Origin: an uncultured Gemmatimonadales bacterium
GTDB lineage: Bacteria; Gemmatimonadota; Gemmatimonadetes; Gemmatimonadales; Gemmatimonadaceae
Direction of reading: 5' to 3'
Assembly: GCA_963851265.1 (NCBI GenBank)
Contig: CAWKNZ010000002.1
Span: forward strand, 608,001-672,000
DNA: 64,000 bases
Shown one piece after another: positions 1 through 64,000 of the stretch; positions within the stretch are counted from its first letter, which is position 1, and each line of letters opens with the position of its first letter. The translations under genes and the position numbers were made by a program. A model generated the notes under the pieces. The model did no database searches, had not been told where the DNA came from, and saw only the letters and a program-made list of their open reading frames with translations.

Positions 1-327
1 CACGATGCGGCCGCGCTCGACGATCAGACGCGACTCCGCGCTCTTGATCGTGATGCGGTCCTCGTCGGCCGGCTGCCCCGACGTGCGCTCGGCCACGTGC
101 ACCACCTGCCCGACGATCCCGCCTGCCGTGAGCACCTCGTCGCCGGGGCGGATCTTGCGCACGGTGTCTTGCTGCTGCTTGCGCTGCTGCGCGCTCGGGC
201 GCCAGACGATGAAGTAGAAGATGGCCGCGATCGCGATCGGCGGCAGCAGGTTGGCGAAGATCGCGTTCGGATTACCGCCGAGCTGGAGCAGGGCGAGCGA
301 GGCGACGAAGGGGGCGGGCACGGACAT
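1..327 (-). CDS. yajC: Preprotein translocase subunit YajC (3' end runs off the window)
   Basis: Manual translation from ATG at 327: MSVPAPFV...AIFYFIVWRPSAQQRKQQQDTVRKIRPGDEVLTAGGIVGQV; lies directly downstream of tgt. Confidence 0.9.
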   Translation of the reverse strand, partial: MSVPAPFVASLALLQLGGNPNAIFANLLPPIAIAAIFYFIVWRPSAQQRKQQQDTVRKIRPGDEVLTAGGIVGQVVHVAERTSGQPADEDRITIKSAESRLIVERGRIV

Positions 328-336
328 GCGCGGAAT

Positions 337-2621
<2,285 letters not shown>

Positions 2622-2707
2622 GGCGCGCAAGTTACCGGGTCGGGCGAGCCACCGACCGCGCGCCGCCCGTATTGTGCGCGGCGGCGGCGGGACGTAGCGT
2701 GGGCGGC

Positions 2708-3646
2708 ATGTCGGCCGCGGTCGTTCCCGTCTCCGTCCATGCGGCGCCCGCTGCTCACGAACCGCCCGCGCCGTCGGACGCCCGTCTTCACGCCGCGGGG
2801 GTCGCGGACGTGTGCGTGACCTGTGGGCAGCCCGCGGGCGCGGCATTCTGTCCGCACTGCGGCGAGCGGCGTGCGTCGGACCACGCGTACACTCTCCACG
2901 CGCTCGCGGCAGACGTCTGGGACCACGTGACGCCCGCCGACGGGCGCACGGTTCGCTCGCTCTGGACCCTGGTCCGTCATCCGGGCGCGCTCACGGTGGC
3001 GTACATGCGGGGCGTGCGTCGGCCGTACCTCGCGCCGCTCGGCGTCTTCCTCTTCGTGAACACGGCGTACTTCGTGTACGTCGGCGTGACGCACCAGCGC
3101 ATCTTCAACACGCCGCTCCAACTGCAACTGACGAGTCAGCCGTACTCCGCACTCGCGACGCGGCTCGTCACCGCGCGACTCGCGGCGCGGCACGTCTCGT
3201 ACGCGGTCTACGCCTCGCGGTACGACGCCGTCACCGACACGCAGTCCAGAACGCTCATCGCGGCGATGGTCCCCGGGTTCGCGCTGCTCGTCGCGTTGGT
3301 CTCGGTCCGCCGCCGTCGTGGGGCGCTTCACCATCTGGCGTTCAGCTTCCACGCGCTCGCGATGCTGCTCGTGGTGGTGATGGGCTTCACGCTGCTGGTC
3401 GGGTTCCCGGTGGCGTACGTGGCGGCGGCGCTGCACCGGCGCGCCGAGTGGGCCGGCAGCGACGTCATCGTGTCGTCCATCTTCGCGTTGCTCTTCGGGG
3501 CGTGGCTCGCCGTCGGGTTGCGTCGCGCCTACGGCGACGGGCGGGTCGCGGCGACATTCAAGGCGATCCTCCTCGCGAGCGGGGTCCTGCTCCTGCTCGG
3601 CGGCTACCGCCTGCTGCTCTTCTTCACGACGTTCTGGGCCACGTGA
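2708..3646 (+). CDS. DUF3667-like membrane protein with N-terminal zinc ribbon
   Basis: CxxC...FCPHCGE zinc ribbon, TLVRHPGALTVAYMRGVRRPYLAP motif, several hydrophobic helices. Confidence 0.75.
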   Translation: MSAAVVPVSVHAAPAAHEPPAPSDARLHAAGVADVCVTCGQPAGAAFCPHCGERRASDHAYTLHALAADVWDHVTPADGRTVRSLWTLVRHPGALTVAYMRGVRRPYLAPLGVFLFVNTAYFVYVGVTHQRIFNTPLQLQLTSQPYSALATRLVTARLAARHVSYAVYASRYDAVTDTQSRTLIAAMVPGFALLVALVSVRRRRGALHHLAFSFHALAMLLVVVMGFTLLVGFPVAYVAAALHRRAEWAGSDVIVSSIFALLFGAWLAVGLRRAYGDGRVAATFKAILLASGVLLLLGGYRLLLFFTTFWAT

Positions 3647-3682
3647 CGCCGAGCGCGGGTGCCGAGCCCCGCGCCCATCCGC

Positions 3683-4822
<1,140 letters not shown>

Positions 4823-5291
4823 GCGCGCGAGGGATCGGCCGGCGGGGGGACGGGTCGCAATATACACCGAACAGGACCCGAAGATGCACCGTGCGGTCGT
4901 CCTCTGTCGGACCCGGACCGGATCTGTTCGCGGTCAGGTCCGCGCCCTATCTTGGCGCGCCGCCTTGAAGCGGCCGGGGCGACGACGCACGGTGGCGCGC
5001 TGCGTCCGGCCTCGCCGCCCGCTCTCCGATCCCCTCTCGCATGCGCGCGTTTTCTGCTCCCGCCGTCGCGCCGCCGAGCATCGCGTCGGGTCCGCGCCGC
5101 GCCACGGCGGGGGTGGGGCGCCATGCGCCCGCCCCGCCCGCACCGGCGCTGCCCCGCACGACGGCCGCGAATCGACCAGCGGGGGCTCCGGACGCCTCTC
5201 CCGTCGATGCCCGGCGCGCCGACGCCTATCCTGTGGCTGGGTAGGACGGATGAGGGCGGACCGGGTTCGGGGGTCGCGCAGCCACGACCCG

Positions 5292-6839
5292 ATGCTCACG
5301 ATCATGTGGGCCGCCGTCGAACAGGCGTCGGACGTCGTGATGATCACGGACGCAGTGCTCGAGCCTCCCGGGCCGAAGATCGTCTACGTCAATCCGGCGT
5401 TCACGCGGATGACCGGCTATTCCCCGGCGGAGGTTCTCGGCCGGTCCCCGCGGATGCTTCAGGGCCCGCAGACGGATCGCGCGATGCTCGATCGCCTGCG
5501 AGCCGCGTGCGCGGCCGGTGAATGCTTCGACGCGCGTACGGTGAATTACCGGAAGGATGGGACGACGTACCTGGTGCGGTGGCAGATCGCGCCGGTGCGC
5601 GCCGCCGCGGGCGCGATCTCGCACTTCGTCGCGATCCAGCAAGACGTGACGACGCTGGCCCAGCTCGAGGACCGCGTCCAGCACGCGCAGAAGATGGAGG
5701 CGATCGGGCGGCTGGCCGGCGGCGTCGCGCACGATTTCAACAACCTGCTCACGATCATCACGGCGGGAACGCGCTTCGCGGTCGAGGTGCTGCCGTCCGA
5801 CCACCCGGCCACCGCCGACCTCGCCGACGTGGAGGCCGCGGCGGCGCGCGCGGCCGCGCTGACGCGGCAGCTCCTCGCCTTCAGCCGGCAGCAGGTCCGA
5901 CGCCCCGAGACGCTCGACGTCAACGTGATCGTCGCGAACGTCGAACGGATGCTGACGCGCCTGATCGGCGAGGACGTCCGGCTCGTCACCGAACTCACCC
6001 GCGGCCCGGTGAGCGTCGTCGCCGACCCCGCACAGCTCGAGCAGGTGCTGTTCAACCTCGCCGTCAACGCGCGCGACGCGATGCCCGACGGCGGGACGAT
6101 GACCATCGGCACGCAGGTCGTCGCGGGCGCCGGGCTTCCAGACGGGCAGCGACCGACGGGCAGCGCGCCGGACGCCCCGTTCGCGATCCTGAGCGTCGCG
6201 GACACCGGCTGCGGGATGGACGCGGCGACGCTCGAGCGGGCGTTCGACCCGTTCTTCACCACCAAGGGCGTCGGGCACGGCACCGGCCTGGGACTCGCGA
6301 CGGTCCACGGCATCGTCGAACAGTCGGGCGGCGTGGTGCGCATCGAGAGCGCACCCGGTGCCGGCACGCGGGTGCGCATCGCGCTGCCCCTCGTCGAGCG
6401 CCGGGCCACGCCGCGGTGGGCCGGTCACGTCGTCCCGCCTGCCGGCGGTCTCGCGACGGTGCTCCTCGTCGAGGATGACCGGGCCGTCCGCGCCGTGACC
6501 AAGCGCGTCCTCGCGCGCGCAGGTTACGCCGTCATCGAGGCGCGCGACTCGGCGAGCGCGCTCGCGGCGTGGCACGACTCCGCCGACGGGGCCGGGATCG
6601 ACGCGCTCGTCACCGACGTCGTGATGCCTAACGGTGGCGGCTACGACCTGATGATGCAGCTGCGCGCGGCGCGGCCGCAGCTCCCCGCGGTGCTGGTCTC
6701 GGGCTACGCGCCCGACGCGCGCGTGCAGTCGCTGCTCGCCGCCGAGGGGGAAACGACGGCGTTCCTGGAGAAGCCGTTCCACGCCGGCGCGCTGTCCGAC
6801 CAGGTCGCGCGCGTGCTCCGGGCCGCCCGCGCGGTGTGA
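5292..6839 (+). CDS. PAS (LOV-like) hybrid sensor histidine kinase with receiver domain
   Basis: PAS/PAC; H-box LAGGVAHDFNNLL; NARDAM, DTGCGM, FFTTK, GTGLGL; C-terminal receiver. Start codon uncertain (5250 or 5292). Confidence 0.9.
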   Translation: MLTIMWAAVEQASDVVMITDAVLEPPGPKIVYVNPAFTRMTGYSPAEVLGRSPRMLQGPQTDRAMLDRLRAACAAGECFDARTVNYRKDGTTYLVRWQIAPVRAAAGAISHFVAIQQDVTTLAQLEDRVQHAQKMEAIGRLAGGVAHDFNNLLTIITAGTRFAVEVLPSDHPATADLADVEAAAARAAALTRQLLAFSRQQVRRPETLDVNVIVANVERMLTRLIGEDVRLVTELTRGPVSVVADPAQLEQVLFNLAVNARDAMPDGGTMTIGTQVVAGAGLPDGQRPTGSAPDAPFAILSVADTGCGMDAATLERAFDPFFTTKGVGHGTGLGLATVHGIVEQSGGVVRIESAPGAGTRVRIALPLVERRATPRWAGHVVPPAGGLATVLLVEDDRAVRAVTKRVLARAGYAVIEARDSASALAAWHDSADGAGIDALVTDVVMPNGGGYDLMMQLRAARPQLPAVLVSGYAPDARVQSLLAAEGETTAFLEKPFHAGALSDQVARVLRAARAV

Positions 6840-6864
6840 TCGCGCGGGCGGCGCGCACCTCCGC

Positions 6865-8040
6865 TCAACTGGTGCCGGCGACGGCGAGGGTCGCGAGTCG
6901 CTCGACCGCGGCTTCGAGGGTCTCGGCGCGCTTGCAGAATGCAAAGCGTATCATCCGCGATCGCTCCTCCGCCGGCAGAAAGCTCGACACCGGCACGGTC
7001 GCCACGCCGACCTCGCGCGCGAGCCAGTGGGCGAAGGTCCGGTCGTCGTCGTCGGAGTGTGCGTCGTAGCCGGCGAGCACGTAGTACGCGCCCTCGGGCG
7101 GCGTGAGCGTGAAGCCGGCCTCGACGAGTGCGCCACAGAGCAGATCACGCCGCGCGCGGTAGTCGGCCGCGAGGTGGTTGTAGTAGTCGGCGTCGAAGGC
7201 CATCCCGACCGCGCCCGCGGCCTGCAGCGGAGCGGGCGCGCCGACGGTGAGGAAGTCGTGGACCTTGCGGATCGCGCTCGTCGCCGCGGCCGGGGCGATG
7301 GCGTAGCCGAGTCGCCAGCCGGTGCAGCTGAACGTCTTCGAGAGGCCGGAGATCGTCACCGTGCGCTCGCGCATCCCCGGCCAGGTCGCGACGGGGTGGT
7401 GGTGGCCGGTGTAGACGATGTGCTCGTAAATCTCGTCGGTGAACACCCAGGGCACGTCGTACTGCTGCACGAGGCGCGCGACGAGGTCCATCTCCGCGCG
7501 CGTGAACACCTTGCCGGTCGGGTTGTGCGGGGTGTTGAGCACGATGGCCTTCGGGCGCCGGGCGAGCGCGGCCGTGAGGCGTGCTTCGTCCAGCGTCCAC
7601 GGCCCCTCGCCGCCCGCAGGGGGGGTGAGCGGCACGTAGACGGGCCGCGCGCCGGCGAGGATCGCGTCGGGGCCGTAGTTCTCGTAGTACGGCGTGAGCA
7701 CGACGACCTCGTCGCCCGGGTCCACCAGCGCGAGGAACACCGACGCCATCGCCTCGGTCGCGCCGCACGTGACCGTCACCTCGCGGTCGGGATCGACCTC
7801 CATGCCGTACCAGCGGCGGTACTTCTCCGCAATCGCGAGGCGCAGGGCGGGGCTCCCCCACGTCACCGCGTACTGGTTGACGTCGCCGTGGATGGCCGCG
7901 CACGCCGCGTCCTTCATTGGCGCGGGCATCGGGAAGTCGGGGAAACCCTGCGCAAGGTTGATCGCGCCGTGCTGCTGCGCAACGCGGGTCATCTCGCGAA
8001 TGACGCTCTCGGTGAAACTCGAGGCGCGGTGTGAGGTCAC
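6865..8040 (-). CDS. PLP-dependent aminotransferase class I/II
   Basis: INLAQGFPDF, NTPHNPTG, DEIYEH, SKTFSCTGWRLG. Confidence 0.92.
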   Translation of the reverse strand: MTSHRASSFTESVIREMTRVAQQHGAINLAQGFPDFPMPAPMKDAACAAIHGDVNQYAVTWGSPALRLAIAEKYRRWYGMEVDPDREVTVTCGATEAMASVFLALVDPGDEVVVLTPYYENYGPDAILAGARPVYVPLTPPAGGEGPWTLDEARLTAALARRPKAIVLNTPHNPTGKVFTRAEMDLVARLVQQYDVPWVFTDEIYEHIVYTGHHHPVATWPGMRERTVTISGLSKTFSCTGWRLGYAIAPAAATSAIRKVHDFLTVGAPAPLQAAGAVGMAFDADYYNHLAADYRARRDLLCGALVEAGFTLTPPEGAYYVLAGYDAHSDDDDRTFAHWLAREVGVATVPVSSFLPAEERSRMIRFAFCKRAETLEAAVERLATLAVAGTS

Positions 8041-8181
8041 GGCACGCGGGGTGAAGGGAAGCGCGTCCAGCGCACGGCGGCGCCGGCGCGACGCGGGAAA
8101 CGATCCCGCGGACGTGGAGCCGTCAAGCGCCCCGTCGCGCGCCCGGTTCGGCGTGCCGCGCTCTCACCGACTCTCGTTCCG

Positions 8182-9204
8182 ATGACGCTTCCCACCCGCC
8201 CATTCGGCCGCACCGGCCTGCAGATCACCACCGTCGGCTTCGGTTCGTGGGCGGCCGGCGGCCCCGGCTACGCCTTCGGCTGGGGTGCGCAGGACGACGC
8301 CGCGTCGATCGCCGCGATGCGGCACGCCGTCGAGCGCGGCGTCAACTGGATCGACACCGCGGCCGTGTACGGCCTCGGCCATTCCGAAGAACTCGTCGGC
8401 CGCCTGCTGCGCGAGCTGCCGGCGAACGAGCGCCCGCTCGTCTTCACCAAGTGCGGGCTCGTGTGGGACCCGGCCCACCCCGCGGGCGAGATCAAGCGCG
8501 ACCTCCGCCCCGAGGCGATCCGGCAGGGCTGCGAGGATTCGCTCCGCCGGCTCGGCGTCGAGGCGATCGACCTCTTCCAGTTCCACTGGCCCGACGAGAC
8601 GGGCACGCCCATCGAGGACTCGTGGGGCACCATGCTCCAGCTCGTGCGGGAGGGCAAGGTGCGCCACCCCGCAGTGTCCAACTTCGACGTGGACCTGCTC
8701 GACCGCTGCGAGCGCGTGGGTCACGTCGAGTCGCTGCAGCCGCCGTTCTCGCTCCTGCGACGCCAGGTCGCCGAGCGCGAGCTGCCGTGGTGCGCCGCGC
8801 ACCACACCGGCGTGATCGTCTACAGCCCGATGCAGTCGGGCATCCTCACCGAGCGCTTCTCGGTCGAACGGGTACGCGAGCTGCCCGACGACGACTGGCG
8901 CAAGCGCACGCCCGAGTTCCAGCCACCACAGGCCGAGAAGAACGTCGCGCTACGCGACGCGTTGCGGCCCGTCGCCGAACGCCACGGCGAAACGGTGAGC
9001 GCGGTCGCGGTCGCGTGGACGACGCACTGGCCCGGTGTGACGGCGGCCATCGTTGGGGCGCGGTCGGCCGAGCAGGTCGACGGGTGGATCGGGGCCGGGG
9101 CGTTGCAGCTGACCGCGGACGATCTCGAAGAGATCGCTGCGGCGGTGGAGCGGACGGGGGCGGGGAAGGGTCCGGTGCGCCCCGCGGTGGCGGCGAGGTC
9201 CTGA
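8182..9204 (+). CDS. Aldo/keto reductase
   Basis: WIDTAAVYGLGHSEE, TKCG, DLFQFHWPD, SNF, YSPMQSG. Confidence 0.92.
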   Translation: MTLPTRPFGRTGLQITTVGFGSWAAGGPGYAFGWGAQDDAASIAAMRHAVERGVNWIDTAAVYGLGHSEELVGRLLRELPANERPLVFTKCGLVWDPAHPAGEIKRDLRPEAIRQGCEDSLRRLGVEAIDLFQFHWPDETGTPIEDSWGTMLQLVREGKVRHPAVSNFDVDLLDRCERVGHVESLQPPFSLLRRQVAERELPWCAAHHTGVIVYSPMQSGILTERFSVERVRELPDDDWRKRTPEFQPPQAEKNVALRDALRPVAERHGETVSAVAVAWTTHWPGVTAAIVGARSAEQVDGWIGAGALQLTADDLEEIAAAVERTGAGKGPVRPAVAARS

Positions 9205-9230
9205 CGCCGCGCGACGACGCGACCGGCGGC

Positions 9231-9839
9231 CTACCTCCCGCCCAACTTCGCCAGCCCCGCCCGGATCAGCTCCGTCGCACTCAACTTTCCGCCGCCGTCG
9301 TCGATCGCCCCTTTCACCCCGCGCTCGGCGTCGGCGGTCGTATACCCGAGCGACACGAGCGCGCGGATCGCGTCGTCCGCCGCGTTCCCGCCGCCCGCCG
9401 CCCGCGCCGCACCCGGCCCCGTGTCGACCTGCACGTCGCCGAGCTTGTCCGCGAGGTCGAGCACGATCTGCTCGGCCTTCTTCTTTCCAACCCGCGGCAC
9501 GCTCTGCAGCGTGGCCACGTCCCGCTCCCGGATCGCGCGCGACAGGCGTTCGGCCGTGAGCGCCGAGAGCATGCCTAACGCGAGCGCCGGCCCCACACCC
9601 TTGGCCGTCATCACGCGCTGAAAGACGCGGCGCTCGAACGCGCTCGAGAACCCGTAGAGCTGCCACCCGTCCTCGCGCACGACGAGGTGCGTGTGCAGCG
9701 CGGCGTCCTCCCCGAGTTTGGGCAGCCCCTCGTACACCGACAGCGGGATCGCCAGCTCGTAGCCGACCCCGCCCTTCGTCAGGATCTCGACCCGGTCGAG
9801 ATCCTTCGCGACGACCCGCCCCGCGACGTGGGCGATCAT
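9231..9839 (-). CDS. ruvA: Holliday junction DNA-binding protein RuvA
   Basis: MIAHVAG, GVGYE, HLVVRED, LYGF, HhH motifs GVGP and PRVGKK, ALVSLGY. Confidence 0.96.
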   Translation of the reverse strand: MIAHVAGRVVAKDLDRVEILTKGGVGYELAIPLSVYEGLPKLGEDAALHTHLVVREDGWQLYGFSSAFERRVFQRVMTAKGVGPALALGMLSALTAERLSRAIRERDVATLQSVPRVGKKKAEQIVLDLADKLGDVQVDTGPGAARAAGGGNAADDAIRALVSLGYTTADAERGVKGAIDDGGGKLSATELIRAGLAKLGGR

Positions 9840-10417
9840 CGCGCCCCCCGCAGCGTGAACGCGTTCGGCAGCAGCGCGGGCGCGGGCAGCGCGGGCTCGG
9901 GCATCCGCGCCTCGCGGACGCGCGGCGCGGCGCGCGGCGCGGGCAGCGTCGGAGCCATGCAGAACGTGAGCGCCGCCGCCACGCCGTCGGCGGCGTCCGA
10001 CGGCGTGGGAACCGACTTGAGGCGCAGCAGGCGTGTCAACATGAACTGGACCTGCTCCTTGGTGGCCGACCCCGTACCGACGACCGCCTTCTTGATCTCG
10101 GCCGGCGGGAACTCGTGCACGTCCAGCCCCGCCAACTCGCCGGCGAGCAGGATCACGCCGCGAGCGTGGCCGAGGGTGACGGTGGTGCGGACGTTCTTGG
10201 CGTAGAACACACTCTCGACCGCCATCGTGTCCGGGCGGTGGCGGGCGATCAGCTCGGCGACCCCTTCGTACACCTCGCGCAGCCGCGCGGGGAGCGGGTC
10301 GCGTGCGCGCGTGCGCACCACCCCGCACTCCACCAGCCGCGTGAGCCCGCCGCGGTCGCGCTCGACGACGCCGTAGCCCGTGGCCGCCGTGCCCGGGTCG
10401 ATCCCGAGGACCCGCAT
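9836..10417 (-). CDS. ruvC: Crossover junction endodeoxyribonuclease RuvC
   Basis: MRVLGIDPG, VESVF, LGHARGV, KEQV, DAADG. Confidence 0.96.
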   Translation of the reverse strand: MRVLGIDPGTAATGYGVVERDRGGLTRLVECGVVRTRARDPLPARLREVYEGVAELIARHRPDTMAVESVFYAKNVRTTVTLGHARGVILLAGELAGLDVHEFPPAEIKKAVVGTGSATKEQVQFMLTRLLRLKSVPTPSDAADGVAAALTFCMAPTLPAPRAAPRVREARMPEPALPAPALLPNAFTLRGAR

Positions 10418-10437
10418 GGGATGGCCGGCCGTGCGGC

Positions 10438-11181
10438 CTACGCCTCCGCCATCGCGTCCGCGTCGATGTCGAAGTTGCCCTCGACCTTCTGCACGTCGTC
10501 CAGATCCTCGAGCGCGTCGAGCAGTTTGACCAGCTGCTGCGCGTCGGTGCCGGCGACGTGCACCGTGTTCTTGGGGACCATCGCGATCTGCGCCTCGGCC
10601 GTCGGGATTCCCTTCGCCTCGAGCGCCTCGCGCACCGTCTGCAGCGACGTCGGGTCGGTGGTCACGACGAAGAGGTCTTCCTCGCGCGCGACGTCCTCGG
10701 CACCCGCGTCGAGCGCGGCCTCCATCACCGTGTCCTCGTCGAACTTGGTCGCGTCCACCTGCAGCTGCCCGCGGCGGTCGAACATCCACGACACCGAGTT
10801 GCTGGCGCCGAGGTTGCCGCCGCCGCGCGAGAGCTTGTGGCGCACGTCGGCGACCGTGCGGGTGGGATTGTCGGTGAGCGCCTGGATCATGAGCGCCACG
10901 CCGCCCGGCCCGTACGCCTCGTACAGGACCTCCTGGTAGTCGACACCCTCGAGCTCGCCCGTGCCCTTCTTGACGGCGCGCTCGATGTTCTCCTTTGGCA
11001 TCGAATTCGCGCGCGCCGTGTCGATCGCGAGCCGGAGCCGCGGATTCCCGCCGGGGTCACCCCCGCCGAATTTCGCCGCGACCGTGATCTCGCGGATGAG
11101 CTTCGTGAACAGCGCCCCGCGCTTCGCGTCGGTGGCCGCCTTGTAGTGCTTGATCTGCTTCCATTTGCTGTGGCCGGCCAT
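10438..11181 (-). CDS. yebC: YebC/PmpR family protein
   Basis: MAGHSKW, NPRLRLAI, YEAYGPGG, LEDLDDVQKV. Confidence 0.96.
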   Translation of the reverse strand: MAGHSKWKQIKHYKAATDAKRGALFTKLIREITVAAKFGGGDPGGNPRLRLAIDTARANSMPKENIERAVKKGTGELEGVDYQEVLYEAYGPGGVALMIQALTDNPTRTVADVRHKLSRGGGNLGASNSVSWMFDRRGQLQVDATKFDEDTVMEAALDAGAEDVAREEDLFVVTTDPTSLQTVREALEAKGIPTAEAQIAMVPKNTVHVAGTDAQQLVKLLDALEDLDDVQKVEGNFDIDADAMAEA

Positions 11182-11273
11182 CGGGGCGTGCTCGTTCTCG
11201 GGTGTCGGGTGTGGGCGGTGGTACAAACACCAAACATATAGCCCGCTCCCGGCGACGGTTACATTCCCGCCCC

Positions 11274-13126
<1,853 letters not shown>

Positions 13127-13130
<4 letters not shown>

Positions 13131-14200
13131 CGCGCGTGCTCTTCTACCATCCCGACGGAACCGCCGACGCCCGTGCGCGCGCGTTCGTCGCCGCGGCGCA
13201 CGGGCTCGCCGCGACGGGCCGGCACGTGGCGTTCGCGACCGTCGCCCCGCGTGAGCCCGACGCGCGCCCGAGCGGGGCCGCAGCGCTCGCCGCCGCAGCC
13301 GGCGTGCCGGTCGTGGCGCTCCCCGCCGCCACGTCGCTGGTGGGCGCGACCGCCGAACTCTCGCGTGCCGTCCGCGCCGAGCTCGCCGAGGTCGTGTTCG
13401 TGCACGGCGCGCGCGCGCAGGTCGTCGCGGCGTGGGCCGCGTGGCGCGCTGGCCGCGCGGCCGTCGTGCGCCGCGTGGGCGCCGGCGACGCCGTCACACT
13501 CGGCACCGCGGCACGGGCGGCGCTCCGCACGACGGCCACGGGTTTTCTGTGCACCTGGCCCGACCAGAGCGCGGCCGTGCCGGCGGCGGCCAGGCTCGGG
13601 TCGGTGGTCGCGGACCTCGGCGTCGCCGAGCGGGCGCCCGCGCCGGACGGCCGGGGGTGTCACCTGCGGTGCACGGTCGCGCCTGGGGCGGAACAGCGCG
13701 CCGCGCTGGTGCTGCGTGCGGCCGCGATGATCGCGCCGCGCCACCGCGACCTGCAACTCGCGCTGGTTGGCTCGGGCGCGCACGACGAGTCGATCTCGAT
13801 GCACGCGGCCGCGCTCGGCATCCGCCATCTCGTCGCCTTCGACGAGACCGTCTCCGCAGGCACGCCCGACCCCGACGTCGCATGGGTCGTCGCCGACGGC
13901 GATGCGGGCGCGTTCGGCGCGCTCGACGCGATGGCGGCAGGGGTCCCGGTGCTCGCGGAACGGGGGAGCGCGCCGGCGCGCTACGTCGTCGACGGCGTGA
14001 CCGGGGTGCTGCTCGCGCCCGACGATGTCCCGTCGACCGCGGCCGTGCTCGCGCGACTCCTGGGGCATGCCGACGTGCGCGCGACGATGGGCGCCGCGGG
14101 TCGAAGCCGCGCGCGGCGCACGTACCCGGAATCGGCGATGATCGACGGTTTCGCGCGTGCCGCGGACGTCGCGCGCGACCGCGGGCGGTGGCGCGGGTGA
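13127..14200 (+). CDS. Glycosyltransferase (GT4-like, divergent)
   Basis: C-terminal AFGALDAMAAGVPVL...VVDGVTGVL...MGAAGR GT-B signature; GTGA overlap with the upstream gene. Confidence 0.75.
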
Positions 14201-15189
14201 GTGCGGCGCCCACCGACGCCGCGCCGGCGCAGGCTCCGCGGCCCGCTGCCGACCCGCGCCCCGTGGTCGCCCGGCACCGGGCCGAGTTCGCGGCGCTCCG
14301 CGCCGCGCTCGCCGGCCTCGGGGTGCTGCCCTGGCCGCGCGCGACCGCCGTCGGCGCGGCGCTCGGCCGTGCGGGGTACCGCCCGTTCGGCATACGTCGC
14401 GACGTGGTCGAAGCGCAGATCGCCGCGGCGTTCCCCGACTGGGGGGCCGCGCGCGTGCGCGAGGTCGCGGCCGCCTCGTACGCCTCGCTCGGCCGCACGA
14501 CGATCGAGGCCGCGCTGCTCCCTGCGTTAGGCAGTCGCGGCGTGCTCGACCTGTTCGCCGAGGTGGACGGGTGGGAGGTGCTCGAGGCCGCGCGCGCGGA
14601 GGGGCGCGGCGTCATTCTCGTCACCGGGCACCTCGGCAACTGGGAGGTGGGCGGCGCGTACGTCGCCGCGCGCGGCGTCCCCATCGACGGCATCGCACGG
14701 CAGCAGGAGAACCCGCTGTTCGACCGCTTCCTCACGAGCACGCGCGAACGGCTCGGGATGCGGGTGGTGTGGGACGGCGACGCGGTGCGCCGCGCGCCGC
14801 GCGCGCTGCACGCCGGGCGCGTGGTCGCCTTCCTGGTCGACCAGGGCACGTTGGGGCTCGCGTCGACGTGGGTCCCGTTCTTCGGGCGCCCGGCCAAGAC
14901 GCCGCGCGGGCCGGCGGTGTTCGCGTTGCGCCTCGGCGCGCCGGTGGTGTTCGGCGCGGCCGTACGCCGTCCCGACGGCCGCTTCCGCCTCGGCTTCGAG
15001 CGCGTGCCGGTCGCGCCCACCGGCGACCGGGAGCGCGACGTCGACGCCATCGTCGCCGCCTACACCGCGACACTCGAGCGGTGGGTCCGCCGCACGCCCG
15101 AGCAGTACTTCTGGCAGCATCGCCGCTGGAAGCACCAGCCCGCGCCGGGCGACCGCGGCGCGGCCGTCCCGCAGGCGGTAGGCGCGTGA
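14197..15189 (+). CDS. Lipid A biosynthesis acyltransferase (LpxL/HtrB family)
   Basis: TGHLGNWE, LVDQ, VPFFGRPA, PEQYFWQHRRWK. Confidence 0.9.
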   Translation: MSAAPTDAAPAQAPRPAADPRPVVARHRAEFAALRAALAGLGVLPWPRATAVGAALGRAGYRPFGIRRDVVEAQIAAAFPDWGAARVREVAAASYASLGRTTIEAALLPALGSRGVLDLFAEVDGWEVLEAARAEGRGVILVTGHLGNWEVGGAYVAARGVPIDGIARQQENPLFDRFLTSTRERLGMRVVWDGDAVRRAPRALHAGRVVAFLVDQGTLGLASTWVPFFGRPAKTPRGPAVFALRLGAPVVFGAAVRRPDGRFRLGFERVPVAPTGDRERDVDAIVAAYTATLERWVRRTPEQYFWQHRRWKHQPAPGDRGAAVPQAVGA

Positions 15190-16166
15190 GTGCCGGCGCC
15201 GGCCACGGGGCGGCCGGGTCCGGCGCCGCCGCACCGCCGTCGGCCCGCGCCTGGACCGCGCTCCGCGACGACGGCCGCGCCCGCGTCGGGCTCGTGGTGA
15301 TCGCGCTGCTGCTCGTGGCGGCCACCTGCGCACCGCTGCTCGCACGGCACGACCCGGCGGCCGGCGACCTCAGCATGGCGCTCGATCCGCCCTCGGCGGC
15401 GCACTGGCTCGGCACCGACGTGCAGGGGCGCGACGTCTGGGCGCGGCTGCTCTACGGTGCGCGCGTCTCGCTCGCCGTCGGCGTCGTGTCGCAGGCCATC
15501 GCCCTCGCCATCGGCGTCGCGCTCGGCCTCGTCGCGGGGTACTACGGGCGCCGCGTCGACGACGTCGTGATGCGGCTCGCCGACGTCACGCTGGCCTTCC
15601 CGACGCTGCTCCTGCTCATCGCCATGGCGGCCGCGTTCTCACCCTCGCTCGCGACGGTGATCGTGACCATCGGCGTCGTCGGCTGGGCGGGGATGGCGCG
15701 CCTCGTCCGCGGGCAGGTGCTCGTCGTGCGCACGGCGGAGTACGTGCAGGCCGAGCGCGCGTTGGGCGCGGCCGACGTGCGCATCATGGTGCGCCACGTG
15801 CTGCCCAACGTGATCGCGCCGGTGGTGATCGCCGCGACGCTCGGCGTGGCCGGCGCGATCATGGCCGAGGCCGCGCTCTCGTTCCTCGGCCTCGGGGTGC
15901 AGCCGCCCACCGCGAGCTGGGGCGCGATGATCGCCGACGGGCGCGACCTCGCGCAGCTGCGCGGCGCGCCGTGGACGTCACTCGCCCCGGGGCTCGCGAT
16001 CGGCGTCGCGGTGCTCGGCTTCAACCTCGTCGGCGACGCGCTGCGCGACGCGCTCGACCCGCGTGCGGCGGCGCTCAGCGGCACCGACCGACGGCGCGGG
16101 CGCGTGCGACTGCTCCGCCGGGCCGACGTCCCGACCGACGCGGGCGCCGTGCCCGCGCGCCGCTAG
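15186..16166 (+). CDS. Oligopeptide/dipeptide ABC permease (OppC/DppC family)
   Basis: HWLGTDVQGRD, YGARVSL, EAA loop, RHVLPN, EAALSFLGLG. Confidence 0.92.
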   Translation: MSAGAGHGAAGSGAAAPPSARAWTALRDDGRARVGLVVIALLLVAATCAPLLARHDPAAGDLSMALDPPSAAHWLGTDVQGRDVWARLLYGARVSLAVGVVSQAIALAIGVALGLVAGYYGRRVDDVVMRLADVTLAFPTLLLLIAMAAAFSPSLATVIVTIGVVGWAGMARLVRGQVLVVRTAEYVQAERALGAADVRIMVRHVLPNVIAPVVIAATLGVAGAIMAEAALSFLGLGVQPPTASWGAMIADGRDLAQLRGAPWTSLAPGLAIGVAVLGFNLVGDALRDALDPRAAALSGTDRRRGRVRLLRRADVPTDAGAVPARR

Positions 16167-16180
16167 CGCTCGCCAGGCCG

Positions 16181-17356
16181 ATGTCTGCCACGTCCTACGA
16201 CCTCGACGCGCTGCGCGCGGCGGAGTTCCCCTGGGCCGCCCGCGGTGACGCGGTCTACCTCAACCACGCGAGCACGGGCCCGCTCCCCGGGCGCACCGTG
16301 ACGGCGGTGACCGAGTTCGTCGCGCGCCGCGCGGAGCCGCACCGCATCGCCGACGCCGAGCTGTTCGGTACGCTCGCGCGCGTGCGCGACGGCGTCGCGC
16401 GCCTCATCGGCGCCGAGCCCGGCGAGGTGGCCTGCATGCCGAACACGACGTACGGGCTCAACTTCGCCGCGCGCGCGCTGCCGTTGGGCAAGGGCGACGT
16501 GGTGCTCACGTTCGACGGCGAGTTCCCGGCCAACGTGTACCCGTGGATGGCGCTCGCCGCCCGCGGCGTGCGACTCGAGTTGCTCCCCAGCACCCCCGCG
16601 GGGCTGCCCGACGAGGCGGCGTTGCTGCGCGCGATCGCCGAGCGGGACGACGTGCGTGCCGTCACCGTGAGTTGGGTGCAGTTCACGAGCGGGTACCGGG
16701 TCGACCTGGCCGCGATCGGCCGCGCGTGCCGCGCGCGCGGCGTCTGGTTCGTCGTCGACGCGATCCAGGGCCTCGGCGCGTGCACCCTCGACGTCCGCGC
16801 GACGCCCATCGACGTGCTCGCCTGCGGGGCGCAGAAGTGGCTGCTCTCGCCGTGGGGCACGGGCTTCGTGTACGTGCGCCGCGAGCTCGTCGGGCGCCTC
16901 GTGCCGCAGGACGTGGGCTGGCTCGCGGTGCGCGGCGCGGACGACTTCGCGCGCCTCACCAATTACGACTACACGTTCCGCGACGACGCGCGGCGGTTCG
17001 AGGTGCTCACGCTCCCATTCCACGATTTCGCCGGTTTCGCGGCCAGCCTCGACCTGCTGCACGCGCTCGGGCCGGCGGCCGTCGCCGCGCACGTTCAGGC
17101 GCTGGCCGAGCGCATCGTCGACTGGGCCGCGACGCGCGGCATCGCGCTCCTCACCCCGTGCGAGGCCGCACGGCGTGCGGGCATCGTCTCGCTCCGCCTG
17201 CCCGACGCCGCTGGCGCGTCCGCCCGCCTGAGGGCGGCAGGCGTCGCGCACTCGGTGCGCGAGGGCGCGGTGCGCCTGTCCCCGCACGGTTACAATTCGC
17301 CCGCCGACGTGGACCGCGCGCTCGACGCCCTCGACGGGCAGCCCCGCGCGGGCTGA
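16181..17356 (+). CDS. Aminotransferase class V / cysteine desulfurase-like PLP enzyme
   Basis: YLNHASTGP, VDAIQ, QKWLLSPWGTG, RLSPHGYN. Confidence 0.9.
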   Translation: MSATSYDLDALRAAEFPWAARGDAVYLNHASTGPLPGRTVTAVTEFVARRAEPHRIADAELFGTLARVRDGVARLIGAEPGEVACMPNTTYGLNFAARALPLGKGDVVLTFDGEFPANVYPWMALAARGVRLELLPSTPAGLPDEAALLRAIAERDDVRAVTVSWVQFTSGYRVDLAAIGRACRARGVWFVVDAIQGLGACTLDVRATPIDVLACGAQKWLLSPWGTGFVYVRRELVGRLVPQDVGWLAVRGADDFARLTNYDYTFRDDARRFEVLTLPFHDFAGFAASLDLLHALGPAAVAAHVQALAERIVDWAATRGIALLTPCEAARRAGIVSLRLPDAAGASARLRAAGVAHSVREGAVRLSPHGYNSPADVDRALDALDGQPRAG

Positions 17357-17420
17357 CGGCCGTTCCTCCGGCCGTCGGCCGTCGCCGACGACTCATTCTC
17401 GCCACCCGCCCGCTTCCGAC

Positions 17421-17735
17421 ATGCCGACCCTGCGTCGCGGCCGTCCGACCGCCGCCGCCAAGACCACGCTCGCCCTCTCGCTCGCGCTCGTGCTGACCGC
17501 CGCCTGCCACGGCCACAACGACGCCGAGCGCGACGGCGCGGGCGGCTCGAGCCTCGGCGCGGGCGGGCCAGGCCAGCCCGGACCGGCGGCGGGGATGAAC
17601 GCCGACACGACCAACTCGCCCACGGGCACCCCCGGGCCGACGCGCAACACGACGACCACCAACACGCAGACCAAGGCGCAGGCCGCCGCCGCTGCGGCGG
17701 CGAACGCGGCCAACTCCGACCCGCGGAACCATTAG
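17421..17735 (+). CDS. Small putative lipoprotein, low complexity
   Basis: Basic N-terminus, hydrophobic stretch and lipobox-like LTAAC; G/T/A-rich mature part. Confidence 0.6.
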   Translation: MPTLRRGRPTAAAKTTLALSLALVLTAACHGHNDAERDGAGGSSLGAGGPGQPGPAAGMNADTTNSPTGTPGPTRNTTTTNTQTKAQAAAAAAANAANSDPRNH

Positions 17736-17772
17736 CAGGCGACGCGGCGGCGCATCCGGCGCCGCCGCTGTT

Positions 17773-19086
17773 TCACCCCTCGATGACGCGCACGAGCGCG
17801 TACTCCCGCGCGCCCTTGCGGAGGAGCAGGTACCGCCCGACGAGCAGGTCGCCGTCGGCGAGCGTCCGCTCCCCGGCCGACAGGCGCCGCCCGCTCACCG
17901 TTAGGCCGCCCTGCTCCAGCAGCCGCCGCGCCGCGCCCTTGCTCGGCGCGAGGCCGGCCGCCGTGAACAGCTCGGGCACGTCAGCCGCCGCGAGCCCCGC
18001 GGCCGGGCGGGCCAGTTCGGTGACGGGAAACTCCTTCGACAACGCGCCCACGGCCGCCGGCGACAGCCGGTGCGGGTCGCCCTTGGCGAAGAGCAGCGCC
18101 GAGAGCTCCTGCGCCACCCGCGCCCCCTCGGCGCCGTGCACGCGCCCGGTGACGTCGTACGCCAGCGCGTGCTGCGCCTCGCGCCGGTCCGGCCGGTCGG
18201 CCGTCGCCGCGTCCAGCGCCTCGATCTCCTCGCGCCCCATCTGCGTGTAGTAGCGCAGCAGCCGCCCCACGTCGCGGTCGTCGGCGTGCATCCAGAACTG
18301 GAAGAACTGGTACGCCGACGTGCGCCGCGGGTCGAGCCACACCGCGCCCGATTCGGTCTTGCCGAACTTCTGCCCGGCGGTCGTGGTGAGCAGCGGGAAG
18401 GTGAGGCCGTGCGCCTGCGCCCCGTCGATTCGCCGGATCAGGTCGGTGCCCGCCGTGATGTTCCCCCACTGGTCGCTCCCGCCCACCTGCACGGTCACGC
18501 CGTGCCGGCGCCGCAGCTCGACGAAGTCGTACGCCTGCAGCAGCATGTACGAGAACTCGGTGAACGAGATCCCGTTCTCGAGCCGCGCGCGCACGCTCTC
18601 CTTGGCGAGCATCACGTTCACCGAGAAGTGCTTGCCCACGTCGCGCAGGAAGTCGACCGTCCCCAGCGTGGTGAGCCACTCGGCGTTGTCGGCCACGGCG
18701 GCGGCGGCCGGTCCGTCAAACTCGAGGAAGCGTTCGAGCTGGGCGCGAATCGCGCGCGCGTTCTCCTCGACGACCTCGCGCGCGTTCAGCTGCCGTTCGG
18801 CGGTCTTGCCGCTCGGGTCTCCGATCATCCCCGTGCCGCCGCCGACGAGCGCCACCGGCCGGTGCCCGTACTGTTGCATCCGCACGAGCCCCATGATCGG
18901 CAGCAGGTTGCCCACGTGCAGGCTCGCGGCGGTGGGGTCGAAACCGCAGTAGGCCCGCACCGACCCCCCGCTGAGGTGCGCGGCGAGCCCATCGGTTGCC
19001 TGGTACAGGAGCCCGCGCCATGCGAGGTCGTCGAGGAGCGGATCGCCGTGCGCGGCGGGCGGGGGAGCGGCCGTGGTGTCGGTCAT
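17773..19086 (-). CDS. tyrS: Tyrosine--tRNA ligase
   Basis: YCGFDPTAASLHVGN, GGSDQWGNI, KFGKT, C-terminal S4-like domain. Confidence 0.97.
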   Translation of the reverse strand: MTDTTAAPPPAAHGDPLLDDLAWRGLLYQATDGLAAHLSGGSVRAYCGFDPTAASLHVGNLLPIMGLVRMQQYGHRPVALVGGGTGMIGDPSGKTAERQLNAREVVEENARAIRAQLERFLEFDGPAAAAVADNAEWLTTLGTVDFLRDVGKHFSVNVMLAKESVRARLENGISFTEFSYMLLQAYDFVELRRRHGVTVQVGGSDQWGNITAGTDLIRRIDGAQAHGLTFPLLTTTAGQKFGKTESGAVWLDPRRTSAYQFFQFWMHADDRDVGRLLRYYTQMGREEIEALDAATADRPDRREAQHALAYDVTGRVHGAEGARVAQELSALLFAKGDPHRLSPAAVGALSKEFPVTELARPAAGLAAADVPELFTAAGLAPSKGAARRLLEQGGLTVSGRRLSAGERTLADGDLLVGRYLLLRKGAREYALVRVIEG

Positions 19087-19123
19087 AATCCCAAGATACT
19101 GCAAAGGTTAGCTTGCCTCGCGT

Positions 19124-21490
19124 ATGCCGTCCGCTCCGTCCCCGAAGTCGTCTCCGGCGCGCGCGCCACGCCGTGCCGTCCGCCGTTCCACCGGCTGGCT
19201 CGGCCGCCACGTCCGCCTCGTCCGCGGCGTCGCCCTCACGCTCACGTTTGGCGCCGCCGCGGCGTTCGGCGCGCTCTACGCCGGCTGGGTGCTCGTCTGT
19301 CAGAACGGGACGTGCCCGTCGGTGGCCTCGCTCGAAGGCTACAACCCGCGGCAAACGTCCAAGCTCTACGCCTCCGACGGCCGCTTCGTCGCCGAGATCG
19401 GGAACGAGCGGCGCACGCTCGTCAAGCTGCAGGACATCCCCGACGTCGTGAGGGAGGCGTTCCTCGTCACCGAGGACAAGCGCTTCTACGAACACAGCGG
19501 CATCGACTGGATGCGCGTCCCCGGCGCGCTCTTGCGCGACATCCGCTACCGGTCGTTCAAGGAAGGGTTCTCGACGATCACGATGCAGCTCGCGCGAAAC
19601 GTGTTCACCGACGACATCAGCCGCGAGAAGACGCTCGTCCGCAAGCTGCGCGAGGCGAAGGTCGCCCGACAGATCGAACAGCAGTACTCGAAGGACAAGA
19701 TCCTCGAGCTCTACCTCAACCAGATCTACCTCGGCGCGGGCGCCTACGGCGTCGAGACGGCCGCGCACCGCTACTTCGGCAAGAGCGTGCGCGATCTGAA
19801 CCTGGCCGAGGCGGCCACGCTCGCCGCGCTGCCGAAGGGGCCGGAGCGCTACAACCCGCGCCGCTACCCCGACCGGGCCACGCAGCGGCGCAACACGATC
19901 ATCGGCCTCATGGGGCGCGCCGGCATCGTGAGCGACGCCGACGCGCGACTCGCGCAGGCCTACCCGCTCGAGATGGCCGGCAAGGAGGAGAGCGGCGAGA
20001 GTGCGCCGTACTTCGTCGAGTGGGTGCGGCAGCAGCTCGAGGCCAAGTTCGGGCGTCAGCTGTACGAGGACGGACTGAAGGTCTACACCACGCTCGACCC
20101 CGACATGCAGAGCGCGGCCGAGCGCGCGCTCGAGGCGCAGCTGCGCGCGATCGAAGCCGGGCGGTACGGCGCGTACAAGCACCCGTCGTTCGAGCAGTAC
20201 GCCGCGCACGGCGCCGGCGACGAGCCGCAGACCGGCGCGTCGAGCCCGTACCTGCAGGGCGCGTTCGTGGCGCTCGACCCGCGCTCGGGCGCGGTGCGCG
20301 CGCTCGTCGGCGGCCGCGACTTCGACGACTCCAAGTTCAACCGCGCCACGCAGGCGCTCCGGCAGCCCGGGTCGAGCTTCAAGCCGATCGTCTACAGCAC
20401 GGCCGTGCAGAACGGCCGCGGTCCGGCGACGATCGTCGACGACGACCCGATCACGTTAGGCGACTGGTCGCCGAAGAACTTCGACGGGAAGTTCATGGGG
20501 CCGATGCCGATGCGCCGCGGGCTCTACCTGTCGCGCAACCTCGTCGCGGTGCGGGTGGGCTCCGAACTCGGCGCGCAGGCCGTGATCGGCGAGGCGCGCC
20601 GCTTCGGCATCACGTCGCCCATCCCCCCTTACCCATCCATCTTCCTCGGCTCCGCCTCGGTGTACCCGCTCGAGATGGTGGCCGCCTACACGACGTTCGC
20701 GTCGCTGGGCACGCGGTCGGCGCCGTTCGCCATCCTCCGCGTCGAGGACCGCCGCGGCGACGTGCTGTGGCAGCCGGAGCCCAAGCGGGACCCCGTGCTC
20801 TCGCCGGAGGAGGCGTACCTCATGGTGAGCATGATGAAGGACGTGAACCAGCACGGCACGGCCTACGGTGCCGTGTGGGGCGCGGGCTTCCAGGTGCCGT
20901 CCGGCGGCAAGACGGGCACCACGAACGACGGCGCGGACGCGTGGTACATCGGCTACACGCGCGACCTCGTCGCCGGCGTCTGGGTGGGGCTCGACCGGCC
21001 GCAGCCGATCAAGCACAACGCGCAGGGCGGCGAACTCGCCGCCCCCGCGTGGACCGCGTTCATGACCGAGGTCTACCGGCGCCGCCCCTCGCCGGGCGAC
21101 TGGGAGCAGCCGGCGGGCGTGGTCGAACGGCAGATCGTGGCCGGCACCGACAAGCTGTGGCTCCCGGAGTGCGTGGGCGCGCCGGTCACCACCGAGCTGT
21201 TCATCTCCGGCGCCGAGCCCACCGACACGTGCGTCCCCGGCGAGAACTACGGCGCGCCGGGCGACTCGGTCCGCGCGGCCCCGGACACGGCCGGCGCCGC
21301 CGAGTTCCCGCTCGACGGCTCCCGCCCGGTGCGACGCCCGACGGTGCCCTTCGACAGCGGCCCGGGCGGCGCGTCCGACTCGGCCGCCGCGGCGCGCCCG
21401 CGCCCGCGTCGTCGGCGCGCCGTGCCCGACAGCTTCGGCATCCCGACCACCGCGCCCGCCACGCCGCGTGCGACGGTGCCCTTCCCGTGA
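19124..21490 (+). CDS. Class A penicillin-binding protein (PBP1A family)
   Basis: EDKRFYEH, GFSTITMQLARN, RKLRE; transpeptidase motifs SSFK, SRN, KTG. Confidence 0.95.
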   Translation: MPSAPSPKSSPARAPRRAVRRSTGWLGRHVRLVRGVALTLTFGAAAAFGALYAGWVLVCQNGTCPSVASLEGYNPRQTSKLYASDGRFVAEIGNERRTLVKLQDIPDVVREAFLVTEDKRFYEHSGIDWMRVPGALLRDIRYRSFKEGFSTITMQLARNVFTDDISREKTLVRKLREAKVARQIEQQYSKDKILELYLNQIYLGAGAYGVETAAHRYFGKSVRDLNLAEAATLAALPKGPERYNPRRYPDRATQRRNTIIGLMGRAGIVSDADARLAQAYPLEMAGKEESGESAPYFVEWVRQQLEAKFGRQLYEDGLKVYTTLDPDMQSAAERALEAQLRAIEAGRYGAYKHPSFEQYAAHGAGDEPQTGASSPYLQGAFVALDPRSGAVRALVGGRDFDDSKFNRATQALRQPGSSFKPIVYSTAVQNGRGPATIVDDDPITLGDWSPKNFDGKFMGPMPMRRGLYLSRNLVAVRVGSELGAQAVIGEARRFGITSPIPPYPSIFLGSASVYPLEMVAAYTTFASLGTRSAPFAILRVEDRRGDVLWQPEPKRDPVLSPEEAYLMVSMMKDVNQHGTAYGAVWGAGFQVPSGGKTGTTNDGADAWYIGYTRDLVAGVWVGLDRPQPIKHNAQGGELAAPAWTAFMTEVYRRRPSPGDWEQPAGVVERQIVAGTDKLWLPECVGAPVTTELFISGAEPTDTCVPGENYGAPGDSVRAAPDTAGAAEFPLDGSRPVRRPTVPFDSGPGGASDSAAAARPRPRRRRAVPDSFGIPTTAPATPRATVPFP

Positions 21491-21498
21491 CCTCGCCG

Positions 21499-22305
21499 AT
21501 GCCCGACGTCGCGATGCCACACGGGACGCCGGCCGCCGCAGGGTGGCGTCCGCGCGACTGCCACGCCCACACCACGTTTTCGGACGGCGCGCTCACGCCC
21601 GCCGCGCTCGTCGGCGTCGCGGGAGAGCGCGGGGTTCGGCCGAGCGTCGCCGACCACTGTTCGCGAGACGTCGCACTCGCGATCAAGGACGTCGACGCGT
21701 TCCGCCGATACCTGACCACGCTCGAAGCGGTGCGCGGGGCGCACCCGGAGCTCGCCATCAGCGGCGAGTTCTGCTGGCACGACGGGCTGTGGCGCGAGAT
21801 CCCTCGCGCGCTCTGGACGCGGCTCACGCACGCGGTCGGCTCGCTGCACGCCATCTTCCTGACGGACGGCACCCGGCTGCACATGTTCTCGCGCCAGTGG
21901 CCCGACGGCCTCGATGTCGACGCCTACATGGACGCCCACGTGGCGAACGTCGAGCGGTTCGCCGCCGAGATGCCGGTCGACATCCTCGCGCACCCGACGC
22001 TCCTGCCGCTTCCCATCCGCGGGCACCCGATCGAGGAGCTGTGGACCGAGCCGCGCGAGGAGCGCGCCGTGTCCGCGCTCGCGGCCGCCGGGATCGCGTT
22101 CGAGGTCAGCAACCGCTATCGCCCGCACGAACGCTTCGTGCGCCGCGCCGCCGCGGCGGGCGTACGGCTCGCTCTCGGTTCGGACGGCCACAGTGTCCAG
22201 CAGGTCGCCGACCTGGCGTGGCCGCTGGAGGTCACGCGCACGCTGGGCGTGCCGGACGAGGAGCTGTACGACCCCGCCTCGCACGGGCGGCGGGGGCAGG
22301 CGTAG
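21499..22305 (+). CDS. PHP-domain phosphoesterase (HisJ-like)
   Basis: DCHAHTTFSDG, ADH, GSLH, ILAHP, LGSDGH. Confidence 0.85.
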   Translation: MPDVAMPHGTPAAAGWRPRDCHAHTTFSDGALTPAALVGVAGERGVRPSVADHCSRDVALAIKDVDAFRRYLTTLEAVRGAHPELAISGEFCWHDGLWREIPRALWTRLTHAVGSLHAIFLTDGTRLHMFSRQWPDGLDVDAYMDAHVANVERFAAEMPVDILAHPTLLPLPIRGHPIEELWTEPREERAVSALAAAGIAFEVSNRYRPHERFVRRAAAAGVRLALGSDGHSVQQVADLAWPLEVTRTLGVPDEELYDPASHGRRGQA

Positions 22306-22419
22306 TCGCGTCCGACGTGACGGTCCGCCCCGGCGCGTCCGGCCCCGCCACCCGGGTGTGTGGGTTCCGCGCTCCGCGCGCGGCGACGGGCATCCGTTAG
22401 GCACGCGACGAGCGGCTTC

Positions 22420-23514
22420 GTGCGCCTCCACACCGCCCGCTGGGTCGTCCCGGTCGCCAGCGCGCCCGTCGTGCGCGGCGCCGTCGCGGTCGACGACGCC
22501 GGCCGTATCGCGTACGTCGGCCCGGCGGTCGACGCCCCGCCGGGCGAACTCCACGACCACGGCGACGCCGTGCTCCTCCCCGGCCTGATCGCGGTCGCCG
22601 CCGGTCCGTCAGGCAATGCGTCCGTCGGCGCGCGCCCGCGCGACGCCGGCGTGACCACGCTCGTCGCCCCGGTCGGTCACCCGTCCGACGTCCCGGCCTT
22701 CGTGGCCGCCTATCGAGGCGTCGCGACCGGCACGGCCGGCGCGGGGCTCGGCGCGTTGCGCGCCACCATCGGCGGGCTTCGCGCCGACCTTCGCGCACAC
22801 GGCGCGGCCGACCGCGTGCGCCCCGGGGTCGCGCTGCCCCCACTCGACCAGCTCGATGGCGACGACGCCCTGCTCGACGCGTGCGCATGGGCCGTCGGCG
22901 AGTCGCTCGCGCTCACCGTTCCCGCCGGCGCGAGCGCGCACGAGGTCGCCTACCTGCGCGACGGCGCGGGCCCGCTCGCCGACGCGCGCCGCGCCGCGGG
23001 CGCCAGCGTCGTCCGCCGCGCCCACTCGACGGTCCACCTGCTCGCCGAACTCGGCGTGGCCGCCGTCGCCCGCCCGCTGCTCGTCGGCGGCGCTTGGTTC
23101 GACGAGAGCGACGTGGCCCTCGCGGCCCACTACGAGTGCCCGGTCGCTTACGTCGCGTCGTCCACGGCGACGGGTCCTACCCCGCTCGCCGCGTTGCTCG
23201 ACGCCGGCGTTCGCGTCGCCCTCGCCTTCGGCGACCGCTTCGTCGCCACCGCGGCTGCCGTCACGCGCTCCCCCGAGGAGGCGCTCCAGCTCCTCACCCT
23301 CGGCGCGGCCCGCGCTCTCGAGCTCGACGCCGCGGTGGGCTCGCTCGAGGTCGGCAAGCTCGCTGACCTGTGCGCGTTCGTCCTCTCGCCGGCCGCGGTC
23401 GCCGTTGCCGATGCGAGCGGGCCCGTCCACGCTCTGCTCGCCCACGCGCCGGCGCGCGACGCGTTCACCGCCGTCCAGGGCCGCCCCGCCCCGCGCGACC
23501 GGTGCCCCGGGTAG
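22420..23514 (+). CDS. Amidohydrolase-fold protein, apparently lacking the metal ligands
   Basis: N-terminal beta-sandwich (GAVAVDDAGRIAYVG...VLLPGL) and C-terminal GARALELDAAVGSLEVGKLADL, but no HxH motif. Confidence 0.7.
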   Translation: MRLHTARWVVPVASAPVVRGAVAVDDAGRIAYVGPAVDAPPGELHDHGDAVLLPGLIAVAAGPSGNASVGARPRDAGVTTLVAPVGHPSDVPAFVAAYRGVATGTAGAGLGALRATIGGLRADLRAHGAADRVRPGVALPPLDQLDGDDALLDACAWAVGESLALTVPAGASAHEVAYLRDGAGPLADARRAAGASVVRRAHSTVHLLAELGVAAVARPLLVGGAWFDESDVALAAHYECPVAYVASSTATGPTPLAALLDAGVRVALAFGDRFVATAAAVTRSPEEALQLLTLGAARALELDAAVGSLEVGKLADLCAFVLSPAAVAVADASGPVHALLAHAPARDAFTAVQGRPAPRDRCPG

Positions 23515-23561
23515 CTTTCCGCCACGCACCGGCAGACCAGACCCCACACCGCGAGACCCCA

Positions 23562-24515
23562 GTGTCCGACCGCACGAACGGCCGCACCACCGTTATCTGG
23601 CGCGACGGCCAGCTCATTCCTTGGGAGCAGGCCACGCTCCACGTGATGAGCCACGTCGTGCACTACGGCTCGAGCGTCTTCGAAGGCATTCGCTGCTACG
23701 AGACCCCGTCCGGCCCCGCAGTTTTCCGCCTGCGCGAACACATGCGTCGCCTGATGGACTCGTGCAAGATCTACCGCATGCCGATGCGCTGGTCGCTCGA
23801 CGAGCTCGTTCAGGGCACGATCGACCTCGTCGCGGCCAACGAGCTCCGCGCCTGCTATCTCCGCCCGGTCGTCGTGCGCGCCGGCGAGCAGATGGGCGTG
23901 CTCGGCATCGGCGTTCCGGTCGAGACCTTCCTCATTGCCTGGCACTGGGGCGCGTACCTCGGCCAGACCGCGCTCACCGACGGCGTCGACGTCTGCGTGT
24001 CGAGCTGGCGCCGCCCAGCACCGGCCACCATCCCCGCCCTCGCCAAGGCCGCCGGCAACTACCTCAACTCGCAGCTCTCCAAGATGGAGGCGCGGGCCGA
24101 CGGCTACTCCGAGGCGATCGTCCTCGACAACTTCGGCTACGTGAGCGAGGGGAGCGGCGAGAACCTCTTTCTCGTCCGTGACGGCGTGCTCTGGACGTCG
24201 GGGCTCGAGTCGGGGATCCTCGAAGGCATCACGCGCGACACGGTGCTCACGCTGGCGCGCGACATGGGCCTCGAAATCCGCGCCGCGCGCATCCCGCGCG
24301 AGATGCTCCTGCTCGCCGACGAGATGTTCTTCACCGGGACTGCCGCCGAGTTGACGCCCATCCGCTCGGTCGACCGGCAGCCCGTGGGCGAGGGGAAGCC
24401 GGGACCCATCACGATGGCCATTCAGGATCGCTACATGGGGACCGTCACCGGGCGGTACCCCGACGATCACGGCTGGCTCACCCCCGTCCCCGTACGCGAG
24501 ACTGCCGGGGTGTGA
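23562..24515 (+). CDS. ilvE: Branched-chain amino acid aminotransferase
   Basis: HYGSSVFEGIRCY, KAAGNY, EGSGENLF, ILEGITR, GTAAE. Confidence 0.95.
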   Translation: MSDRTNGRTTVIWRDGQLIPWEQATLHVMSHVVHYGSSVFEGIRCYETPSGPAVFRLREHMRRLMDSCKIYRMPMRWSLDELVQGTIDLVAANELRACYLRPVVVRAGEQMGVLGIGVPVETFLIAWHWGAYLGQTALTDGVDVCVSSWRRPAPATIPALAKAAGNYLNSQLSKMEARADGYSEAIVLDNFGYVSEGSGENLFLVRDGVLWTSGLESGILEGITRDTVLTLARDMGLEIRAARIPREMLLLADEMFFTGTAAELTPIRSVDRQPVGEGKPGPITMAIQDRYMGTVTGRYPDDHGWLTPVPVRETAGV

Positions 24516-24738
24516 CCGCCGGGCTTGGCGTGCGGTGTATGTTGTAGGAGAGTTGTAGGAGAACCGACCGGCGCGACCGCGCCGCCGGACCGGCGTCCCC
24601 GCGGCCGGGGCGACGGTGCTTTGCGTGCCGCGCGGCGCCACTCGCGCCGGAGGTCATCGTGAAGGTCACGCCGACCGCCCGGAGGCTGGGCATCATACGC
24701 AGGCTGAGCCACGCCGGGGCCCTTCATGGGAGGACGGC

Positions 24739-25290
24739 ATGAAGGGCCCGGCATGCCTCGCGCTCAACGCGTCCTACGAGCCGCTCACCGTCACGCCGAT
24801 GCGCCGCGCCGTGCGCCTCGTGCTCGAGGGCAAGGCCGAGATCGTCGAGCAGGATGGCGCCGACGTCCGCGCCGGCCTGCTGTCGATGCCGCGTCCCGCC
24901 GTGATCCGCCTGAAGAAGTTCGTCCACGTGCCGCGCAAGTTCCGCCGGCAGGTGACCAACGTCTTCCTGTTCTCGCGCGACCGCCGCACCTGCCAGTACT
25001 GCGGCCGCCCCGAAGCCGAACTGCGCCCGCGCGAGTTCCTCACGCGCGACCACGTCACGCCGCTCTCCCGCGGCGGCGCCAACACGTGGGAGAACTGCGT
25101 CACGGCGTGCAGCACGTGCAACACCCGAAAGGGCAGTCGGACGACGGTGGAGGCGCACATGCCGCTGCTCTCCACGCCCACCGAGCCACACCTGGTCTAC
25201 CTGGTGTGGGCCGTGCGGCGTCTGACGCCGCTTCAACGGCAGTACATCGTGCAGTTTTTCGGAGACGACGTCGCCGCGCTGTTGGAGTGA
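24739..25290 (+). CDS. HNH endonuclease (McrA-like, LNASYEPL family)
   Basis: LNASYEPL, RDRRTCQYCG, TRDHVTPLSRGG, NCVTACSTCNTRKG; GGAGG RBS. Confidence 0.9.
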   Translation: MKGPACLALNASYEPLTVTPMRRAVRLVLEGKAEIVEQDGADVRAGLLSMPRPAVIRLKKFVHVPRKFRRQVTNVFLFSRDRRTCQYCGRPEAELRPREFLTRDHVTPLSRGGANTWENCVTACSTCNTRKGSRTTVEAHMPLLSTPTEPHLVYLVWAVRRLTPLQRQYIVQFFGDDVAALLE

Positions 25291-25340
25291 TGCGGCGTAG
25301 CGCGGCCGGCCGGGCGGGGCGTCGCGCGCCCGCCGGCCCT

Positions 25341-26030
25341 CTACGGTCGGAACGTCTCCGACCGCACCTCGAAGTGCCTCGTCTCCCCGCCCAGCACCCG
25401 CTCCGCCAGCACCTTCAGCCCGTTGCCTAACGCCGTGCCCGGGCTGCGACGCCCGCGCACCGCCGGCCGCAGCTCCCCGCGCAGCCAGCGCTCGACCTCG
25501 TCGAGGTCCGAGAGCGACAGCGTCTCGACGTCGATCACGACGTTGTAGTACGCCCGCTTCCCCCGCGGCGCGACGATCGCCGGGCGAAACGGCCGCTCGG
25601 CCGCCGCCGCCGCCTCGTCCAACTCGGCGAAGCGTCCCAGAAACGTGATCTGGTCGTCGACGATCCGCGCCACGTCGTACACCTTGGCCAGCGGGTCCAG
25701 CCGCACCACGACGTCCCACTCGCGCGTAGCCTGCAGGTCGTTGAACACGCGCCCCACCGTCCACAGCTCGGTCTTGTAGTGGATGCGCACGGGGAAGCTG
25801 TGGCCCAGCAGATCGCGCAACTCCCGGTCGTCCAGCACGCGTACGACGCGCACGAGCGGGCCCTCCGCCGCGAGCGACGCCTGTGCCGGCAGGCGGATCT
25901 CCGCACCCGCGCGCTGCGCGCCGGCCCGCGCCGGCCCGACCGCGGCGAGCGCTACGAGCAGCACTGCCAGCCCGAAGGCGAGCGAACGCCAGCGGCGCAC
26001 GTCGCGCCATCCCAGGACGGTCCGCCGCAC
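25341..26030 (-). CDS. Exported protein, DUF4390-like
   Basis: Signal-peptide-like N-terminus, beta-rich body (VRLDPLAKVYDV); last gene of a kinase/regulator operon. Start approximate. Confidence 0.55.
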   Translation of the reverse strand: MRRTVLGWRDVRRWRSLAFGLAVLLVALAAVGPARAGAQRAGAEIRLPAQASLAAEGPLVRVVRVLDDRELRDLLGHSFPVRIHYKTELWTVGRVFNDLQATREWDVVVRLDPLAKVYDVARIVDDQITFLGRFAELDEAAAAAERPFRPAIVAPRGKRAYYNVVIDVETLSLSDLDEVERWLRGELRPAVRGRRSPGTALGNGLKVLAERVLGGETRHFEVRSETFRP

Positions 26031-26035
26031 GTCGC

Positions 26036-29000
26036 CTAGAATCGGCGCTGCAGTCGCAGGAACACCGTCAACGGCCGGTCGGGCGCGGTCACGCTCTTGG
26101 CCAGGTACACGCCGAACGCGCCGATGTCGCGGCTGCCGTGCGGATGCCCGAAGTCGATGCCCGCGCCGAGATCGGCCAGCGTCGTCCCGAGCGCGGGGAG
26201 CGTGCCCGCCGCGTACTCGATCGACCCTTGACGCGGGCCGACGAGCCAGCCGCGCCCGGCGTCCGCGAACACCACCCACGTGAACTCGGTACGCAGCCCG
26301 CGCCGCACGCGCTCGCCACCCTCGTCGCCGGTGAACAGCCCCACACGCACGTCCGTCCGGTACTCGACCTGCCCGAGCGCGATCCGCTCGCACTGGGCCG
26401 GGTCGCCCGAGGGTTGCAGGCCGCGCACGCTGCAATCGGCCACGTCGAACCCGCCCGTGCCTGCGGCCTGACGGAAGCTGTACCCCGCAATCGCCCCCGG
26501 CCCGCTCACCGACAGACGTCGTTCCAGGGGCAGCGCGTCACCGTGCAGCCTCCCGCCCGCGACGAGTCGGAGGTTCAACTGCGCGTCGGGCGTGAGCCGG
26601 TTGTAGCGCCGCACGTCGAGGAAGCCGCGCCCGTACGCGCGGTGTCCGGGCGTCTCGTCGCGCGCGCCGGGCACCGGGCGCGTGCCGCGCTCGGCGATGT
26701 CGGCCGAGACCGGGGCGAAGTCGTCGAGCGTGCCCGTCCCGTACTCGTAGTCGGCGGCGACATACCATCCCGCCCACGGCCGGTTCACGTCGTTCCGCGT
26801 GTCGATCCGCACGTTGGCCGTGATCAGGTGCATGCGCCCCTCGTCCACCGCCGGATTCGGGCGCCACACCTCGCGGCCGCGCAGGATCGTCGCGGGGTTG
26901 AGCTGCGGGCGCGTGCGCCAGCGCTCGTCGGCGTAGCCCAGGGTCAGCGACGCGTCCGGGCCGAGGTCGGCGCCAGCCGAGACCGCCGCGCCGTGCCGCC
27001 CGTACCAGTCGCGGAAGTCGCGCCGCAGCAGGAATGAAGAGAGCCCCGTCTCCGTCGGTGACAGCTGCCAGTCCTCCACCGGCACGACGACGTCATACAG
27101 TCGGCCGCCCAAGCGCACGTGGCGCCTGCGCCCGACGCGCAGCTCCGCGCGCGCATCGTGTCCGCGGTGTTGCCGGTCCCACTCGAATTCGCCGGCCGTG
27201 CGGTACAGCCCCAGCACGTCGACCGAGAGACGCGCGTCGCGAGCGACCTGCGCCTCGAGCGTGGGCCCGACCACGATCGGAAGTCCTTCGGCCCGGTTGT
27301 ACGCGCCGCCCGACGCGAGCATGAACCCGGCATACGTGCGCGCGCTCGGCGCGCCACCCAGGCGAAAGCGCGCGCGCCGCTCGTCGGTCGCGTCGGGCGC
27401 CAGGGCGTCGGCGTCGCGGACGAGGGTGTCGCCGCGCTGCGCGACCGTCGCCGGCCGCCGGTCGATGCGCAGCTCGCCGCCGAGGAGGGCTTCCCGGCGT
27501 CCGTCCACCAGACCGCCGACGACGAGCACGTCGCCGTCGATCCGCGCACCCGGGCGAAAGGTGAGGTCGCCGTTCACCACCGTCAGTCGGCCCGTGACGC
27601 GCCCCGCCACCGTCACCGGCCCGCTCATAACGGCCACGTCGCCCGCGACCGTGCTGCCGGCGGGCACCACGAACCGGCCGCGCACGCGGAACGTCCCGGG
27701 CGCGTTGTACCGCGCGATGGCATCGGCGATACCGTCCGACGCGGCGTCCGGCACGGTGTCCGGACGTGCGGGCGCCGCGGCCGGCGACGTGGGAGGGTGC
27801 GCCTGGGCGTGCGCGGCCCGCGCCGGCGTGCCCGCGACTCCGACGGCGATGGCGCAGCCGAGCGTGATCGCCAGCCGCCGCATCCGTCGGTAGAGGTTGG
27901 GCCGATCGGTCCTGAGCCGCCGCGCCGCGTCGGCCACGTTGCCTCCCGCGGCCGACAGCGCGCGCACGATCAGCGTGCGTTCGTACGCGTCGAGCGCGTC
28001 GGCGAGCGCGATGTCGAGCCCGGCCGAGTCGGGCAGGGGACCGAGTTCACGCGGCGAGACGTCGGGGCCGCGCTCGTCCGCGTCGCCCGCCCCACCGCCG
28101 GCCCCGAGCACGCGGCGCGCATCCACCGCGCGCACCTCGCCGCCCGGTTGGAGGATCGCGAGCCGCTCCACCACGTTCGCCAGCTCGCGCACGTTGCCCG
28201 GCCACGGGTGTCGCTCCATCACCGCGAGCGCGTCGTCGCTCCACACCGGCGCGGGGCGCCCCGTCCGGGCGCGGTACAGGGACGAGAAGTGCCGCACGAG
28301 CAGGGGGACGTCGCCCGGTCGCTCGCGCAAGGGCGGCAGGTGGATCGGGATCACGTTGAGCCGGAAGAACAGGTCCTCGCGGAACGCGCCCTCGGCGACG
28401 GCGCGCGCGAGCTCCTTGTTCGTGGCCGACACGATCCGCACGTCCACCCGGATCGGCCGCGCGCCGCCCACGCGCTCCACCTCGCCCGCCTCGAGGGCGC
28501 GCAGCAGCTTCGCCTGCGCCTCCGCGCCGAGGTCGCCCACCTCGTCGAGGAACAGCGTGCCGGTGTGGGCCAGCTCGAAGCGCCCGATCCGTCGCTCGGT
28601 GGCGCCGGTGAACGCGCCGCGCTCGTGCCCGAACATCTCGCTCTCGACGAGGTCGCGCGGGATGGCTGCGCAGTTGACGCGCACGAACGGCCGCTCGCGC
28701 CGCGCGCTCGCGGCGTGCAGGCCGGCCGCGACCAGTTCCTTGCCCGTGCCGCTCTCGCCGGTCACCAGCACGCGCGCGTCGGTCGGCCCCACGCGCGCGA
28801 CCATCCCGCGCACCGCGGCCATCGCCGGGCTGTCGCCGATCATCGCCCCGCCGAGCCCGATCTCCTCGCGCAACGCGCGCGCCTCCCGCCGCGCGCGCCG
28901 CAGCTCGAGTGCGCTACCTAACGCCAGCAGGACGCCCTCGGGGGTGAGCGGCTTCTCGAGGAAGGTGAACGCCCCGAGCTTCGTCGCGCGCACGGCGTCG

Positions 29001-29260
29001 CCGAGCGCGGCGCGCCCGCTCATCATCACCACCGGCAGGTCGGGCAGCTGCTCGCGAAGGCGCTCCAGCATCCCGAGCCCGTCGATCGCGCCGGGCATCA
29101 TCAGATCCACGAGCGCGACGTCGGGCTCCGCGGCGCGCACCGCGGCGAGGCCCGCCGTCGCGTCGGGCGCGTCGCGCACGTCGTACCCTTCGCCCGCGAG
29201 CAGCGCGCCGACCATCCGCCGGATGTTCGGCTCGTCGTCGACGATCAGGACACTCGGCAC
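26036..29260 (-). CDS. Sigma-54 response regulator (REC-AAA+-HTH) fused in frame to signal peptide + bactofilin-like repeats + outer-membrane beta-barrel
   Basis: DD..D..K receiver, GESGTGKE, GAFTGA, WPGNVREL, Fis-type HTH; then MRRLAITLGCAIAVGVAGTPARAAHA, VAGDVAV..GPVTVAGRVTG repeats, YNRAEGL, C-terminal FLRLQRRF. Confidence 0.85.
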   Translation of the reverse strand: MPSVLIVDDEPNIRRMVGALLAGEGYDVRDAPDATAGLAAVRAAEPDVALVDLMMPGAIDGLGMLERLREQLPDLPVVMMSGRAALGDAVRATKLGAFTFLEKPLTPEGVLLALGSALELRRARREARALREEIGLGGAMIGDSPAMAAVRGMVARVGPTDARVLVTGESGTGKELVAAGLHAASARRERPFVRVNCAAIPRDLVESEMFGHERGAFTGATERRIGRFELAHTGTLFLDEVGDLGAEAQAKLLRALEAGEVERVGGARPIRVDVRIVSATNKELARAVAEGAFREDLFFRLNVIPIHLPPLRERPGDVPLLVRHFSSLYRARTGRPAPVWSDDALAVMERHPWPGNVRELANVVERLAILQPGGEVRAVDARRVLGAGGGAGDADERGPDVSPRELGPLPDSAGLDIALADALDAYERTLIVRALSAAGGNVADAARRLRTDRPNLYRRMRRLAITLGCAIAVGVAGTPARAAHAQAHPPTSPAAAPARPDTVPDAASDGIADAIARYNAPGTFRVRGRFVVPAGSTVAGDVAVMSGPVTVAGRVTGRLTVVNGDLTFRPGARIDGDVLVVGGLVDGRREALLGGELRIDRRPATVAQRGDTLVRDADALAPDATDERRARFRLGGAPSARTYAGFMLASGGAYNRAEGLPIVVGPTLEAQVARDARLSVDVLGLYRTAGEFEWDRQHRGHDARAELRVGRRRHVRLGGRLYDVVVPVEDWQLSPTETGLSSFLLRRDFRDWYGRHGAAVSAGADLGPDASLTLGYADERWRTRPQLNPATILRGREVWRPNPAVDEGRMHLITANVRIDTRNDVNRPWAGWYVAADYEYGTGTLDDFAPVSADIAERGTRPVPGARDETPGHRAYGRGFLDVRRYNRLTPDAQLNLRLVAGGRLHGDALPLERRLSVSGPGAIAGYSFRQAAGTGGFDVADCSVRGLQPSGDPAQCERIALGQVEYRTDVRVGLFTGDEGGERVRRGLRTEFTWVVFADAGRGWLVGPRQGSIEYAAGTLPALGTTLADLGAGIDFGHPHGSRDIGAFGVYLAKSVTAPDRPLTVFLRLQRRF

Positions 29261-29273
29261 CGTCTACGCCGCG

Positions 29274-29909
29274 TCACCCATGGTCGGCCCGCAGCGCGGC
29301 CGACACGGCCGGCGCGGTCGGCGCGGGGGCTGCGATCCGGTCGGTGAGCAGTTGCGCCGAGTAGCGCTGCGCCTCGGAGATCCGCTCGACCTCGATCGCG
29401 ACTGCCTCGACCGCCTGCTCGATGCGCGCCAGGCGTGCCGCGGCCTCCGGCGCGAGCGCCGCCGTCGTCCCCGCGACGACGCGCCGGCCCGCGATCGCGC
29501 GCGAGATCACGAGCGCGATGAGAAACAGGAACGAGAAGACGATCGCGACCACCGGCACGACGCCGTCCGGCACGCCCTGCGGCCTGCGGTCGTGGTCCGT
29601 CGGCTGGAGCGTGGTTCGCACCATCTCCTGGATCTGGTCGCCGTCCAGCCCGACCTTCGGGTCGATCGTGATCGTCTTGCCGTCGGGGCCCGTCACGACG
29701 ATGCGCCCGCCGGGCTCCTTCACGACGCCCGTGTTCGTCCCCGCCTGCGACAGGTCGCGCGCGGCCTGCGCGGCCAGCCTCCCGGCCTCCCGCCCGGCTT
29801 GCGCCGCGTCGTGGGTCGCCTGGGCGAGGTCGGCCCGATCCTGCGTGCTGATCACCGGGGCCTCGGGACTGGCGGGAGGTGTTGGTTGCGAGATCAGACG
29901 AAAGTTCAT
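29274..29909 (-). CDS. Hypothetical single-pass membrane protein with C-terminal coiled coil
   Basis: One TM helix (VVAIVFSFLFLIALVI) then RLARIEQAVEAVAIEVERISEAQRY; overlaps the kinase stop. Confidence 0.75.
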   Translation of the reverse strand: MNFRLISQPTPPASPEAPVISTQDRADLAQATHDAAQAGREAGRLAAQAARDLSQAGTNTGVVKEPGGRIVVTGPDGKTITIDPKVGLDGDQIQEMVRTTLQPTDHDRRPQGVPDGVVPVVAIVFSFLFLIALVISRAIAGRRVVAGTTAALAPEAAARLARIEQAVEAVAIEVERISEAQRYSAQLLTDRIAAPAPTAPAVSAALRADHG

Positions 29910-31192
29910 GTACGTGTCTCTGAATGGTCGCCGTCCGGGACTGCCGGGGCACCGTGCACCGGCAGAATGAAACGGATCTCCGTCCCGCGCCCTACGGCAC
30001 TGACCGCGTCAACGTGTCCGCCGTGCGCCAGCACCGTCTGCCGCGCGATCGCCAGCCCCAGCCCCGTCCCGTGCGCCTTGTGCGTGACGTAGGGATCCCA
30101 GATGTGCGCGAGCTGCTCGGGCGCGATGCCGGCGCCCGTGTCACGCACCGCGAGTTCGACCGTTCCGTCCACGCGCCCCACGCGCACGTCCACCCGGCCC
30201 CCCGCCGCCGTCGCCTCGACGGCGTTGAGCAGCACGTTCGTGAGCGCCCGCGCCAGCGCGTCGTAGCGCCCCGGCACCAACGGCACGTCGGGCGCGACCT
30301 CCACGGACGCCTGCAGCGTCTCGGGCACGGTGGTCGCGGTCGCCCACCTCGCCAGCTCGCCCAGATCGACGTCGGCGAGCGGTCCATCGGGGAGCCGGCC
30401 GAACTGCGCGAACCCGCGGGCCATCGCCTCTAACCGCGCGGTCTCCGCCGCCAGCACCTCGACCGCCTCGGCCTGGCCGGGAACGGCGTCGCGCCGCAGC
30501 CGGTCCACCGCGAAGCGGATCGGCGTGAGCGGATTCTTGAGCTCGTGCGCCACGCGCCGCGCCGCCTCACGAAACGCCTCCGCCCGCTCGGCTTCGAGCG
30601 CGCGCTCGCGCCCCGCGGCCAGCTCGCGCGCCATCGTGCGCATCCGCCGTCGCAGCACGCGAAACTCCGGCGCGCCACGCGGCTCGGGCTCCTGCGGCAG
30701 CGGCGCCCCCTCCTGGACGAGCCCCGTCCAGCGCACCAGTTGCCCGAGCGGCCGCGACAGCTGCCGGCTGAGGTGCCCCGCCACGCGCGACGCGACGAGC
30801 GTGAGTCCGGCGACGAGCAGCGCCCCGCCCGCAAGCAGCACGCGCGCCACTCGCGGGGCCACGTAGCTGTACCGGCGGGACAGCTCGAGCGACGCGCGCA
30901 GCTCCTGCGCGTGCGCGTCGACCGCCCGGTCGAGCGCGCGGCGCTCGACCGGGGTGAGCGGGCGCGTCCTCCGCGGGTCGGCCGCGGCGCGCGCCGCGGC
31001 GAGCGCCACCTCGCCCGTGGCCGCTGCACGCTCCCACGCGACGCCGCCGCTCAGGAGCGGCACCGCGCGCGCGATCGCGCCCGTCCACGCGAGGGTTAAC
31101 AGCACCGACGGGCAGACGGCGAACAGCAGCAGGATGGCGAAGAGGCGCGCCCGATACGACAGCCGGAGCGGGCGGAGCCGAGTGCGGATCAC
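29906..31192 (-). CDS. Membrane sensor histidine kinase (NtrY-like)
   Basis: Two TM helices, HAMP, ARRVAHELKNPLTPI, NAVEA, DTGAGI, GTGLGL. Start approximate. Confidence 0.9.
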   Translation of the reverse strand: MIRTRLRPLRLSYRARLFAILLLFAVCPSVLLTLAWTGAIARAVPLLSGGVAWERAAATGEVALAAARAAADPRRTRPLTPVERRALDRAVDAHAQELRASLELSRRYSYVAPRVARVLLAGGALLVAGLTLVASRVAGHLSRQLSRPLGQLVRWTGLVQEGAPLPQEPEPRGAPEFRVLRRRMRTMARELAAGRERALEAERAEAFREAARRVAHELKNPLTPIRFAVDRLRRDAVPGQAEAVEVLAAETARLEAMARGFAQFGRLPDGPLADVDLGELARWATATTVPETLQASVEVAPDVPLVPGRYDALARALTNVLLNAVEATAAGGRVDVRVGRVDGTVELAVRDTGAGIAPEQLAHIWDPYVTHKAHGTGLGLAIARQTVLAHGGHVDAVSAVGRGTEIRFILPVHGAPAVPDGDHSETRT

Positions 31193-31222
31193 GGGCGGAC
31201 GCGGGGCAGACGCGGGGGCGAC

Positions 31223-31259
31223 CGCGCGGCAGCGCGCGGCAGCGCGCGGCAGCGCGCGG
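31223..31259. repeat. 10-bp tandem repeat (CGCGCGGCAG) x3.7
   Basis: Read directly; lies in the divergent intergenic region between the kinase and the acyl-CoA ligase. Confidence 0.85.
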
Positions 31260-31405
31260 GGCCAACGGTGCAGGCAACTTAGGGTTCGGACGCCGCGTTC
31301 GGACCGGACCGTGCAGGGGCGCGCGTGTCGCGCTTTACCCCACTCTGGCACGGGGTTACCCTTCGCACGCGATATGGCACGCTTCCGTCCGCGCACGACC
31401 ACCTG

Positions 31406-32998
31406 ATGGCCGACCAGCCGACGCTCGACCAGCTCTTCGCTCAGCGCGCCATCACCCGGGCGGAGCGCCCGCTGGTCGTCGCCGGTGCGCGCACGCTCAC
31501 CTACGCCGACGTCGACCGGCGGGGCGCCGCGCTCGCCGCCGCGCTCGCCGACCTCGGCGTGGCCCGCGGTGACCGCCTCGCCATCGCCCTGCCCAACCGC
31601 GCCGAGTGGATCGTCGTCCTGCGCGCCGCCGCGGCCCTCGGCGCGGTCGTCGTTCCGGTCAACCCGCGGCTCGGTCCGCACGAGCTCAAGTACCAGCTCC
31701 GGCACGCGGGCGCGGCGTGCCTCGTCGTCGCCGACCGCGACGACGGGCTCGACACCCTCACGCTGTACGAGGGCGTGCTCGCCGATCTGCCGGCGCTCCG
31801 CCTGTTAGTCACCGTCGGCGACGAGACGGAGCGCTGGTACGACGACCGGATCTTCCGCCTCGAAGACCTGGTCTCCAAGGGCGAGGGCCGCCGCCCGCCG
31901 ACACCCGACGTCGGGCCCGACGTCGATCTCGCCCAGCTCTACACGTCGGGCACGATGGGCAATCCGAAGGGCGTCCGGTTGAGCCACCGCGCCGTCATCC
32001 AGACGGCGCTGCACACCGGCGAGGCGCTCGGGCTCGGCGATGACGAGCGCATCTTCGCCGCCGTGCCGCTGTTCGCCAGCTTCGGCTTCGGAGTCGCGGT
32101 GGGCACGATCGCGGCGGGGCTCACGCTCGTGCTGCTCGAGCAGTTCACGCCGGACGGCGCGCTCGCGCTGATGCGGAGCGAGCGGGTGACCGTGCTGCAC
32201 GGCGTGCCGACCACGTTCCACCTGCTCATGCGAGCGCCCGGCTTCGACGAGCGCGCCGTGCATGACGGTGGCCTCCGCGTGGGGCTCATCGCCGGCGCGC
32301 CCGCCGACGAGGACCTCCTGCGGCGCGTGCGGCGCTGGTGCGACGTACACGTCGCGTACGGGCTGACCGAAACCGGGCCCGCGGTCACCGTCACCCGGAC
32401 GTCCGACCCGGCCGACAAGCGACTCACCACGGCGGGCCGCCCGCTCCCCGACGTCGACGTGATGGCCGTCGACGTACTCACCGGCCAGCTGCACGGCCCG
32501 CAGGAGGCCGTCGGCGAAATCGCCGTCCGCGGCCCCGGCGTCATGCTCGGCTACGCACGCATGCCCGCCGAATCCGCCCGCGCCCTCACCCCCGAGGGCT
32601 ACTTCCTCACCGGCGACCTCGGCATCCTCGACGAGGACGGCTACCTGCGCATCGTCGGCCGTCGCAAGGAGACCATCCTCCGCGGCGGCTTCCAGATCTA
32701 CCCGCGCGAGATCGAAGATCAGTTGCGCGCCCACCCCGCCATCGACGAAGTGTGCGTCATCGGGGTGCCGCACGACGTGTTGGGCGAGCTGATCTGCGCC
32801 TGCGTCGTCCCGGTCGAAGGCGCCGTGATCACGGGCAAGGACGTGAAGAACTTCGCCCGCGACACCCTGACCGAACACAAAATCCCCGACCTCGTCCGCT
32901 TCTTCGACGCCTTCCCCATGACGGGAAGCGGGAAAGTGAAGCGGCGAGAGCTCGAGCGCGTCGTCGCGCTCGACCCGACCGTCACCGCGGCCGCGTGA
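31406..32998 (+). CDS. Class I adenylate-forming enzyme (acyl-CoA synthetase)
   Basis: [38 protein letters not shown]. Confidence 0.92.
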
Positions 32999-33115
32999 CC
33001 CGCGACGTGAACGACGAGCCGAGCAGCGCTCCGTCGCACGCCCCTCGGGCCACGCAGGCCGCATGACCGCCGCCCCCGCGCGGCGGCGCCCGCCCAAGAG
33101 CGCGGGCCCCCACAC

Positions 33116-35548
33116 ATGAGCACTCGCTACCCCCGGCCGCGCGACCGCGGCCCCGCGGCCGCCGCCACCCCGTCGTCGGGCGCCCTCCTGCACCGCGGAC
33201 CCCAGGCCGCCTCGCCCGGCGCCTACGCGTCCGGCGCCTACATGCCCCCCGCGCCCAACGCGGCGCTCCTCATCGACTTCGACAACGTCACGATGGGGAT
33301 CCAGAAGGACCTGCAGGCCGAGCTCCGCTCGCTGCTGTCCTCGGACATCATCAAGGGCAAGGTCTCGGTGCAGCGCGCGTACGCCGACTGGCGCCGCTAC
33401 CCCAACTACGTCGTCCCGCTCACGGAGAACTCGATCGACCTCATCTTCGCGCCGGCCTACGGCGCCGCGAAGAAGAACGCGACCGACATCCGCCTCGCCA
33501 TCGACGCGATGGAGTTGGTGTTCACCCGACCCGAAATCGGCACCTTCATCCTGCTCTCCGGCGACAGCGACTTCTCGTCGCTCGTCATCAAGCTGAAGGA
33601 GTACGGCAAGTACGTCATCGGCGTCGGGATCCGCGAGAGCGCCAGCGACCTGCTCGTCCAGAACTGCGACGAGTACTACAGCTACAACGCGCTCGCCGGC
33701 CTGGTCCGCACCGCCGACGAGGTCCAGGCGCCGCGCGACCCCTGGGAGCTCGTCGTCGACGCCGTCGACCGCATGGCCCGCAACGGCGACACGATGCGCG
33801 CCGACCGGCTCAAGCAGGTCATGCAGGACATGGATCCCACGTTCGACGAGAAGAACCTGGGCATGCCCAAGTTCTCGCGCTTCGTGAGCGAGGCCGCCCA
33901 GCGCGGCCTGCTGACGCTCACGCGCCTCGAGAGCGGACAGTACGAGATCGCGCCCGCCCGCCAGGGCACTCCGCGCGACGCGGGACGCGACCGCGGACGC
34001 GACCAGATGCGGGACCAGACCCGGGATCAGGGACGCGAACCGGTCCGCGACGCCCCGCGCCCGTCGCCGCGTGATTCAGCCCGCGACGCGGCCCGCGATT
34101 TCGCGCGCGACCTCGCCCGCGACGGCCGTGACGTCGTGCGCGACGCGTCGCGCGACCTGCCGCGCGACCTGCCGCGCGACACCGTCCGTCCCGACGCGTT
34201 CGACGCCGCCGACGTCGACTTCGCCGACCGCACCTTCGACGAAGCCGAGGACGAGTCCACGTCCGACGCCCCGGCGCGCGGCGCCGATCGGTTCGACCGC
34301 AGCCGCGGCCGCAGCCGCCGTCGCGGACGCAGCGGGCGCGACCTCGATCGCGGCCGCACCGACGAGTTCGCGGTCCCGGCCGAAGCGCTCGCGAGCGACG
34401 ACCGCCCGACGCCCGAGCCGCGAGACATCGCCCCGGTCGCGATCGTCCCGACGATCGGCGCCCAGGGCGAACGCCTGACGCGCGCCGAGGCGTTCGACGT
34501 GGTGCGACGCGCCGTCGAGGCGCTCGCGTCGACCGACGACGACCGCGTCAGCGAGCAGCCGCTCCGCGAGCAGGTCTTCGCCCTCCTCGGTCGCGATAGC
34601 GAAAGTCTGAGCGAGCGCATGTTCCCGCGCATCGTGCAGGACGCCGCCGACAACGGCATCGTCCGCACGTTCCGCGACGGCGGCGCCACCACCGTCGGCC
34701 GCATCCCACGCCCGGCTCCGAGCGTCGGCGATGAACTCGACCGCGCTGCTACGGTCGCCCAGGCGCCCGCGCCGCCGGTCGCAGCGCCGTCGTTCACCCC
34801 GCCCGCCCCGCGCGGGATGGGTCCGCGCGGCGTGGCCCGCGGCCGCGGCGGCCGCGCCGGCGCGCCTCCGCCGGAACTCCTGCTCATCGGCGCCGTGGGC
34901 ACCGCCCCCGCCGCTGTCGCGTCTCCCGCGGTCGACACCGTGCCGCTGAACGTCGGCGGAGGTAACACGCTGTCTGGCGAGGCTGCCGCAACACCGGCGC
35001 CCGACCAGCCATCGCCGGACCGCGATGTGCCGCCCGCGGGTCAGGACGTTCGCGCTCGCGCGAGCGGAAGCGTGGGTGACGGCGTCGACGCCGGTGCGAC
35101 GCAGCCGGGCGAAGCCGCACCCTCATCCGGTGTGACTGCCGCCGCGGCAACGGCGGAGACTCGTGACGTCGATCAGCCCGACGCTGGAGACGTGGCGGAG
35201 GACGCATCGACCGACGCCGTGCCGGCGTCGGACGTGACGGAGCCGGACACAGAGCCGGTCGCCACACGCGGGCGTCGTCGCGGTCGCGGCGGGCGCGGTC
35301 GCGGTACCGCCCGCGCGGCTGCCCCATCTGCCGCGCCCGACGCGGGAGCCCCCCCGGTGCCCGACGTCGTACCGGAAGCCCCGCCCGCCACCCCGCCGCC
35401 CGCTGCGAACGACAACGCCGGACCCGCGCGCGGCCGCGGCGCACGGAAAGCCCCGGCCAAGGTCCCGGCCAAGGCGGCCGCCAAGACCGCCGCCAAGGGT
35501 GGCGCCCGCAAGCGCGCCCCGCGCGCCCGCGGCGACGCGGGAGCGTGA
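33116..35548 (+). CDS. NYN (LabA/DUF88) ribonuclease domain + OST-HTH/LOTUS-like domains + long disordered regions
   Basis: LLIDFDN, RAYADW, KNATDIRLAIDA, LLSGDSDF, CDEYYSY; FDEKNLGMPKFSRFV LOTUS-like segment. Confidence 0.85.
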   Translation: MSTRYPRPRDRGPAAAATPSSGALLHRGPQAASPGAYASGAYMPPAPNAALLIDFDNVTMGIQKDLQAELRSLLSSDIIKGKVSVQRAYADWRRYPNYVVPLTENSIDLIFAPAYGAAKKNATDIRLAIDAMELVFTRPEIGTFILLSGDSDFSSLVIKLKEYGKYVIGVGIRESASDLLVQNCDEYYSYNALAGLVRTADEVQAPRDPWELVVDAVDRMARNGDTMRADRLKQVMQDMDPTFDEKNLGMPKFSRFVSEAAQRGLLTLTRLESGQYEIAPARQGTPRDAGRDRGRDQMRDQTRDQGREPVRDAPRPSPRDSARDAARDFARDLARDGRDVVRDASRDLPRDLPRDTVRPDAFDAADVDFADRTFDEAEDESTSDAPARGADRFDRSRGRSRRRGRSGRDLDRGRTDEFAVPAEALASDDRPTPEPRDIAPVAIVPTIGAQGERLTRAEAFDVVRRAVEALASTDDDRVSEQPLREQVFALLGRDSESLSERMFPRIVQDAADNGIVRTFRDGGATTVGRIPRPAPSVGDELDRAATVAQAPAPPVAAPSFTPPAPRGMGPRGVARGRGGRAGAPPPELLLIGAVGTAPAAVASPAVDTVPLNVGGGNTLSGEAAATPAPDQPSPDRDVPPAGQDVRARASGSVGDGVDAGATQPGEAAPSSGVTAAAATAETRDVDQPDAGDVAEDASTDAVPASDVTEPDTEPVATRGRRRGRGGRGRGTARAAAPSAAPDAGAPPVPDVVPEAPPATPPPAANDNAGPARGRGARKAPAKVPAKAAAKTAAKGGARKRAPRARGDAGA

Positions 35549-36327
35549 CGGCGAGCCGGTCGCGGCTCGCAGGCTCTACCGGACGCGCGGCGCCCGGCAC
35601 GGACTCATCGTCCGCGCCGGGCGCCGCGCCGTTCGGGGAGCTAGCTCCCCCATTTCCGCCCGCGTTCTACGATCGTGACCCGCGCGCCGTCGGCCGCGAG
35701 CTCCTCGGCGCCACGCTCGTGTGCCGAACGCCCGAAGGCACCGCCCGCGGCCGCATCGTCGAGACCGAGGCATACCTCGGCCCGCACGACGCCGCGTGCC
35801 ACGCCGTCGCCGGACGCACGCGCCGCACCTGGCACCTGCACGGCCCGCCCGGACGCGCCTACGTCTACCGGATCTACGGCATGCACTGGTGCTTCAACGC
35901 GGTCACCCTCCCCGAGGGCGTCGGCAGCGCCGTGCTCGTGCGCGCCGTCGTGCCGTTAGGCGACCTCTCGCTCGTGCGCGCGCGCCGCCCCGGCGTCCGC
36001 CGCGACGCCGACCTCACCAACGGCCCGGGAAAGCTCTGCGCCGCCCTCGGTATCGACGGCCGCTTCGACGGCGCAGGACTCGACGGCACCGCACTCCACG
36101 GCAGCACACTCGATGGCGATGACGGGTCCGGGACTGCCGGCTACGCGCTCGCGATCCGTCCCGACCGGACGTTCGAGGACGCCGAAGTCGTGGTCACGCC
36201 CCGTATCGGCATCACGCGCGCGGCCGACTGGCCGCTCCGCTACCTCGTGCGCGACGACCCGTTCGTCTCGCGCACGCCGCCCGCGTTCTACCGACGTCCG
36301 TACGAGCCCGGGGTCGACGCCGTCTGA
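35545..36327 (+). CDS. mpg: DNA-3-methyladenine glycosylase (MPG/AAG family)
   Basis: GRIVETEAY, YVYRIYGMHWCFN, LTNGPGKLCAALGI, PRIGI. Confidence 0.93.
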   Translation: MTASRSRLAGSTGRAAPGTDSSSAPGAAPFGELAPPFPPAFYDRDPRAVGRELLGATLVCRTPEGTARGRIVETEAYLGPHDAACHAVAGRTRRTWHLHGPPGRAYVYRIYGMHWCFNAVTLPEGVGSAVLVRAVVPLGDLSLVRARRPGVRRDADLTNGPGKLCAALGIDGRFDGAGLDGTALHGSTLDGDDGSGTAGYALAIRPDRTFEDAEVVVTPRIGITRAADWPLRYLVRDDPFVSRTPPAFYRRPYEPGVDAV

Positions 36328-38882
36328 CCTTGCGACGCGCTCTCGAGCAGCGCGTTGAAGAGCAGCTTGAACGTGCCGATGCTCTGCCCGCGGTAGAGCG
36401 GCCGGAACCCGAACAACACCACCCGCCCGCGCCCCATCGGCACCTCGGCGAGCGCCGCCTGCCCGGCGATCCGCGCGCCTCCGCTCAGGAACCCGCTCAT
36501 CAGGATGTCGTCGGCGCGGTCCGGGTACCGCGCCACCACCCGCGCGTCGGCCAGCCGCGACACGTCGAACGTCGTCGAGTTCGTGAAGTACACGCCCGCC
36601 GTGTCCGCCATTCCGGTCGCGATCGGCTGCGTGCGGTCGACGAGGACGCGCAGGATCGACCCCGGCGCGTACAGCGCGTCGCCGCCGGCGGGCTCCTCGG
36701 CCACGCCGTTCTCGTCACCGGCCCGGGGCGGCCGGATCCGCGTCACCGCGAGGCCGAGTGGGCCGCTCGCGATCTCCGTCGCGCGATCCACGAGGACCAG
36801 CGTCCCGCCACGCTCGGCGAACGTGCGCAGCGACGCCAGCCCGGGTTCGCCGAGCCCGCCCGCGTACGGGGCAGGGACCTCGCGCGCCGACATCCCGTCG
36901 CGCGCTTCGCGCAGCGACATGTCCGGCACGACCACCACGTCGAACTGGGCCCGCAGGTCGCCCGCACGCGCGGCCGAGTCGGTGAGCGTGGTGTAGCGCA
37001 CGCCGTACTGCTCGAACACCCAGCGCGTCCAACCCTCGTCCATGTTCGCCGTCCAGGGTCGGTACAGCGCCACACGCGGCGTACCTCGTACGGCGATCAT
37101 TCCATCCGCCGTCCCGATGCGCACAGTGCGACCCGCGGGCGTCGCGAACGCGAAGCGGTAGCACGCCGTGTTCGCCGCGTCGAGCGTCACGGCGTCCCGC
37201 CCGCGCTGTCCGCGCGCGCTCGACGCCGAGCAGCGTGCGAGCGTCGTGCTGTCGAGCGTTCCCGCGGCCGGCACCCCCGCGACCGGTACGCTCGCCACCG
37301 TGAACGCCGAATCGACCGCGTCCGCTCGCACCCCGAATTGGTACGGCAACGTCCAGCCCGCCACGTCGTACGGCCGTTGCGGCGGGCCACCGGGGTAGGG
37401 CTCGAGTCGCGGAAACCGCTGCGGCTCCAGCAGGTCCTTCGCGTGCGCCCGGTACGGCTGCGCCATCCGTACCACGTAGCTCCCGGCGGCGTACGCGCGC
37501 CCGCCGCCCGTGAACGGCGCCGTCGCGCGCTCCACCTCCACGCCCCCCACGCGCAACACCTCGACCAGCCGCGCGACGGCGTGCGGGTCGGCCTGTCCGG
37601 CGGGAAGCACGTATGCCCACGGCCCGCCCGCCGCGCCGGCCGCGACCGCCTTGCGGCCGAGCGCGACGAAGTCGCTCACGTAGTCGCCCCGCTGCCGCGC
37701 GAGCATCTTCACGAGCGACTCGCTCGCGATCAACTCGTAGTCCATGATGTCGCGCAGGCGCCACGTGCCGCCCGCCCACGGATTCGGAAGGTTCACGCGC
37801 GCCGCGCCGCCGATCGCCGCGCTCGCGGCCCCGCGCGGTCCCGCGCGCAGATCGCTCGGCGTGATCGTGATGGGCGTGGCGATCCGCGCGCTCGCAGCCT
37901 CGCTCAGCAGCCCGACCATGTTGTGCCGCGTCGGCGCCGAGCGGGCTCCACCGTGCCACCACAGGTCGTACGTCGCCCCGCTCCCCACACCCGTCTTCCC
38001 CCGCGCCTCGAGCGCGAGCGCCATCTCCGACCCGATGTGGTTGATCCCGCGAACGATCAGCGGGTCCACGTTGGGGTCGATCGGGTCGGTGTGTGGCGGG
38101 AGCGTGATCCGCATCCCGTCCGTCCCCTGCTGGTGCACGTCGTAGAACACCTCGGGGAACCACCGCCGGTAGAGCACGTCCGTGACGAGCCGCGTCTCGC
38201 GCTGCGTCACCATGTACCAGTCGCGGTTGTTGTCGTGCCCGGTGTAAGGATGGTACAGGTACGGCAGCGGCCCGCCTTCGAACGGCGTACCGAGCCCGCG
38301 CCGGTACCAGTCGACGACCATCTGTTCGCCGTCGGGATTCATCGACGGCACGAGTAGCACCACGACCGAGTCGAGCGCGCGCCGCAGCGTGTCGACCGTC
38401 GCCATGCGGTACGCCAACTCCATCGCCATCTGCGACGCGCCGATCTCGGTCGAGTGGATGTTGCACGAGATCATGACCACGGCCGGCTGGTTCGCGACGA
38501 TGCGCGCCTGCTCGGCGGGGGTCAGCCCGCGCGGGTCCGCCAGCCGCGCCTGCGCCGTCCGGATCTCCGCGATTCGAGCGAAGTTCGCCGGCGCCGTGAT
38601 CGTCGCCATCACGAACGGCCGTCCCTGCGTGGTCGGGCCGAGCGTGTCCACGCGCACGTACGGCGACGCCGCCGCGAGCCGCGCGAAGTACCCGGTGATC
38701 TGCGACCAGTCCGCGAGTGTTCGGTCCGCGCCGATCGTGAGGCCGGTGACTTGCGACGGCGTCGGTACGGGTGCACCGTCAGGCATGCCCCGAGCGGGCG
38801 CACCTTGAGCGCTCGCCGGCCGCGCCCCCGCCGCGAGGCCGATCCCCGCGCAGGCGGTCCAGAGAATCGTAGAAAATCGCAT
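36288..38882 (-). CDS. Secreted M14 family zinc carboxypeptidase
   Basis: Signal peptide, HSTE (HxxE), NPDG, DNNRD, DVHQ; C-terminal glutamine-amidotransferase-like domain (DEGWTRW). Confidence 0.88.
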   Translation of the reverse strand: MRFSTILWTACAGIGLAAGARPASAQGAPARGMPDGAPVPTPSQVTGLTIGADRTLADWSQITGYFARLAAASPYVRVDTLGPTTQGRPFVMATITAPANFARIAEIRTAQARLADPRGLTPAEQARIVANQPAVVMISCNIHSTEIGASQMAMELAYRMATVDTLRRALDSVVVLLVPSMNPDGEQMVVDWYRRGLGTPFEGGPLPYLYHPYTGHDNNRDWYMVTQRETRLVTDVLYRRWFPEVFYDVHQQGTDGMRITLPPHTDPIDPNVDPLIVRGINHIGSEMALALEARGKTGVGSGATYDLWWHGGARSAPTRHNMVGLLSEAASARIATPITITPSDLRAGPRGAASAAIGGAARVNLPNPWAGGTWRLRDIMDYELIASESLVKMLARQRGDYVSDFVALGRKAVAAGAAGGPWAYVLPAGQADPHAVARLVEVLRVGGVEVERATAPFTGGGRAYAAGSYVVRMAQPYRAHAKDLLEPQRFPRLEPYPGGPPQRPYDVAGWTLPYQFGVRADAVDSAFTVASVPVAGVPAAGTLDSTTLARCSASSARGQRGRDAVTLDAANTACYRFAFATPAGRTVRIGTADGMIAVRGTPRVALYRPWTANMDEGWTRWVFEQYGVRYTTLTDSAARAGDLRAQFDVVVVPDMSLREARDGMSAREVPAPYAGGLGEPGLASLRTFAERGGTLVLVDRATEIASGPLGLAVTRIRPPRAGDENGVAEEPAGGDALYAPGSILRVLVDRTQPIATGMADTAGVYFTNSTTFDVSRLADARVVARYPDRADDILMSGFLSGGARIAGQAALAEVPMGRGRVVLFGFRPLYRGQSIGTFKLLFNALLESASQGQTASTPGSYGRR

Positions 38883-38946
38883 GGCCGCGAGACTACACCG
38901 CGCGCCCCGCCCTGACCAGCACGACCGCGCCTCAGAGTTCGCCGAC

Positions 38947-39285
38947 ATGCCCACCACACGTCCGCACGCGCCGCCCTGGCCCGACCCGTTCCTCACGCCC
39001 GTGCTCGGCACCGTGTTCGCCGAGCGCGCCGCCGTCGTCGGCCGCCTTCACCCCGGCGACCACCTGATCCTCGTCCCCGACCCGCCCGACACCGACGATC
39101 CCAACGTCTGGGTCCACGCCCCCGGCGGCGACCTCGTCGGCCATCTGCCCGTCGACCTCGGCGGCCGCCTCGCCCGCTGGATGATCGACGGCGGCCGCGC
39201 CGGCGCCACCGTCGACAAGGTCGGCGGTGAGGAGGTCGCGAGCTGGCGGCGCCTCATCGTACGTGTGGAGTGCCACGTCGACTGA
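38947..39285 (+). CDS. Stand-alone HIRAN-like domain protein
   Basis: VLGTVF, LHPGDHLILVPDP..DDPNVWVH, VGHLP...LA pattern. Confidence 0.65.
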   Translation: MPTTRPHAPPWPDPFLTPVLGTVFAERAAVVGRLHPGDHLILVPDPPDTDDPNVWVHAPGGDLVGHLPVDLGGRLARWMIDGGRAGATVDKVGGEEVASWRRLIVRVECHVD

Positions 39286-39434
39286 CGCGCACCAGCTCCG
39301 TCCACCGCGGCACACCCCTCACCCCCTGCCGATGGCGCGGTGACTACGCCGAGGTGCCGACCTCGCAATCACGACAATGCCTCCGCAGGGCGGCCGGCCG
39401 CCGCGCGGCGCGCCGCCCCTTCCCCGCGGGGGTC

Positions 39435-40658
39435 CTAACGCACGATCCCGAGCCGCCGCCCCGCCCGCTTGAACGCCGCCACCGCGAAGTCGAGATCGTC
39501 CCGCGTGTGAGCCGCCGAGATCTGGCACCGCACGCGCGCCTGCCCCTGCGGCACCACCGGGAAGCCGAACCCGGTCACGAACACCCCCTCGTCCAGCAAC
39601 GCGTCGCTCATCGCCATCGCCGCCGCCGTCTCCCCGACGATGATCGGCACGATCGGCGTCTCGCCCGCGAGCGGCGCGAACCCCGCTTCGACGATCGCCT
39701 CGCGGAAGTACCGCGTGTTCTCGCGCAGCGTCCGCACCCGCTCCGGATGCGCCTCCGCGAAGCGCACCGCCGCGAGCGAACTCGCGGCCACCGTCGGCGG
39801 CAGCGAGTTCGAGAACAGCTGAGGCCGCGACCGCTGCGTCATCATGTCGACCAGCGCCGACGGCCCCGCGATGAACCCGCCGGCCGCCCCGCCTAACGCC
39901 TTGCCGAGCGTCGAGGTGATCACGTCCACCTCGCCCAGCACGCCGAAGTGCTCCGCGGTCCCGCGTCCCGTCTCGCCCAGCACCCCCGTCGCGTGCGAGT
40001 CGTCCATCACCACGGCCGCCCCGAACTCCCGCGCGATCTCGAGGATGTCCGGCAGCTTCGCGATCGACCCCTCCATCGAGAACACGCCGTCCGTCCAGAT
40101 CAGTTTGCGACGCGCGTCCCGGTTGGCCGCGAGCTTCGCCCGCAGGTCGTCCATGTCGCCGTGCTTGTACACGCCGGTCGTGCACTTCTTGATCGCCTTC
40201 GCCAGCCGGATCGAGTCGATGATCGACGCGTGGTTCAGCTCGTCCGAGATCACGAAGTCGCCCGCCTCGACGATCGTCGCGGTGAGCGCCTCGTTCGCGT
40301 TCCACGCACTCACGTACGACAGCGACGCCTCGGTCCCGACGAACCGCGCCAGCGCCTCCTCCAGCTCCCGATGGACCGTGAACGTGCCGCAGATGAACCG
40401 CACGCTGGCCGTTCCCGCGCCGTACGCCCGCAACGCGTCGATGCCCGCTTCCACCACTGACGGCTCGTTCGCCAGCCCGAGGTAGTTGTTCGACGAGAGG
40501 ATCACCACCTCGCCGCGCCCCTCCATCCGCACGCGCGCGCCCTGCGGACTCTCGAGGTAGTTGAGCCGCTTGTAGACGCGGTCGGCCTTGAGCCGGTCGA
40601 GCTCCGATTGCAGATCGGCGGCGAGCGCGCCGCCCGCAGGAACCGTCGTGTCCATCAT
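39435..40658 (-). CDS. kbl: Glycine C-acetyltransferase (2-amino-3-ketobutyrate CoA ligase)
   Basis: SSNNYLGLA, SVRFICGT, NHASIID, DGVFSMEG, TLGKALGG, RSRPQLFSN; in an operon with tdh. Confidence 0.95.
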   Translation of the reverse strand: MMDTTVPAGGALAADLQSELDRLKADRVYKRLNYLESPQGARVRMEGRGEVVILSSNNYLGLANEPSVVEAGIDALRAYGAGTASVRFICGTFTVHRELEEALARFVGTEASLSYVSAWNANEALTATIVEAGDFVISDELNHASIIDSIRLAKAIKKCTTGVYKHGDMDDLRAKLAANRDARRKLIWTDGVFSMEGSIAKLPDILEIAREFGAAVVMDDSHATGVLGETGRGTAEHFGVLGEVDVITSTLGKALGGAAGGFIAGPSALVDMMTQRSRPQLFSNSLPPTVAASSLAAVRFAEAHPERVRTLRENTRYFREAIVEAGFAPLAGETPIVPIIVGETAAAMAMSDALLDEGVFVTGFGFPVVPQGQARVRCQISAAHTRDDLDFAVAAFKRAGRRLGIVR

Positions 40659-40683
40659 CCCTCCTCGTGGTCCGCGGGCGCGG

Positions 40684-40977
40684 TCAGCGTCCGCCGTTGT
40701 GGCGCAGCAGGTCCACCACCGCGCGGTGCCCCGCCTGCTCCGCGAGCGCCAGCGGCGTCCGCCCCGCGCCGTCGCGCACGTTGGGGTCGGCGTTGTTGTG
40801 CAGGAGGATCTCGACCGTGCCCGCGTGGCCGCCCGCCGCCGCGAGGTGCAGCGGCGTGCGCCCGTCGGCATCCTTCGCCGCCGTGAGCCAGTTGTCCATC
40901 GAGAGCACGGCGGCCACCTCGTCGGTGTCGCCGGCGCGCGCCGCGGTCAGGATGTCGTCGTGGTCGTTCTCGTACAT
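40684..40977 (-). CDS. Small ankyrin-repeat protein
   Basis: GRTPLHLAAAGGHAGTVEILLHNNADPN and GRTPLALA repeats. Confidence 0.88.
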   Translation of the reverse strand: MYENDHDDILTAARAGDTDEVAAVLSMDNWLTAAKDADGRTPLHLAAAGGHAGTVEILLHNNADPNVRDGAGRTPLALAEQAGHRAVVDLLRHNGGR

Positions 40978-41021
40978 GTGCGGTCCCCGGCAGGTGGCGT
41001 TAGGCCACGTCAGTACGCCCG

Positions 41022-42050
41022 TCAGGCGATTTCGAAGATGACCTTTCCCGCCTCGCCGCAACGGATGGCGTGGATCGCCTCGTCGTAGCCTTCGAGCGGG
41101 AACCGGTGCGTGATCACCGGCGTCGGATCGAACGTGCCGGCGCGCAAGAAGCGCGTCATCTGGTGCCACGTATCGTACATCCGCCGCCCGACCACGCCGT
41201 ACACCGTGAGCCCGCGAAAGATGATCTCCGTCGCGAAGTCGACCGACACCGGCTGCGACGGGATCCCGAGCATCTGCACCCGCCCGCCCGGCCGCGCCAG
41301 CGCGAAGGCCTGGTGCACCGCGCTCGGCACCCCGCTCATCTCGAGCACCACGTCCACGCCGTGCCCGTCGGTCGCGCTCCGCACGGCCTGCTCCGCGTCG
41401 GCCGGCCTCACCGCATCGTGCGCTCCCATCGTCCGCGCGAGATCCAGACGCGTGGCGTTGACGTCGACCGCGATCACCCGCGACGCCCCCGCCGCCTTGC
41501 AGATCCCGACCGCGAACAGGCCGATCGGCCCACACCCCGTGATCAGCACCGCCGCGCCCGGGATCTCCGTCCCGTGCAGCGCCGTGTGAAAGGCGTTCCC
41601 CATCGGGTCGTGAATTCCGCCGATGTCGTACGACACGGACGCGTCCAGGTGCCACACGTTCGACGCGGGCATCGCGATGTACTCCGCGAAGCACCCGTCC
41701 CGGTCCACCCCGATGATCCGGGTCTCCGGATCGACGTGCGCGTTCCCGGTCCGGCTGAATACGCTCAGCTCGTTCACGATGTGCCCCTCGGCCGTGACCC
41801 GATCACCCACGGCCACGTTCTCGACGAGTGAGCCCACCTGTACCACGTCGCCCGCGAACTCGTGCCCGACGACGAACGGCGGCCGACACCGCCCCTGCGC
41901 CCACGCGTCCCACGAGTAGATGTGCACGTCCGTCCCGCACACGCCCGCACGCCGCACTCGGATCAGCACCTCGTTCTCGCGGATCCGCGGCTCCGGCACC
42001 TCGCGCAACGAGAAGCCCGGCCCGGCCACCTCTTTCACCAACGCCTTCAA
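41022..42050 (-). CDS. tdh: L-threonine 3-dehydrogenase
   Basis: MKALVK, CGTDVHIY, GHEFAG, GCGPIG, GRRMYDTW; TTG start. Confidence 0.93.
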   Translation of the reverse strand: MKALVKEVAGPGFSLREVPEPRIRENEVLIRVRRAGVCGTDVHIYSWDAWAQGRCRPPFVVGHEFAGDVVQVGSLVENVAVGDRVTAEGHIVNELSVFSRTGNAHVDPETRIIGVDRDGCFAEYIAMPASNVWHLDASVSYDIGGIHDPMGNAFHTALHGTEIPGAAVLITGCGPIGLFAVGICKAAGASRVIAVDVNATRLDLARTMGAHDAVRPADAEQAVRSATDGHGVDVVLEMSGVPSAVHQAFALARPGGRVQMLGIPSQPVSVDFATEIIFRGLTVYGVVGRRMYDTWHQMTRFLRAGTFDPTPVITHRFPLEGYDEAIHAIRCGEAGKVIFEIA

Positions 42051-42231
42051 TCGCCTGCGCTCCCTCGGTCAGAGAACGGCCCGCCGCGCGATGCGCCGGC
42101 CGGTGCTCGCGTCCACGCCACGGGTCCGACCGCACGGCGTTCGACGAGCCGCCGATAAGGTCGCACCGGTACACGGGTGGTGGAAGCGCGATCACCTCAC
42201 CTTCCTCCCACGCCGCCCCCAGCGCGGCGAG

Positions 42232-42283
42232 CGAACGACGCGTGCCCCGCTGCGGACGTCCGCAGCGGGGCACGCGTCGTTCG
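42232..42283. repeat. Perfect 52-bp palindrome with no spacer
   Basis: CGAACGACGCGTGCCCCGCTGCGGAC followed directly by its reverse complement GTCCGCAGCGGGGCACGCGTCGTTCG. Confidence 0.95.
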
Positions 42284-42436
42284 GATCCCCGCCGAGGGGC
42301 CGCTACGCGGCCCGCGGCTCGGCGACCGCCTCGAGCGCCGGCTCCGGCGGCGGCCCCCACACGTACGCGAGCAGGGGTCGCACGGCGGCTTCGGCGCGCG
42401 AGACCTCCGCCGCCCGCGGTCCGGCAATCACAATCC

Positions 42437-42568
42437 CGATCAGTTCGGGGGACTCAGTAAACGCAGTCGTCTGTCGCATCGAGAATCTCCGACGTTGGTC
42501 CGTGTGTCACGGTCTGGAGATTCCTGAAGCAGTCCCGGTGCCTCACCGGCAATCATCGTAACTGATTG
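42437..42568. ncRNA. Candidate structured non-coding RNA or cis-regulatory element
   Basis: Nested complementary segments: 42437-45/42560-68, 42449-54/42531-36, 42483-90/42516-23, 42500-04/42508-12; AT-richer than the flanks. Confidence 0.35.
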
Positions 42569-42757
42569 TCGAGACGACGCTTATGACGCCGACCCGCATC
42601 GCACACCACACCACCTGTCGCGAGATGACACACGCGGCGAGTGACACGCGTCGCGAACTGACACACGCGCGGCGCAATTCGGAAGAAGTTCCACACGCCG
42701 CGTCCGCCGCGTCGTGCAGCACGCGACGACCCGCGCCTTATCGCGCCTCCGCGCAGT

Positions 42758-43543
42758 CTACCGCGCGTGCTTCCTCGCGACGAACGTCGGTCGCTCGTCG
42801 CCGCAGTCTTCGACGGTGGTCGCCCAACCGGCGTACTGCGGTTCGAGTTCGCGCACCCAGGCTGGCTCCGCGCCGGACGCGGACCGGGTCAACCGCGGCG
42901 CGCGCACGAAATGCGTCCCGCCCGGCAACGTCGCACGCTGGAGTGCATCGATTACGTCGGCGCGCGCACCCGCCTCCACGCGCGCCAGCGCGCCCGTCGA
43001 GCAGAGCACGACGCGCAAGCCGGCATCGGGGATCCAGTCGTCCAGGCCGCCCACGCACGCGCGCACCCTCCGCCCAAGTCCGGACGCCTCGGCCGCCGCC
43101 AGCGTCCGCTCGACCACCTCTGGTTCGTGCCCGACGGTCGTCACCGCACAACCCAGCGCCGCAGAGAACATCACGGCGTCCTCGTCGTCGACGCCGGCCA
43201 CGAGTACGTGTTCACCGTCGCCCGCGTCGATCAGCTCGCGCACCAACGTGGCCTCCGGCGCGAATCCCCAGTAGGCCGGCCGCCGCAGCTCCGCGATGCG
43301 CTTCATGTAGCGGCGCCGCCACGTGCGGTAGCTCGGCAACTTGAGTTGACGCGCGATGATTCGGTCGACCTCGTCACACAACACGAGTTCGGTGAGCGCC
43401 GCCTGCGGAAGCGCGCGCAGCCCCGCCACGGCCTCGTCGCCGAGCGCGAGAAGCACCGCGCGCGGCACGGATTCCTTGTACGCCTCGAGTTCGTCCTCGA
43501 GATACTGCTCGTACTCGTGCTTGAGTGAACGCGGGGCCTGCAT
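42758..43543 (-). CDS. Hypothetical protein; C-terminal part resembles a degenerate SAM-methyltransferase fold
   Basis: Plausible charged N-terminal helices (LKHEYEQYLEDELEAYKE); later HVLVAG...LQRATLPGGTH. Confidence 0.7.
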   Translation of the reverse strand: MQAPRSLKHEYEQYLEDELEAYKESVPRAVLLALGDEAVAGLRALPQAALTELVLCDEVDRIIARQLKLPSYRTWRRRYMKRIAELRRPAYWGFAPEATLVRELIDAGDGEHVLVAGVDDEDAVMFSAALGCAVTTVGHEPEVVERTLAAAEASGLGRRVRACVGGLDDWIPDAGLRVVLCSTGALARVEAGARADVIDALQRATLPGGTHFVRAPRLTRSASGAEPAWVRELEPQYAGWATTVEDCGDERPTFVARKHAR

Positions 43544-43707
43544 CGCCGGAACGTCGGAAAGAGGAGGCGGTAACCTACCATCCGTCCGACGCGGCGCAAC
43601 GCAGCGTTCGGCGCCGCGCACCCCCGCTGCGTACTACGCAGCACGCAGCGTCGGCGCGTCCCAACGGTGCGTCAGCCCGCGGCCACTCTCCATCTGATCG
43701 ACTACAT

Positions 43708-44493
43708 ATGCCGGAGCTCCCCGAGGTAGAAACCGCGGTCCGGCGCCTCCGGCCTGCGGTGATCGGACGCACCATCGTGCGCGTGCGCACGCTTCACTCG
43801 ATGACTCGGCGCACGCTCCCGCCGGATCCCGCCGCCGCGCTCGCAGGACGCCAGATCGTCCACGTCGACCGGTGGGCCAAGTACCAGACCATTTGGCTCG
43901 ACGACGGCAGCGCGATCGAAGTCCATTTTCGCATGGCCGGCGATTGGGCATTCGGGCCGACGTCGACCTCGGACGCGATCCGCTTCGCGCGCGCCGCGAT
44001 CGATCTCGACGACGGGTCCACGGTCACGCTCGTCGACAGCCGCGGCTTCGGCACGCTCCGGCGCATCGCGCCGGGTACACCGCCCGCGGTGCGCGCCCCC
44101 GATGCCCTCGACGCAGCGTTCGACGCGCCCTACCTCGCGCGCGTGCTCACCGGCCGCCGTCAGGCGATCAAACCGACGCTGCTCGATCAGGCCGTCGTCG
44201 GTGGTATCGGAAACATCTACGCGTCCGAAGCGCTCTGGCGCGCCCGCATCGATCCTCGCACGCCCCCCGCTCGAGTCGGACCGCGTCGCGTTGCACGCCT
44301 GGCGCTCGCCATCCGCGAGACGCTGCGCGACGCCATCGCGGACCCCGGGCGCTACGCCAACGACGACGCACTCGATCGCCTCGCCGTCTACGACCGCGCC
44401 GGCGCTCCGTGCGCGCGCTGCCGGCGCGCGATCGTGCGGATCGTGCAGGGCGGCCGTTCCACGTACTACTGCCCGGGCTGTCAACGGCGGTGA
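43708..44493 (+). CDS. mutM: Formamidopyrimidine-DNA glycosylase
   Basis: MPELPEVE, HFRMAG, LLDQ..GIGNIYASE, C-terminal CxxC...CxxCQ zinc finger. Confidence 0.95.
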   Translation: MPELPEVETAVRRLRPAVIGRTIVRVRTLHSMTRRTLPPDPAAALAGRQIVHVDRWAKYQTIWLDDGSAIEVHFRMAGDWAFGPTSTSDAIRFARAAIDLDDGSTVTLVDSRGFGTLRRIAPGTPPAVRAPDALDAAFDAPYLARVLTGRRQAIKPTLLDQAVVGGIGNIYASEALWRARIDPRTPPARVGPRRVARLALAIRETLRDAIADPGRYANDDALDRLAVYDRAGAPCARCRRAIVRIVQGGRSTYYCPGCQRR

Positions 44494-44518
44494 CGTCCCG
44501 CCGATCCGGCGCGACCGC

Positions 44519-45742
44519 TCAGTCGAGCGCTTCGAGCAGCGCGCCCTTGATGTAGCCCGTCTCCGGGATCGTCAGCACCTCGGGATGATCGAGCGGCTGG
44601 CCGCGCACCTCGCGGAGCACGATTCGGCGCCCGCTGTCCGCGGCGGCCGCGGTCAGGACCTCCAGAAAGTCGGCGCGGCTGAGGTGAAAGCTGCAACTCG
44701 CCGTGTACAGCAACCCGCCAGGCGCGAGTAGCCGCATGGCGCGAAGGTTCACCTCCTTGTAGCCGCGGACCGCCGCGTCCACGGCGCTCCGCGTCTTGGC
44801 GAACGCCGGGGGATCGAGGACGATCGTCTCGAACCGTTCGCCAGCACGGTCGGCGTCGCGCAGATAGTCGAAGGCGTTCGCCTCGCGCGTTTCGACGTTC
44901 GTGAAGCCGTTGAGCGCGAAGTTCTCCCGCGCGCGCTCGAGCGCCGCCGCCGAAATGTCGAGGGCGAGCACCGAGTCGGCACGCCGCGCGAGGTGGAGCG
45001 CGAAGGAGCCGTGATAGCTGAAGCAGTCGAGTGCCCGCCCGCGCGCGATGCGTCCGACGAGTGTGCGATTGTCGCGCTGGTCGAGAAAGGCGCCGGTCTT
45101 CTGGCCTGTCCACGGTGCCGCGAGGTACCGCACGCCCGACTCCTCGACGGTGACCGTGTTCGGGACCGTTCCGTGGAGCAGCACCGTCTCGCGCGGGAGC
45201 GCTTCGCGTGCGCGCAACGCCGCGTCGTTCCGTGCCAGCACGCCCTCGGCCCCGGTGAGGGCGACGAGTGCCGAGACGATCTCCGTGCGGGCCGACTCGA
45301 GTCCCGCACTCATGAGCTGGACGACGAGCCACCGATCGTACCGGTCCACCACGAGCGACGGCAGGCCGTCGCCTTCGCCGTGCACCAACCGGTACGCCGT
45401 GTCGCCGCGAGGGAGTGACGCGCGACGGTTGATTGCGCCGCCGATCGCACTGCGCCACCACGCGGCATCGACCGCCGTATCCGCGGCGCGGCTGAGCAGA
45501 CGGAGCGAGATCTCGGACGCCGGACTCCACAGCGCGACGCCGATGGCCCGACCGCGCGCGTCGTGAACGCGCACCACGCCTGCGGGTCCGTCCGGGCGCG
45601 TGATGACGTCGCTGCGATAGATCCACGGGTGCCCCCGTGCCCATCGTTCGGCTCCTCGGGCCGAGACCGTCGCGCCGGCCGCGCCGGGCACGTTGTTCGG
45701 TCCGTGACTCGTTCGGCTCAGCGAAGCGCGAGTGGGCGTCAC
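44519..45742 (-). CDS. RlmI-family SAM-dependent rRNA methyltransferase
   Basis: GHPWIY PUA domain, GEGDGLP, GQKTGAFLDQRDNR, LDPPAF, SCS. Confidence 0.9.
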   Translation of the reverse strand: MTPTRASLSRTSHGPNNVPGAAGATVSARGAERWARGHPWIYRSDVITRPDGPAGVVRVHDARGRAIGVALWSPASEISLRLLSRAADTAVDAAWWRSAIGGAINRRASLPRGDTAYRLVHGEGDGLPSLVVDRYDRWLVVQLMSAGLESARTEIVSALVALTGAEGVLARNDAALRAREALPRETVLLHGTVPNTVTVEESGVRYLAAPWTGQKTGAFLDQRDNRTLVGRIARGRALDCFSYHGSFALHLARRADSVLALDISAAALERARENFALNGFTNVETREANAFDYLRDADRAGERFETIVLDPPAFAKTRSAVDAAVRGYKEVNLRAMRLLAPGGLLYTASCSFHLSRADFLEVLTAAAADSGRRIVLREVRGQPLDHPEVLTIPETGYIKGALLEALD

Positions 45743-45829
45743 GCGGTCGGTTGGGTGCGGGCGAACATGTGGCGGATGCTAGGTCCGGTGGTGCCCCACG
45801 GGAACCGCAACGCGCGCGCTGCGCACCCC

Positions 45830-45858
45830 TTGACGGGACTCGATGCTGTTCGTAAGTT
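45830..45858 (+). promoter_or_regulatory. Sigma-70 promoter for the 23S-5S unit
   Basis: TTGACG-N17-TAAGTT. Confidence 0.7.
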
Positions 45859-45972
45859 GACCATCCCGCCGCGATCAGGTCGCGCGGCGGAATGCAGCGG
45901 CGCTCGATGGGTAACTACAATCAGCGCTGGCAGTTGCGGATCGACGCGAGCCGGTTTATGATAACCGTCCGC

Positions 45973-46002
45973 CCGCGGCCAAGGCCGCGGACTGTTTGAC
46001 AA
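45973..46002 (+). promoter_or_regulatory. rRNA antitermination boxB hairpin + boxA-like sequence
   Basis: CCGCGGCC-AA-GGCCGCGG hairpin followed by ACTGTTTGACAA. Confidence 0.5.
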
Positions 46003-46191
46003 ATGAAGGACGAGGGTGATCGCGGCACGCGCGTGGTAACACCCGTGTGTTGTGATCGAGTGGGAAGTGATCTTCGTCGATCTTCGACGTCGCGCAAGCG
46101 ATGTCTGGTGATCGACGCGAGACTGCGAAGTGTGATGTAGTACGCCTGACGGCGACTACTGTGCAGATGCTTGCCTCCACATTGCGGTGGT

Positions 46192-49140
<2,949 letters not shown>

Positions 49141-49336
49141 CCCCTCTCCGCTCCTGCGGGACGTGAGAGGATCCATTTGAAATACGACGCAAGCGTCTGC
49201 ACGCACACGTCCCACACCCTCGTCCGTCATTGGCCCGCGGCGCTAGCCGCTGCGGGTTAAGACATTCCCGCCTGATGCGAACACACGTTCGCATCGTGCG
49301 GAGACGCGCATGGTCTGCGTGGACAAAAATTGAGAT

Positions 49337-49454
49337 CGCTGGCGACTAGAGCGTCGGGGCCACACCCGTTCCCATCCCGAACACGGTCGTTAAGCCCGAC
49401 AGCGCCGATGGTACTCCGCCCGAGAGGGCGCGGGAGAGTAGGCCGTCGCCGGCA
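49337..49454 (+). rRNA. rrf: 5S ribosomal RNA
   Basis: CCCATCCCGAACACGG, GCCGATGGTAC, GGGAGAGTAGG; paired ends. Confidence 0.97.
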
Positions 49455-49460
49455 CCCTTG

Positions 49461-49502
49461 CACCCAGGGCAGTACCTAACCGGTACTGCCCTGGGTGTTT
49501 TT
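49461..49502 (+). terminator. Intrinsic terminator of the rRNA unit
   Basis: 16-bp stem CACCCAGGGCAGTACC/GGTACTGCCCTGGGTG followed by a T-tract. Confidence 0.92.
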
Positions 49503-49583
49503 GTTCGTGCCATAGACGCGGCCACGTCCCCTGCGCGGCGTCGTATGCTCGAGCCGTGTACGCGTCTTGCCGAGTGTGACGGC

Positions 49584-50378
49584 ATGAAACGGTTCTCGAC
49601 GCAATTAGTGACTTTTGCGGCTGGTGCAGCGGCCGTGGCACTCTGGCAACGCGCGCGGTCGGGTCAGCAGACCGCCGAGCGGCTTGCGGCGGCAACGCTC
49701 GAAGTGCTTCTCAACGCGATCGACGCGAACGACGCGATGACCGGCGCGCACGTGCGCCGCACAGCCGGGTACGCCCTCATCCTCGCGCGCGCCGCAGCCC
49801 TGGACGAAGTGTCGCGCCGGCGGGTCGAGCGCGTCGCGCTCTTCCACGATATCGGCAAATTGCACGAGGCGCTCTTCGACATCGTGCACGACGATTCGAA
49901 GCTCACGGAGGAGGAGCGCGATGCTGTCGCGACGCATCCGCAACGTGGGGCCGACGTGCTGGAGCCGCTGAGCGGGTTCTACCCGGAACTTGCCGAGGGC
50001 GTCCTGTCGCACCACGAGCGTTGGGACGGCGACGGGTATCCGCGCAAGTTGCGCGGAGAGCAGATCCCGATCGAAGCGCGCGTGGTGGCGATCGCCGACA
50101 CGTTCGACGCGCTCACCCACACTCGGCGATACCACGATGGGGAGAGCGTGACGCGCGGCGTCGACGTCATCACCGAGGGGAGGGGGACGCAGTTCGACCC
50201 CGCGTTGGTCGACCTATTCCTCTCGCGCGACGTCATGCACTGTGTCGAGGAGCAGCTTCGGTCAGACGTCCCGGTCGGCTTGCGTCGGACGCGCGCCGAG
50301 CGGCGCACCCGTGAGCAGGAAGCAGACGTGCCCGACGTCCGCTTCCGCTGGCGAGCGTCGGCGAACGCGTCGGAATGA
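49584..50378 (+). CDS. HD-GYP domain phosphodiesterase
   Basis: TGAHVRR, FHDIGK, HHERWDGDGYP, ADTFDA, GTQFDP. Confidence 0.92.
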   Translation: MKRFSTQLVTFAAGAAAVALWQRARSGQQTAERLAAATLEVLLNAIDANDAMTGAHVRRTAGYALILARAAALDEVSRRRVERVALFHDIGKLHEALFDIVHDDSKLTEEERDAVATHPQRGADVLEPLSGFYPELAEGVLSHHERWDGDGYPRKLRGEQIPIEARVVAIADTFDALTHTRRYHDGESVTRGVDVITEGRGTQFDPALVDLFLSRDVMHCVEEQLRSDVPVGLRRTRAERRTREQEADVPDVRFRWRASANASE

Positions 50379-50469
50379 CTCGCCGCCGAGGTTGATGCCG
50401 GCGCCGTCCGATGTCGGCACTCGGATGCGCCGAGACGAGCACGCTCGACCTCGTCGCGAGATGTCGATC

Positions 50470-51525
50470 TCAGCGTCCGGCGGCTCGGGCCGCCGCGGTG
50501 CTCTCCGCCGCTGAACGGGCGAGCGCCCGCGATTCGCGGACCGCCTGGAGGTGTTGAGCGAACGAGGTGCGAAACTCGTGGTGGCCGTCGGGTTGCGCGA
50601 CGAAGAACAGGTACGGGACGTGGGCAGGATTCACGGCCGCGGCCAGGCTCGGCGCGCCCGGCGAGCCGATTGGTCCCGGAGGAAGTCCCGTGTGGCGGTA
50701 CGTGTTGTACGGCGAGTCGACGTCCAGATCGCGGTAGAGGACACGCGAAGTGTGGTGCCCGAGCGCGTACTGCACCGTGGGATCTGATTCGAGCCGCATC
50801 CCCTTCCGAAGGCGGTTGTAGTAGACCGCTGCGATTGCGGGTCGCTCTTCGGCGCGGACGGCCTCACGCTCCACGATCGAGGCGAGTGTGACGGCATCAT
50901 GGCGCTTCAGAGCGAGCGCCTGCAGCCGGTCGTTCCACTCCGGACGCCAGGCCTGTTCGAAGCGGGCGACCATCTGTGCGACCGCCGCGCGAGCCGAGGT
51001 GCCATCGGGAAAGGTGTACGTCGCCGGGAAGAGATATCCCTCGAGCGTCGGCGTCGGATCATCGAGTCGATGCAGAAGCGACGTGTCCCGCACGGCGGCT
51101 GCGACCGAGTCGACGGGGGTGCCGAGTGCGCGCGCGAGCTGCGGAACGATCTGCCGAAGCTCCCATCCTTCGACGATCGTGACGACGTGCACGATCCCCT
51201 TCCCACTCACGAGGGCGTCGGCGAGCGATGCGTAGGAGGCGCCCGGCCGAAGCACGTACGTACCGGGTTTGATGCGTCGATCGTGCCGCGACCAGGTCGC
51301 ATAGAGCCGGAACAGGAGCGACGATCGGATCACGCCGCGGCTCACGAGCGAGTCGGATGCGGCGCGGAACGACGCTCCGCGTGGAATCACGACGCGCACT
51401 CTCCCGTCGGTCGCGCCCGGTCCGCTGCAGGCCACCGCGGCAGCGAGCGAAGCGGCGAGCGCCGCTGTCATCCGCCGTCGGCGCGTGTGCCGCGGCGTGC
51501 CGAACGAACCGCTAGGCACTCGCAT
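50470..51525 (-). CDS. mltG: Endolytic transglycosylase MltG
   Basis: LEGYLFPATY, LASIVERE, MRLESDPTVQY, SPYNTY..GLPPGPI. Confidence 0.95.
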   Translation of the reverse strand: MRVPSGSFGTPRHTRRRRMTAALAASLAAAVACSGPGATDGRVRVVIPRGASFRAASDSLVSRGVIRSSLLFRLYATWSRHDRRIKPGTYVLRPGASYASLADALVSGKGIVHVVTIVEGWELRQIVPQLARALGTPVDSVAAAVRDTSLLHRLDDPTPTLEGYLFPATYTFPDGTSARAAVAQMVARFEQAWRPEWNDRLQALALKRHDAVTLASIVEREAVRAEERPAIAAVYYNRLRKGMRLESDPTVQYALGHHTSRVLYRDLDVDSPYNTYRHTGLPPGPIGSPGAPSLAAAVNPAHVPYLFFVAQPDGHHEFRTSFAQHLQAVRESRALARSAAESTAAARAAGR

Positions 51526-52095
51526 CGCGAGGTCCGGCCGCGTCGGTCTCCACGTCGGGCGACGTGCGCCGAAAGTCGCCGTCGGCGCTCACGCCGCGCG
51601 CGTCCTCGTTCGCGAGCACCGCGAGCGCGTGTCGCAGGAGCACCGTCGCCGCGAGCGCGTCGACGTCTTCCTTGCGGCCGCGCACCGAGCCGCCCATGTC
51701 GCGCACCGCACGGAGCGCGGCCGCGGTCGTATAGCGCTCGTCCACCAAGCGCACCGGCAGTCCCGTTCGGCGTTCAAGTTCGGTGGCGATCCGACGGACT
51801 TCGAGGGCCCGCGGCGTGTCGTCGCCGGCGCCGTCGAGCGGGAGGCCGAGCACGAACGCCACTGCCTCGAGCGCTTCGGCACGCCGAACCATCTCGGCGA
51901 TCGGCGGTCGCTTGCCCGGACGGCGGACGATAGCGCCCGCTGGCGTCGCGATGATTCCGAGCGGATCGCTGATTGCGAGCCCGACACGCCGCTCGCCGTA
52001 GTCGACGGCGAGCACGCGACCGCGCGGGAACGCCGCCGGGGCCGGTGGAACGACCGGGCCCGGCTCGGGCGAGTGATCGACGGGCCGGAGTTCGA

Positions 52096-52099
<4 letters not shown>
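51512..52099 (-). CDS. ruvX: Holliday junction resolvase-like RuvX/YqgF
   Basis: [34 protein letters not shown]. Confidence 0.93.
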
Positions 52100-53373
<1,274 letters not shown>

Positions 53374-53728
53374 CAGTTCACCGGGCACGGCAGGGCGGGC
53401 GGTGGGGGAGGGGGACGGCGGGGCTGGCGGCAAACCGGTACGCCGGAAGGAGCCCCCACACTTCGCAGAAGCGGTGCCGAGGCGACCGAGGGCGAGCGGA
53501 TGGAGGCCGGGACGGGCGCGCAACGCTGCGGGAGACATGCGCCCGCGGAGCGCAGCTCCTCGTGCAGCACTGCACCGCCGCGGGTCCGTCCGCGTGTTAG
53601 GCGCGTCTCGCCCGCGTCAACGCGGGTACATCCCGTGTATCGAAGGGTCGGGGCAAGAAACGCCGGACGGCCACAGGCGTCAACCGAGGCCTGAACCGAG
53701 CGACCGAAGGGCTGCCCGGCGTCTATGC

Positions 53729-54682
53729 TCAGAACGCGATGTACCGGAGCGGGTTTCGGCGCGTATCGGCCAGGAGCGCCTCGAGTTCGATGCGGGCGCT
53801 CGCCATTTCGCGTTGGAGTTGCGCGTCCCTGCGTAGTCGACCGGCAGTCCCGTCGGGCGAGTCGAGGAGGCGCTGAACGACGCCGAGTTCGGTGCGGAGC
53901 GAGTCGACGCTCCGCCAGAGCGTGGAATCCGTGCGAAAGCGGTAGGCCGACGTGCCCGGGCGCTCGAGCCGTGCTCGAACGACATCGACGCGTTCGAGGA
54001 TCACGCGCGCGCGGTCGGCGAGTGCCGCGGCGCGACCCGTCGACAGCCCGTTGGCAGTTTGGATCCGGTCGACGATGCGCCCGAGGACCTGCGAGGTGGA
54101 GGCCAGGCGATCCGGACCCGTGACTCCGAGTGCACCGAGGGTGCCCTGCGCCGTCCGAAGCTGAACGGCGAGCACGCGGAGGTTGCCGATGATGACCGGA
54201 AGTTCGGTGCCCGCGGTGGTCGTGACGCGCGTGCGAAGCGTTTCGAACTGGTCGTTCGGGTTGGCGAACAGGGTGTCGCCCTCGCGTACGGCGGGCGCGG
54301 TCGCGCTGCGGCGCGTCGCGATCGAGATGACGGGGGCGCCGATGAGGCTCGTGCCGGGTCGAACGGCGACCCGGGCTCCGCGCGCGATCTGCGCCTCGTA
54401 CGTCTTCAGAACGTCGAAGGTGACCAGAACCCGGAGTGCCGAATCGGCGCTCGGCGTTCGAAATCCGACCGCGGTCACGAGGCCGACACGTTGGCCGGCG
54501 AGCCAAACGTCGCTCCCAGGAAGGACACCCGTGGCGTCGGCGACCGCGGCATGCAGGCGGATTGTGCGGCCGTGGAGGGCACCGACCCGGGCGAAGACGA
54601 GGACGACCAGGGCCGCGCCGATCACGGCAGCGAGGGCGAGGATCCCGCCCTTAACATCTCGCCAGTTGTGGGCCCGGGTCAT
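53729..54682 (-). CDS. MlaD/MCE family protein
   Basis: N-terminal TM, ATGVLPGSDVWLAGQRVGLV MCE motif, helical C-terminus ending NPLRYIAF. Confidence 0.88.
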   Translation of the reverse strand: MTRAHNWRDVKGGILALAAVIGAALVVLVFARVGALHGRTIRLHAAVADATGVLPGSDVWLAGQRVGLVTAVGFRTPSADSALRVLVTFDVLKTYEAQIARGARVAVRPGTSLIGAPVISIATRRSATAPAVREGDTLFANPNDQFETLRTRVTTTAGTELPVIIGNLRVLAVQLRTAQGTLGALGVTGPDRLASTSQVLGRIVDRIQTANGLSTGRAAALADRARVILERVDVVRARLERPGTSAYRFRTDSTLWRSVDSLRTELGVVQRLLDSPDGTAGRLRRDAQLQREMASARIELEALLADTRRNPLRYIAF

Positions 54683-54910
54683 GCGGCGGGTCGGGGCAAG
54701 GGGTGGACCACGCACGCCGCGCATCCGACGCGCGGGTCTGCGCTCGCCCTCGCGCCGCGTGCACGCGCGCGTGGTGGCGCGTGATGGCGCCTGGTGGCGG
54801 TGCGTCGATCCTCGACGTGCGAACGCCCCCGGACCGTCGGGCGGCCGGGGGCGATGCGGAAGTGAGCGTGATACCGAATACCGACCCGGAGGCCGAGTCG
54901 ACGTGCGAGG

Positions 54911-54984
54911 CGCGCGTGACAGGATTCGAACCTGTGACCTTCGGCTCCGGAGGCCGACGCTCTATCCAACTGAGCTACACGCGC
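54911..54984 (-). tRNA. tRNA-Arg(CCG)
   Basis: Cloverleaf; anticodon loop CTCCGGA; no encoded CCA. Confidence 0.95.
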
Positions 54985-55106
54985 AGTGCGGTGCCGACGG
55001 GTGGTACGTCCGCCGTGAGCGCTCGCTTGTGGCGAGGCGCGGAGGCGAGGCGCGTCGGATCACGGAGCGCGAGCGGGCCCGCGTACGCCCGTCGCGTGAG
55101 TGGTAG

Positions 55107-55180
55107 TCGGGGCGACTGGATTCGAACCAGCGACCTCCTGCTCCCGAAGCAGGCGCTCTACCGGGCTAAGCTACGCCCCG
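55107..55180 (-). tRNA. tRNA-Pro(CGG)
   Basis: CGGGGCG acceptor; anticodon loop TTCGGGA. Confidence 0.95.
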
Positions 55181-55256
55181 TTCGTACGGAGACCGTACGA
55201 TTACTGCAGAAACAACTTTAGATGTAACGACGGGTCCGGTGGGACCGGACCCGCAA

Positions 55257-55330
55257 CGCGCCCGAGAGGACTCGAACCTCTAACCTTCTGATCCGTAGTC
55301 AGATGCTCTATCCAATTGAGCTACGGGCGC
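55257..55330 (-). tRNA. tRNA-Arg(ACG)
   Basis: Cloverleaf; anticodon loop CTACGGA. Confidence 0.95.
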
Positions 55331-55411
55331 AAAGCGAATCGCGAAGCTAGCCGAGCCCGGGGAGGCCCGTCAAGCGGGCCGAGCGGGTCGATTGCGACGG
55401 GATGCCGCGGA

Positions 55412-55485
55412 TGGGCGGTACAAGACTCGAACTTGTGACCTCCACGATGTCAACGTGGCGCTCTAACCAACTGAGCTAACCGCCC
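55412..55485 (-). tRNA. tRNA-Val(GAC)
   Basis: Cloverleaf; anticodon loop TTGACAT. Confidence 0.95.
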
Positions 55486-55533
55486 GGGTCGATCGATTGT
55501 CAACGGACGAAAGCTCGCGCCGTCGTCACTGTA

Positions 55534-55606
55534 AGCGGGAAACGGGACTCGAACCCGCGACCCCAACCTTGGCAAGGTTGTGCTCTACCAACTGAGCTAT
55601 TCCCGC
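55534..55606 (-). tRNA. tRNA-Gly(GCC)
   Basis: GCGGGAA acceptor; anticodon loop TTGCCAA. Confidence 0.95.
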
Positions 55607-55666
55607 GCGGTCGCTCGTACTGCGCCGATCAGACGTTCGGGGTCACCCCGGCGCGGTGGCCGGGGA

Positions 55667-55739
<73 letters not shown>

Positions 55740-56165
55740 GGGCGCCCCGACGACTGACGTGGACGCGCGTCGACTGCCGCGCCCATCGGCATCAGGAACG
55801 AAAGATCATAGCCGTGGGTATGTCGAGTGTCAAGCGATTCCGGAGGCGGCGGCGCGCGTGCGCCGGCGGTCCTCTAGCGGATCGGGCCTTGACTCGTATG
55901 TTGCGCGGCCACGTTCCTGCGTGCACGCCCTGGTGCGGGCGCGCGGCGTGTCCGCCTCACCACCTCGGCGTGCGCCAACGCGCGCTCGTGATCTCGCGTA
56001 GTGCAGTCCCGCGCGCGACCACGGCGCGGCGCTGCCTTGCGCGCCGTGGCACCGCTCTGGCGGTCTACATCGGCGGTCTAGGCTGGCGGACGTCCCGCGC
56101 GACCCGGACGGCCGCCACAGCTGCTTATTCGACGCACTGCGTTCTCAATACACGGAAACTTCACT

Positions 56166-57053
56166 ATGACCGACGTCAAGCGGAAGCGGCGCCGAGCGGC
56201 CCCGGCGGGCATCGCGCCGAGCGAGCCCGAACGGGACATCCTCGACCAGTACCTGTACGAGGTCAGCACGTACCCGCTTCTCAAGGGCGACGAGGAAATC
56301 CAGCTCGCCCGAAAGATCCGGGCGGGCGACCCGGACGCGTTGCAGGAGCTCGTGAAGCGCAACCTCCGCTTCGTCATCTCCGTCGCCAAGAAGTACCAGA
56401 ATCGCGGGCTGCCGCTCATCGACCTCATCGGGGAGGGCAACGTCGGGCTGCTCACGGCCGCCCGAAAGTTCGATCCCGATCAGGGCGTGAAGTTCATCTC
56501 GTACGCGGTGTGGTGGATCCGCCAGGCGATCCTCTCGTCGCTCGCGCGGCAGGGGCGTACGGTGCGCGTGCCGCTCAACCGTACGGCCGATCTCTCGCGC
56601 ATCATCAAGGCGTCCGAGATCCTGCGACAGAAGCTCCGCCGCGAGCCCTCACCCGAAGAGCTCTCGCAGCTCACGGGGCTCTCGGTCGACGTCGTGCAGT
56701 CGCTCGCCGCGCTCAACACGGGCGACGTCCGCCTCGACGCGCCGATGGACCCTGAGGGCGACCGCTCGCTCATCGAGCGCTTCGTCGCCGACGAGATGCC
56801 CGACACGGAGGAGGAAGCGATGAACCGCTTCCTCACCGACGAGATCGACGCGGCGCTCAACACGCTGCCGCCTCGTGATGCGAAGGTGCTGCGCCTCTAC
56901 TTCGGGCTCGAAGGGGGGCGCGAGCATACGCTCGAAGAGATCGGCTCGCTTCTCGGCGTCACGCGCGAGCGCGTGCGCCAGTTGCGCGACCGCGCGCTCA
57001 AGCGCCTTCGCGAAGGGGACGTCGGCCGGGCGCTCGGCTCTTTCGCGGCGTAA
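56166..57053 (+). CDS. Sigma-70 family RNA polymerase sigma factor (short RpoD/RpoS-like, no region 1.1)
   Basis: NLRFVISVAKKY, DLIGEGNVGL, FISYAVWWIRQ, TLEEIG..GVTRERVRQ. Confidence 0.95.
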   Translation: MTDVKRKRRRAAPAGIAPSEPERDILDQYLYEVSTYPLLKGDEEIQLARKIRAGDPDALQELVKRNLRFVISVAKKYQNRGLPLIDLIGEGNVGLLTAARKFDPDQGVKFISYAVWWIRQAILSSLARQGRTVRVPLNRTADLSRIIKASEILRQKLRREPSPEELSQLTGLSVDVVQSLAALNTGDVRLDAPMDPEGDRSLIERFVADEMPDTEEEAMNRFLTDEIDAALNTLPPRDAKVLRLYFGLEGGREHTLEEIGSLLGVTRERVRQLRDRALKRLREGDVGRALGSFAA

Positions 57054-57233
57054 GGCCGCGTTCGAGAGAGGACGCCCGGGCCACGGCCCGGGCGTCGCCG
57101 AGGGGGCGGGCGCTGCGGCGGGATCGCGCGGCGCCCGCCTCCTCGTGTCCGGTCGCCTCCTCGCGGCCCGACTACTACCCGTGCACGGGACCGCGCGATT
57201 AGTTCCGCGGGTCGCCCACCCTCGTCGCCGCGC

Positions 57234-58088
57234 ATGATCCAGCTCAAGAACGTCTACAAGGCCTTCGGCCCGAAGGAGATCCTGCGCGGGTTCACGCTCG
57301 ACGTGCCCGACAACGAGACGGTCGTGATCATCGGCTACTCGGGGACGGGCAAGAGCGTCGCGATCAAGCACATCGTCGGGCTGCTCCAGCCCGACCGTGG
57401 AGAGGTCTGGGTCGACGGCCAGCGCGTCGACACGCTGCAGCGCAAGCAGCTCTACGCGCTGCGCGCGAAGATCGGCTACGTGTTCCAGTTCGCCGCGCTG
57501 TTCGACTCGAGCACGATCGGCGAGAACGTGTCGATGGGACTGCGCAAGCAGGGCGGCCTGACCGAGGGCGAGATCCGTTCGCGCGTCGCAGAGGCGCTCG
57601 AGCTCGTGGACCTGCCGGGCGTCGAGAACCGATTTCCGGCCGAGCTGTCGGGCGGGATGCGCAAGCGCGTCGGGATCGCGCGCTCGATCGCGCTGCGGCC
57701 CAAGTACCTGCTCTACGACGAGCCGACAACCGGTCTCGATCCGGTGACGAGTGCCGTGATCGACCAGCTCATGGTGCGGATGCGCGAGAAACTCGGCGTC
57801 ACCGGCGTCGTGATCACGCACGACATGCGGAGTGCGTTCACCGTCGGCACCCGCATCGCGATGCTCTACGAGGGGCGCGTGCGGTGGCAGGGGACGATCG
57901 ACGAGATCCAGCACACCACCGACCCGGTCGTGCGGCAGTTCGTCGAGGGCAAGCCGACGCTCGACGCGGGCGACGCCGATCCCGACGCGCCGACGTCGGG
58001 GCCGACGGGCATTGGAGGGAAGGACGCGCTCGCGGACGTGGACGGCGCCGGGCAGGCCGACCGCGAAGCCGACCGGGCGGCCGCGTGA
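57234..58088 (+). CDS. MlaF-like ABC transporter ATP-binding protein
   Basis: GYSGTGKS, FQFAALFDS, LSGGMRKRVGIAR, DEPTTGLDP. Confidence 0.92.
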   Translation: MIQLKNVYKAFGPKEILRGFTLDVPDNETVVIIGYSGTGKSVAIKHIVGLLQPDRGEVWVDGQRVDTLQRKQLYALRAKIGYVFQFAALFDSSTIGENVSMGLRKQGGLTEGEIRSRVAEALELVDLPGVENRFPAELSGGMRKRVGIARSIALRPKYLLYDEPTTGLDPVTSAVIDQLMVRMREKLGVTGVVITHDMRSAFTVGTRIAMLYEGRVRWQGTIDEIQHTTDPVVRQFVEGKPTLDAGDADPDAPTSGPTGIGGKDALADVDGAGQADREADRAAA

Positions 58089-58095
58089 ACGCGTC

Positions 58096-58758
58096 ATGAA
58101 CTGCGGCGACGCGCGCGAGGAGGTGTCGGCCGGCGGCATCGTGTTCCGGTACGAGCGGACCGACGCCGGCGCGCTCCGCCCGGTATTTCTGCTGATCCGC
58201 GACAGCTACCGGAACTGGGGTTTCCCGAAGGGGCACCTCGAGGCGGGGGAGGGCCCGCAATGCGCGGCGGTGCGCGAGGTGGCGGAAGAGACCGGGCTCG
58301 ACGGCCTCGTCGTCCACGGCGCGATCGCGACGATCGACTGGTACTTCCGCTTCCGCGGCCGGCTCGTGCACAAGGTGTGTCACTTCTTCCTCATGCGCAC
58401 CGACTGCGCGGCGACGTGTCCGCAGCGCGACGAGGGGATCACCGCCTGCCGTTGGGCGCCGTACGAGGAAGCAATCACGCTCGTGAGCTACGCGAACGCG
58501 CGGCTGGTGCTCGAGCGCGCGCACGCGATGGTGCAGGCCGCGGCCGTCGAGGCCGAAGCCCGTGCCGTCGAGTGCGCGCGTGCGCGAGGCGCCCCGCGAC
58601 ACGGCCCGAGATTCCGGGCGCGACTTGCTGTCCGGCGTTGTATCTCCGATGCGCTTGTGATTATTTTCACAAGCTCGCGGCGCGTGTTCGACGGCGCCTC
58701 GCGACGGCCCAATCACACCGCGGCGTCCGGCAATCCGGACCCCGTCAACACTACCTGA
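58096..58758 (+). CDS. NUDIX hydrolase (Ap4A hydrolase-like)
   Basis: SAGGIV, WGFPKGHLEAGE...AAVREVAEETG Nudix box. Confidence 0.88.
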   Translation: MNCGDAREEVSAGGIVFRYERTDAGALRPVFLLIRDSYRNWGFPKGHLEAGEGPQCAAVREVAEETGLDGLVVHGAIATIDWYFRFRGRLVHKVCHFFLMRTDCAATCPQRDEGITACRWAPYEEAITLVSYANARLVLERAHAMVQAAAVEAEARAVECARARGAPRHGPRFRARLAVRRCISDALVIIFTSSRRVFDGASRRPNHTAASGNPDPVNTT

Positions 58759-58788
58759 CGCCCCCCACGGGGCTCTTCGCGCGACGTC

Positions 58789-62821
<4,033 letters not shown>

Positions 62822-62825
62822 CGCC

Positions 62826-63083
62826 GTGTTGCGCGTGTCGGTGATTTCCCCGGAGCGGGTGCTGTTCGAGGGCGAGGTACGCGGGCTCGTCGCCCCGGCG
62901 TTCGACGGCGAGGTCGGGATCCTCACCGGGCACGCGCCGATGATGACGCTGCTCGGGCGCGGCGACCTGCGGCTGAGCGGCGCGACCGGCGACGGTCCGC
63001 AGCGATTTCGCATCGAAGGCGGGTTCCTGCAGGTCGTCGACGATCAGGTGCGCATCGTGACGGAGCGCGCCGAAGCGATCTGA
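62826..63083 (+). CDS. atpC: ATP synthase F1 subunit epsilon (N-terminal beta-sandwich only)
   Basis: VISPERVLF, GEVGILTGHAP, GGFLQV; 85 aa. Confidence 0.92.
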   Translation: MLRVSVISPERVLFEGEVRGLVAPAFDGEVGILTGHAPMMTLLGRGDLRLSGATGDGPQRFRIEGGFLQVVDDQVRIVTERAEAI

Positions 63084-63134
63084 TCCACATCTGATCAGCG
63101 TGCGGCGCGGCAGAACCGCCGCGGCTGCATAGTC

Positions 63135-63177
63135 ATCCGAAAAGGCCGAGCGCTCGAGCGCTCGGCCTTTTTCGGAT
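63135..63177. terminator. Bidirectional-type intrinsic terminator after atpC
   Basis: AAAAGGCCGAGCGCTC|GAGCGCTCGGCCTTTT palindrome flanked by A and T tracts. Confidence 0.88.
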
Positions 63178-63414
63178 CTGTACGAATCCGCGCGGAACAA
63201 ACATGCGGATCGGGGGTGACGCGTCTCGCACCGTCGAGGTCTCCCGCCTACAGGGTGCCTCGGCCGTATGGGAACGTACGGCCGAGGTCGCCCTGTCCGG
63301 GCATCGTCCCGGCCCGCCTGCGATACGACCGGACTCGGAGTATGCAGTCTCCGTGCATGGTCATGCTGTCGCACCACGAAGCACCCTTCCCACAGGTGCA
63401 CGGAGGATGAACGG

Positions 63415-64000
63415 ATGACGCGCAGGGCAACGCGGTTCATCGCGACCACGATCGGACTGGCGCCCGCGGCGCTGGTCGCGCAGACGACGACGGGGAGCAT
63501 CTCGGGGCGTGTGACCGATCGGTCGAACGGGCTACCGGTCCCGTCGGCCCAGGTCCAGCTCGTCGGAACGCAGCGCGGGTCGGCGACCAACGAGAACGGG
63601 ACGTTCCGAATTGCCGGGGTGGCAGCTGGGTCGTACCAGCTGCGCATCATCCGGATCGGGTACGTGGCGCAGACCGTGGCGGTCCAGATCGGCGCCGGCC
63701 AGGCGAACGCGCAGGTGTCGGTCGCGCTCGCGACGTCGAACGTGAGCCTCGAGCAGGTGGTGGTCACGGCGACCGGGCCGCAGTCGCGGCGGCAGTTCGC
63801 GAACGTGGTCGCTCAGGTGCAGGCCGACTCGGTGCTGCGCACGGCGCCGGCGACGAACGTGAACGAGTTGCTGCAGGCGCGCACCCCGGGGGTGCAGGTC
63901 ATCCAGGGGTTCGGGCAGACTGGCTCGTCGTCGTCGATCCGCATCCGCGGCACGAGCTCGCTATCGCTCAGCAACGAGCCGCTCATCATCGTCGACGGCG
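63415..64000 (+). CDS. SusC/RagA-like TonB-dependent outer membrane receptor (5' part only)
   Basis: GGAGGA RBS; signal peptide; carboxypeptidase-regulatory-like domain GSISGRVTD; LEQVVVTATG; plug motif IRIRGTSSLSLSNEPLIIVDG. Confidence 0.9.
   Translation, partial: MTRRATRFIATTIGLAPAALVAQTTTGSISGRVTDRSNGLPVPSAQVQLVGTQRGSATNENGTFRIAGVAAGSYQLRIIRIGYVAQTVAVQIGAGQANAQVSVALATSNVSLEQVVVTATGPQSRRQFANVVAQVQADSVLRTAPATNVNELLQARTPGVQVIQGFGQTGSSSSIRIRGTSSLSLSNEPLIIVDG

Follow-up and report, generated by a model that had tools for sequence, protein, structure and literature searches.

The window, a stretch of 64,000 nucleotides from the genome of an uncultured Gemmatimonadales bacterium, contains a long open reading frame on the minus strand that joins a sigma-54 activator to a predicted outer-membrane protein. 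Read from 29260 to 26036, this frame starts with GTG and runs through 1074 codons with 0 internal stops; the plus strand at 26036..29260 is interrupted by stops. A first-pass annotation of this DNA had described a single unbroken ORF of 1074 codons and an in-frame fusion of activator and barrel. Both descriptions hold: no stop lies inside the minus-strand frame, and 5/5 genus genomes (84-88% identity) share this stop-free frame. The features of the locus are:

25341..26027, minus strand: exported protein with an uncertain start codon; its likeness to DUF4390/PlrP is no more than a lead; it immediately follows the barrel in all mapped loci
26036..29260, minus strand: fused ORF, 1074 aa, sigma-54 activator, internal signal and Omp85-fold outer-membrane protein; stop-free in 5/5 genus genomes
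26039..27337, minus strand: 16-stranded Omp85-fold beta-barrel in the structure model and structure search, about aa 642-1074, terminal Phe, no POTRA; dN/dS 0.18
27416..27733, minus strand: putative periplasmic domain of bactofilin-like beta repeats, about aa 510-615; from the structure model and a PF04519 match (E 5e-4) below cut-off
27806..27883, minus strand: internal Sec/SPI-type signal, aa 460-485, Met460 ATG at 27883, predicted cut A485|Q486; from residue conservation, pattern and hydropathy
27875..27985, minus strand: Fis-type HTH (HTH_8), aa 426-462; PF02954 above cut-off, dN/dS 0.037
28121..28843, minus strand: AAA+ sigma-54 interaction domain and lid, aa 140-380; PF00158 E 5e-68 and PF25601, dN/dS 0.055
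28931..29251, minus strand: receiver domain, aa 4-110, phospho-acceptor D52 and K103; Pfam PF00072 Response_reg E 3e-25, above cut-off
29274..29909, minus strand: single-TM protein between kinase and activator, of no known family; tblastn matches confined to this genus and one sister locus
29906..31288, minus strand: cognate sensor histidine kinase with 2 TM, HAMP, HisKA and HATPase_c by Pfam; start codon uncertain

The N-terminal half carries the receiver Asp and Lys, the GAFTGA and Walker A/B motifs and the Fis-type HTH of an NtrC-family sigma-54 enhancer-binding response regulator. D52 and K103 are invariant across 53 fused proteins. In the AAA+ domain, GAFTGA lies at aa 215-220, Walker A at 168 and Walker B at 236, and the Pfam matches to Sigma54_activat (140-307) and the AAA lid (312-380) are above cut-off. 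This half is under strong purifying selection (dN/dS 0.037-0.098). It had been annotated as a complete activator of the NtrC/NtrX type; all domains and motifs are indeed intact, but the equivalog scores stay below the curated cut-offs for both NtrX (NF051870, 402.6 vs 600) and NtrC (TIGR01818, 434.1 vs 558.6).

An AlphaFold model of the mature C-terminal part (pLDDT 87.9) has repeats of short strands and, after them, 16 long strands, a number counted manually from the listed structure elements. Its best structural matches are Sam50 (Z 21.8), BamA (21.4) and TamA (20.7), and porins reach at most 13. The claim that this half is a beta-barrel with a terminal Phe is thus supported, and the modelled 16-stranded BamA/TamA/Sam50 fold places it in the Omp85 superfamily; the Pfam Omp85 match at 730-1042 is below cut-off (21.0 bits, cut-off 24). 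Of the bactofilin-like repeats proposed earlier, the short strands are present in the model, but the Pfam match at 522-579 is weak and below cut-off. The domain is present in this genus's fusions and absent from fusions outside it. A Pfam search found no POTRA domains before the barrel, where the model has the short-strand repeats. Compared with BamA, TamA and Sam50, the barrel shares 16 strands, the terminal Phe and structural matches of Z 19-22, but it lacks POTRA, carries bactofilin-like repeats and is only 10-19% identical, and an insertase activity is not implied. The barrel half is also under selection (dN/dS 0.18); the genome has 0 other full copies of it and three other Omp85 genes above cut-off.

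Between the two halves lies the putative internal Sec signal, scored, like the other signals in this study, by a custom pattern and hydropathy. As first annotated, the Met of MRRL (Met460, ATG at 27883) opens a signal that precedes a Gln, with its end at A485|Q486. The last basic helix of the HTH is at the same time the n-region of the signal, and in a full-length structure model of modest confidence the HTH end and the h-region form a single continuous helix (453-476). A485 and Q486 are conserved at at least 90% across the 53 fused proteins, and the h-region has no consensus; in 6 loci the signal segment shows 44% identity and in-frame indels, and the linker varies in both length and sequence. 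The hydrophobicity of the signal resembles that of the genome's other signals, so that its character is preserved although its sequence is not. Since the fused ORF is the sole carrier of an internal Met-signal-AxAQ pattern among this genome's genes of at least 400 aa (predicted with a crude gene caller), and since a small-x-small|Q site follows the hydrophobic stretch in 73/76 fused sequences vs 3/2621 control windows from regulator halves, the fusion goes beyond chance. It is confirmed as genuine and is no artefact.

The neighbouring genes only partly match their first description. The protein between kinase and activator, annotated as a TM coiled-coil protein, does have a single TM segment, and no family match was obtained in a profile search. 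NtrY-type kinases carry a PAS domain between HAMP and HisKA. Here, HAMP (173-223) runs straight into HisKA (241-299), Pfam gave no PAS match and no NtrY model was among the best 25 of 84 kinase matches, so that the label NtrY-like is a loose one. For the exported protein, Pfam gave no DUF4390 match at E up to 5; the lead comes from Atlas clusters (0.96) in which 24-34% of members carry DUF4390. The genome also has rpoN for sigma-54, a gene for an M50 protease and two for signal peptidase I.

Besides the 5/5 genomes of this genus, 10/10 genomes checked in a second genus and 11/12 in a third are fused, and the junction is shared by at least 28/401 family genomes and 70 database proteins. In several Gemmatimonadota lineages, a cytoplasmic activator and the barrel that appears to be its former target are thus held on one chain. 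A genus-specific fusion was ruled out by barrel-only fusions in other lineages. Most relatives have a stop just after the HTH and two genes, and the fusion is therefore derived; such stops had been named as evidence against a fusion, but they do not refute one that has become fixed across entire genera. Of the in-frame split genomes, 22 were inspected; stop-codon read-through was rejected for them, as each has its own ATG and signal. A single clade of all fused forms is rejected (AU p 1e-97). However, one clade of g18/g54 and the barrel-only clade, including its split members, is compatible with the data (p 0.18); six origins can therefore not be claimed, and we place the number between 2 and 6 from the tree comparisons. 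One genome, G400, is nested in a fused clade and has been re-split into two genes with a stop/start overlap. This reversion implies that the halves work as separate proteins.

In 25/26 long-gap split relatives a sigma-54 promoter lies 47-52 nt before the barrel gene, in most of them with a palindrome half-site upstream of it. The ancestral locus can be shown to have run kinase, activator, then a palindrome, a sigma-54 promoter and an own start, followed by barrel and exported protein. Deletion of the activator stop, the promoter region and the barrel start joined the hydrophobic core of the signal to the basic HTH helix; the promoter and the palindrome half-site were lost with the fusion, and no internal sigma-54 site was found in the fused gene. 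The barrel was probably a former target of the activator. For this regulator, which is conserved across the order, the conserved promoter and palindrome provide a first candidate for a target and for a binding site. A regulon search of this genome with enhancer and promoter matrices gave 19 pairs, all weak and none of them convincing. The first-pass annotation included neither the lost promoter nor the recurrence of the fusion in other lineages.

The locus has one ORF with a conserved internal Sec signal and -3/-1 site, and its proteins are separate elsewhere, as expected of a polyprotein of the FbcH type. The best reading, which we consider rather likely, is one chain that signal peptidase I is predicted to cut into two proteins for different compartments. 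The activator would fold in the cytoplasm, and the internal signal, made of the basic HTH end, the hydrophobic core and small-x-Ala|Gln, would engage Sec. The barrel part would pass the inner membrane, signal peptidase I would cut at A485|Q486 and the barrel would be assembled in the outer membrane. The activator would retain a hydrophobic tail of 22 residues, which may serve as an inner-membrane anchor or be trimmed by a site-2 protease. The outcome would be a fixed 1:1 co-production of the activator and its probable former target. Parts of this route have reported precedents: RodZ has an internal signal after a folded cytoplasmic domain, with SecA aided by upstream basic residues (PMC5674894), and RseP clears the remnants of signal peptides and is tolerant of a large N-terminal tag (PMC10470546, PMC4597795).

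The two models offered earlier, a signal-peptidase polyprotein or an internal start, were the right ones, and the polyprotein is the likelier. With nested products, most barrel would come from a start at Met460 as an ordinary precursor and the full chain would supply the activator, its barrel part being exported and cut, or degraded; this is compatible with the polyprotein route, and as the main source of barrel we regard it as unlikely. Met460 does open a textbook signal peptide, and the HTH Met is kept in 74/76 fusions, the 2 exceptions carrying another Met five residues on that is invariant in 36/36 of their clade. Yet the HTH-end Met is equally kept in split relatives (47/50), where it is no start, and G400, although re-split and with a barrel start in another frame, retains the second Met as well. 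Compared across relatives, the HTH already ended in MRRL before the fusion. MRRL was reused as n-region once the barrel gene had lost its original start and n-region to the deletion, and is not, as first proposed, a jointly evolved overlap. The start-likeness of Met460 (-0.40) is close to that of non-start HTH Mets of split loci (-0.55) vs +1.45 for real starts; synonymous conservation does not rise before Met460, and no internal sigma-54 site was found. A Shine-Dalgarno sequence precedes Met460 in 0/6 fused loci vs 39/49 split barrel starts. Its absence was dropped as strong evidence and is weak, because only 41/201 signal-defined starts in this genome use such a site; most signal-bearing genes start without one, the junction context is G-poor and fairly open, and 5/6 junction ATGs rank in the 72nd-89th percentile of internal ATGs, points that favour an internal start. 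An earlier control was uninformative (28.7% of predicted starts vs 28.6% of internal ATGs). No inspected junction visibly retains a read-through tail followed by the original start of the barrel gene, although in-frame neighbours that could give such a tail and start are common.

A chain left uncut, with a cytoplasmic activator, one TM helix and the barrel outside, would allow direct signal passage and fits the single modelled helix. The h-region is TM-length in two other fused clades (median 23 vs 15.5 in matched split proteins), and Cys recurs at segment positions 10 and 14. We nevertheless consider it very improbable, since the cut site is kept in 73/76, the linker is variable, most relatives are split, one fused clade has a re-split member, and a normal kinase and phospho-acceptor are retained. 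The trans-envelope signalling module envisaged earlier is accordingly hard to maintain as a one-chain signal. The compartment problem would have a simple solution if a programmed frameshift, or else early release, near the junction gave free activator, with the in-frame reading as barrel precursor. Such an exit was rejected as very improbable: the first +1-frame stops lie at unrelated distances, the +2 frame is open for at least 170 codons in five genus loci, no slippery run was seen by eye and no synonymous constraint was found. With no stop, no conserved nearby out-of-frame stop, and yet strong purifying selection, any working activator has to be made first as the full chain. An assembly error or a decaying, unselected fusion can practically be dismissed, given the fused genomes of three genera and purifying selection on both halves.

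Returning to the cleaved polyprotein, it is tempting to speculate that maturation of the activator requires export and cleavage of the barrel. The activator would stay membrane-bound by the signal remnant and be freed or activated only after Sec, signal peptidase and site-2 protease have acted; the sigma-54 regulon would then sense the status of outer-membrane protein export, and the arrangement may have recurred because a Fis-type HTH, with its basic end, already provides an n-region. We regard this extension as improbable.

A cytoplasmic transcription factor and an outer-membrane barrel on one chain are unexpected, yet fixed in whole genera, and the literature searched, which left most subscription papers outside, held no description of such a fusion. 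Reportedly, the FbcH cytochrome b/c1 precursor of Bradyrhizobium japonicum is one ORF that gives two proteins, joined by the second's signal peptide and separated by signal peptidase. The layout here is the same, with cleavage predicted only; however, the FbcH products are both inner-membrane subunits of one complex, here they are a DNA-binding ATPase of the cytoplasm and an outer-membrane barrel, and the HTH itself supplies the helix that acts as n-region. In YtgCR of Chlamydia trachomatis, a transcription regulator is also reported to be fused to an envelope protein and released by cleavage, but that regulator, YtgR, is a repressor attached C-terminally to an inner-membrane permease, whereas the regulator here is an N-terminal sigma-54 activator whose partner would be exported to the outer membrane via a Sec signal (PMC6504234). 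RodZ resembles the fusion in its folded cytoplasmic domain, basic residues and hydrophobic segment directing export of the C-terminal part; it is described as an inner-membrane protein whose TM domain is internal, in contrast to the signal peptidase site and barrel passenger here (PMC5674894). The PlrP-PlrS-PlrR/NtrYX system with a DUF4390 component likewise clusters a kinase, a response regulator and a DUF4390-like exported protein (PMC13001219). Here, the NtrX model is not reached, the kinase has no PAS match, DUF4390 is a lead only, and an Omp85-fold barrel lies within the cluster, fused to the regulator.

Having arisen repeatedly at one and the same residue and reversed once, the fusion offers a natural series of own promoter, short gap, overlap, fusion and re-split, which lets one ask how signal peptides 460 residues in are tolerated and how polyproteins originate. 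Some fused h-regions have only 10-12 uncharged residues, which is short for co-translational recognition, counts against the cleaved polyprotein and leaves the stable tethering of the activator proposed at first as no more than a possibility. A longer h-region holds for the two other clades, but as a general adaptation it fails for this genus (median 18 uncharged residues vs 17 in the closest split proteins) and the P0324-P0328 group. An acidic stretch past the cut site was rejected as an adaptation, as its median of -2 in fused proteins vs +1 in all split loci is also -2 in matched barrel-only split proteins. Cys occurs in the signal segment of 42/76 fused and 11/49 split proteins and 64/201 genome signals, counts that include non-independent kin. 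Current annotation hides the exported proteins, as the database entries for these fusions simply call them sigma-54 regulators or NtrX. NtrX is the name that one source gives to several relatives, despite the NtrX score below cut-off here.

The sigma-54 activator and the barrel are encoded by a single frame, which reads as 1074 stop-free residues on the minus strand from 29260 to 26036, in agreement with the uninterrupted ORF proposed in the first-pass annotation; the Met of its MRRL motif (Met460) was likewise found as an ATG at 27883. The receiver, sigma-54 AAA+, lid and Fis-type HTH domains all exceed the Pfam cut-off, and the bactofilin and Omp85 matches are weak and lie under it. No full copy of the barrel was found elsewhere in the window's genome. 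The gene and two of its neighbours are:

26036-29260, minus strand, fused activator-barrel gene
29274-29909, minus strand, single-TM protein without a known family, encoded between kinase and activator with an overlap at the kinase stop, detected in the genus and one sister locus only
24616-25290, plus strand, HNH endonuclease gene facing the operon in convergent orientation, 91-98% conserved in the genus and conserved in position across the order, an unusual degree

Named relatives assign the locus to Gemmatimonadaceae. The frame is free of stops in all five genomes of the genus (identity 84-88%); the in-frame fusion is thus conserved among these related genomes. Nine proteins in the database, 1063-1121 aa long and including that of the window, have the same form. 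Across six DNA loci, dN/dS was 0.098 for the receiver, 0.055 for AAA+, 0.037 for the HTH, 0.21 for the repeats, and 0.18 for the barrel. The signal, at 44% identity and with indels in frame, has a dN/dS of 0.58. The 25 loci from other genera in the first search are all split: their activator ends a few residues past the same HTH helix, and a second gene, equipped with its own signal, encodes the barrel. As far as contigs extend, 14 of 14 regions keep the gene order kinase, activator, barrel, exported protein. In one locus (L036, G059:C1) the frame of the activator is shifted just ahead of the HTH end, at about 2790-2900, by sequencing error or in a broken gene.

A beta-barrel in the C-terminal half had also been proposed, and structure prediction upheld it. 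Folded with 110 relatives, the mature part (aa 486-1074; pLDDT 87.9) combines a repeat domain of short strands with 16 long strands. Foldseek ranked BamA first, and a wide structural search gave Z 19-22 for Sam50, BamA and TamA, porins reaching at most 13. As modelled, the barrel is of the Omp85 fold, without POTRA domains. In the full-length model (pLDDT 74, pTM 0.47), the final HTH helix and the hydrophobic core form a single helix (453-476), modelled with modest confidence.

Strong selection on an activator that lacks a stop of its own means that the full chain must be made. Signal peptidase would cut this chain at A485|Q486 to give two proteins. The cut site is retained in 73 of 76 fused sequences (3 of 2621 control windows), which fits poorly with the trans-envelope signalling chain first suggested; that the chain spans the envelope uncut is accordingly improbable. 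An alignment of 53 sequences shows at least 90% conservation at A485 and at Q486 and no consensus in the h-region. The window's genome encodes signal peptidase I (two genes), an M50 protease and sigma-54. SecA can target hydrophobic segments that follow a folded cytoplasmic domain, helped by upstream basic residues, and RseP cuts remnant signal peptides, as described in PMC5674894 and in PMC10470546 and PMC4597795, respectively. Because the full chain is needed, the cut site is kept, the peptidases are present and these precedents exist, we consider it probable that the fused ORF is a polyprotein cut by signal peptidase. Against this count h-regions of only 10-12 residues in some fusions and an h-region not lengthened in the window's genus.

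The main competing explanation, translation from an internal start at Met460, is rather unlikely. A Shine-Dalgarno sequence ahead of Met460 is lacking in all six fused loci, whereas it is present at 39 of 49 split barrel starts; its absence tells less in a genome where only 41 of 201 signal-defined starts use one. A start classifier (cross-validated AUC 0.89) gave the junction ATG -0.40, a score intermediate between those of internal ATGs (-1.40) and of starts (+1.45). The corresponding codon of split relatives has a similar score (-0.55), hence the junction shows no trend toward becoming a start. A frameshift, a very improbable reading, also fits worse than a processed polyprotein, which remains the most likely one.

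Many starts in the window's genome have pyrimidine-rich, G-poor leaders. Cys residues cluster at two places in the signal segment (27806-27883) and in fused relatives: counted from the HTH Met, at position 10 in 9 proteins and at position 14 in 21, a spacing of one helical turn, in three fused groups. Among the genome's predicted signals, A-x-A is most often followed by Gln (17 of 56), and in 48 of 49 split barrel genes Gln likewise comes after the signal, a Q-rule-like habit; 'Gemmat' is absent from the main text of the Q-rule paper (PMC5837995).

As a design, the fusion is comparable to FbcH. YtgCR (PMC6504234) is alike in that a regulator is released from an envelope protein. The gene cluster also resembles PlrPSR (PMC13001219), but the NtrX/NtrY type assigned in the first-pass annotation did not hold, membership of either family not being found. 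Judged by titles and abstract openings, no paper describing an activator-barrel fusion was found.

Most split loci with a long gap retain what fusion removed. The barrel start was assigned by hand in 49 of them (one further locus is contig-truncated); the gap is at least 120 nt in 26 and -4 to 101 nt in the remaining 23. Among the 26 long-gap loci, [CG]GACAC, half of the palindrome GTGTC-N5-GACAC, occurs in 23 (200 shuffles: mean 6, maximum 14) and a strict -24/-12 pattern in 21 (mean 0.66, maximum 4). Since the patterns were derived from the loci on which they were scored, the fixed promoter spacing is the stronger evidence: a looser GG-N9-[TA]GC site lies 47-52 nt ahead of the ATG in 25 of 26. 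In 19 loci, the palindrome precedes the promoter by a median of about 105 nt. No sigma-54 promoter of this type was found in or near fused loci. Position and established enhancer geometry make palindrome and sigma-54 site a candidate enhancer, putatively bound by the adjacent activator, and target promoter. The gap series suggests erosion from regulated target gene to co-transcribed gene to fusion. The arrangement, between activator stop and barrel start in L022-L029, L046-L060 and other split loci, spans two families.

The fusion is no artefact: it is under selection, has recurred and can be reversed. Among the best 150 matches to a profile run against 1.84 billion representatives were two further fusions, without the repeat domain. 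Extending the search brought to light 70 fused proteins, one of them nearly a duplicate, in all of which the HTH end runs into a hydrophobic stretch. The fused junction occurs in at least 28 genomes of the 401-genome family sample (five in the window's genus g1, and 2, 10 and 11 in genera g18, g54 and g83), a floor given strict cut-offs and some genes being interrupted elsewhere or truncated at contig ends. A search of the phylum sample (401) at E 1e-226, blind to the barrel-only form, found the window's form without stops in no further case. As kin are not independent, these counts measure spread, not statistical support. Three loci from genomes flagged as unpublished (L017, L042, L103) are included in the 49 split loci, the 28 fused genomes and the 110-row tree, and no conclusion depends on them alone.

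Trees built on activator and barrel together (110 rows, redundant g83 and several partial rows left out, and 38 rows) require six changes of state. With groups named after tree inspection, the tests rejected a single clade of all fused rows (p 1e-97), one joining g1 to g18/g54 (p 3e-6) and one joining g1 to the large barrel-only clade (p 5e-4). They did not reject one that joins g18/g54 to the barrel-only clade including its split members (p 0.18); the number of origins is thus two to six. The g1 fusion is separate because its sister loci (L046-L048) retain palindrome, promoter and own start, which fission could not rebuild. In genome G400 the genes are split with a stop/start overlap (L131, G400:C39, about 2850-2950), and the barrel signal has no basic n-region. 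Since G400 is nested in a fused clade (support 100/100) and its exclusion is rejected (p 1.5e-4), it represents a reversion to two genes. The bactofilin-like domain is dispensable, being missing from fusions outside the genus (P0151, P0164, P0272-P0329, P0361) and some split relatives (L018, L020). The window's genome encodes this beta-repeat domain (E 5e-18) in a second protein too (L080, G000:C2:1348518-1348946), which has no match to the fused protein's barrel family.
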